Made by a program: the position numbers and the translations under genes. Source: a virus (taxonomy: Duplodnaviria > Caudoviricetes). Taken from it: a DNA stretch of 40,600 bases. The notes under the pieces are model-generated. The model searched no databases and was not told the DNA's origin. It worked only from the letters and a program-made list of their open reading frames with translations. Shown here piece by piece: positions 1 to 40,600 of the stretch (the first letter of the stretch is position 1; each line of letters opens with the position of its first letter). The stretch spans positions 1-40,600 of the IMG/VR virus record IMGVR_UViG_3300032253_000233. One strand, written 5' to 3'.

Positions 1-2775
1 CTATTTATATCTAACTTCAATGTTTTCTAATCTGAACGCTGCCGGGGTAGCGTCTATTAGAGCATCAACATCTACATATAATTTTACTTCTGTTCCTGTC
101 CAAAGAAGATCAGTGAGTCTACTATAATCATACGGAGTAGCTCCTGCACCAACTGTAGCAGTTACACTAAATGTACGCGGATAACTGTCTAGTGATATAG
201 TGTCGAATGTTGTGTCATATCCGCTTACCGATACGATATCAAACTTAACTGTAACTACCGAACCTATAGGCACGGTATCAGCTGCAAGAATGAACCTTAA
301 TTTTATAGAACCTGTAGCTGCCCCCGTATTAGTTATGCTAAAGTCAGCACTTGCTTTAATATCTTGTGCTTCATCACTAAATACTTTGTTAGTTACACTT
401 ACAGACCCACCAGTAGGGGCATCTAAATAAAATTCAGTCACAGGTCTTAGTGTTCCAAGTGGAACAAGCTGAAGTGTTTTAGGTATTAAATAATCGGTCT
501 TACTGCTACAATCTGTTAAGTTCACATTATAGAGTTTTCCATCAAACTCGCTAACATACCCACCTACCGCGCTACTAGAGCCTGTCTCCATATATCCCGT
601 AGTGTCGTCAACGAGTATTAACTTACCTGATATCGAAGCATACACATTCCCATCTGATAACCTTTCTAGTTTGTCATCTACTTGTTTATTTGTGTCTAGG
701 TTATATAAACTACTCGCTAGATTAGGAACATTATTGCTAAATGATACTGACATCAATGAAGCATCTACTCCCAAAGTGACAACTGTTGAACTGTTTAAAG
801 TTGTCAAGACTAACACATCATCGCCTGATACAAATTCAATGCGTGAACTTCCTAGAGCCGTGGTTGTAGGAATGTCTAAATATGTGAAGGTTCTTGTAGC
901 GAATTCCATCCGTCCTATTGTTAAGCCGTTATCACTGAGTCTATTACAGCAGAAAACGATGTAATTGTCTGTTATCACAGCCTCTTTTGGGATATAGTTT
1001 GATGCGCCAGCTCCTAGCACCCAATCTGCACCTTCAATAGCGCCAGTAGTTATGTTATAAGCACTTGCTCCAAGCCCCGTTCCGCTTCTCTCTTCTTCTC
1101 CGAAGAACACTAAAGTATTTTCTGATTCTAGTTTAACCATTGCAAAGTTTTTATGCTGCCCACCACCTAAAATATTTGTTAGACCTGAGTATCCTAAGAA
1201 CTCAGGATTTGTTGGAGTAGTTGGGGTATTTGGATTACTTCCGACACTATATGTGTCATCCCAGTCTTTAGTGGTGTCAAGTCTAAATATAGCACCTGAG
1301 GGGTATCCCGAGATATATAGGTAAATGCCATCAGCTAGAAAGCAATAAGGTGATAATGTAATTGTCTTCAATTTGTATGAATTAGTGGCGAGTGTGTTTA
1401 CGTCTTTGACCGTATACCCCGTATAGTCATTACCGACTGCTACAATCTTATCATTTGCACCTATCACATAGTTAAGATCAATAGGGTAAGTGAGCACATT
1501 TGGCAGATTAGCAGATAACCATGTATCACTTGAACCATCTAGTCTAAACCACAAGACCCCATACCCTTCACCATTCAATGGGATTGTTTCACCCACCTCA
1601 AATTCAAAAGTTGGGTAAGTTGCTAAATCAACATTTCCCCAGTAATATGCCACTAAACTATCTCCGTAATTAGTCCAAGGGATACTAGCACTATTCGCGT
1701 CATAAATATCTGTAGCTAAAGATAAAACTCCATCATATACATAATAGTCGCCATCTGCGTGGCCTAAAGTATCTTGTGTGACAGATAGCCAAACTCCGTA
1801 TCTAGTCTGTCTTATGCCTAAGTGGTTGGTTTGCGTTGAGTCTATAAGAGTTGTAACCAAGTTGTCAGATTTACGAATAGAAAATAGTTTTGTATGTCCG
1901 TTATCGACTGTTGAAGTTGCATAAACGTGTGTAGCATCTGAAGCAACTTCAAAACATCCTTGCCCTTGCCCTACTGTGTAAGAAGTGTGAGCCCCTGTAG
2001 TCTCATCTATCTCCATTACAACAATACCAGCTGGGGTGGTTGATTGTGAATTTCCTAAAACTAATTTTCTATTTGTTCCTAATCTTATAGGGTGATAGTT
2101 TCCTCCTGCGTTTGGAACAGTGAAGAAACTCTCCAATAAACCTGTACCATGGTTATACTTTACTACTTGATCGTCAAACGAACGGAAAGAATAGCCTAGC
2201 TCACTTACGATCATGTGCCCAGATGGTGTAGTTATGATTGTTCCTGCATCCCATTCAGAAGCCGTATCTTTCAGTGTTCCATCTTGCCCTACTATAAACC
2301 ATTGATTGTTTTGACCATAAGAAGTGTAGAAAGGAACAAAAAAATCCCATCCGTTACCGTTCCACATGTGTCCAGGGCTAGAACTTGATGTGGAGTTTAG
2401 TGTCATAGCTTCATCGCTTAATACTGTTTCTCTTTCTCCAAGATTATTTCCTATTCCATCCTGTGGTCTTGCTAAAGTTATCTTGATTCCATCAGCTTTG
2501 GTAGTAGTTCCCCTATCATTAGTTGCAGTTGTTGTGAATATTTCTTGCCCATAAACAGTTCCGTCACCTGTAATAGTAATAACACCTGTTGTTGGGTTAA
2601 TTGCCCCCCAAGCAGGTAATCCTATAATCCCATAAGAAGTTGCATCAGTAGCTTCAATCTGTGCAGTAGTTGTTCCTGTGATAAGCAATGATGATGTTAA
2701 CTTGCTTAGTATTGTTGGAAACCCTGAAAAAGGATTTCTTAAACCACCAAGCCCTAGATTAAACGATAAATTCAT
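1..2775 (-). CDS. Large beta-rich protein with N-terminal putative Ig (He_PIG-like) domain and probable beta-propeller; possible virion adhesin
   Basis: 924 aa, T/S/G/Y-rich. Segment 'SYGIIGLPAWGAINPTTGVIT...FTTTATNDRGTTT' resembles He_PIG. AAGG RBS upstream. Confidence 0.6.
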   Translation of the reverse strand: MNLSFNLGLGGLRNPFSGFPTILSKLTSSLLITGTTTAQIEATDATSYGIIGLPAWGAINPTTGVITITGDGTVYGQEIFTTTATNDRGTTTKADGIKITLARPQDGIGNNLGERETVLSDEAMTLNSTSSSSPGHMWNGNGWDFFVPFYTSYGQNNQWFIVGQDGTLKDTASEWDAGTIITTPSGHMIVSELGYSFRSFDDQVVKYNHGTGLLESFFTVPNAGGNYHPIRLGTNRKLVLGNSQSTTPAGIVVMEIDETTGAHTSYTVGQGQGCFEVASDATHVYATSTVDNGHTKLFSIRKSDNLVTTLIDSTQTNHLGIRQTRYGVWLSVTQDTLGHADGDYYVYDGVLSLATDIYDANSASIPWTNYGDSLVAYYWGNVDLATYPTFEFEVGETIPLNGEGYGVLWFRLDGSSDTWLSANLPNVLTYPIDLNYVIGANDKIVAVGNDYTGYTVKDVNTLATNSYKLKTITLSPYCFLADGIYLYISGYPSGAIFRLDTTKDWDDTYSVGSNPNTPTTPTNPEFLGYSGLTNILGGGQHKNFAMVKLESENTLVFFGEEERSGTGLGASAYNITTGAIEGADWVLGAGASNYIPKEAVITDNYIVFCCNRLSDNGLTIGRMEFATRTFTYLDIPTTTALGSSRIEFVSGDDVLVLTTLNSSTVVTLGVDASLMSVSFSNNVPNLASSLYNLDTNKQVDDKLERLSDGNVYASISGKLILVDDTTGYMETGSSSAVGGYVSEFDGKLYNVNLTDCSSKTDYLIPKTLQLVPLGTLRPVTEFYLDAPTGGSVSVTNKVFSDEAQDIKASADFSITNTGAATGSIKLRFILAADTVPIGSVVTVKFDIVSVSGYDTTFDTISLDSYPRTFSVTATVGAGATPYDYSRLTDLLWTGTEVKLYVDVDALIDATPAAFRLENIEVRYK

Positions 2776-2784
2776 GTTATGCCT

Positions 2785-3429
2785 TTATTGAACTGCTGTG
2801 AATTTTCTGCTCATAGATTTATCCATAAACCAAAAACCAACAACTGTACTTGTTGTGAATGTCAATAATCTCAGCATTGTCTTAATGATCTCAAACAGTT
2901 CATCTGACGACATTGCTATATTAAGCTCCTGATACAAGCCAAAGGCCATGTAGGTTACATAAGCACTAAACGCTACTGATCCGTAAGTAACAATCACTCG
3001 AACAAGAGTTCTTGAGATGTCAACAAGACCATGTATAAAAGTTATTAATATTGATACTGGGATTGTTAGCCATGCTGTCCACTTATTGTCATTAAACATC
3101 ATTTTTTCTACTAATGACATCTTCACATAGTTCTCAGAAAGTTTTAAAATAGACATGTTTCTGTCTTTACTTTCCTCAATATCTGCTTTACCTTCCATAA
3201 TTATTTGATCTCGCTGCACATTGGCCTGGATCTCTTTAATTGAAGCATCCGTCTCAGCTGTTATCATCTTAAGATCGTGGTCGCGTTTAGACTGGTTTTC
3301 TTTTAATTTAGACTCTCTCTCTTCCTTATCAGATCGTGCTTTTATCCACGCTGTTCCAAGTCCGCCAAGAATCCCAAATAATCCACCACTTAGTCCACTG
3401 CCAAAAAAACTTAATATTGTATCCATCAC
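2785..3429 (-). CDS. Membrane protein, putative holin
   Basis: Gly-rich hydrophobic N-terminus, charged coil, 2-3 C-terminal hydrophobic helices ending 'VVGFWF'. ATGA-coupled to the DUF5675 gene. Confidence 0.55.
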   Translation of the reverse strand: MMDTILSFFGSGLSGGLFGILGGLGTAWIKARSDKEERESKLKENQSKRDHDLKMITAETDASIKEIQANVQRDQIIMEGKADIEESKDRNMSILKLSENYVKMSLVEKMMFNDNKWTAWLTIPVSILITFIHGLVDISRTLVRVIVTYGSVAFSAYVTYMAFGLYQELNIAMSSDELFEIIKTMLRLLTFTTSTVVGFWFMDKSMSRKFTAVQ

Positions 3430-3863
3430 AATTCCTTTATAATCAGTTTGAATTCTTCATTGTTCATAGTTTCCATGAACTCCCGGACAGCTGTTCTACT
3501 GGAGAAGACAGCTATCTGAAATTTACCAAACTTATTTTTTGCTTTTCCTGCACTTTTACCAAGTGAGATGCACCCATTTAAGTGACTCTGAAATCCCTTA
3601 GCTACATCACCTGCAAAGTTTGCACCGTGAATTAAGATATAGGTTCTACCGATGACATCTTGAAGATGAAAAGTCAGCCTTTTAAAATGTGGAGAAAATC
3701 TCACTTTGCAGTCATATTCACCAGTTGGCACGCAACTTATATTAGGTTTATTATTTCTGTCCGGTAATTCTAATGAATGCCACCAGTTTCCGTCAAAAGT
3801 CATAAACCCACTTGTCCCTTCATCTGTTGTTGGATATCTAAACAAGGTGGCTATCTTATTCAT
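3426..3863 (-). CDS. DUF5675 family protein, putative endolysin
   Basis: Motifs 'SLELP..NN...SCVPTGEY', 'GRTYILIHGAN' and 'GCISLG'. Flanked by membrane proteins. Confidence 0.8.
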   Translation of the reverse strand: MNKIATLFRYPTTDEGTSGFMTFDGNWWHSLELPDRNNKPNISCVPTGEYDCKVRFSPHFKRLTFHLQDVIGRTYILIHGANFAGDVAKGFQSHLNGCISLGKSAGKAKNKFGKFQIAVFSSRTAVREFMETMNNEEFKLIIKEL

Positions 3864-4171
3864 TTAACACCGTCCATCACCATTTTTCCAACGCCTAAAA
3901 TAAACATAGTTATGACTACCCATACGCCTTTTTTAAGGTCACCTTGGATTAAATCGATGCGTTTGTCTTGTTCTTCATTCTTTGCTTTAAGATGGTTATG
4001 CCGTGTCTCGGCTCGTTCTTCCATAAGAACTTGTTTCGTGTGAATATCTGCAAGCTTTTTCATTGATGCGGAAACGTCCGTTATTGCAACCACAATATTC
4101 TTAAGATCATTGTGCATCAGAAGAACATTGTCTTCTACTTGTCTGACTCTCTCTTCAACCGGCTCAGGCAT
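3860..4171 (-). CDS. Coiled-coil protein with C-terminal TM helix (XhlA-like/holin-like lysis protein)
   Basis: Heptad coil followed by 'GVWVVITMFILGVG'. GAGG RBS; overlaps the endolysin start. Confidence 0.55.
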   Translation of the reverse strand: MPEPVEERVRQVEDNVLLMHNDLKNIVVAITDVSASMKKLADIHTKQVLMEERAETRHNHLKAKNEEQDKRIDLIQGDLKKGVWVVITMFILGVGKMVMDGVK

Positions 4172-4175
4172 CTTT

Positions 4176-4541
4176 TTACCTCATTATTCTTATTTGTCCA
4201 CTTACAACAACGATTTTCTCAACACCATCCCAACTCTCAATTTCACTCTTCTCTGCATCAACAAAATAAGGGGTTTCGTTATTTGTAAAATATACCTCGT
4301 ACGTTGCTGGACCATTAGCAGCCTTGACTGTACAATTACCTTTTTCAATTAACACATAACCTGTGTTACCATCACCAGTAGAGTCCAGTCCTACATTTCC
4401 TTCACTTGAAACGAAGTTAGGTATGATAAGTCCGCCCCCGTCTCTAATAAATTCCTGCTTCATCATTAAATCCTTTTGTTTTGTTTGGAAAGCTTTACAG
4501 TCGCTTTCGCATCTCTTTAGGGTGTCTAACCCAACATACAA
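4176..4541 (-). CDS. Hypothetical phage protein (true start may be downstream)
   Basis: ORF fills the operon gap on the coding strand. Confidence 0.5.
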   Translation of the reverse strand: MYVGLDTLKRCESDCKAFQTKQKDLMMKQEFIRDGGGLIIPNFVSSEGNVGLDSTGDGNTGYVLIEKGNCTVKAANGPATYEVYFTNNETPYFVDAEKSEIESWDGVEKIVVVSGQIRIMR

Positions 4542-4755
4542 CCGAAGCTATAATAAAAATCGGCAGCCCAAGTACGATCTTTTTTTTCCATAAACACTTT
4601 GCAAATGCATGAGAATCACATCCACCGCGCTTGTCTTCTTCGTCATCATGGTCTTTACAGCACGTCTGCCCTATTTCTACGATAACCCATTTCCACGGCT
4701 TAACCCATCTTGGCCAACGCTCAAAGAACCCTGTACAATAATCTTTTTTTACCAT
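4495..4755 (-). CDS. Small Cys-rich protein with phospholipase A2-like CCxxHD motif
   Basis: 'DYCTG', 'CCKDHD', 'DSHAFAKCL' and a hydrophobic C-terminus. Confidence 0.5.
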   Translation of the reverse strand: MVKKDYCTGFFERWPRWVKPWKWVIVEIGQTCCKDHDDEEDKRGGCDSHAFAKCLWKKKIVLGLPIFIIASVVCWVRHPKEMRKRL

Positions 4756-5300
4756 GCTACACTGTCCAAAACCGCTTGAAACTCTGCATCAGTTGGTATA
4801 ACAGACATTGTTGCTTGGTACGCTCTAACTGTTTTGTAAACATTTCTATGAAAATCCCATGCTCTTATACAAAATGCTTGGTGCTCATAAGTATCATCTC
4901 TCGACCATGACTCACAGTGATGAGCGTCAGAAAAAGCTAACCCATTTGCCAAGTTGTAATCATTTATAGGCGTTCTAATGTGGGCTTCTGTCATTGCTAA
5001 AAAGTTATCCATTGCCGCTTTTAGCTTCTGCTCTTCGGTTGGGTTTCCTTGTTGGCCTAAAGGCTGTTCCCAAGTGTCTATAACAGTTAATAGTTCAGCC
5101 TTGACCTCTTCTGTTAAGAAGTATTGTTCACCTTCAAACAAAAAGTGATTGCCTTCTTCTCCATCTGTAAAATGAAGATCAGAATATTCAAAAGACAATA
5201 CAGGTTTGTTTTCAATGCCCGTATATTTACAAAACATCCCGTAGGTAAGATTACTGATTAAGCCTGACTGTGTATTACTGTCATAAGATATGTGTAGCAT
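4749..5300 (-). CDS. Putative tail fibre assembly chaperone
   Basis: Acidic helical protein directly after the fibre genes, ending 'PT..EF...L...W'. Confidence 0.55.
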   Translation of the reverse strand: MLHISYDSNTQSGLISNLTYGMFCKYTGIENKPVLSFEYSDLHFTDGEEGNHFLFEGEQYFLTEEVKAELLTVIDTWEQPLGQQGNPTEEQKLKAAMDNFLAMTEAHIRTPINDYNLANGLAFSDAHHCESWSRDDTYEHQAFCIRAWDFHRNVYKTVRAYQATMSVIPTDAEFQAVLDSVAW

Positions 5301-5322
5301 TAGTTAATTCCTTTTTGTTGAT

Positions 5323-6000
5323 TTAAGACCATGAGACTACTACCTGACCAGGGCCACCGTATCCACCTCTGACAAATCCTGCTGCTCCCGGACCACCGCC
5401 TGCACCAATTCCGCCATTTAAACCACTTTCATAAAAGCCTGCATTACCACCATGCCCGAAACCTCCGGCTTCACCCCCACCGCCATACCCTGCGGTTGTA
5501 CCATCGTTATAAGTGCCACCACAATAAGTATGTGCTGCGCCTACGCCATTATAGTTTCGTGATTGCCATAATCCTCCGGGGCCGCCGAGTGCCACAATAG
5601 CCCCAAAACTGGTATTTCCTCCCGGACCGCCATTTGTCAAAGACCCTGCTGCTCCAGGCGTACCGCCGATACCAATGACAACATCTATAATCTGTCCTGG
5701 AGTAACGGCAAGGCTTGTAGTAATAATCTGCCCTTGCTGTCCTCCACCATAATTTACAGAATAACTAACATCTCCAACCGTTGCGCCTGCTCCGGCACCG
5801 GCACATATACAAAGATTTAAGCTATAAACCCCTTGTGGCACAGTAAACTGTTTACTATAGGTGATGGTTTCTGAGCCTGCCGCTGCCTTAGCTTCCCACT
5901 CCTTCACCCCGTTTAAATATGCAAAGGTTAAAACACTTCCGTTGAGATGATTAGCCCCTGCGAGTGTTGACATCGTTACCCCATTTAAGACCTGTGACAT
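5323..6000 (-). CDS. Glycine-rich tail fibre protein
   Basis: 'FTVPQGV', 'VTPGQ..V.IG.GG', 'GGNTSFG', 'GG.G.V.V.W', typical of the phage glycine-rich domain. Confidence 0.8.
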   Translation of the reverse strand: MSQVLNGVTMSTLAGANHLNGSVLTFAYLNGVKEWEAKAAAGSETITYSKQFTVPQGVYSLNLCICAGAGAGATVGDVSYSVNYGGGQQGQIITTSLAVTPGQIIDVVIGIGGTPGAAGSLTNGGPGGNTSFGAIVALGGPGGLWQSRNYNGVGAAHTYCGGTYNDGTTAGYGGGGEAGGFGHGGNAGFYESGLNGGIGAGGGPGAAGFVRGGYGGPGQVVVSWS

Positions 6001-7097
6001 TACGCGTTATTCCCATTATTGGTAAAATAAGCAGTAGTACCGTTTAGCCTTACTTTTAGAGTTCCACCTGTTGTAGCTGTGGCGTATTCTGTTGCGCTTA
6101 TTTTTCCATTTGCCACATTTTCGGCTGTCACTGCTTTATCGTATGCTGTTTTAACTGCTCCTGATGTTGCAACAGTTTCGTTTGAAGTAGAAGCAACAGA
6201 ATTCGACAAGTCTGTATTTTTTAGAACTTTTTCTCTTGACCCAGCTATGTACCCTGTTGGTTGATCCGTTAATGGCTGGTCTGAAAAAAAAGATATGCTT
6301 CCGCCAATGCTATATTTTGCAATAGCCCATAAGCTTATAGTTGAATAAGCTGTTAAATTTTTTGCATATATATCAACTATTTTTGGGAAAGTATTTGATG
6401 CAACTACAGCCCCACACTCTAAACTCCCAATATTGTTTTCAAACACTTTTATACTTATCTCTGGGGTTAACACCTCCTCAAGATGTTGCTTAATGCCTAT
6501 TTCTACATCGCTTATAAATGGATCTCCATAACCATCTCCTGAGCAAATTGATTTTAGAGAAATATTAAAATCATTATATTGTGCTGGTAAAGTAACACTT
6601 GCTATTTTCGTATATTTATTAATATCAGTAGCTCCGGTGTTTGATGTCTTTATTACCTCCCTTGAGAATAACGTATCATCTTGGGTGACTCTCTTCCAAT
6701 ATAAAGACGATTCAGAAGGAACATTTCCAACATTTGGAGACTGTAGAGAAACATAAATGAATCCATTGTAAAATACTGACCTGCCACCTAAATCTGTTGT
6801 AATATTCCATGTTCCATAGAAGTTAGCAGACGCATAAGCAAAGTCTTTTAGGATCGACGTTTCATCTCTAAACGCTTCAGTTTCATTTCTATCTGTATTA
6901 ATTGCATCTGAGTCAACATTAGCTTGGTCAACAAAGGTATTTACCTGTGATATAGCCTCAAGCAGATCTTCGCTCAATATTTTTTGTTGTCCTAGCCAAA
7001 GTTCAACTGCAAGGGCATAAGTATTTGAATCTGTATAATTACTTCTTTGCGGGAAAGCGGTAATCGCTTGGATCTCTACGGTTAAGTTATCTATCAT
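6000..7097 (-). CDS. Tail fibre protein
   Basis: Fibre repeat 'LSNSVASTSNETVATSGAVKTAYDKA' and a CBM5/12-like segment 'V.YNG..Y.SLQ..N.G..P....YW'. Confidence 0.75.
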   Translation of the reverse strand: MIDNLTVEIQAITAFPQRSNYTDSNTYALAVELWLGQQKILSEDLLEAISQVNTFVDQANVDSDAINTDRNETEAFRDETSILKDFAYASANFYGTWNITTDLGGRSVFYNGFIYVSLQSPNVGNVPSESSLYWKRVTQDDTLFSREVIKTSNTGATDINKYTKIASVTLPAQYNDFNISLKSICSGDGYGDPFISDVEIGIKQHLEEVLTPEISIKVFENNIGSLECGAVVASNTFPKIVDIYAKNLTAYSTISLWAIAKYSIGGSISFFSDQPLTDQPTGYIAGSREKVLKNTDLSNSVASTSNETVATSGAVKTAYDKAVTAENVANGKISATEYATATTGGTLKVRLNGTTAYFTNNGNNA

Positions 7098-8314
7098 ATC
7101 AAGGACTCCACTCTTAAATTGTATTTTGTTGCGGCTGGATGGATCGGGATCTCAAGGTCAAAGAAGAATCCATATATTGACGCTGATTTATACATTGGGT
7201 TGTCACTATCATCTGCAATTGCCACAATAGGTGTTCCCATATTCTTTTTAAGCCTTGATTTCACTACGTCCACTTGCACATCTTTAATAAAAACTGGGAC
7301 ATCCATCAAGTCATATCCGCTACCTGCGGTAAGTGTTGTATCTCCCCATATGTCTCTTTCTCTTGTTGCAGTTGTTTTCAATCCGAGTTTAAAGCCGTCA
7401 ATGGCAGATGCCCCTAGATCTCTTTTTCGTCCTACCACAACATATCCGCACTTTGCAATGTCACCAGTATTAATGATATTTAGATGGATATCTACGTCAT
7501 GATAAATAGGAGGATTAGCTGTGAATTGTGCATATATCTGCTCTTCAGTCATAGCGTTGACGACTTCGTTTAACATCGAAACAGGCAAGATGCTTGTGAG
7601 TGTATCCCGCAGTTCTTGTTCGGTATAAAGATAATCCCCAAAGCTATTTAGATCATCATAAGTCAAGTCTTGGACAACCGAATAAACTAAAGCGTTATAC
7701 TTAACTTCCACTACTTGAGCATTGGCAATAGGCGATGAAAAGTTAACAGTAAAAGATCCTGTCGTATAGTCTACAGTTCCACTTGCCACATAACTTCCAG
7801 CTGCATCTTCAAAAAGACCATCACCATTTATATCTTCTGCCTCTTTAACACCATTGACCCATATTTCTATAAATCCAGAAAATGGCAAAACATTAGTTGT
7901 TGTTGAAAATACAGTAAGTACCCCATTTCCAGCTCCAACATTTTCAGTAGTGATTAGATTATGTTTTAGCTTTATTTCAACAGATTTTGCAGACACATTG
8001 AAAAGCGATATCGTGTCTATATTCTTAGCTTTAAACACTGTGTTTATTGTGTCTGCATTTGTGGTTTCAGTTGATTTCGTCCCTACAAACATTGCGTATT
8101 GGTTCAGTGGAGCAGATACCCATAAATCAGGGTCTAAAGATGGTGTGATTGTTGATTGAACTCCGTCTGCACCTGAAAACTTATACTTCTTTTTATCTGC
8201 TGACACCTTTACTTCATCACCTTCATTGTAAGCCTTAGGAATCCATTCATCGAGTGTTTCTTCTATCGCGTTACTTGTACTAAACTCCATAGCATCAGGA
8301 ACTATATATTTCAT
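7094..8314 (-). CDS. Tail tip / distal tail protein
   Basis: Beta-rich, directly after the tape measure with ATGA overlap. Confidence 0.65.
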   Translation of the reverse strand: MKYIVPDAMEFSTSNAIEETLDEWIPKAYNEGDEVKVSADKKKYKFSGADGVQSTITPSLDPDLWVSAPLNQYAMFVGTKSTETTNADTINTVFKAKNIDTISLFNVSAKSVEIKLKHNLITTENVGAGNGVLTVFSTTTNVLPFSGFIEIWVNGVKEAEDINGDGLFEDAAGSYVASGTVDYTTGSFTVNFSSPIANAQVVEVKYNALVYSVVQDLTYDDLNSFGDYLYTEQELRDTLTSILPVSMLNEVVNAMTEEQIYAQFTANPPIYHDVDIHLNIINTGDIAKCGYVVVGRKRDLGASAIDGFKLGLKTTATRERDIWGDTTLTAGSGYDLMDVPVFIKDVQVDVVKSRLKKNMGTPIVAIADDSDNPMYKSASIYGFFFDLEIPIHPAATKYNLRVESLI

Positions 8315-11300
8315 GCTGTGGCCTTAGTTGTCAAAGGGATTGTCCCTCTTGCTGAATCTTCTAAGACTCGGGCAGTTCTTTGCTCAAAGGTTGCTGAAGT
8401 TGCGCTAATTTCTTTCAGTTGTTGAAGCTCTTCTTTGACAGACTTCAATTCTTTGATCACATCTTCTAGCGCTGAATGTTGAGCCTGGGCTACAGTATTA
8501 GGAACAAAACCACTCCCAACAGGAGACGTTGTCCCAACAGGTTCGAGTAATGGTCGAGTATTGGTCTCGATCATCGTTAAGAGATCTATTTGGGTTAAAG
8601 TCGTTCCTTCTAACATTTCAAACTGATTGGCAGCCACAGATTGTGCAAATTCCTGATCAAAAGACGAAGCAAAGTTTGAGTCGGTATAAAGATAATTTGT
8701 TGCTGAAATAGTCTTACTTAATGAGTCTGAAAATGCTTCATAATCATCAGTCCTTGATAAGGCAATTGTCTCACTCATAGAATCCTGAAAAGAAGTAACC
8801 AGATCAATACTTCCGCCACCTCTCAACTTATCTATAGTCGGGCGAATGGAGTCGACAACACTCTTTAATGTATCAATGTAGCCTTGAGTTACTTCTGCAA
8901 AGTCCAGCATCGTACCTTGGAGAATATCAACTGCATCCAACTGCTCCTCACTTAAGGCTGTTGTAGCTGTGTTAAACAAAGTCAGCGTATCAATCCATGC
9001 TTGCTGTGTTGCTATGCTTGAACTGTCAAGTCCAAGTATCACAAGTGATTCATCTACCTTTCTATTTGTAACCGCTGATGGGTCTAAGAACTCGTCAAGG
9101 TAATCTCTCGTAGTCAACGCCTGCTCTTTTAACAGTTCAGCCTGTTCTGCCAATGAGTCAGCCACTAAGCTAATCGAGTCAAGGTAATTCAGAGCACTTT
9201 CAACACCATCTTCATAAACTTGACCTGTCGCTTCGCCAAGTGCTGTTACCGCATCTATCTGTGCTTGCATATCCGCAGGATCTTGACTTAACAATAAAGT
9301 GGTCAAATCCCCGTCAATCATTTTGTTTACATTATCAATAGCTACAACTTGCTCAAAAAGGTATTCAGATAAAGGTTTGCTACCTGTCAACTTATCAACA
9401 TCTATTTGAGCCTCTAATAGTCTCTTTGTTTCAAAGTATGTTGAATCAGTAAGAGAATCGTAGATATCTTCAAACGACTTACCAGCATCTTTCAGATCTT
9501 CTATAACACCAATCGTATTAACAGAAAACTCGTTGATTGAGTCTTGAGCTGAACTTAGAAGTTCTTGGAACTGGTATTTGTCAGGAGCAAATAGTGTAGT
9601 TTGAAAAGAGTCCAAATTTGTTTGACCGGCCATACCACTTAAGTAGTCAAGAACTGAACCTGTTAATCCTACATTACCGGCGTAGTAGTTAAGTGCGTCT
9701 TTCATATCGTACTTATCTGCGTTATCTTCTAGTATACCTCTCAAGTCTGCTTTGATACTTTCTAGTCCATAAGCTAAGTCTGTTTGTTCTCTACCAATAG
9801 TTAAACGCCCTACTGTTCCATCCGAATTGTCGATTGACTCTAATAGCTCAATTTGACGGTCTAACCTTGCAAGTGTTTCGCCATAGCCGAAGTCTGCCTC
9901 TGCTTGAATATTTGCTGATGCTGAAGGAATAGACACGCTACCGCCTCCGCTGCCTCCGCCTGTGTCAAACATTGTAAATGCACTTGCCATCAATGCGATC
10001 ATAGCTGCAACTCTTGCCGGCGCTGTATATGGATCACCACCGGCTGCATTTGTTACTCCATTGACTGCATTTCCACCAGCTTCTTTCAACTTAGCAACTG
10101 TCACTATTTCTGAATTAGCAATTGCTGATTGTGCCGCTATTGAATCAGCAAATGCAGTTGCTTGGATTGCAAGTTGAAGACCTATTTGAATAGCTTGCAA
10201 TGTTTTATATCCATCACTATTTTCTTCAAAGAATCCTGAAGCTGAACCGGCAAGTTGTGAGTATCCGTCTAATTCATTAGCTGTGGATACTGACTTTATC
10301 TTAGCAGTATCTTTGGTGTACTTTTGGTCAATTTTATTGCGTTCAATCGTATCTTTCCCATACTTCTTCTTGTCTTTTTCATACTGAGCATCAAGTTTCA
10401 TCTGTGCTTTTGTGACTTTTAAATTATCCACAGACATCTTTGCAAAAGCAGTTGAAACACCACCTGTAGCTTTTGCTACGCCGGTTAATCCATTTTGCCA
10501 TGTATTTGTACTTGAGATAAGGTCTATCTGAGTGTCAAGCATACTCATCATGCTTTCATTAGCGGCATCAATTCCTGTCTGCTCAAAACTAGCTAACGAA
10601 GCATTAAACACTTCCATAGACTGGGCATAACTTGCGCCATTATCAGTCATGTCAGCTATTGTCTTTGTAATTCCATTCAACCATTTATCATAGTCTGTTC
10701 CAGTAGACTCAATGACAATGTCATTAACATGTCGTTGTTTTTCTGCAAAAGCCTGAATAGCCTCTTCATGTCTATGGGTCGCATCAATCTGTGCCTGGAC
10801 ATTGGCCAAAATCACATCATTTGCTCTCTTGCTAGCTGCTATCTTTGCATCTGTGTATTTTTGCAGATCAGCTTCAGCTTGATTTGGGATTCCGTATTCA
10901 TCAAATGCTTCAGCTTTTGGCTTAGACACTATAGGTTTAGAACCTGTGGAACCACCGCCTCCAGTATGCTTACTTGATGATTTTATTACTTCAAGCAACT
11001 CTTTTTTTGCTTCCAATGTATTCTCAAGTTGTTTTTTTAGTGAATCGTATGTAGCCCGAAGCTCTTCTCTTTGGGCCTTATCTGCACCATGTCTTATTGC
11101 TCTAAAAGATTTAGCAACAAGATCACTTTGCTCCTGGGCAAGTGAATTTATTTTTTTAAGTTCTACAGAGGCCATAGCCCTTGAGAATTCTTTTGCCCTG
11201 ATGGAACCCTCTTCAAACTTACCGTTTAAATAGTCTATGCTGTCTCCAGCTCCGATAGCTTCTGAAGCCATATAAGTAAGCACCCCAGTTACCGCTACAA

Positions 11301-12681
11301 AAGGTATAGCCCGCATTGATACTGCAAGAGCTCTCGTAGCTACAACTAAAGATTTTTTTACAGCCACTTCAGCCGTCAGAGCAGCCGTATATCTTATCTC
11401 AGCCATAGCAGACCCTAAAGTCAATGTTTTATTAAAGGCCATTGCTGAACTAAACAACTTCATAGATATTGTTGCTCCAGCTATTCCCACTCCCAAAGAT
11501 GCCATATCCTTAGCTATATTTTCAACACCCATTGAGCGTAATGATTCACTCACAGCCAAAATAGAATCTGTAACATCTAAAATAGGATCTTTTAGGGTCT
11601 TTCCAAAATCTGAAGCCAACAAAGTAAGTGACCCACTTACTTTAGTTAATTGAGAAGATAGAGAAATAGACGCAGTCTTGTACTCATTTGATATATCAGT
11701 CCCTACCAGGTACTCATCATGTGCTGTTTTCAAATTTTTAGTTAAAATATCTGTGTTAGAAGATAGTTTTAGTAGTACATCTTTCACTTCAGTACCTGAG
11801 TACCCGAGGTCTGTCAAAAAGTTGGCAGCATCTGTCTTGCCTAGACTATTCATATGTACAAGAAGTTTCTGAAGGGCCGCAATTGGTTTATCCTGAACAG
11901 ACCTAGAAAAACTTTCAAAATCTTCATCTATTGCTTCTGCAAACTTATCCGAGTCTGAAATAAGATCAAGCATCACTTTATTGACATTCGTTCCACCGGT
12001 CTCGAAGTTGATAGCCAGATCTGTCATCGTTGCAGATAGCGCAAATATTTGATCTGTCGCAAGTCCTGCTGTCTTGGCTCCACCACTTAGGCGTTGTGAG
12101 AATTTCAACAAATCTCCAACGTTAGCATTGGTTGTGGCTGACAACTTATTGGCCACACTTGCTAAAGTTTCTACTTTTGAAATTGGCTCATTAAGAGAGT
12201 TAGAAAGTTTAGCAAATGAGGTAGCTGCTTCTTTGGAAGTAAGGTCAGTGGTGATACCTACCATCCCCATAACACGTGTGAATTCTTTAATGTCATCAAC
12301 ACTTTGTATACCTAGCTGTCCTGCAGCTTCTGCAATATCATAAAGTCCATGAATTCCAAAGCCTTCCATACTCACAGACATGGCATCAATTTCACCGGTA
12401 AGTCTTCTGAATTCTTGACCCGATAACCCTGTTGTCTTTGCAATAGCTATTTGAGCATTCTCAATGTCCATAAAGGTATTGACAACAAACTTTGCAGATT
12501 CAAGAGATGCATAAGCAGTAGCAAAACCAATAGCACTTTTTTTCATAGTGTCAAAAGATTTACTTACACCTTTTTGGGCGTTTGAAGCACTGTTTGACAA
12601 CTTGGCAAACTCTTTTTGCGTAACAATAAGTTCATTGCTATCAGAATCAACTTTTAATTTGATCTTGAGTTGTTTATCCAT
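8311..12681 (-). CDS. Tail tape measure protein (TP901 family core)
   Basis: 1456 aa, Ala-rich and helical; 'IAKTTG...IAEAAGQLGI...FTR' core. Follows the tail chaperones. Confidence 0.93.
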   Translation of the reverse strand: MDKQLKIKLKVDSDSNELIVTQKEFAKLSNSASNAQKGVSKSFDTMKKSAIGFATAYASLESAKFVVNTFMDIENAQIAIAKTTGLSGQEFRRLTGEIDAMSVSMEGFGIHGLYDIAEAAGQLGIQSVDDIKEFTRVMGMVGITTDLTSKEAATSFAKLSNSLNEPISKVETLASVANKLSATTNANVGDLLKFSQRLSGGAKTAGLATDQIFALSATMTDLAINFETGGTNVNKVMLDLISDSDKFAEAIDEDFESFSRSVQDKPIAALQKLLVHMNSLGKTDAANFLTDLGYSGTEVKDVLLKLSSNTDILTKNLKTAHDEYLVGTDISNEYKTASISLSSQLTKVSGSLTLLASDFGKTLKDPILDVTDSILAVSESLRSMGVENIAKDMASLGVGIAGATISMKLFSSAMAFNKTLTLGSAMAEIRYTAALTAEVAVKKSLVVATRALAVSMRAIPFVAVTGVLTYMASEAIGAGDSIDYLNGKFEEGSIRAKEFSRAMASVELKKINSLAQEQSDLVAKSFRAIRHGADKAQREELRATYDSLKKQLENTLEAKKELLEVIKSSSKHTGGGGSTGSKPIVSKPKAEAFDEYGIPNQAEADLQKYTDAKIAASKRANDVILANVQAQIDATHRHEEAIQAFAEKQRHVNDIVIESTGTDYDKWLNGITKTIADMTDNGASYAQSMEVFNASLASFEQTGIDAANESMMSMLDTQIDLISSTNTWQNGLTGVAKATGGVSTAFAKMSVDNLKVTKAQMKLDAQYEKDKKKYGKDTIERNKIDQKYTKDTAKIKSVSTANELDGYSQLAGSASGFFEENSDGYKTLQAIQIGLQLAIQATAFADSIAAQSAIANSEIVTVAKLKEAGGNAVNGVTNAAGGDPYTAPARVAAMIALMASAFTMFDTGGGSGGGSVSIPSASANIQAEADFGYGETLARLDRQIELLESIDNSDGTVGRLTIGREQTDLAYGLESIKADLRGILEDNADKYDMKDALNYYAGNVGLTGSVLDYLSGMAGQTNLDSFQTTLFAPDKYQFQELLSSAQDSINEFSVNTIGVIEDLKDAGKSFEDIYDSLTDSTYFETKRLLEAQIDVDKLTGSKPLSEYLFEQVVAIDNVNKMIDGDLTTLLLSQDPADMQAQIDAVTALGEATGQVYEDGVESALNYLDSISLVADSLAEQAELLKEQALTTRDYLDEFLDPSAVTNRKVDESLVILGLDSSSIATQQAWIDTLTLFNTATTALSEEQLDAVDILQGTMLDFAEVTQGYIDTLKSVVDSIRPTIDKLRGGGSIDLVTSFQDSMSETIALSRTDDYEAFSDSLSKTISATNYLYTDSNFASSFDQEFAQSVAANQFEMLEGTTLTQIDLLTMIETNTRPLLEPVGTTSPVGSGFVPNTVAQAQHSALEDVIKELKSVKEELQQLKEISATSATFEQRTARVLEDSARGTIPLTTKATA

Positions 12682-12693
12682 ATTAGACTTCTT

Positions 12694-13023
12694 TTAGTTA
12701 TCTTTTTTACTTGCATTTATCCAGATACTAGCCATGCTCAGTACCACCGGAACCCATTCTTTTTCATCAAGTTCATACCATGATAAAAAATCTTTTAAAG
12801 CTTCGTATTTTTTACCTACAGGACCATCAAATCCATACTCCCAGGGTGTCCTTAGGAAAATATGTGATAAAAGCTCAAGTTCTTCATCGTCATCCAGATA
12901 TTCGACCTCTTCTTCAAGATCATATCGATGCTTGGCGATATCTTTATTCAATGACCCCTCACCTGATCCGTTCTCTTCAGACCAGGCATAAAGACGTTCT
13001 AATCGTCTTTGTTGAGCTTTCCC
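12694..13023 (-). CDS. gpT-like extension of the chaperone, reached by -1 frameshift
   Basis: The -1 frame from G GGA AAG is open (AQQRRLERLYAWSEENGSGEGSLNKDIAK...) into ORF 12694..12951. Confidence 0.85.
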   Translation of the reverse strand, partial: GKAQQRRLERLYAWSEENGSGEGSLNKDIAKHRYDLEEEVEYLDDDEELELLSHIFLRTPWEYGFDGPVGKKYEALKDFLSWYELDEKEWVPVVLSMASIWINASKKDN

Positions 13024-13298
13024 AGCTCTTGGAGTAGGTTCATATACTCTTCATATACATTTCCTTCAGAATATAAGTAACTCATCAATGAAGATTTGTA
13101 CGGTTCTGCACCGCGCAAGTTCTCTTCCATAACCTTTGTAATAACATCAAGACGATCTTTGGCTTCACTGTCTCTAAGACGCTCACCCTGTTCAGTTGAC
13201 AAGGCAAGGAACTTAAATTCAACTTCAACATCTTTTTCATTTTCATCGATAAAGAGGTACTTTTTTGTTACGCTTTTTCGTGTAGATTTAACTTTCAT
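12999..13298 (-). CDS. Tail assembly chaperone (gpG-like)
   Basis: Between tube and tape measure; ends with 'ELGK' over a GGGAAAG site. Confidence 0.85.
   Translation of the reverse strand: MKVKSTRKSVTKKYLFIDENEKDVEVEFKFLALSTEQGERLRDSEAKDRLDVITKVMEENLRGAEPYKSSLMSYLYSEGNVYEEYMNLLQELGKLNKDD
13017..13023 (-). other. -1 programmed ribosomal frameshift site GGGAAAG
   Basis: Same heptamer and reading phase as the lambda G-T site. Confidence 0.88.
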
Positions 13299-13309
13299 GT
13301 TTTTCCTTT

Positions 13310-14218
13310 TTATGTGTAGACAAGGCTAAAGTTGTCATTACCTGCACTGCTTTCGCATAACCAGGTACGGTCATAGACGATCTTCTTATTGTCAGCACTT
13401 TCTGCAACTTCCATAGGATTACAGTATGAAGCAGTAAGGGTCAATGTCTCGCCTGCACCAATGCCAAGAACAATAATCACCTCTTTCTTCGTATTAAGCT
13501 TGAGCTCATTCCAATGGTCTGAATTCCCCTTTGTCTTGACGGCCTTCACCTTGAGCGTAGGTTTAAAACCACCAACAAAATACTCTTTTAGTCCGATAGC
13601 ATAGACCTCTTCAATCTCATTTCCAAGTGAGAAATCAAAGCTTTCAAGATTAATTGTGCTTCCACCAACCGTGATGACCTGAGCACTTTGAATAATCAGG
13701 GTAGTGTTTTGGTCCAACGTTACAGTTGGGTTTGCCTCGGCTGCTTCATCAAGTGTAGTAAATCCTTTTAAAGAAAAAGAAAGTTTGGCTTGTTCTCCGA
13801 CCTTACCTGAGATGGTCAGATCTCCTGCAATGCCTGTTACATCACGCATATATCCATCCAGATAAGCCTTAGCTGTTGCCGTTGCCTGGTTCATAGCAGG
13901 CGCATAAGTCACACTCACCCCAGCTGCAATTGTCTCAGACAATCCACAAGCCTTAAATAGTTCAGCTATCTTTGGAGCAACGCCAGCCGTGCCACTTGCA
14001 CGAGCGATGATATCGACGGGAAAATCTACCGTTGTCCAGTCTGGGATAGAAAGTGTCTTATCATTCCCTGACGCACCATTACCTTTGTCTTTATAGTCAG
14101 CAGACTTCGTCTTTGGGTTGATAATAATGTCATTATTTGTTGTAATAACGTCACCTGCAGTAGGAACCCCTCCCGTGCTGAACAAGAGTGTATTTTTATC
14201 GCTTAACTGTCGTGCCAT
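13310..14218 (-). CDS. Major tail tube protein
   Basis: 302 aa; 'G.AP....L.KACG..ET....SVTY.P'. GGAGG RBS; position before the chaperones. Confidence 0.85.
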   Translation of the reverse strand: MARQLSDKNTLLFSTGGVPTAGDVITTNNDIIINPKTKSADYKDKGNGASGNDKTLSIPDWTTVDFPVDIIARASGTAGVAPKIAELFKACGLSETIAAGVSVTYAPAMNQATATAKAYLDGYMRDVTGIAGDLTISGKVGEQAKLSFSLKGFTTLDEAAEANPTVTLDQNTTLIIQSAQVITVGGSTINLESFDFSLGNEIEEVYAIGLKEYFVGGFKPTLKVKAVKTKGNSDHWNELKLNTKKEVIIVLGIGAGETLTLTASYCNPMEVAESADNKKIVYDRTWLCESSAGNDNFSLVYT

Positions 14219-14351
14219 CTTTCACCTCCGTGATGTATCCGGCCTTTAACAAAGCCTCAATTTCTTCCGTTTTCTTACTTTCAAACGTACCTTTTACAAT
14301 TTCCCCCGCCACTTTAATCGTGGCGTTTTTACGAACAATCACAAACTTCAT
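14196..14351 (-). CDS. Small hypothetical protein (51 aa, MKFVIVRK...), not in the ORF track
   Basis: AAAGG RBS; fills the gap between 14354 and the tube gene. Confidence 0.6.
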   Translation of the reverse strand: MKFVIVRKNATIKVAGEIVKGTFESKKTEEIEALLKAGYITEVKDGTTVKR

Positions 14352-14353
14352 AT

Positions 14354-14644
14354 TTAACCTTTCAAATAACGAATTTCAGACTCAAAGACGATCACTTCAA
14401 AATCCAGTTCTTTTATGTCCTTCTGCGTCTCAACAAAAAGGATCTTCTCATCATTGGTTATCTGATAATCGACAACATCTTCTATCAAAGCCGGCGTAAC
14501 TGACTTGTCTTTACACAATGCGACCATAGTCACCACAGAGGTGCTTATATCTTTTGCCTTACGTGATACGATTTCAAGTTGATAGCCTTGGATATGTTGA
14601 TCCAGTAGACCTTTAACAACTGTTTTGAACTGATCTTCTGTCAT
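14354..14644 (-). CDS. Putative tail completion/terminator protein
   Basis: Position in the neck module only. Confidence 0.5.
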   Translation of the reverse strand: MTEDQFKTVVKGLLDQHIQGYQLEIVSRKAKDISTSVVTMVALCKDKSVTPALIEDVVDYQITNDEKILFVETQKDIKELDFEVIVFESEIRYLKG

Positions 14645-14926
14645 CTACTTTTCTCCTAAGATCAAGATAGTCTCAAGCCCATCATTTTGATGCTCAAAAT
14701 TAACGACCTTGTAGTCCTTTCCCAAGATCACAAAAGTATCACCTGTTGCCAGTGATACAACATCACTGCTCTGACAGGTGTAACTCTTAGTATCTATAGA
14801 CTCGATTTCGATATCATCAATTTTGTTGATAGCAATATCAATCCCGTTGTAAAGAGCCGTATCAGAAAACTCAGATATGTTATAAAACACATCCATGTCT
14901 GCATTTAATTGCTCTTTAAAATTCAT
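14645..14926 (-). CDS. Head-tail joining protein (gpFII-like)
   Basis: 'FKEQL..D..VF.N..EF' and 'GDT..I.G..Y.V' patterns. Confidence 0.75.
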   Translation of the reverse strand: MNFKEQLNADMDVFYNISEFSDTALYNGIDIAINKIDDIEIESIDTKSYTCQSSDVVSLATGDTFVILGKDYKVVNFEHQNDGLETILILGEK

Positions 14927-15225
14927 TAGTTACCCTTAATCCCTAAGTAATATGCTTTTAATGCAACAATGTAATCCTCATGAGATTTACCTTCCGCATT
15001 AATATTTAGCTTGGACACAAGAATTTGTGCGTTCTTATAGGACAAAGCAGATATCTCTTCATCACCTAGGCGATTTACACTTTTACTTTCAAATTGTTGA
15101 AGGGTTGATCTTCTGTGTCCATTCAAGACAAGACGATCGCCAAGATCATTACCGACTTCAATGATGTCTCCATCTTGATACTTTTTGCCACGGTATGTCT
15201 CATCACCTGTCAGTTCAATAAACAT
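14926..15225 (-). CDS. Hypothetical head-associated protein
   Basis: 'G..Y..GD.IEV....G..LV..G' pattern common after capsid genes. Confidence 0.55.
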   Translation of the reverse strand: MFIELTGDETYRGKKYQDGDIIEVGNDLGDRLVLNGHRRSTLQQFESKSVNRLGDEEISALSYKNAQILVSKLNINAEGKSHEDYIVALKAYYLGIKGN

Positions 15226-15234
15226 AATGTACCC

Positions 15235-15573
15235 TTACGCTGCATTTATTTTTACAAGAACTGAACCTGCAGTAGCAGCTGTCTTAGCACTGACTGCACG
15301 TCCTGCACGTGTGTTGCTAGTAGCAGTCGTAGTCACTTCACGAGATGTTTCGTTAAAGTAAAGTAGTGCCCCTTCAGTAACAGCATCTGCAGTGGTGGCA
15401 GCTATCTCATAAACACTCTCTATTTCAAGAACAATCATTTCACCAGCAAGCCCAGATGTAGATGCAATACCAATCATGCCAGTACCTAATGGAACAACGT
15501 CTCCAACATCAACCGCACCGGCTAAGATGTGATCGATTCTTTTTCCTTCTTGAACGCGAGTTGCTTCTTTCAT
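15235..15573 (-). CDS. DUF2190 family capsid cement/decoration protein
   Basis: 'VQEG..ID', 'V..GDVV..G...GIA', 'AG.AV', 'V.VKIN'. Follows the capsid gene. Confidence 0.88.
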   Translation of the reverse strand: MKEATRVQEGKRIDHILAGAVDVGDVVPLGTGMIGIASTSGLAGEMIVLEIESVYEIAATTADAVTEGALLYFNETSREVTTTATSNTRAGRAVSAKTAATAGSVLVKINAA

Positions 15574-15597
15574 ATTTCTTTCCTTTTAATTACCGGC

Positions 15598-17538
15598 TTA
15601 GACGCCAGCGTTTTTATAAAGACCACGATAGTCTTCTGCATAGACACCGAAGTCAAACACACACTCAAACGTTACACCCGACAAGTCACGATCCGATTCG
15701 CGCACGATAGGTCGCTTATTGGTACCTTGTAGATAAAGAACCTTTATCGTACGACGTGATGCAGCCAAGTACCAAGGAGATGCATCAAGCTCAGAATCTA
15801 CAATCACATCTAACGTATTGCGGTGAACATTTGTCACTCCACTATTGCTTCCATCAGGATTAGACTCGGAGTTAAGTAATTGCAATGCTGTCGACTCATT
15901 TTCAGGAGACACCAACATGAATTTTGGCGCAATATTTAGTTTTACCTCACCCTCTTTTTGGCGACGCATTTTTGTACGTGCTGACGTCAATGTAGATGTG
16001 CTAATAGCGGCACCTGTGGTGTCAATATTTTTATGCGCGGTTGCATCAAATATTTTTTGTCCATCTGCCATAACATAAGAGGAAAAATCACCTTTTTCTT
16101 GAAGTAAATCATAAACAATACCGTTTGCAGAACGTCTAGCCATATCACCAAACTCTTCAAAAAATTTCTGAAAAGCGCCTAGATCATCATTAATAAGCAT
16201 TTGTCTTGTAACGCGAAGTTTTGCGCCATAAGTCTCAAGCTTAAATGTCTCACCATTTTCGCCAAATTCAATGTTTTTAAGCTCACCGTTTTCAGCTACT
16301 TTCTTTAGGCGTCCACCTGATTTCATATGCGCTGCAACACCTTGTTTAAAGTCAGCTACTTCAATGGCTTGTGTCCAGATATGAAAAGTAGCTTCAGCTT
16401 CTTCAAAAGCATTATCAAGCATCTTGTTCGCTACGTTACTTAAAAGTACAGGAAAATCTGACGTTCCCATAGCACGAGCGATAAGTTCTTCTTTATCAAA
16501 ACCGTCATAGCCAGTAACTGCACGAGCAATCTCAAGCATTGATGCCCCAACAAATTTTCGTGCTGCAGGATCTTCATTCTCTACCTTTCCACCAAAACGC
16601 ATGATAAGCCCCTGAGCAATAGCGCGAGATATATTCTCTCTCTCATTATTATCTGACCCACGTTGAAAATTAATGTCAGTATTGTCATTAATTCGTTTTG
16701 CCAATAATGCACGGGCAAAGTCATCTGGTGTTTTTTCTTTATCTTCCAGGAATCTTTTAACCTCAGAATCGTCCGTGATATCTTTATGTTGTGCTGCAAT
16801 AGCATTAATACCGGCAACACGCTTAAGCTCTACATTCTCATCTTCAATAGACTTTCTATCAGTAGATACGCGTAATATCTCAGCATCAATATCTGCTAAC
16901 TTTCGTGTGATCTGATCTTCCGTACCGCTACCTGATTTCAATACATCTAACTGACGACGCAGTTCTTCCAATTTATCCATGATATTTCCTTCATTGTTAT
17001 CTTCACTTCTACCGATTCCTGCACTAGGATCAGCACCTATGTCCACAAGGGACGCCTCTTGAAATTCCCAACGTGTAACCTCGACAAGTGGCACATCCCC
17101 ATCACGTTCAGTCAAACGAACTTCAAGTTTTTTGCCTCCCACTGAGATTTCAGTCAGGGTTTCTTCCTGAACCATCCTCCAAAACATTTCTGCATCTGGG
17201 TTAGCCTCAGAAAAGAATGCAGTAGCTCTAAGCTCAGTACCATCCAAGTGTACATTTTCTAAACGACCTATTGGAAGTTCGCCATATTTACCCGAACCAT
17301 GCATCCAGCGAAGTTTCCCTGTTGCAGCACGCGTAAGATCCACATTTTCTTCACCATGCAAAAGAACTTCATCATATTGTTCACCACTCCAATAATCAGT
17401 TCTACGCAGTGGTATTTCTGTAGATATTAATATGTCTACACTTCGTAATTCTTTGTTGATCGAGCCAGGTGCAATCAAAGCACGGGCAAATTCATTTTGC
17501 TCAAGTAATTTGCTTTCATTAAGCTTTTTTCTAGACAT
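15598..17538 (-). CDS. Prohead protease-scaffold-major capsid fusion protein
   Basis: N-terminal 'EVL.H', 'ISVG', 'EASLV.IGAD..A'; central coil; capsid motifs 'TSDFP.LL', 'TYG....TRQ.LINDDL', 'DFG....DYRG.YKN.G'. Confidence 0.93.
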   Translation of the reverse strand: MSRKKLNESKLLEQNEFARALIAPGSINKELRSVDILISTEIPLRRTDYWSGEQYDEVLLHGEENVDLTRAATGKLRWMHGSGKYGELPIGRLENVHLDGTELRATAFFSEANPDAEMFWRMVQEETLTEISVGGKKLEVRLTERDGDVPLVEVTRWEFQEASLVDIGADPSAGIGRSEDNNEGNIMDKLEELRRQLDVLKSGSGTEDQITRKLADIDAEILRVSTDRKSIEDENVELKRVAGINAIAAQHKDITDDSEVKRFLEDKEKTPDDFARALLAKRINDNTDINFQRGSDNNERENISRAIAQGLIMRFGGKVENEDPAARKFVGASMLEIARAVTGYDGFDKEELIARAMGTSDFPVLLSNVANKMLDNAFEEAEATFHIWTQAIEVADFKQGVAAHMKSGGRLKKVAENGELKNIEFGENGETFKLETYGAKLRVTRQMLINDDLGAFQKFFEEFGDMARRSANGIVYDLLQEKGDFSSYVMADGQKIFDATAHKNIDTTGAAISTSTLTSARTKMRRQKEGEVKLNIAPKFMLVSPENESTALQLLNSESNPDGSNSGVTNVHRNTLDVIVDSELDASPWYLAASRRTIKVLYLQGTNKRPIVRESDRDLSGVTFECVFDFGVYAEDYRGLYKNAGV

Positions 17539-18898
17539 TACTATCCTCCTTGTCCAAGATTCCTGCGTCTTTCATCATCTCTTTTTCCTTTTGTCTTTGA
17601 GTTATAATTTCTTCAAGGTCTTTTCCCTTTGAGGCAGCGAATTCATCAAGCGTAGCTGTTCCAAGTTCATATTCTTCTTTGAATGCTTTGATATCTTTAA
17701 GTGGATCTACCCACTCACGAGCTGGCGCGATCCATCGAGGTTGACAAAATTTTGTTTTATCTGAAAAATAAGAACTCGCGGAAAGCCCCTTTATGTTCCC
17801 AGCAATAACATTGTTGTCCAACCACTCTTCAAATAATGGGTTTAAAACATAAGTAGTAAAATGCCATTGTTCATGAGAAAATGTTTTATGATCTTGTATA
17901 AGCGAAGCTCTAGCAGATGAAAAGTTAGTCTGTGTATAATCTCTAAAAGCAAGTTCATAGCTGATCTTACGACCTGTTGCTATCATGCGTACACATGAAC
18001 GCACAAACTCTCCATATTCAGTACCGCTAATAGTAGGGTCAAATTGATGTATCTTTTCACCCTCATTAAGATAGTGGACCATAACACCGTTAATATCAAA
18101 AATAGGATCAGCTACTTCATCTTTATTCAATGCACCTATGCGACCAGCGACATTTGAAGACTCTATCGCATAAGCTATTCCGGATCTTGATCGAAGGGCC
18201 TGAATCGTTGCAGATTGGTACCCTGCAAAGTTACGAAGGTCTATAATAATCTGCTTGTATTCGCTAACACCTCTGTACTGCGTGGCACGATTATTAATCT
18301 TGAAATAGTGAATAATGTCTTTAGCATCTATTTTTTGACTTCGAGATAAACCTGCATTTAATACATACTTTTGAGGAGCACCATTAATATCAACCTCAAT
18401 ACCATCAACCATAGTAGTATCACCAAGCTGATATGATGTGTCGAATCTGTCAGCCTCTATAAGCTGTATTTTTAGAGGATGTTTTTTATCAGAAGTTAGT
18501 TTTTTATATATTAAGATCTCGCCATCCATCATTCTCTGCCCTGGAATAGTAGAATGCATCTCGTAAAAGTGTTGACGGCCTGTAATATCACAGTTTTTAG
18601 GCTTAATCCATTCATTAAAATGTCGTTCTATTTCTTTGTCAATTTGTTCAAGTCCTGTTTTTGACTGGAATTTCATGCCATTAGCAAAAGAGTTTACTTT
18701 AATAGAGTGATCTATCCCAGAGACAATGCCGTTATTTTCATGTAACCATCTGGCACGCGCACGCATAACATCTCTGTCCGGAGAGGCAGTATTTTCAAAA
18801 GGTGAATTAGCATTTTTAAAATCTTGATTTGCACCTCGAAGTTTTCCTCCCTCGTAAAACCCTCTTTTAATATCTAACATATCTCTAAGTAAACTCAT
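17531..18898 (-). CDS. Portal protein, lambda family
   Basis: 'MRARAR.L..NN', 'DGE', 'QYRG.S', 'D....NFSSARASL', 'WVDPLKD'. Confidence 0.95.
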   Translation of the reverse strand: MSLLRDMLDIKRGFYEGGKLRGANQDFKNANSPFENTASPDRDVMRARARWLHENNGIVSGIDHSIKVNSFANGMKFQSKTGLEQIDKEIERHFNEWIKPKNCDITGRQHFYEMHSTIPGQRMMDGEILIYKKLTSDKKHPLKIQLIEADRFDTSYQLGDTTMVDGIEVDINGAPQKYVLNAGLSRSQKIDAKDIIHYFKINNRATQYRGVSEYKQIIIDLRNFAGYQSATIQALRSRSGIAYAIESSNVAGRIGALNKDEVADPIFDINGVMVHYLNEGEKIHQFDPTISGTEYGEFVRSCVRMIATGRKISYELAFRDYTQTNFSSARASLIQDHKTFSHEQWHFTTYVLNPLFEEWLDNNVIAGNIKGLSASSYFSDKTKFCQPRWIAPAREWVDPLKDIKAFKEEYELGTATLDEFAASKGKDLEEIITQRQKEKEMMKDAGILDKEDSNV

Positions 18899-19101
18899 TT
18901 TCTGAGTCCTTTAATAGCAGCAATATATTGAGATAAAAGGATAAGAGCTAAAAACAGCACAGATACGATGATACGCGTAATCATAGACCAAGTGCTCACA
19001 TCGAAGGACAAGTGTACAAAAGCACCAAACAAAAATAGCAGTAGTGCCAATACAGATAGTTCTGCAATATAAAATGATTTAATTAAACTGTACAGGCGCA
19101 T
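18895..19101 (-). CDS. Small two-helix membrane protein
   Basis: Two hydrophobic stretches; ATGA overlap with the portal start. Confidence 0.45.
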   Translation of the reverse strand: MRLYSLIKSFYIAELSVLALLLFLFGAFVHLSFDVSTWSMITRIIVSVLFLALILLSQYIAAIKGLRK

Positions 19102-19309
19102 ACATTTTCATTGGTTTTTGATTTTGTCCGGGGATATAGCTACTTCCGAGAATATCAATCTTAGAAATAAGATTGTTCTCTCGGTTATATAAATCTTTTA
19201 GGTTTGCACGAGTAAGTTCTTTCCCGTCAATCTTATAGCTTTGTGATGTTTCGACTGCTTCAATAGCAGTTTGTACAGCTTCAAGTTGTTGACCTAATGT
19301 CTTTACCAT
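19079..19309 (-). CDS. Head completion protein (gpW-like)
   Basis: 'QSY.IDG..LTRANL..L..RE'. ATG at 19309 has an AAGGAAGG RBS. Confidence 0.8.
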   Translation of the reverse strand: MVKTLGQQLEAVQTAIEAVETSQSYKIDGKELTRANLKDLYNRENNLISKIDILGSSYIPGQNQKPMKMYAPVQFN

Positions 19310-19562
19310 AACCTTCCTTTTCAAAGTAATGACAACAGTTTCACAGAATCTAAAAAAAAAGTTTAGGCCAAAAAAATCAGGCATGTCTTTTTTTTTGTTT
19401 TTCTGCTAGTAACGTAAAAGTTCGTAATATAGGAGGTTAAAAGTTCGGTTTATTTAACATTTGGAAAAAAATGTATAAAAATGTAAGAAAAAGTTTGCAA
19501 AAAGTTTGCAAATTTGTGGGAATTTCCCTCAAAAAGAGGGAATTTGAAGGTAGATTTAGATT

Positions 19563-19973
19563 TTAAAGAGTGGAAATGTTGTGAGAATGCAAGTCATTTA
19601 TGACCAAATTTTGAAGATATGCACTTCGATTACCGTTGAATTCAACTAATCTTTCAGGGAGTACTTCTAAAATATCCGTTCTCATCATGACATTGATTCT
19701 TTTTAACTTCTCAACTTTCACATTGATAAGCTGCGGCATCGCACCGGTTTCAATTTCAGTGTCACCTTCCATTAATTCTTCTAAATTTAATGCTTTTGGT
19801 AATGCTTTTAAATCTTCACAATAAAGTTCACTTGCTTCAATAATATTATGAACAGCTTCTTTAAATGTACTACCGTAGCTTGACACAAAGTTAAGATCAG
19901 GCACGACAGCGACATAATCATCACCTTCTTTATGGATGAATGCTATATATTCCATAGTTTTATTTCCTTTCAT
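19563..19973 (-). CDS. hicB: HicB family antitoxin
   Basis: 'Y.A.VPDL....S.G.T..EA..N..EA..LY' plus C-terminal RHH 'RINV...NRSAYL'. Confidence 0.93.
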   Translation of the reverse strand: MKGNKTMEYIAFIHKEGDDYVAVVPDLNFVSSYGSTFKEAVHNIIEASELYCEDLKALPKALNLEELMEGDTEIETGAMPQLINVKVEKLKRINVMMRTDILEVLPERLVEFNGNRSAYLQNLVINDLHSHNISTL

Positions 19974-19989
19974 TCATTGTAGCTAGAGA

Positions 19990-20175
19990 CTAGCGGAGTT
20001 CAATTCCGCTTTGCTTCTCTATGCTCTTGAGTGTTCCTATCGGGATATCTTTTTTCCCGTGGTCAGGAACGATAACCACCATCTCACCTTTTATGAGCTT
20101 CTTATGTGACCCTTTTTGGGACTTAAGCTCAAAACCGTTGCTCTTTAAAATCTTTAGGACTTCTTTGGCGTCCAT
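19990..20175 (-). CDS. hicA: HicA family toxin (mRNA interferase)
   Basis: 'L..NGF...SQKGSH', 'VP.H..KDIPIGTL.SI.KQSG'. Confidence 0.95.
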   Translation of the reverse strand: MDAKEVLKILKSNGFELKSQKGSHKKLIKGEMVVIVPDHGKKDIPIGTLKSIEKQSGIELR

Positions 20176-20190
20176 CTATCTACCTCCTTT

Positions 20191-20250
20191 TATATACACA
20201 TTATACACACTATAACCTTAAATACACTTAATGTGTATAGTGTGTATTAA
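20191..20250 (-). promoter_or_regulatory. hicAB promoter and inverted-repeat operator
   Basis: TATAAT at 20200-20205 (minus). Perfect inverted pairs TATACACATTA 20193-20203/20229-20239 and ATACACACTATA 20203-20214/20236-20247. Confidence 0.75.
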
Positions 20251-20292
20251 TTCAAGATTTATATACATTTAATAACTGCTACGGTAAAAATA

Positions 20293-20496
20293 TTAGGCAT
20301 TAGATCTAATATCAGGATAAATTTTTTCTAGCTCGGTCAAGCTTTCTTCCCATATCCCATCCCATATAATTTTTTCTATGGCCTGCCCTATGTTTTTTAT
20401 TGAGTATTTATGCATTACGTGATTGATGACTCTTTCGGTTCTGCGCTCAACTGATGGCTTTGTTTTTAGATTTTCTCTTCCGTCCCAATATTCCAT
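20293..20496 (-). CDS. Hypothetical protein
   Basis: GGAGG RBS; follows terL. Confidence 0.6.
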   Translation of the reverse strand: MEYWDGRENLKTKPSVERRTERVINHVMHKYSIKNIGQAIEKIIWDGIWEESLTELEKIYPDIRSNA

Positions 20497-20513
20497 ATTT
20501 CTATACCTCCAGC

Positions 20514-22400
20514 TTAATAATTATTTATGAAATCATCATCAAATGATTTTCTCGACTTTAGTTTTGTATTTGATTTATGTTGTATTTCTTGTTTAACCAT
20601 TATTGGTCCACGTTGTGCCAGCATTTCCAGATCTACCCCCACAATAAATAATGAGCAGTATCCATAAACACGCACATCCCAAGCTTCATTTCTTGCACGA
20701 CGGGCTACCCATCTACCATCCTTGCCTCTCTGTTCTGCCGTCAACTGTTTGAAATATTCTTCATTGTATTCCGGTTCTTCAGGGAAATGCATATAGCCTG
20801 GGCCAATAGCTTCTGTCATAAGATGAGAAGAGATGACATTTTTAGCAGCATTTACTCCGAGCTGGTAAAGAGGTATTTTTGCTTTATTTGATCGACTTGC
20901 CAAATGTGGTGAAATTGGTGCGTCTATTGCCTTTGCACCTTTAATAGCAAAAACACCTCGGTTAAATCGTGTCTTACAAAATGCGTATGCTTGTTTAGCC
21001 CTATGTCCTTGAGTGTCTAAACACCCACAGGCGATGCGCATAAGTCCACCGTTCTCATGAGTCCATGTTTTTAAAAGAAAGTCATCAAAACGTTGCCATA
21101 CATCAGGTTTAGAGGTATCACCATGAAATACTTTGTAGGCAATGCTCCAAGACTCTTCTGCTTCACCCCAACCTTGAACCTCGCACTCAATACGATTATC
21201 CTGTGTATCAGCTCCAAAAGTGAGAATAAGTACGCCATCCGGGACCTGAGCGAGGTAATGTTCCTTTCTATCTTCATAATTTCCTATTTCTATCTTTTCA
21301 TAGTCCTCTTCCCATGTTCTTGCAAGTACTTCACTATAAAATGCCTTTAGTTTTAAACGACTTTTTGAAGCGTCTAAAAATTCTTGAGCAATGTCTTGCC
21401 ATCTAACATTAGGCGAGTATGAAAGCATTGACCAAAAAGAAAATGATGCTATTCCTTTAAATGGTTTTTCTGCTATCCACTTTCCGCGTTTATCCATTTC
21501 TCGTTTATGATGATCATATATTCGTTCACCACACTTTTTACACTTAAAGTGTGCAGTTTCAGGGAAGTGCTGCAAAGTTTTACCTTCTTCACTTATATTT
21601 TTATCCCATGTTAGTTCTTCAAACTCAAATTTCTGCATGTACTCACAATGAGGGCAAGGAAAATTACGATAGCGCTGGTCTCCCATTTTAAACCAGTAAT
21701 CAACACGAGACACACCTTTGCCATCATCATCTTCGGCATCAGGCTCATAAGCCCTTCCTATAGGTTTGCCACCAATGATATTTTTACGGTCCCAAAAATC
21801 GGAATTACGGCGGAAAAATGTCATCATCGTATCGCCTGCATTACCTGCTTCAGCCTTCCACGCATCAATTTCATCACCAATACAAACTTTTACCGTACGC
21901 CGGTTAAAATTCTTGTCAGATTCTGCTCCTACACCTTCCCAAATACCTCCGGGGTACATTTTCTTTACTGTCTTCTCTTTTTTCCCTCTTCCGCGAGTAG
22001 AAGGGGTGTCTATAAGCCTTGCAATATCTGGGTTGTCTCTTATCATTGGTTCAAATTCATCTTCTGCATAACCGGTCATCTCATCGTCATTTGGCTGAGC
22101 ATGAAGGATTGAACACGGCCTCTGTTCAATAAAATACCCCTGAGCCATATTTATAAGTTTGGTATATCCTACCCTCGTAGGCTTTTTCACTACAACCAAC
22201 CACGTTCCAAAGTCGGTCATTGCATCAAGTATCTCAGGTTGATATGAATAGAGAGTCACTTGTCCAGGAGCAGAAGAAGACTCTGCAGATAATTTAAATT
22301 TTGATTCTGCCCATTGCGACCCTGTTAACATTGGGCGTGGTTTTAATATCTTAATCCCATGATCGAGAAGAATGCGCTGTTGCTGTGTCAAGACTCCCAT
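20514..22400 (-). CDS. terL: Terminase large subunit (lambda gpA family)
   Basis: 'YQPEILDA', 'K..RVGYT', 'DEID', 'DQRY...CP.C', 'LTFGADTQDNR.E', 'RNEA.D..VY'. Confidence 0.96.
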   Translation of the reverse strand: MGVLTQQQRILLDHGIKILKPRPMLTGSQWAESKFKLSAESSSAPGQVTLYSYQPEILDAMTDFGTWLVVVKKPTRVGYTKLINMAQGYFIEQRPCSILHAQPNDDEMTGYAEDEFEPMIRDNPDIARLIDTPSTRGRGKKEKTVKKMYPGGIWEGVGAESDKNFNRRTVKVCIGDEIDAWKAEAGNAGDTMMTFFRRNSDFWDRKNIIGGKPIGRAYEPDAEDDDGKGVSRVDYWFKMGDQRYRNFPCPHCEYMQKFEFEELTWDKNISEEGKTLQHFPETAHFKCKKCGERIYDHHKREMDKRGKWIAEKPFKGIASFSFWSMLSYSPNVRWQDIAQEFLDASKSRLKLKAFYSEVLARTWEEDYEKIEIGNYEDRKEHYLAQVPDGVLILTFGADTQDNRIECEVQGWGEAEESWSIAYKVFHGDTSKPDVWQRFDDFLLKTWTHENGGLMRIACGCLDTQGHRAKQAYAFCKTRFNRGVFAIKGAKAIDAPISPHLASRSNKAKIPLYQLGVNAAKNVISSHLMTEAIGPGYMHFPEEPEYNEEYFKQLTAEQRGKDGRWVARRARNEAWDVRVYGYCSLFIVGVDLEMLAQRGPIMVKQEIQHKSNTKLKSRKSFDDDFINNY

Positions 22401-23068
22401 TCGTACTCCCGGATAGATACTTTTTGATCATTAATATTTTTAATCAACCACTCTACAACCTCGTTTTTAATCTCTGGAAAATGGGACTTTAGGTTAATAG
22501 GCAAATCATCAAGATACTTGTTTAGAGGGGAGAAAAGAATTTCAACGACAGTCTTAGCATGAGCAATAGGAACAACCTGTCCTAATAGCTCTAGGGTCTG
22601 AGTTTTATTTTTAAGCCCTAACCAAAACTCTTTTTCAGCTTTTGCACCTGCAATAGTTATTTCTTCAGGAACCTTAATATCCCCCATCTCTTCTGGTATT
22701 CCAGCAAGAGTAGCTCTCTTTACTTCTTCAAGTTCACCTTTTTCACGTATCTCTTCCAGTCGACGATCTAATTCATCTTCTGTCATATCCGCTTGTGATG
22801 GGTATGTACCAGCTGTACTCATAAGAGTAGGTTCTACTTTACGACTGTTATTTGCTTCTCTTTGAGCATCGCGAGTAGGATCTTTTGAATCTTCAATAGA
22901 TTTTTTAACTTCTTCATATTTATAAAACTTCTTTGGGCTTCCATGTTTAGAATGTGAAGGTATTTTCCCTTCCGCTACCATTTGAGAAAAGTATGACTTA
23001 CTGTAAGTAATATCATCTCTACTCTTTAAAAGTTTCAAACAATTAGCAGCTGTAATTAAATCATACAT
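22388..23068 (-). CDS. terS: Terminase small subunit (Nu1-like)
   Basis: N-terminal winged HTH, helical C-terminus, overlaps the terL start, directly after cos. Confidence 0.8.
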   Translation of the reverse strand: MYDLITAANCLKLLKSRDDITYSKSYFSQMVAEGKIPSHSKHGSPKKFYKYEEVKKSIEDSKDPTRDAQREANNSRKVEPTLMSTAGTYPSQADMTEDELDRRLEEIREKGELEEVKRATLAGIPEEMGDIKVPEEITIAGAKAEKEFWLGLKNKTQTLELLGQVVPIAHAKTVVEILFSPLNKYLDDLPINLKSHFPEIKNEVVEWLIKNINDQKVSIREYEWES

Positions 23069-23147
23069 TCATCTTCTCCATAAACGTTCAGTGAACATTT
23101 TCAACTATAAAAGTTAAGCAAGTTTGTCTACTAATAAATCGCGATGC

Positions 23148-23194
23148 TTCGGGGTTCACACTACCCGTATGAGATATATCTTCCAGAAGGACCC
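23148..23194 (-). other. cos packaging site (cosQ + cosN)
   Basis: GGGTCCT (lambda cosQ sequence), 23 nt, then GTAGTGTGAACC flanked by TACGG/CCGAA symmetry. Confidence 0.75.
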
Positions 23195-23206
23195 ATTGTA
23201 TTTTCA

Positions 23207-23941
23207 CTAGTGCCATCCTTTCATTTTATTAATAGATGAAGCTCTTTCAATAGCTTCATTAAAATGTTTTGAATATCTTCTTGCAATTACTTTTGATACA
23301 GTTGATTCAAGGTCAAAGCGTTTTTTGTAGTTAGGCTTTTCGCTGATACGCAACATACATATAGGCTTGTCATGTCCTGGCATCCTTGCATAAATGCCTG
23401 GGGCCATTGTCGTTTTTGATTTACCAGTAACAATAAAGAAGCGTGCCTTTGTTCTTCTTGAGTTTGCTTTAGACCTACTTCCCTTTGTTTCATTTGCACT
23501 GTACCCTGCTTTTATATTTAACTTAAGCTGTGACATCATCTGAATATAAGCAGATCCCCTTATCTTAACTCCAGGGGATGGTGTCAAGATTTCTCCTTTG
23601 TACATATAACCTGACCGTATCAGCGCTTTTTCCATTCCTCTTCTTTCCCGATCACCACCACTAAAGTGATGAGCAAGAACTTTATGCTGCCATCTGAACT
23701 CATCTACAAACAACTCAGCATAATTGCTATCTCTAGTAGCTTTCTTAATACGAAATGAATTAGGTATAGACCCTTTAGTTATATTTAGCTTTCCACCAAT
23801 CTCACGTTTCATTGATTCAAGCGCATCAAACGCAAGATTATTAACCGTAGTTCTTTGAATATATGGAAGGTCCCTGTCTCTAAGATACCCAAGCTCTTTA
23901 ATTGCTTCATCAAGGTTATGATCTATGCTAATCTTAAACAT
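23207..23941 (-). CDS. Basic phage morphogenesis protein (gpZ-like), pre-cos gene
   Basis: Arg/Lys-rich; 'T.N.LA', 'GG.R..R.ME.AL', 'P.Y.KRFD' patterns seen in lambdoid pre-terminase genes. Confidence 0.6.
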   Translation of the reverse strand: MFKISIDHNLDEAIKELGYLRDRDLPYIQRTTVNNLAFDALESMKREIGGKLNITKGSIPNSFRIKKATRDSNYAELFVDEFRWQHKVLAHHFSGGDRERRGMEKALIRSGYMYKGEILTPSPGVKIRGSAYIQMMSQLKLNIKAGYSANETKGSRSKANSRRTKARFFIVTGKSKTTMAPGIYARMPGHDKPICMLRISEKPNYKKRFDLESTVSKVIARRYSKHFNEAIERASSINKMKGWH

Positions 23942-24859
23942 CTAAGACACCTTCACAAAATCAATAAAATCAACATCACCCTGCATCAGCATACGAAGAA
24001 AGGTTGAGTTCGGGAACATCATCGGATTAGCCATCGCATCAGTTACAAAACTCTCGCCGACCTTCACTCCCTCAAGTCTTACCCCTTGGTTCATGATTGC
24101 TACCTTCTCAGGAAGATATGCCAGGAACATCATGTTGTCAATAAACTTACTCAGACCCACCAACCGCTCATCTGTGTTCAGCTCTTGTTTGTACTTCTTG
24201 TAGGCGTGTGCCACAATCTTGATATTCAAATACTCTTTGATCTGCTTGTATGATTCGTAGGATTGTTCTTTTGCCCCGAGGTATTTTCCTGCACACATTC
24301 TCAACTCTGCATAAGCTGCTTGAAACTCTCCATCGATTGCAGAAGTGTGATGAGGATTTGATGCCGGTGATGATGCTATATTATTACTCTCTGTAGTAGT
24401 CTCTGCATAGTTACAGTTTTTACTATAATCTAAAGCGGGAAACTCGCTTTTGCTACGCTTGTTTTTACTCTTAGGTACGCTTGCAGTATTATCGGTCTCT
24501 TTTTCACCATATATCTCATACAAAATAGCCTCAAGTTTTTCAACATTAAGCGTATAATACGTTACCCGATCTCTATTGATTTTTGACGAAACGAGACCCA
24601 TTTCTTTCAGCTTTGAAAAAGCAGTTTGAAATTCCTGCTTAGTAAAACAAAGTTCCTCAGACCAGCTGTCACCATCTGTATATTTCTCATGATCACACGG
24701 CTCTATAAACTTATAGAACGCAACACCGTTCTGCTTATCCCACCAGTACATGATCTGCTGTAATAATATAGTTGCATTGGTGTTCTTGATGACCCTCTTT
24801 AACTCAGGTCTGAATGTTATGACGTTTTTATCCGCAGCCAGTGTTTTAATGTAACTCAT
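23942..24859 (-). CDS. Replication initiator protein
   Basis: 'A.ILLQQ..YW', 'W.EEL', 'YY.LN' winged-helix N-terminus; 'AETT' linker; next to the helicase. Confidence 0.8.
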   Translation of the reverse strand: MSYIKTLAADKNVITFRPELKRVIKNTNATILLQQIMYWWDKQNGVAFYKFIEPCDHEKYTDGDSWSEELCFTKQEFQTAFSKLKEMGLVSSKINRDRVTYYTLNVEKLEAILYEIYGEKETDNTASVPKSKNKRSKSEFPALDYSKNCNYAETTTESNNIASSPASNPHHTSAIDGEFQAAYAELRMCAGKYLGAKEQSYESYKQIKEYLNIKIVAHAYKKYKQELNTDERLVGLSKFIDNMMFLAYLPEKVAIMNQGVRLEGVKVGESFVTDAMANPMMFPNSTFLRMLMQGDVDFIDFVKVS

Positions 24860-24871
24860 CGTATACCCTCT

Positions 24872-25843
24872 TTATCCTATTATTGTCATCTCTATCGTGT
24901 CGTTCCTACCAGGGCTATCCTTTGGAATATCCTCATACACAACTTCCATGCTTGCCATAGCCGTATATGGCTGCATCGTAACCGTAGTCTTGTCAATGAT
25001 CAGTTCCTCTTTAAACTCGATACCGTTTTGTCTATTCTTCTCGCAGATCATAGTGCGCTTGTTTTCCATGTTCTTATCTTTCGTAAAGAAGAGCATGATG
25101 TCCGCATCATAATCAGCGTCACCGCTTCCTTTGATAGCCATATGCCCATTTTTAAGATCATCCTTGCTCACCTGGACAATAAGTATGACTATCACCCCTT
25201 GTTCGACACATAAACGGCTCAGACGGCTAGTGATATCACTTATTTGTTCATTTCTCTTGGCAGCAAGACGACGGTTTGTGATTTTCATCAGCGAGTCTAT
25301 TACGAAGAACTTTGTACCCTTGGCTGCATGCCCTTTGATTGACTTCTCTATCTGGTCGATATCCCTGCCTTTTTCAACTATGCGTATACGGTTTCTCTCA
25401 GATGTCGACAGCCGGTTCTTTTTCATTCGCAGTGCGATCTTCCATGCAGGCATCTCATATGTAAATAGAACCGAACTGTGCCCACGAGATACGTTGTACA
25501 TGATCTGCATGGCAAAGGCTGTCTTGCCGGCTCCTTTTTCTCCTCCGAGCATTAAGAGCTGATGCTCCTCTATACCGCCGTCAAGGTGACGGTCTATAGA
25601 TGGGACGCCTGTCTCATACTTTACGCGAGCAGGCATGTTCTCAAGCATTTCTATAGCTTCGTTGAGAGTGACCCCCTCTCCGTCTGAGCTACCGGTCTCA
25701 AGAAGATCAAGCATCTCAAGTTTGTTACCGTATAACTCTCGCTTTAGCTCGATACCTCTGTCATAGTCTCCATCTCGCTCACAGTTTGCTATCTCATTTG
25801 CCAGGCGCTTGTTCAGCTCAGCGATCTCATCGTAACGCTTCAT
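24872..25843 (-). CDS. dnaB: DnaB-like helicase, C-terminal RecA domain
   Basis: 'TG...D..L.GG', Walker A GEKGAGKT, 'YEM', Walker B VIDS, 'Q.S', 'KGSG...YDAD', 'KNR'. ATG at 25843 overlaps the upstream stop (alternative start 25855). Confidence 0.88.
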   Translation of the reverse strand: MKRYDEIAELNKRLANEIANCERDGDYDRGIELKRELYGNKLEMLDLLETGSSDGEGVTLNEAIEMLENMPARVKYETGVPSIDRHLDGGIEEHQLLMLGGEKGAGKTAFAMQIMYNVSRGHSSVLFTYEMPAWKIALRMKKNRLSTSERNRIRIVEKGRDIDQIEKSIKGHAAKGTKFFVIDSLMKITNRRLAAKRNEQISDITSRLSRLCVEQGVIVILIVQVSKDDLKNGHMAIKGSGDADYDADIMLFFTKDKNMENKRTMICEKNRQNGIEFKEELIIDKTTVTMQPYTAMASMEVVYEDIPKDSPGRNDTIEMTIIG

Positions 25844-26175
25844 ATGTTCATCCATTTAGACTTTACGCTGTGCTCTTTCAGTACACCTATGTAATGGTTC
25901 ACACTGGATAGAGATCCGAATGGGTTTGCTGTCAGTATCGCAAGAAAGTTTTGCTCATGGAATAAGTTGTTTTTTTGCAGATAGAATGAGACGGTGAGTT
26001 CGTCTGTAGGTTTGCCTTTTGATCGAAGAGCATTGATTACTTTTGCAACCGCCTTATGGAAGTAGTTCCCAAAATATTCTTCGTTTAGTTCAACATCTTT
26101 TATCTGGGATCTATCGTTAAATGTTCCTGCGAACATCACGCTTGATAATACTGATTTTTCTATGTCTTCAGTCAT
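25840..26175 (-). CDS. DnaB-like helicase N-terminal domain, stand-alone
   Basis: 'DIEKSVL', 'L..E.F....H..V...I..L...G.P.D..TV', 'Y...LKE'. Confidence 0.85.
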   Translation of the reverse strand: MTEDIEKSVLSSVMFAGTFNDRSQIKDVELNEEYFGNYFHKAVAKVINALRSKGKPTDELTVSFYLQKNNLFHEQNFLAILTANPFGSLSSVNHYIGVLKEHSVKSKWMNI

Positions 26176-26383
26176 TTGTTTGCCTTGGTCCTTGCATCAT
26201 TGAAAAAGGAGGGGAAGGAAGCCAAGAACCACCAACGCTACCCACCCTTTTCAATAACAGTTGTAGGCACTGTGGTACAATACGAAGCTTGTACTTTCAG
26301 TGCAACGTAAAGGAACCGGGTGTGCATCCGCCAAGATATCACCCGTTTCCGCCCTATTAACCCTGCGAACAAGGCTAAACAAG

Positions 26384-26602
26384 ATGGAATACTCTTACCA
26401 AACAAATGTTGGAAAATTCACCATTAAGCCACAAAGTGGACGTTGGTTATTATCCATTAATGACAATACTCTAGGATCATATAATTCTCCTCATCAAGCT
26501 GCAGATGATGTATATAATCATGCTACTAATCATAATGAATGGGACGAACAGCTTGATATTGATGACCCAACTGATCTCTCAGAATGGAAAGTTCTTCGGT
26601 AA
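26384..26602 (+). CDS. Small antisense-oriented accessory protein (72 aa)
   Basis: AAGG upstream of ATG 26384; protein-like 'LGSY.SP..AADDV', 'P.DLSEW'. Confidence 0.6.
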   Translation: MEYSYQTNVGKFTIKPQSGRWLLSINDNTLGSYNSPHQAADDVYNHATNHNEWDEQLDIDDPTDLSEWKVLR

Positions 26603-26882
26603 GAGATTTGATCTCTTTTCTACGCTGTACCAGCAAGTGTTGACGATATTTCACAAGCCCGGATGGAAATATTTTAAGCCCTAGATTTTCAAGCTCACAA
26701 AGTTTATCCTGTCCTATGATGCCTACTGCTAGTGTTCTAGTATCCCCCATAACCACTTTGTCATGTTTTTCAATAATGTCATTTTGATCTAACACAAGCG
26801 TGAGTTTTTCAATCTCCAATTTCAATTTTTCATTTTCCAGCTTTACCTGTTGAATTTTCAATTCGTTTAAAGTCTCCATCAA
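26526..26882 (-). CDS. Hypothetical coiled-coil protein
   Basis: Operon position; coupled to the upstream gene. Confidence 0.55.
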   Translation of the reverse strand: MMETLNELKIQQVKLENEKLKLEIEKLTLVLDQNDIIEKHDKVVMGDTRTLAVGIIGQDKLCELENLGLKIFPSGLVKYRQHLLVQRRKEIKSLTEELSILRDQLGHQYQAVRPIHYD

Positions 26883-27160
26883 TAAACCCTCACTCCGTCT
26901 TTACCTTCATGGACACATCCGCATCCGGCATAAAAATACCTGGCATGCATACCACCACGCTCATTGGACTCATCCATAACAAGGATCAGCCCTTTATGGC
27001 CTGCTTCTTCAAACTTCTTATTAAGATCAGCGATTCTTTGTGTCAGATGACGGATATTCATATTCTTGTAAGCCTCATCATAAGTAAGTGACTTGCCTTC
27101 ACTGAAGTGCATATGAAGCGTATACGGTGTCGAGCCTTTTTTAAATGTTACAGTTGCCAT
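26879..27160 (-). CDS. Winged helix-turn-helix protein
   Basis: 'G.SLT..EA......L..RI.DL', 'ARY'. Confidence 0.7.
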   Translation of the reverse strand: MATVTFKKGSTPYTLHMHFSEGKSLTYDEAYKNMNIRHLTQRIADLNKKFEEAGHKGLILVMDESNERGGMHARYFYAGCGCVHEGKDGVRVY

Positions 27161-27163
27161 GTC

Positions 27164-27682
27164 CTACTCCTGTCTTTGTTTCTTTAGTGCTGCGACGTGG
27201 TCTTCAAACTCTTTGATTCCTCGTCTGGCTGCATGAGCGATTTTTTCAAGATCTTCAGCTTCTTTGTCATCGATCACACCATCATTGTGTTTATACTCAA
27301 GAAACATGTTTGAAAGATTGCCGGCAAGAGCAGATATTTTAAGAAGATCATCTTTTAAGTGATCCTCACTGGAACTATTACATTGGGACCCTCTGACATA
27401 TTGACCGCCATAGCGTTTGCACATATTGTCAAGAATGATATCTCGCTCTTCATCACATTCATCAAGAACTACCAAAAGCTGGTCAACAGTAATAGGCTTT
27501 GGTGTGGCTGGGTTATATGTGCTATAATTCAGTGCAGAAGCCAACTGAATATCACCATTTTTACCGGTGTAACCTAGCATGGGTGCAAAATGTTGACGGG
27601 CAGTGATACTGTGACGGTTTCCATAAGCTTCGATAGTATCGTGTATGTTTTTGTAGAAGAACGGGTTTTTAGCAAGTGCCAT
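27164..27682 (-). CDS. Phage regulatory CII-like protein
   Basis: 'LN...P..ITV.QL', 'DGVID..E'. AAGGAG RBS before ATG 27682; first gene of the operon. Confidence 0.65.
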   Translation of the reverse strand: MALAKNPFFYKNIHDTIEAYGNRHSITARQHFAPMLGYTGKNGDIQLASALNYSTYNPATPKPITVDQLLVVLDECDEERDIILDNMCKRYGGQYVRGSQCNSSSEDHLKDDLLKISALAGNLSNMFLEYKHNDGVIDDKEAEDLEKIAHAARRGIKEFEDHVAALKKQRQE

Positions 27683-27766
27683 AATGGCTCCTTTAGGATC
27701 ACTTTTCTGAAGAGGGGCTCCTAAAAAGGTCAAACCGCCCACTCAGAAAAATGGGTTTGAGATGAC

Positions 27767-27807
27767 ATAATAATGCATTACTGCATAAATGTCAAGCATT
27801 TTTGCAT
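27767..27807 (-). promoter_or_regulatory. Early promoter with two repressor operators
   Basis: TTGACA(27795-27790)-17 bp-TATTAT(27772-27767). Operators ATGCATTACTGCAT 27773-27786 and AAGCATTTTTGCAT 27794-27807. Confidence 0.8.
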
Positions 27808-27828
27808 ATTTATTAAAAAAGGATTACT

Positions 27829-28587
27829 GTGAACGTACCAAAAAAAGTTAGTGACAGATTTATATCTGGTCTTCAAAAATATAAAAAGATCTTGAAAAAA
27901 GCTCAAGACAAAGACGTAAATGAGTCCGACACTGTTGTTATTATCACAGATATGCTGGAAGAGATATTTGGCTATGACAAGTATGATGAGATTACAAGTG
28001 AGTACGCTATAAAAAGCACCTTTTGCGATCTAGCCATCCTAATTGAAGATAACTTAAAGTTTTTGATCGAGGTAAAAGCAATCGGCATTAACCTCAAAGA
28101 AAACCACCTAAACCAAGCACTTGCTTATGGAGCGAAAGAAGGTCTTAGCTGGATAATCCTCACTAATGGAGTAATCTGGGAAGTGTATCATGTTGTTATG
28201 AGCCCTAAACTTGAAGCAGAGCTTTTGTATAAAATCGATCTGTTAGAACTTGACTTTAGACAGAAGGATGTAACAGAAAACCTCTTTGTCATCTCAAAAG
28301 AAGGGCAATCTAAGAATGCGATCGATGAGCTGAATGAAAAAGTCAACATAATGAACAAACATATGCTCAGTGCAGCTTTGACTGAAGACAGTGTAATAAA
28401 TGCGATCCGTTTACAATTAAACAAACTTTCCAGTATTAAAACAAACAGTGAAGACATCTTGGATATTGTTGTCAATGACATTATTAAACGTGATATTCTC
28501 GATGATGAAGCCTATAAAAAGGCAAAGTCCAAAATAAAAAGAATAAAGAACAAAGCAGCTAAAGAAAAAGAGCTGGAAGACGTTTAA
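27829..28587 (+). CDS. HsdR N-terminal-like PD-(D/E)XK nuclease domain protein
   Basis: 'NE.DT', 'EY', 'CD.A', 'IEVK', 'Q...Y', 'ILTNG..W'. AAGGA RBS with GTG start. Confidence 0.85.
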   Translation: MNVPKKVSDRFISGLQKYKKILKKAQDKDVNESDTVVIITDMLEEIFGYDKYDEITSEYAIKSTFCDLAILIEDNLKFLIEVKAIGINLKENHLNQALAYGAKEGLSWIILTNGVIWEVYHVVMSPKLEAELLYKIDLLELDFRQKDVTENLFVISKEGQSKNAIDELNEKVNIMNKHMLSAALTEDSVINAIRLQLNKLSSIKTNSEDILDIVVNDIIKRDILDDEAYKKAKSKIKRIKNKAAKEKELEDV

Positions 28588-28909
28588 AAATTATCTTAGT
28601 GTGGCAGACTTGGAATAAAAATTGCATGCTTACTAGATATGATCTATGTCTTAGGTCCACCTGGGCATATATGAAACATAAATGGTACTTATATAGTCTA
28701 CTTGTATAGCTATATTTAACATTTTATGGTACTATTGATACCAATACATGGTAGTACAAGTTACTTAACAAAGACACATTATTGACACATTCAAGTGTGA
28801 TAATGCGTAAAAGCGAAGCGTAAATGCTTAAATAAGTTATAGTCAGACAATTCATTAACTATAGTTGAAGCATCATACGAGTATAATTCGCAAAATTTTA
28901 AAGGGGTTC

Positions 28910-29110
28910 ATGATGAGTAAAGAATTAGTATGGTTAATCAATGGTTTTTCTAATGCATTTAATGTATCTGGGAACAAATCAACAATTACAAAACATTCTA
29001 AAAAAGCAGGTACCTACTCTAAAAAGGTGTCCACTGATACTTCAAAAAACCTGCAATCTTCTGCTGTTAAAGTTGGCAATGCAATGCGTAAAGCTGTAGC
29101 TAACGCTTAA
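28910..29110 (+). CDS. Small basic protein, partner of the DUF2335 gene
   Basis: AAGGGG RBS; TAATG overlap with the next gene. Confidence 0.65.
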   Translation: MMSKELVWLINGFSNAFNVSGNKSTITKHSKKAGTYSKKVSTDTSKNLQSSAVKVGNAMRKAVANA

Positions 29111-29610
29111 TGGCTAAAAATAAACTTACAAAAAAACAGCAAACTATGAAAGCTGCAGGTAGGGTTGGTGAGCTTCATGTACTCGCAGCGCACCAACATG
29201 AACACAACCACCAACACCAACTGAACATTTCTCCATTTTTATCAGCCCATGAATTAGAAAAAATGAATGCAGTAGATCCTGCCTATGCCAATAAGATTTT
29301 TGAACTTACTAAATACCAAATTGAAGCTGACGTTGAGAATTCCAAGAAAAACATAGAATTGGAACAAAAAGAGCAGGAAATACGAGAAAAAGAAGTTATT
29401 GGAGAGATAGATCATAAAAAAAGAGGACAGTATTTTGGAGTCTATGCAATTACGTTTTTAGGACTAATAACACTTGGTTTAGTCTACTTTGAAGCATTTA
29501 AAACAGCTGCTGCCTTTGCATCTGTAACAATAGTAGGTGGAACGGTAGCCTTTACCGGCATCCCTGCTAAAAACAAAAATGAAAAAAAGGTCAAGTCAAA
29601 AGAGATCTAG
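29110..29610 (+). CDS. DUF2335-like membrane protein
   Basis: 'EL.....DP..A..IF', 'RGQ.FG' followed by two TM helices. Confidence 0.75.
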   Translation: MAKNKLTKKQQTMKAAGRVGELHVLAAHQHEHNHQHQLNISPFLSAHELEKMNAVDPAYANKIFELTKYQIEADVENSKKNIELEQKEQEIREKEVIGEIDHKKRGQYFGVYAITFLGLITLGLVYFEAFKTAAAFASVTIVGGTVAFTGIPAKNKNEKKVKSKEI

Positions 29611-29623
29611 ATTACTATTTTTC

Positions 29624-30178
29624 TCAATCAGTTCTCTTTTCTTCTTCAATCTCAACCGGTTTACCACTCCAAAACGAATCATACACATACTTAGCCTCAG
29701 TATGATACATAAACTTGATAGTATTGTAGTAGATCTTCAAAGTGTCAGGATTCACGGCATAGTAGGTAATCGTTCTCTTGTTCCAAGGAAGGTTTGAGAG
29801 TTTCATGTCCCAGATCTCATCATAAAACTTTCGCTCACGACCCTTGACCATTAAGCTGCCATTTAAGTACACGACATGACCCCATGAGTATGACCTCATT
29901 ATCTTATCTGTTCCCTCAATAAAAGCAACCATCAACGGTGCAAACATAATAAACATCCCTATCATGTAAGGATCATGCTCATGGATCATAATTTCTATAG
30001 AAATAACAATAATAAGCAGTACTATAAACCCCGTAAGTGCAATAAATCCATTGCTAAGCGTTGCCACCAATTTAATTGATTTAGGAGAAGCCTTCAACCG
30101 ACTTACAAAATTATAGGTATGGTTTATATCTCTACCTGCCTGATTATTGTAACTCCCATGCGTATACTGAGTGTCCAT
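29624..30178 (-). CDS. Two-TM membrane protein with N-terminal GxxNNQxG motif (paralog B)
   Basis: N-terminus MDTQYTHGSYNNQAGRDIN; two hydrophobic helices; clear similarity to 30180..30746. Confidence 0.85.
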   Translation of the reverse strand: MDTQYTHGSYNNQAGRDINHTYNFVSRLKASPKSIKLVATLSNGFIALTGFIVLLIIVISIEIMIHEHDPYMIGMFIMFAPLMVAFIEGTDKIMRSYSWGHVVYLNGSLMVKGRERKFYDEIWDMKLSNLPWNKRTITYYAVNPDTLKIYYNTIKFMYHTEAKYVYDSFWSGKPVEIEEEKRTD

Positions 30179-30179
30179 G

Positions 30180-30746
30180 CTACACTACCATCTCTTTCTG
30201 GTGCTTCACCATGTTTTTATATGCCGTAATTCGCTCTTCATCATTAAAAGAGTCGTACACATATTTTGCTTCTGCATTATGCATAAACTTTATTTTGCGC
30301 CCGTAAGGCTTGTGACTGTTAGGGTTAACGCCGTAAAAATGTATGATTCCATTACCGATCCAGTTCTTTTTATAGCTTAATGTCCAGATCTCTTCATAGA
30401 ATTTTCGCTCTCTGCCGTCCAACGTTATCTTTCCATCGGTGTATTTGATGTGCCAAGGAGAATATTTCAACATAAACCTTTGACTGCCCTCAATTAAAAA
30501 GATCACCAACATACCCACACTTACACTAAACAAGATTTTCAGCGTAGATGAGAACATACTGATATGAAGAAACCACCAGCTTATAAGAATTGACACGAGA
30601 TAAGCAAAACCTACTATCCAGTCATGATTAACAATAGCCTTGAGTTCTATATCTCGAGGCGAAACATTGACACTGTGAACAAGACTGCTCAGTATAGTTA
30701 GGTTCCCACCTACTTGGTTGTTCCCATGTCCGTTGATATACCTCAC
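30180..30746 (-). CDS. Two-TM membrane protein with N-terminal GxxNNQxG motif (paralog A)
   Basis: N-terminus YINGHGNNQVGGNLT; shares 'GRERKFY.EIW' and 'IKFM...EAKYVYDSF' with paralog B. Confidence 0.85.
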   Translation of the reverse strand: MRYINGHGNNQVGGNLTILSSLVHSVNVSPRDIELKAIVNHDWIVGFAYLVSILISWWFLHISMFSSTLKILFSVSVGMLVIFLIEGSQRFMLKYSPWHIKYTDGKITLDGRERKFYEEIWTLSYKKNWIGNGIIHFYGVNPNSHKPYGRKIKFMHNAEAKYVYDSFNDEERITAYKNMVKHQKEMVV

Positions 30747-30758
30747 TCAGTTGCCATC

Positions 30759-31181
30759 TTATATTTTCAGGCTTGTGACGTAGTTCAATACTTTCAATTT
30801 GTCATTTATATCAAGCCCTTTCACGATCGATGCTATCGTACCTGCGATCTGCTCGTCGACCGACGTATTATTATTATGTCCGCTGATATTTCCACCGGCT
30901 TGGTTGTTATGGTTTCCACTAAGAGTCTGACTTTGAGTGGCTGTAGTATTTACTAGCATTTCACCTTCACCCGTCAATAGCCAAGGAGTAGACACCCTAT
31001 TTTTAGCTGCAAATATTGAGATAGTTTTTGTTAGGCTATCTCCTTTTTTTCCACGGTCAATAGTACTTTGACTAACACCAAGGTCATCAACGCATTTTTG
31101 TGTACTGCTCTTTCCATACACAGCGTCTAATGCTATACCAAATCTATACCCTATAGTATTCAAAAAAAACCTTTTTTGCAT
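30759..31181 (-). CDS. CI-like HTH repressor without S24 peptidase domain
   Basis: HTH 'LGVSQSTI' and CI signature 'WLLTGEGEM'; divergent from a Cro-like gene across operators. Confidence 0.85.
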   Translation of the reverse strand: MQKRFFLNTIGYRFGIALDAVYGKSSTQKCVDDLGVSQSTIDRGKKGDSLTKTISIFAAKNRVSTPWLLTGEGEMLVNTTATQSQTLSGNHNNQAGGNISGHNNNTSVDEQIAGTIASIVKGLDINDKLKVLNYVTSLKI

Positions 31182-31185
31182 AAAA

Positions 31186-31226
31186 ATGCATTTTTGCTTG
31201 ACATAATATGCATTTTTGCATATACT
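31186..31226 (+). promoter_or_regulatory. Early promoter with two repressor operators
   Basis: TTGACA(31198-31203)-17 bp-TATACT(31221-31226). Operators ATGCATTTTTGCTT 31186-31199 and ATGCATTTTTGCAT 31208-31221. Confidence 0.85.
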
Positions 31227-31321
31227 GCCTATATTAGTTTACGTTTACACAACATAAACATTATAACAAAACGACTTTAAAAACAAAAAGGTTTATTACA
31301 AATGCAGTTTAACAACACATA

Positions 31322-31621
31322 TCATGCTTCTACGTTGAGTTTAACCTTCTTCTTACCACAGCTATCACAGAGATATGTCTTATCAACTGTACCAAAAACA
31401 TTACCATCCATAGCGGCAATCTGTTCGTCTATAAGCTTTAATGCACCGACTTCACAGTATTCACAGATCAAACCACTCGTTATAGCAGGTTGTTCAAGCT
31501 TATTTAACCGATTTTTCAATGCAGTATTCTCTCGCTCTAATGCTTCTATTCGTTCAGGTAGTGTGGAAAGAGCCTTTAAAAATTTAACATTCTTCAGGAG
31601 TTCATTTATGTCTTTAATCAA
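31322..31621 (-). CDS. Coiled-coil plus zinc-ribbon protein
   Basis: 'LPERIEALE' coil, CEYC...CDSC. AAAGGA RBS before TTG 31621. Confidence 0.7.
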   Translation of the reverse strand: MIKDINELLKNVKFLKALSTLPERIEALERENTALKNRLNKLEQPAITSGLICEYCEVGALKLIDEQIAAMDGNVFGTVDKTYLCDSCGKKKVKLNVEA

Positions 31622-31817
31622 AAGTAATCCTTTAAAAACTGATAACAAGGTAAATATTATCTTAGAAAGTGATGGGAAAAGTATTTCTCTAAAACTTGGT
31701 TCAAACCCAATTGTCATAGCAGCCATTATGAGTGTAGAACAATTAGATCAATTGCAACATGAACTAGAAAAAATATTACACAATGTTCACAATTATAACC
31801 AAAATAAGGATTCTTAG
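31608..31817 (+). CDS. Possible small protein (69 aa)
   Basis: AGGAG RBS before ATG 31608; 3' part of ORF 31302..31817. Confidence 0.4.
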   Translation: MSLIKSNPLKTDNKVNIILESDGKSISLKLGSNPIVIAAIMSVEQLDQLQHELEKILHNVHNYNQNKDS

Positions 31818-31819
31818 TC

Positions 31820-32071
31820 ATGCAGTTTAACAAGCATCTCACTCTTGGCGAGAACATAAAACTAGGTCTGTGGGCAAGAGATAAAACCGTTTATGTTGTT
31901 GCAAAAGATTTACAGACAACGGAAAATACAGTCAAAACGATCATTGCTGAAAGATTTACAAGAAAAGAAAAGATGCCACCTCTGCACAAACGTGTTTACG
32001 AGTATCTTCTTGAACACTGCGAAGGATTTGCCCAATGGGCAGAAGACAATGAGATAACCCTAGTTTCATAG
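31820..32071 (+). CDS. Cro-like HTH regulator
   Basis: 'TVYVVAKDLQTTENTVKTII'; AAGGA RBS; divergent from the repressor. Confidence 0.65.
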   Translation: MQFNKHLTLGENIKLGLWARDKTVYVVAKDLQTTENTVKTIIAERFTRKEKMPPLHKRVYEYLLEHCEGFAQWAEDNEITLVS

Positions 32072-32376
32072 ATCTCTTTTAGAAGACATCTATTGAGCCT
32101 AGCTCAACAAACGTTGATTTAGAGTGTTTACATTCTACTTCATCATGTTACTTAACTTATCAGCGGCAGCTCTCGCAGGTCATGAGGTCGTTTTTAAAAA
32201 TACCACGCAACAATCGAGCGTAAGCGTGAAGGGTCGTCAACGGACTCTGGAGTAAATGTGCAGTTGAAATGAATGTCTACCTGAGAGTAAGGGCCCTACT
32301 CTGATCAAACATTCAAAACAAGAGAATCGTTTTTGCGCAAGCAAAATGTTTCTTTAGTAAACTAAAAGGAAACCCA

Positions 32377-32694
32377 ATGTCAGAAGAAGTATTAGCCTCA
32401 GAAATTGAAGCATTTATTCAGGCGTTTAGAGTAGTTGGCAATGGGGACATTGCCGATGAAACGTCTCGTAAACTAAAAGAGTGTGTAAAAGCGACAATGA
32501 TTCTTGAAAAAAAATCAACACTTACCATAAAGCTTGATATTGGAAAGATTGCTGATGATCAAATTTCAATGGTAGGTACCGTATCTGCAAAAATACCTGA
32601 GACACAAATCAAAACAGGTTTCTTTGTGAACGACAGGACCTTTCTACCATCACGTAACAGACCGAACCAACAAACACTACCAGGAGTTAAATAA
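32377..32694 (+). CDS. Conserved phage protein preceding DUF2303
   Basis: 'L.E.V.A.....KK..LTIKL.I', 'K.P', 'FF', 'P.Q..L'. Confidence 0.7.
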   Translation: MSEEVLASEIEAFIQAFRVVGNGDIADETSRKLKECVKATMILEKKSTLTIKLDIGKIADDQISMVGTVSAKIPETQIKTGFFVNDRTFLPSRNRPNQQTLPGVK

Positions 32695-33476
32695 TGAAAG
32701 AGATATTCAAACTATTTATTGATACATTTAGACCAGTAAAACAGGACTTAGGAAATGGCCGATTAGCGGTCCATCAGGATTATAAAGAAGATAACTCTGA
32801 CAGGCCAATGTTTTTTAAGCCTGAGATAGCACGACACGTTCTCTCACAAACGATCATTAATAAAGAAGACTTCATTGAATTTGTAAACGAGTATAAAAAG
32901 ATTGGAACAAAAATGTTTTACAATCAAAAAGGCGTCTCAGCTATCTTTAATTACTCAACAAAAGATGAAGCTGATTATGGTGATTCAATCTGTACGATGC
33001 CTTTACAACATACAGATGATTACACTGAGTTTGTCAGACATGAAAAAACTCAAATGTCACAAAAGCAATTTGTACGCTTTCTTAAACGAATGGAACCTTT
33101 CATTATTGCAATGGATGATAAAAAGTCTGACAGCATGGACATCATTGAGATGGCAGAACATTTACAGGCTATTAAGACCGTTGATAGCGTTCAACGTAAC
33201 GCACAACAGAAGTTTCACTTAGATGTTAACATTCTTACCGGCAAGTCGAACATGACTCTTCCTCGCATAATCACTTTAGAGTTTCCAGTATTTACAAATG
33301 ACCGTGTAATAACCACAAAATTTGAAGTTGAGCTTTTCTTGGGTGCTAAAGGTGAAGGTTCCCTATCTGCTGAGCTTATCTGTTATAACATTGACCAGCT
33401 CTATGAAGAAACAATCCGCGAGATCACAGCTTCTATTTTAAAAAACATTGAAGATGTAAAAGCATTTCAGTCCTAA
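32694..33476 (+). CDS. DUF2303 (YfdQ-like) family protein
   Basis: 'DFI.FV', 'AIFNY', 'MSQK.F..FL', 'LP....L..PVF'. Confidence 0.75.
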   Translation: MKEIFKLFIDTFRPVKQDLGNGRLAVHQDYKEDNSDRPMFFKPEIARHVLSQTIINKEDFIEFVNEYKKIGTKMFYNQKGVSAIFNYSTKDEADYGDSICTMPLQHTDDYTEFVRHEKTQMSQKQFVRFLKRMEPFIIAMDDKKSDSMDIIEMAEHLQAIKTVDSVQRNAQQKFHLDVNILTGKSNMTLPRIITLEFPVFTNDRVITTKFEVELFLGAKGEGSLSAELICYNIDQLYEETIREITASILKNIEDVKAFQS

Positions 33477-33494
33477 CGGGCTGATACATAACAC

Positions 33495-33570
33495 GGAGAC
33501 TTAGCTCAGCGGTTAGAGCATTGTATCCCCCCATATACAAAGGTCGCAGGTTCGAATCCTGCAGTCTCCA
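33495..33570 (+). tRNA. tRNA-like RNA with 10-nt anticodon loop (undetermined isotype or pseudo-tRNA)
   Basis: Acceptor GGAGACT/AGTCTCC, D-arm GCTC/GAGC, T-arm GCAGG-TTCGAAT-CCTGC, anticodon arm TTGTA-TCCCCCCATA-TACAA; followed by CCC, not CCA. Confidence 0.85.
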
Positions 33571-33787
33571 CCCTTACACTCCTTAGATTTACTTAGACCT
33601 TGCAGACTTACTCACTGCAAGGACAAACATAACTTTTTATTGAGACACTTCAGGGTGTTTCAAAAAGAGATTAAAGGAACCACATGAGATCTTTAAAAAG
33701 AAAATGGAAAAGGTTTGAAGAGCTGCTAGAACAGTTAGCCGATCAAATCCTATAGAGCTCAAGACACTTAACATCAAAAGGATCACT

Positions 33788-33997
33788 ATGACACAGTTAT
33801 ATGCAAAGATAAAAAGAAGCAGTAAATACCACAATCAAAATAGCTATCACGTACAAGATGATAAATTCATACCTTTTGAAGTCATCTATGATGAGAGGCA
33901 AGAGAAGTTTCTTGGCGGTGTGGGTGGAAACTACCCGGTTGATGATCTAAATCTATTCGTCAAACAAGATGAAGCATTTGTGAGGGTTGGCAAATGA
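33788..33997 (+). CDS. Hypothetical protein
   Basis: AAGGA RBS; start of an ATGA-coupled chain. Confidence 0.65.
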   Translation: MTQLYAKIKRSSKYHNQNSYHVQDDKFIPFEVIYDERQEKFLGGVGGNYPVDDLNLFVKQDEAFVRVGK

Positions 33998-34119
33998 GTA
34001 TCGAAGACATAGAGTTTTATTACCTCAAGCTTATGCTGCTTGTCTATCCTGATATCAGCATCATATCTGCTCAGAACCAACTTAATACATTCAAATCAAA
34101 AATAGGACTCAAACCATGA
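33994..34119 (+). CDS. Small hypothetical protein (41 aa)
   Basis: ATGA overlaps at both ends. Confidence 0.55.
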   Translation: MSIEDIEFYYLKLMLLVYPDISIISAQNQLNTFKSKIGLKP

Positions 34120-34277
34120 CCGACCTTACCATAGTATTTTTAATTTATCTGTTGATCTTAAGTATCATCCTCCCTTTGTTTTTCTTCTTAATATTTAGAC
34201 ACAACAAGAATAAAAAAGATGATTATTTCCATAGGGATGATTATATGATCGATGACTTCTACACGCCAAAGGATTGA
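34116..34277 (+). CDS. Small single-TM protein (53 aa)
   Basis: ATGA overlap; long hydrophobic N-terminus followed by a charged tail. Confidence 0.6.
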   Translation: MTDLTIVFLIYLLILSIILPLFFFLIFRHNKNKKDDYFHRDDYMIDDFYTPKD

Positions 34278-34279
34278 TT

Positions 34280-35018
34280 ATGAACGCCAGTGCCTACGAA
34301 TCATATAAACAAAAATGTAAAGAACTTGGACTAAAAGCAAGTCCTAAAAAGAAGCTCTTGGCTGAAGACATACAAAGAGAGCAAAAAGAAAACCGGATCG
34401 ATGTAATAGCCTTGATCAAAGAAAAAAAAGAAACCGGCACCGGTACTGTCTCAGACTGCTAAAAAAGCTCTTACTCCAGTTAAAAAAGAAAAGCTTAAAA
34501 AACCGGTACCGGGTTCACAAGTTAAAACCGAAAAATCAAAGCCTGCAGCAAAGACAAAGCCTAAAAAACCAAAGCTAACTGATGAAGAAAAAAGAGAGAA
34601 ACGTCGCGCATATCAAAGGGCCTATCAAAGAAAGAATAGACCTGCAGCAAAGCCTAAAAAACCAAAGCTAACTGATGAAGAAAAAAGAGAGAAACGTCTT
34701 GCTTACCAAAAAGCCTATAGAGAAAGAAACCGTGAAAAGTTAAATGCTCAGACCAAAGCCTGGAGAGATGCTAAGTCTCCGGAGCAATTAAAACAAGAGC
34801 GTAAAGAGTATAGAGAAAAGAATGGTGAGCATCTTCGTGCCGTTGACCGCGACAGAAAAGAAAAACGTAAAGAGTTCTATAAAAATAACCCCGAAGCATT
34901 GGCAAAAAGAAGAGCCCGTGATCGTGAACGATACCATCAGCAAATGAATGACCCGGAAAAGGCGGAAAAACTTCGGGCTAAATGGAGACGTGACAGTGAA
35001 AGAAAACGTTCAGCATGA
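34280..35018 (+). pseudogene. Very basic K/R-rich protein interrupted by a frameshift at an A8 tract
   Basis: Frame 0 stops at 34462. The +1 frame is open from the A8 (34422-34429) to TGA 35018, which overlaps the next ATG. Confidence 0.75.
34555..34698 (+). repeat. 51-bp perfect direct repeat, two copies, 93-bp period
   Basis: 34555-34605 and 34648-34698, encoding KPKKPKLTDEEKREKR. Confidence 0.9.
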
Positions 35019-35401
35019 CTCATGGTGAACAATGGTACCTAAACAAAGATCGGTTTTACCATAACAGTAAGAAGTTTGAATCCTGTGATGCCATAGACAG
35101 AGGACTGCCAAAACGCATGTCAAAATCAGACGCCCTTGACTACTACAACAAAAAACTCATCAAATATTGGACCAGTACATCTCTAAAAATAAAACACAAG
35201 GAACCTCCCATGCCACCTGCAACACAAAAAACAAAGATACAAGATCGTTTTGAGAGCATAAAGGACAATGATGTCCTTAACATAACCAAAGCCCAGCTGA
35301 TAGCACTTGTTGAAAGAGTAAGACAAGAAGCTATACAAGCGCATGAAAAAAACAACCAGTTCAATGCAGATGAGATATTTCATGCATTGAAAGTATCCTA
35401 A
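35015..35401 (+). CDS. Hypothetical protein
   Basis: ORF in the early operon. Confidence 0.55.
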   Translation: MTHGEQWYLNKDRFYHNSKKFESCDAIDRGLPKRMSKSDALDYYNKKLIKYWTSTSLKIKHKEPPMPPATQKTKIQDRFESIKDNDVLNITKAQLIALVERVRQEAIQAHEKNNQFNADEIFHALKVS

Positions 35402-35411
35402 AGGACTTGCC

Positions 35412-35705
35412 ATGCTAACTGATGTAGAATACAAAGCTGCACATAAAGACCAACTCCCTCTTCTCAGTCCAAAAGATATGACAGTCTGGATAATAGGAAG
35501 ATCATTTCAACAACTGCTTGACGAAGAGTCTGAGATCATAGAACCAGTGGACATAACCCTCTACATAGATGAAAGAAACATAAAAAGAGCTATGGACACC
35601 CACACGTTCAAAGAGTCATTTAAAGAAGTCTTTGGCTGCCACATACCAAATCGAACAGACGAAAAAAACATAACAGCTGCCAAACTAATGGGGTACATAA
35701 AATGA
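35412..35705 (+). CDS. Hypothetical protein
   Basis: AAGGA RBS. Confidence 0.6.
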   Translation: MLTDVEYKAAHKDQLPLLSPKDMTVWIIGRSFQQLLDEESEIIEPVDITLYIDERNIKRAMDTHTFKESFKEVFGCHIPNRTDEKNITAAKLMGYIK

Positions 35706-35821
35706 CAGGATTTCTAAAAAGTAAGGCTATAGGCCAAATTGACAAAGTCTTAGTTGATGGAAAAACCTATACAGACAAGCAGCTCAAAGAACTTATTAAA
35801 AAAACGGAGAAAGAATCATGA
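35702..35821 (+). CDS. Small hypothetical protein (39 aa)
   Basis: ATGA overlaps at both ends. Confidence 0.5.
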   Translation: MTGFLKSKAIGQIDKVLVDGKTYTDKQLKELIKKTEKES

Positions 35822-36405
35822 AAAAAGTTTTATATATTGACACAGAGACAACGGGATTAAGTTCTATATCGAACGGTCTTACCGAAGTAGCCTGTATTAT
35901 TGTTATTGATGATGTGGAAGTTGATAAGTTTCTTTTGCAAATAAACACATCAACATACAAAAAAGAGGTTGATTTTGATGATTATGCGCTAAATCTTACA
36001 AATAAAAGCATAGAAGACATACATTCCTATCCGGACAGTTCTAGACAGTTTGAAGTATTTTTAAATCAAGTTGGTAAATATATTGATAAGTTTGATAAAG
36101 CAGATAAATTTCAGATATCTGGATATAACGTATCCTTTGACATAGGATTTATACAGTCTTGGTTTCATGACAATGATAATAAATTCTACGGGTCATACTT
36201 TAGTTACAAGGATCTAGATGTATTTGCTATGGTAAAACATTTTAAACATCTAGGTCTTATAGATACCCCAGATGATAAACTTTTGACAATATGCGAGCAC
36301 TTTAATATTCCTCTTGATGCTCATAATGCACTTGATGATATTATAGCTACGAAAAAGCTAGATGAGATCTTGACCGATAAATTTATCATCACAAATGCAT
36401 CATGA
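35818..36405 (+). CDS. DEDDh 3'-5' exonuclease (DnaQ-like)
   Basis: ExoI 'IDTETTGL', ExoII 'YNVSFD', ExoIII 'HNALDD'. Confidence 0.93.
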   Translation: MKKVLYIDTETTGLSSISNGLTEVACIIVIDDVEVDKFLLQINTSTYKKEVDFDDYALNLTNKSIEDIHSYPDSSRQFEVFLNQVGKYIDKFDKADKFQISGYNVSFDIGFIQSWFHDNDNKFYGSYFSYKDLDVFAMVKHFKHLGLIDTPDDKLLTICEHFNIPLDAHNALDDIIATKKLDEILTDKFIITNAS

Positions 36406-36560
36406 GAAGGAACGGCTTTTACTGGGTGAGATACTTAGGAGAGATGACCGTCGGACAATGGGATGATGAAAATGAAGAGTGGTACCTGGTAGGACTCCAA
36501 AAAGAGAACCATCATATCACGGATAAAGACCTCGACTATATTGCGCTGCAAGTTGGGTAA
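36402..36560 (+). CDS. Small hypothetical protein (52 aa)
   Basis: ATGA overlap; 'GFYWV' N-terminus common in small phage proteins. Confidence 0.55.
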   Translation: MRRNGFYWVRYLGEMTVGQWDDENEEWYLVGLQKENHHITDKDLDYIALQVG

Positions 36561-36726
36561 GTAACAAAAATCTGTCTTTCAAAGATCATAAATGCTTGTT
36601 TTAAGCACTTAGCATCAAAAAAGTATAGATTTTCTATACTAAAATACAAAATCGTGTGTACTATTTAGAATAATTTAATATAATTTAAAATTCTATTTTT
36701 TAATAAAAATATATTAAATTTAAACT

Positions 36727-37194
36727 TTGAAAATAAATATAGTAATAAGGTCATTTTTGTATACAACTATTTTAATCCTCTTCATATTCTTTGCTTCAGC
36801 TTCCGCCGAATCGTTGGCAAACAAGAACTACGGATCAGCTATTGTCTCGGAAGTTACTAGCATCTATGATGGTGATACCTTCCGAGTCAATATCAAAGAC
36901 TATCCTGACCTACTCGGCTATCGCATAGGCATCAGGGTCAATGGTATCGATACTCCGGAGATGAGAGGCCAATGCCAACAAGAGAAGGACTTAGCCCGAA
37001 AAGCAAAGCAGATCACTGTGGCAGCTCTGCGGGCTGGGAAGAAGATCGAACTCCGTAATATGCAACGTGGTAAGTACTTTCGTATCGTAGCGGATGTATA
37101 TATCGATGAGAAAAGCTTAGCTGATAATCTTATCAGATCAGGGCTCGCTGTTAAGTATAACGGCGGTACTAAAACAAAGGATTGGTGTAAATAA
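36727..37194 (+). CDS. Thermonuclease (SNase-like) with signal peptide
   Basis: 'YDGDT', 'IR..GIDTPE', 'KY.R.VA.VY', 'GLA..Y.GG'; hydrophobic leader ending ASA. Confidence 0.92.
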   Translation: MKINIVIRSFLYTTILILFIFFASASAESLANKNYGSAIVSEVTSIYDGDTFRVNIKDYPDLLGYRIGIRVNGIDTPEMRGQCQQEKDLARKAKQITVAALRAGKKIELRNMQRGKYFRIVADVYIDEKSLADNLIRSGLAVKYNGGTKTKDWCK

Positions 37195-38031
37195 ATGAGT
37201 ATTATTAAAGGCAAACATTCAAGCAAATATGGAACTACTATTTTATTTAACGATGAAGAAATTACAATTGCTAGAGGCCAGACATGGGGATACAGAGGCA
37301 GTGGACCAAGAGAACTAGCACACACCATTTTGTTGGCAGCCACTAATGACATAAATATTGCTCAAAAGCTACATTACAAATACTTTGAAAAGGTTACCAG
37401 CCATTTTCCTAAAGATAAAGAGTGGAGTCTCTCTATAGAGGAGGTCTTAGAATGGATTAAAATAAATAAAGACCAAAAAATATTTAAAGGAAGAAGGCAT
37501 CTCCTAAATAATGGAACAACTATAACCATAGATGGGGTTGACCTTCAAATACCGTCTGATTATCCAGGCGTGGGAACTATGCACACCAATGATCTTAATT
37601 ATGGGTATAACGGTCAAGGGCCCAGAGAATTAGCTATTGCTATATTATCCCATGTTCTTGATGATTATGATAGAGTTGAAGCGCTTTATAAAGATTTTGG
37701 TAGAGAAATCACACAAACCCTCCCAGACAAATGGGAACTATCTGAAGATGAAGTTTTAGATTGGGTTAATGATCGTGAAGGGGTCATACAATTGTTTTCT
37801 GCTGAAGACAATATAGTAAAAACAACATGTAAAGAGCTTGGTATAACACAGAAAGAATTAGCTGAACAAATTGGTGCAGCAGAACAGACTGTAAGAGGTT
37901 GGAGTTCAGGTAAAGACTTACCTCAATGGGCAGTGAAATCTTTTGAAATGCTTATTAAGATACACGAGCAAAATGAGCTTGTAGAAACAGTAACAAAACT
38001 TCATAAAATACTATCTAAGAGAAATAAATAA
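37195..38031 (+). CDS. Tandem DUF6166-like domains fused to C-terminal XRE HTH
   Basis: Two copies of '(W/Y)GY.G.GPRELA..IL...W.LS..EVL.W', then 'LGITQKELAEQIG'. Confidence 0.75.
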   Translation: MSIIKGKHSSKYGTTILFNDEEITIARGQTWGYRGSGPRELAHTILLAATNDINIAQKLHYKYFEKVTSHFPKDKEWSLSIEEVLEWIKINKDQKIFKGRRHLLNNGTTITIDGVDLQIPSDYPGVGTMHTNDLNYGYNGQGPRELAIAILSHVLDDYDRVEALYKDFGREITQTLPDKWELSEDEVLDWVNDREGVIQLFSAEDNIVKTTCKELGITQKELAEQIGAAEQTVRGWSSGKDLPQWAVKSFEMLIKIHEQNELVETVTKLHKILSKRNK

Positions 38032-38064
38032 CAAGAAATTAATATCTTAAATATACATAAAGTA

Positions 38065-38113
38065 TTGACAAACATTTCTTTTTGATATACAATTCTTTCT
38101 AGATTATATCTAG
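38065..38113 (+). promoter_or_regulatory. Antirepressor promoter and palindrome
   Basis: TTGACA(38065-38070)-17 bp-TACAAT(38088-38093); CTAGAT-TAT-ATCTAG at 38099-38113. Confidence 0.65.
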
Positions 38114-38123
38114 GAGATACATA

Positions 38124-38912
38124 GTGAGCAGTTTAATCCCTTTTGAATTTAACGGTCAAAAAGTTAGAGTTGTTGTTGATGAAACAACCGATCAAGAATA
38201 TTTTGTAGCAAAAGATGTAGCCTTACTTCTTGGATATAAAAATACTACAAAAGCAGTTAGAGACCATTGCAAAAAGCCAATTACAGTAGGGGGGAACGAT
38301 TCGTTCTCCCTTAACGCTAAAGGGGGTAACGAATCGTTCCCCCTTGATTTAGACCCACAAACAAGACTTATTCCCGAATCAGACCTGTGGAGACTTATTA
38401 TAAAGTCAACTCTACCTGAAGCTGAAAAGATAGAAGAGTGGGTTATGGAAGAAGTCTTACCTCAAATAAGAAAAACAGGAAGTTTTTCAGTTCATCAAGA
38501 AAAACCTCAGGACCCAGACCTCTCCACATTAATGATGAAGATGCTTGAAAACCAATCTCGTCAGACAGATGCTCTTCTTGACTTGACAGGTTCCGTAATC
38601 AAGATGATGGAATACTCCGTGCGAACTGACAATCAAACACCTATGGAAACTATAATTGAGTATGATCCAAAGATAAGCCGTGATGAGAAGATGAACATAC
38701 GAGCATCCATAGAGAGCAAATCAAAAGAACTGGCTGATGAACTCGGACTCACTAAAAAGTCTATCACTCCAGGAATGTGGGTGGAATTCAAGAACTACTT
38801 TGATGTGAGCGACTACGGTGATTTGTGTAAATTTCAGTATGGACCAGCGCTTAACTGGATCATGATGTATGAGCCTCGTAAAAAACCAATACTTGATGAA
38901 ATCAAGTGGTAA
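38124..38912 (+). CDS. BRO-N family antirepressor (ORF6C-like C-terminus)
   Basis: 'F.F....VR', 'FVAKDVA.LLGY', 'I.ESD..RLI..S.LP.A', 'WV.EEVLP.IRKTG'. Confidence 0.92.
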   Translation: MSSLIPFEFNGQKVRVVVDETTDQEYFVAKDVALLLGYKNTTKAVRDHCKKPITVGGNDSFSLNAKGGNESFPLDLDPQTRLIPESDLWRLIIKSTLPEAEKIEEWVMEEVLPQIRKTGSFSVHQEKPQDPDLSTLMMKMLENQSRQTDALLDLTGSVIKMMEYSVRTDNQTPMETIIEYDPKISRDEKMNIRASIESKSKELADELGLTKKSITPGMWVEFKNYFDVSDYGDLCKFQYGPALNWIMMYEPRKKPILDEIKW

Positions 38913-38922
38913 TGGGGATGTT

Positions 38923-39129
38923 ATGTTGATACAAATAACAGAAGCGGAACTACAAGCCGTACAAATAGCCCTTTATAAAGTACATTCTATAGGTGTTATT
39001 TTGGAACATATTGGATTTGAAGAAACTGATGTCTATAAAAACCGCTACTCAAGTATTGTAGGAAATCTTTCCGAACTTTTAGTAGAAAACACTGAAAGAG
39101 CGCTTGATATTATAAATGAGGTGTTGTGA
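38923..39129 (+). CDS. Hypothetical protein
   Basis: GGGGA RBS before ATG 38923. Confidence 0.55.
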   Translation: MLIQITEAELQAVQIALYKVHSIGVILEHIGFEETDVYKNRYSSIVGNLSELLVENTERALDIINEVL

Positions 39130-39218
39130 ATAATAAGAAGCCTTCGGACACAACCTTATATGTTTACTTATGAGTTAGAGATAGTGAAATAAGTAAAATA
39201 ATCTAAAAAGGAGACCCC

Positions 39219-39437
39219 ATGAATAGAGTTCAGACCATACAAAAACTCGCCGAAGATGTCGGCATAGACCCATCCTCTATTCAAGCAATGCTTAAAAATG
39301 GGGAACTCACAAAATATAGAAAGCCCGGACTAAAAAGAGTCTTTGTTGATCCGGATGAGTTTTATTCAAGAGTCGAAAAAGATTCTGATGACAACGTTAG
39401 TATTGACTTTGATATGGAACATTTTAAAGTCTCTTAA
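39219..39437 (+). CDS. xis: Excisionase-like winged HTH protein
   Basis: Small HTH 'TIQKLAEDVGID...G.L...RVFVD' directly before the integrase; AAGGAG RBS. Confidence 0.7.
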   Translation: MNRVQTIQKLAEDVGIDPSSIQAMLKNGELTKYRKPGLKRVFVDPDEFYSRVEKDSDDNVSIDFDMEHFKVS

Positions 39438-39547
39438 CCCTCCCCCTCTTCTTAAAAAATCCCCCTATTAAAAAATCACTTAAATTAAAAGGTGCTATTA
39501 TGTCAACGCATAGTAAGACTGTTACTCCAAAAAGGAGTAGTAAAAAA

Positions 39548-40600
39548 ATGACTTCATATTATATTAGAGGCAAGACAATTTGGCTGAGTTACTATGTTGA
39601 AGGACAGCGATTTCTAAAGTCGACAAAGCTAAAAAACACACCTCAGAATATAAAACTTGTTACAAACCATATTATTCCAAAGATAGATATGGATATAGCA
39701 ACAGGTGAAATATACAAAAAAAAACTTAAGACCTTTGAGTATTATGGCCGTATATTTTTAGAACATAAGGATGATAATAAAACCTATCATCTAAAAGTAG
39801 CGTATTGGAAAAGGGCCATTGAGCACTTCAAGGGTCAAGATATTGATTCCATAACACGCTTAGACGTTAAACAGTACCTAAACTCGCTAGACATGCTCTC
39901 TAAGTCTAAAGGAGCATATAAAAGTTGTATAAAAGAGATCTTTGAATTTGCAGTTGATGATGGAGTGATTAGTTTCAACCCTGCAGTTGGTATAAAACTC
40001 AAGCAAGACGTTCGTAAAGATGTTCAGCATTTTACACGAGATGAAGTTGCCAAGATCATGGAAGTCGCTACCGGTGTGATGAGACCTTATCTTATGATCG
40101 CATTTAACACAGGCATGAGGGTAAGTGAAATACTTGGTCTGCAGCTTGGTGATTTTCAAGATGACGGATATATTCATATCAAACGTACCAGGACAAAAGG
40201 GATGCTAGGATCTGGAAAGACTAACAACTCCATACGAAATGTTCCTTATCCTTCTTTTCTCCTGGAGGAAGTTAAAAAGTTTCAAGATCCAAAGCAACTG
40301 TTCATATTTGGAGATATAGATGATGCTCTAAAATTAAGATATCTTTGGCTTAATATCTTGAAAGACAGTGGTGTCAGAAAGTTTAAAATGTATTGTACAC
40401 GTCATACGTTTGCAACACTGATGCTAAAAGAAAACATTGTAAGTATAAATGAGCTAGCCGGTCTTCTCGGTCATTCGAGCCCGAAGATCACGCTTGAGCA
40501 TTATGCAAGTATTATCAATGTAAAGAATATAGATTTAGGAAATAATTTTTCACTTTTCAGCTACAATCCAGCTACAGTTGAAAAAGAAAATATAAATTAG
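39548..40600 (+). CDS. int: Tyrosine integrase
   Basis: 'TGMR.SE..GL', 'KT', 'Y.TRHTFAT', 'LLGH', 'HYA'. AAGGAG RBS before ATG 39548. Confidence 0.96.
   Translation: MTSYYIRGKTIWLSYYVEGQRFLKSTKLKNTPQNIKLVTNHIIPKIDMDIATGEIYKKKLKTFEYYGRIFLEHKDDNKTYHLKVAYWKRAIEHFKGQDIDSITRLDVKQYLNSLDMLSKSKGAYKSCIKEIFEFAVDDGVISFNPAVGIKLKQDVRKDVQHFTRDEVAKIMEVATGVMRPYLMIAFNTGMRVSEILGLQLGDFQDDGYIHIKRTRTKGMLGSGKTNNSIRNVPYPSFLLEEVKKFQDPKQLFIFGDIDDALKLRYLWLNILKDSGVRKFKMYCTRHTFATLMLKENIVSINELAGLLGHSSPKITLEHYASIINVKNIDLGNNFSLFSYNPATVEKENIN

Follow-up and report, generated by a model that had tools for sequence, protein, structure and literature searches.

The stretch of DNA analysed here (the window) is an entire 40.6-kb virus record with terminase, portal, capsid, tail, replication and integrase-like ORFs, most of them named by eye and the integrase by family search. 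Relatives point to a Campylobacterota host: a homolog of the repressor described below is annotated in an Arcobacter MAG, and partner loci were found in a Campylobacterales MAG and in the Sulfurimonas phage SNW-1. At the center of our analysis are three minus-strand genes, a repressor gene followed by those for two paralogous membrane proteins (partners A and B), with gaps of 12 nt (repressor to A) and 1 nt (A to B). One short G/N/Q-rich motif recurs in all three products. The ORF list and its translations bear out the three co-oriented, adjacent ORFs and the three motif peptides that a first-pass annotation had read from the DNA. The features are as follows, L001 and the like being numbered loci from our searches.

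30759..31181, minus strand: CI-like repressor, 140 aa, with an HTH (aa 10-70), a disordered linker (78-106) and a C-terminal helical hairpin (108-138), no S24
30882..30929, minus strand: shared G/N/Q motif, repressor aa 85-100, within the disordered linker (pattern scan, model, shuffles, head profile)
30180..30746, minus strand: membrane partner A, 188 aa, GTG start, with an N-terminal motif, two hydrophobic helices (about aa 42-89) and a C-terminal soluble domain with a bacterial PH-like lead
30696..30740, minus strand: shared motif, partner A aa 3-17 (pattern scan, shuffles)
29624..30178, minus strand: membrane partner B, 184 aa, paralog of A with the same layout (helices about aa 35-90)
30122..30169, minus strand: shared motif, partner B aa 4-19 (pattern scan, shuffles)
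31183..31226, no strand assigned: putative operator/promoter switch, with two 15-nt repeats, a palindromic core and a sigma-70 promoter, conserved in L001 and L009
31820..32071, plus strand: divergent Cro-like gene, 83 aa, named from its position; in L007 and L009, similar-looking ORFs are likewise divergent from the repressor

Read-through from the repressor into the first partner, for which the spacing is in frame in the window, L001 and L009 (12, 6 and 0 nt), was considered and rejected because two stops intervene between the repressor and A here and the other loci are out of frame. Several further genes of the window deserve mention in their own right. Two small genes converge on partner B (28910-29610, plus strand), one a basic ORF of 66 aa, the other encoding a membrane protein of 166 aa that belongs to PHROG 3996 (moron, E 1e-8) and contains a His/Gln-rich stretch. 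A nuclease-like cargo gene with HSDR_N_2 (type I restriction R N-terminus; 27829-28587, plus strand), possibly a defence gene, is kept in L009 (3693-4463), and a HicA/HicB toxin-antitoxin pair lies between the terminase and portal genes (19563-20175, minus strand). The gene of a secreted thermonuclease (SNase; 36727-37194) recurs near the immunity region in L006, L007 and L086, in L006 between repressor and partner; positions 37195-38031 encode a protein of 278 aa whose N-terminal domain is internally repeated and which ends in an HTH, and L049 has a similar one.

What kind of regulator is the repressor? It matches 0 Pfam and 0 NCBIfam families, had no match in the plasmid search and none in the phage search, and is matched weakly by PHROG repressor families (E 7e-5 to 1e-2). 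Its structural model has five helices over aa 10-70, then a linker of low confidence (78-106), in which the motif lies, and a pair of helices at the C terminus; the closest folds are 186 CI, 434 Cro and P22 c2 (E 0.05-0.3; best Foldseek E 0.046, none below 0.001). Upstream of the gene, the two 15-nt repeats, with their palindromic core and a spacing of 22 nt, straddle the -35 box of a promoter that matches sigma-70 at 11 of 12 positions and is directed away from the repressor; the repeats are conserved in L001 and L009. A 434/lambda-type HTH, a divergent cro-like gene and repeated putative operators over the opposite promoter are all present, each hit weak alone. Taken together, the weak PHROG and fold matches and the conserved operator-like repeats over an outward promoter make a CI-like switch likely, in agreement with the first-pass identification of the gene. 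That the protein lacks S24, as also proposed, is confirmed by the absence of any Pfam family and by a model consisting only of HTH, disordered linker and helical hairpin. In all three homologs of the repressor, the motif is retained while the flanking linker diverges.

A 518-nt stretch lies between the switch and the cro-like gene (31271-31833). On either side of it is a copy of a 45-nt direct repeat (73%), by which the cro start is duplicated. The stretch contains a minus-strand ORF of 134 aa (31726-31322) that has a coiled coil as well as two CxxC pairs; it is absent from L009 and looks like an inserted cargo gene that left a decoy start behind the lytic promoter.

Partners A and B share 34% identity across 166 aa (E 3e-28), and a profile search of their family returned 29 representatives of 66-236 aa, which in a 29-row alignment are 21-38% identical to B. 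The N-terminal head is G/N/Q-rich (at least 7 of 16 residues) in 27 of the 29 rows, one of the other two being without its N-terminus. Two hydrophobic helices are present in 27 of 29 members, with a median inter-helix loop of 8 residues, and the mean number of Lys/Arg residues before, between and after the helices is 2.9, 0.5 and 3.3. From the short loop and this Lys/Arg distribution, the positive-inside rule predicts that both ends of the partners are cytoplasmic, with no periplasmic sensor domain; so short a loop does not support an outward-facing receptor. For the C-terminal domain, a bacterial PH-like fold is a lead only (Atlas 0.89; TM up to 0.46), below the tool's bar, and an alignment of 4 rows gave an AlphaFold model of B with a mean pLDDT of 45, which was left out of the fold search. 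Sequence searches of PDB, PHROG and NCBIfam gave the partners no name; Pfam gave 0 families for the window partners and, among the matches listed (25 of 31 families), no curated name for the 29 members, and PADLOC models matched 0 of the 29. Longer fused forms of a partner were seen in 0 of 7,994 candidates, which is weak evidence, and the longest of the 29 representatives has 236 aa.

In a six-frame pattern scan of the 40.6 kb, the motif occurs nowhere beyond the three places. The repressor reaches local scores of 46 with head A and 43 with head B (p 0.0015 and 0.003; 2000 composition-keeping shuffles). A profile built without any repressor, from the heads of 28 membrane-family members, gives the repressor 13.0 bits and the next non-member among 109 window ORFs 2.8; applied to 437 ORFs of 60 control loci, it reaches 9.8 at best, for a protein that is itself a matched partner, and 2.9 for the next. 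Since this general head profile misses the divergent repressor motifs of L006, L011, L023 and L027, the match is locus-specific and not one universal motif. In pairs, the motif is about 14-22 aa long and disordered in the monomer model; some matched variants (L006, L011, L023) contain proline or several charged residues.

How far does this arrangement extend beyond the window? Family members were found in 6 of 401, 2 of 353 and 1 of 401 genomes of the samples searched, and scanning viral sequences with two additional sub-alignments added nothing. L002, L004, L005, L021, L024 and L087 repeat L001, and L008 repeats the window; five weak partial hits were left out (L015-L018 and L025, E about 1e-5 to 6e-4), and L003 was rejected as an unrelated GC-rich false match. 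Ten distinct loci carry a family member, two of them (L010 and L012) at the contig start, leaving eight with upstream DNA. All eight have an HTH repressor upstream on the same strand with a motif matching the head of its own partner. Repressor and partner are adjacent in six (the window, L001, L007, L009, L011 and SNW-1) and separated by one gene in two (L006 and L023), and tandem partner paralogs occur in three (the window, L007 and L009).

The repressors of these eight loci come from different families (Phage_CI_repr-like, HTH_3), and two of them (L007 and L023) contain S24, with the motif of S24-bearing repressors located between the HTH and the protease. The first-pass annotation had pointed out that the window repressor lacks S24. 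No argument that another way of induction is needed follows from this, because S24-bearing repressors carry matched motifs too, namely those of L007, L023 and the control locus L027. SNW-1, a phage of the cultured Sulfurimonas indica, has a 138-aa repressor without S24 (accessions of repressor and partner WAK43924.1 and WAK43923.1); according to the available text of the Sulfurimonas phage papers (PMC11290706, PMC11531552), its DNA was prepared after mitomycin C treatment, which says little on the induction route, no untreated control being seen there. Behind the partners, L007 (5159-6285) and L009 (2140-3332) have a gene for 277-297 aa, which by eye resembles a histidine-kinase-type ATPase, and a STAS-like gene for 98-100 aa, and SNW-1 (L086 1048-2573) has two other genes in this position, which is a variable cargo slot, probably co-transcribed with the repressor.

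Does each repressor match its own partner in particular? We scored the full repressor of each locus against each partner head, taken as 35 aa (48 for L006 and SNW-1), four of the starts being chosen by eye. Each of the 11 cognate pairs scores above composition-keeping shuffles (p 0.0005-0.018). Among 5,040 permutations over seven loci the true pairing comes first, as it does among 120 over five repressor lineages; with SNW-1 added, 2 of 40,320 permutations over eight loci reach it. On body segments, the same permutation test gives a null result (154,263 of 362,880; nine loci). The motif of four loci is of the window type, and these do not tell each other's heads apart, so that three of the eight repressors score at least as high with another locus's head; the independent units are five motif classes. 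Joint conservation and co-variation of the motif in homologous loci, on which the first-pass idea depended, thus hold in 8 of 8 assessable loci by shuffle and permutation tests. Short and compositionally biased as the motif is, with shuffled heads scoring 22-28, low-complexity G/N/Q stretches might resemble each other by chance, but the pairs above shuffles, the two permutation ranks (1 in 5,040 and 2 in 40,320) and the null body control have already largely refuted this explanation, which we consider highly improbable.

The motif goes with the partner, not with the repressor lineage. The repressors of SNW-1 and L006 are related (HTH score 163, at most 53 to others) and score 61 and 66 with their own partners, with 25 and 24 for each other's; the window repressor, unrelated to that of SNW-1 (23), scores 59 with the SNW-1 head. 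Within SNW-1, the repressor and partner motifs are identical at 12 of 14 residues. The first L007 partner groups with window A (support 100/99) and carries, ahead of its window-type unit, an extra unit (aa 2-19) that matches its own S24 repressor. This extra unit and the crossed case of SNW-1 and L006 make the motif separable from ancestry.

But could copying of DNA keep the motifs alike, with no contact between the proteins? The repressor gene would then overwrite the 5' end of the partner gene time and again, or be overwritten by it. The repressor and A share a repeat with 17 of 20 nt identical, the repressor-partner DNA of L001 is 75% identical over 32 nt, and the extra unit of the L007 partner resembles a copying event. 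The first-pass annotation had stated that codons differ between the copies, from which it argued for conservation at the peptide level. By eye, this stands well for repressor and B (another codon is used for 6 of 7 identical residues) but weakly for repressor and A (only 2 of 7); in L001, 4 of 8 identical residues differ. Against copying also speak the heads, which stay G/N/Q-rich in 27 of 29 members despite 21-38% identity, and the matches, which persist across an intervening gene in two loci and never leave the reading frame or their places in the proteins. Copying as the whole explanation is improbable in our view; as repressor and A share 17 of 20 nt, local copying may nevertheless contribute to keeping the match.

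As controls, 60 repressor- or S24-like loci were fetched and 25 tested, 21 of which had a downstream ORF in range (about 1.3 kb, which would miss partners further away). A p below 0.05 was obtained for 3 of the 21 genes: in L027 and L050, a linker motif pairs with the head of a membrane protein that belongs to a different family, and in L029 the match is HTH to HTH. Because the control yielded matched heads on other membrane families in 2 of 21 cases, we regard the pairing as uncommon and the partner body as exchangeable; L027 and L050, having been picked by the match, are kept out of the unbiased counts. Plain G/N/Q content does not separate the groups, with 6 of 16 residues in the two matched control repressors versus 6-7 of 16 in five unmatched ones. 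A near-identical 20-residue head sits on two unrelated membrane bodies, a DUF5392-like one in L027 (2259-2819) and one of the partner family in P0017, and for this reason the motif reads as a portable module. The S24 control search gave about one hit per genome, and 2 of its 30 loci entered the pair test, one of which looks like a chromosomal LexA-like gene. S24 matches are present in 219 of 250 genomes of one host family, the example examined being an HTH plus S24 gene (L044, L057), and these hosts may have a LexA-like regulator.

Among known systems, the bacterial amyloid-signalling gene pairs come to mind first. Membership in RHIM/BASS3 did not hold up: the central Gly-hydrophobic-Gln-hydrophobic-Gly signature is absent, the residues before the central Gln being Asn-Asn in all three copies. 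The likeness in gene order and motif placement did, the upstream product having its motif after a domain and the downstream product at its N terminus, as in BASS and Bab/Agp. BASS pairs, as described in the available text of the preprint (10.1101/2020.01.06.895854), are adjacent collinear genes with tiny gaps and a short G/N/Q/V/I-rich motif, which one product carries at its N terminus and the other behind its functional domain, cognate copies being more alike. Here too, the motif is common to the products of adjacent, collinear, close genes (6 of 8 loci, the other two with one gene between), its composition, length and gene syntax agree with these descriptions, and cognate copies co-vary. Unlike BASS1-10, the system has no NB-ARC/NACHT receptor and no Bell, hydrolase, TIR, CHAT or cyclase effector (0 Pfam, 0 NCBIfam); its members are a small two-helix membrane protein and a phage repressor, and its hosts are unicellular Campylobacterota. 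The partners' motif is N-terminal and that of the repressor internal, lying behind the HTH and ahead of the hairpin or S24. The words 'repressor', 'HTH' and 'phage' occur 0 times in the text of the BASS preprint (10.1101/2020.01.06.895854).

Bab/Agp, the antiphage system BASS11, is presented in the available text of its preprint (10.1101/2024.11.07.622273) as a prophage-borne pair with a motif of about 20 aa in common, placed after the domain of the effector and N-terminally on the sensor, a 1094-aa TPR-GreA/B-PIN protein; the output is cell death. The inferred sensor is here a membrane protein and the inferred output transcriptional, and Pfam and PADLOC reveal neither a TPR-GreA/B-C-PIN sensor nor a Bell-like effector, the partners being two-helix proteins of 184-188 aa. 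'Repressor', 'HTH' and 'lysogen' occur 0 times in that preprint (10.1101/2024.11.07.622273). A second precedent is offered by EADs, in the available text of PMC7159879 and PMC8195603 small folded domains of NTPase conflict systems; copies on neighbouring genes resemble each other more than they do other copies, and homotypic coupling of the proteins, without amyloid, is proposed there. Matching copies on adjacent genes and proposed homotypic coupling are found here as well, with a short disordered motif in place of small folded domains. Pfam gave no EAD for the window proteins and none for the 29 members among the matches listed (25 of 31 families); the L023 repressor linker matches EAD10 with E 0.0017 and 18.8 bits, below the cut-off of 24.1. 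A motif shared by a repressor and a membrane protein was not found in the literature searched, of which motif logos and supplements may list HTH-linked motifs; 'repressor' occurs 0 times in the available text of two BASS preprints, PMC12261475, the EAD papers and the Sulfurimonas phage papers (PMC11290706, PMC11531552).

What, then, might the matching serve? We regard the pairing as real and co-evolving, and infer the mechanism. The co-variation suggests homotypic binding, and at the level of sequence such contact is quite probably the best explanation for a short, disordered, non-catalytic motif that co-varies between otherwise unrelated neighbours. More tentatively, and by analogy, membrane sensors might stack their motif with that of the repressor, so that operator binding is lost and the prophage induced, which we hold possible rather than probable, though likelier than any of its rivals. 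The partners would be cytoplasm-facing membrane sensors, and a membrane disturbance or an incoming-phage protein, sensed through the membrane helices or through the PH-like domain, would be the trigger. Clustered sensors would stack their motif with that of the repressor into a small amyloid-like assembly; the repressor would be pulled off its operators, releasing the lytic promoter and inducing the prophage. The two paralogs would provide two inputs into one repressor, and this route would stand beside RecA cleavage, not replace it. The sensor role is given to the membrane protein because the N-terminal motif is on the templating sensor in BASS and Bab/Agp, and the cross-beta form and the sensor-to-effector direction would likewise be as in those gene pairs; direction and outcome, induction, are thus proposed by analogy alone. 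A bolder reading is an amyloid switch of lysogeny in temperate phages, in which interchangeable membrane sensors would template the repressor motif into a self-propagating cross-beta state, giving DNA-damage-independent and possibly heritable induction. We put its probability at about 0.35.

The direction might also be the reverse. The membrane protein would then be an effector of toxicity or exclusion, either restrained or set off by the repressor, and a disturbed repressor pool (through an anti-repressor or a superinfecting relative) would lead to abortive infection. In lambda, rexA and rexB behind cI are an exclusion system, and RexB is a membrane protein. As far as the available texts of the literature searched go, characterised amyloid-signalling pairs end in membrane damage and cell death, and the YgfX/CptA membrane toxin family is a weak structural neighbour of the partners (TM 0.39, under the bar). 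However, the N-terminal motif marks the sensor's side in BASS and Bab/Agp pairs, PADLOC matches none of the 29 members, and varied inputs account better than a single killer for tandem paralogs that diverge and partner families that are interchangeable; we consider a reversed direction unlikely on balance. The lambda genes differ in further respects. In the available text of 10.1101/2021.04.19.439022, RexA binds CI and favours the lytic state, and RexB modulates; as here, the genes are expressed with the repressor, but the CI binder is the soluble RexA and no motif in common is described. No sequence link of the partner family to Rex proteins was found in Pfam, PHROG, NCBIfam or PADLOC.

Nor does a homotypic contact have to be amyloid, as co-variation demonstrates matching and not polymerisation. 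A finite beta-strand or beta-coil contact could park the repressor at the membrane, buffer its level and stabilise lysogeny or tune the decision at infection. EADs are proposed as homotypic adaptors without amyloid (available text of PMC7159879 and PMC8195603), and proline or several charged residues in some matched variants (L006, L011, L023) would suit such a tether; a motif of only about 14-22 aa, disordered in the monomer model and with a residue bias as reported for BASS, argues against it and makes it rather unlikely in our estimation.

Prophage induction, where studied, nearly always proceeds via DNA damage and RecA, according to the available text of PMC10432266. Induction by membrane stress has been reported with little molecular detail (available text of PMC13760530, in which 'amyloid' and 'sequest' occur 0 times). 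With a motif co-varying in repressor and membrane protein, there is a tangible connection, open to mutation, between the membrane and the lysis-lysogeny switch, and SNW-1 of the cultured Sulfurimonas indica provides a testable example. If the contact is a plain tether, the membrane proteins would still be a class of repressor partner that we did not find described in the literature searched. If it is amyloid, the system would be the first amyloid switch with a transcription factor as its effector, and amyloid signalling would extend from cell-death effectors to gene regulation.
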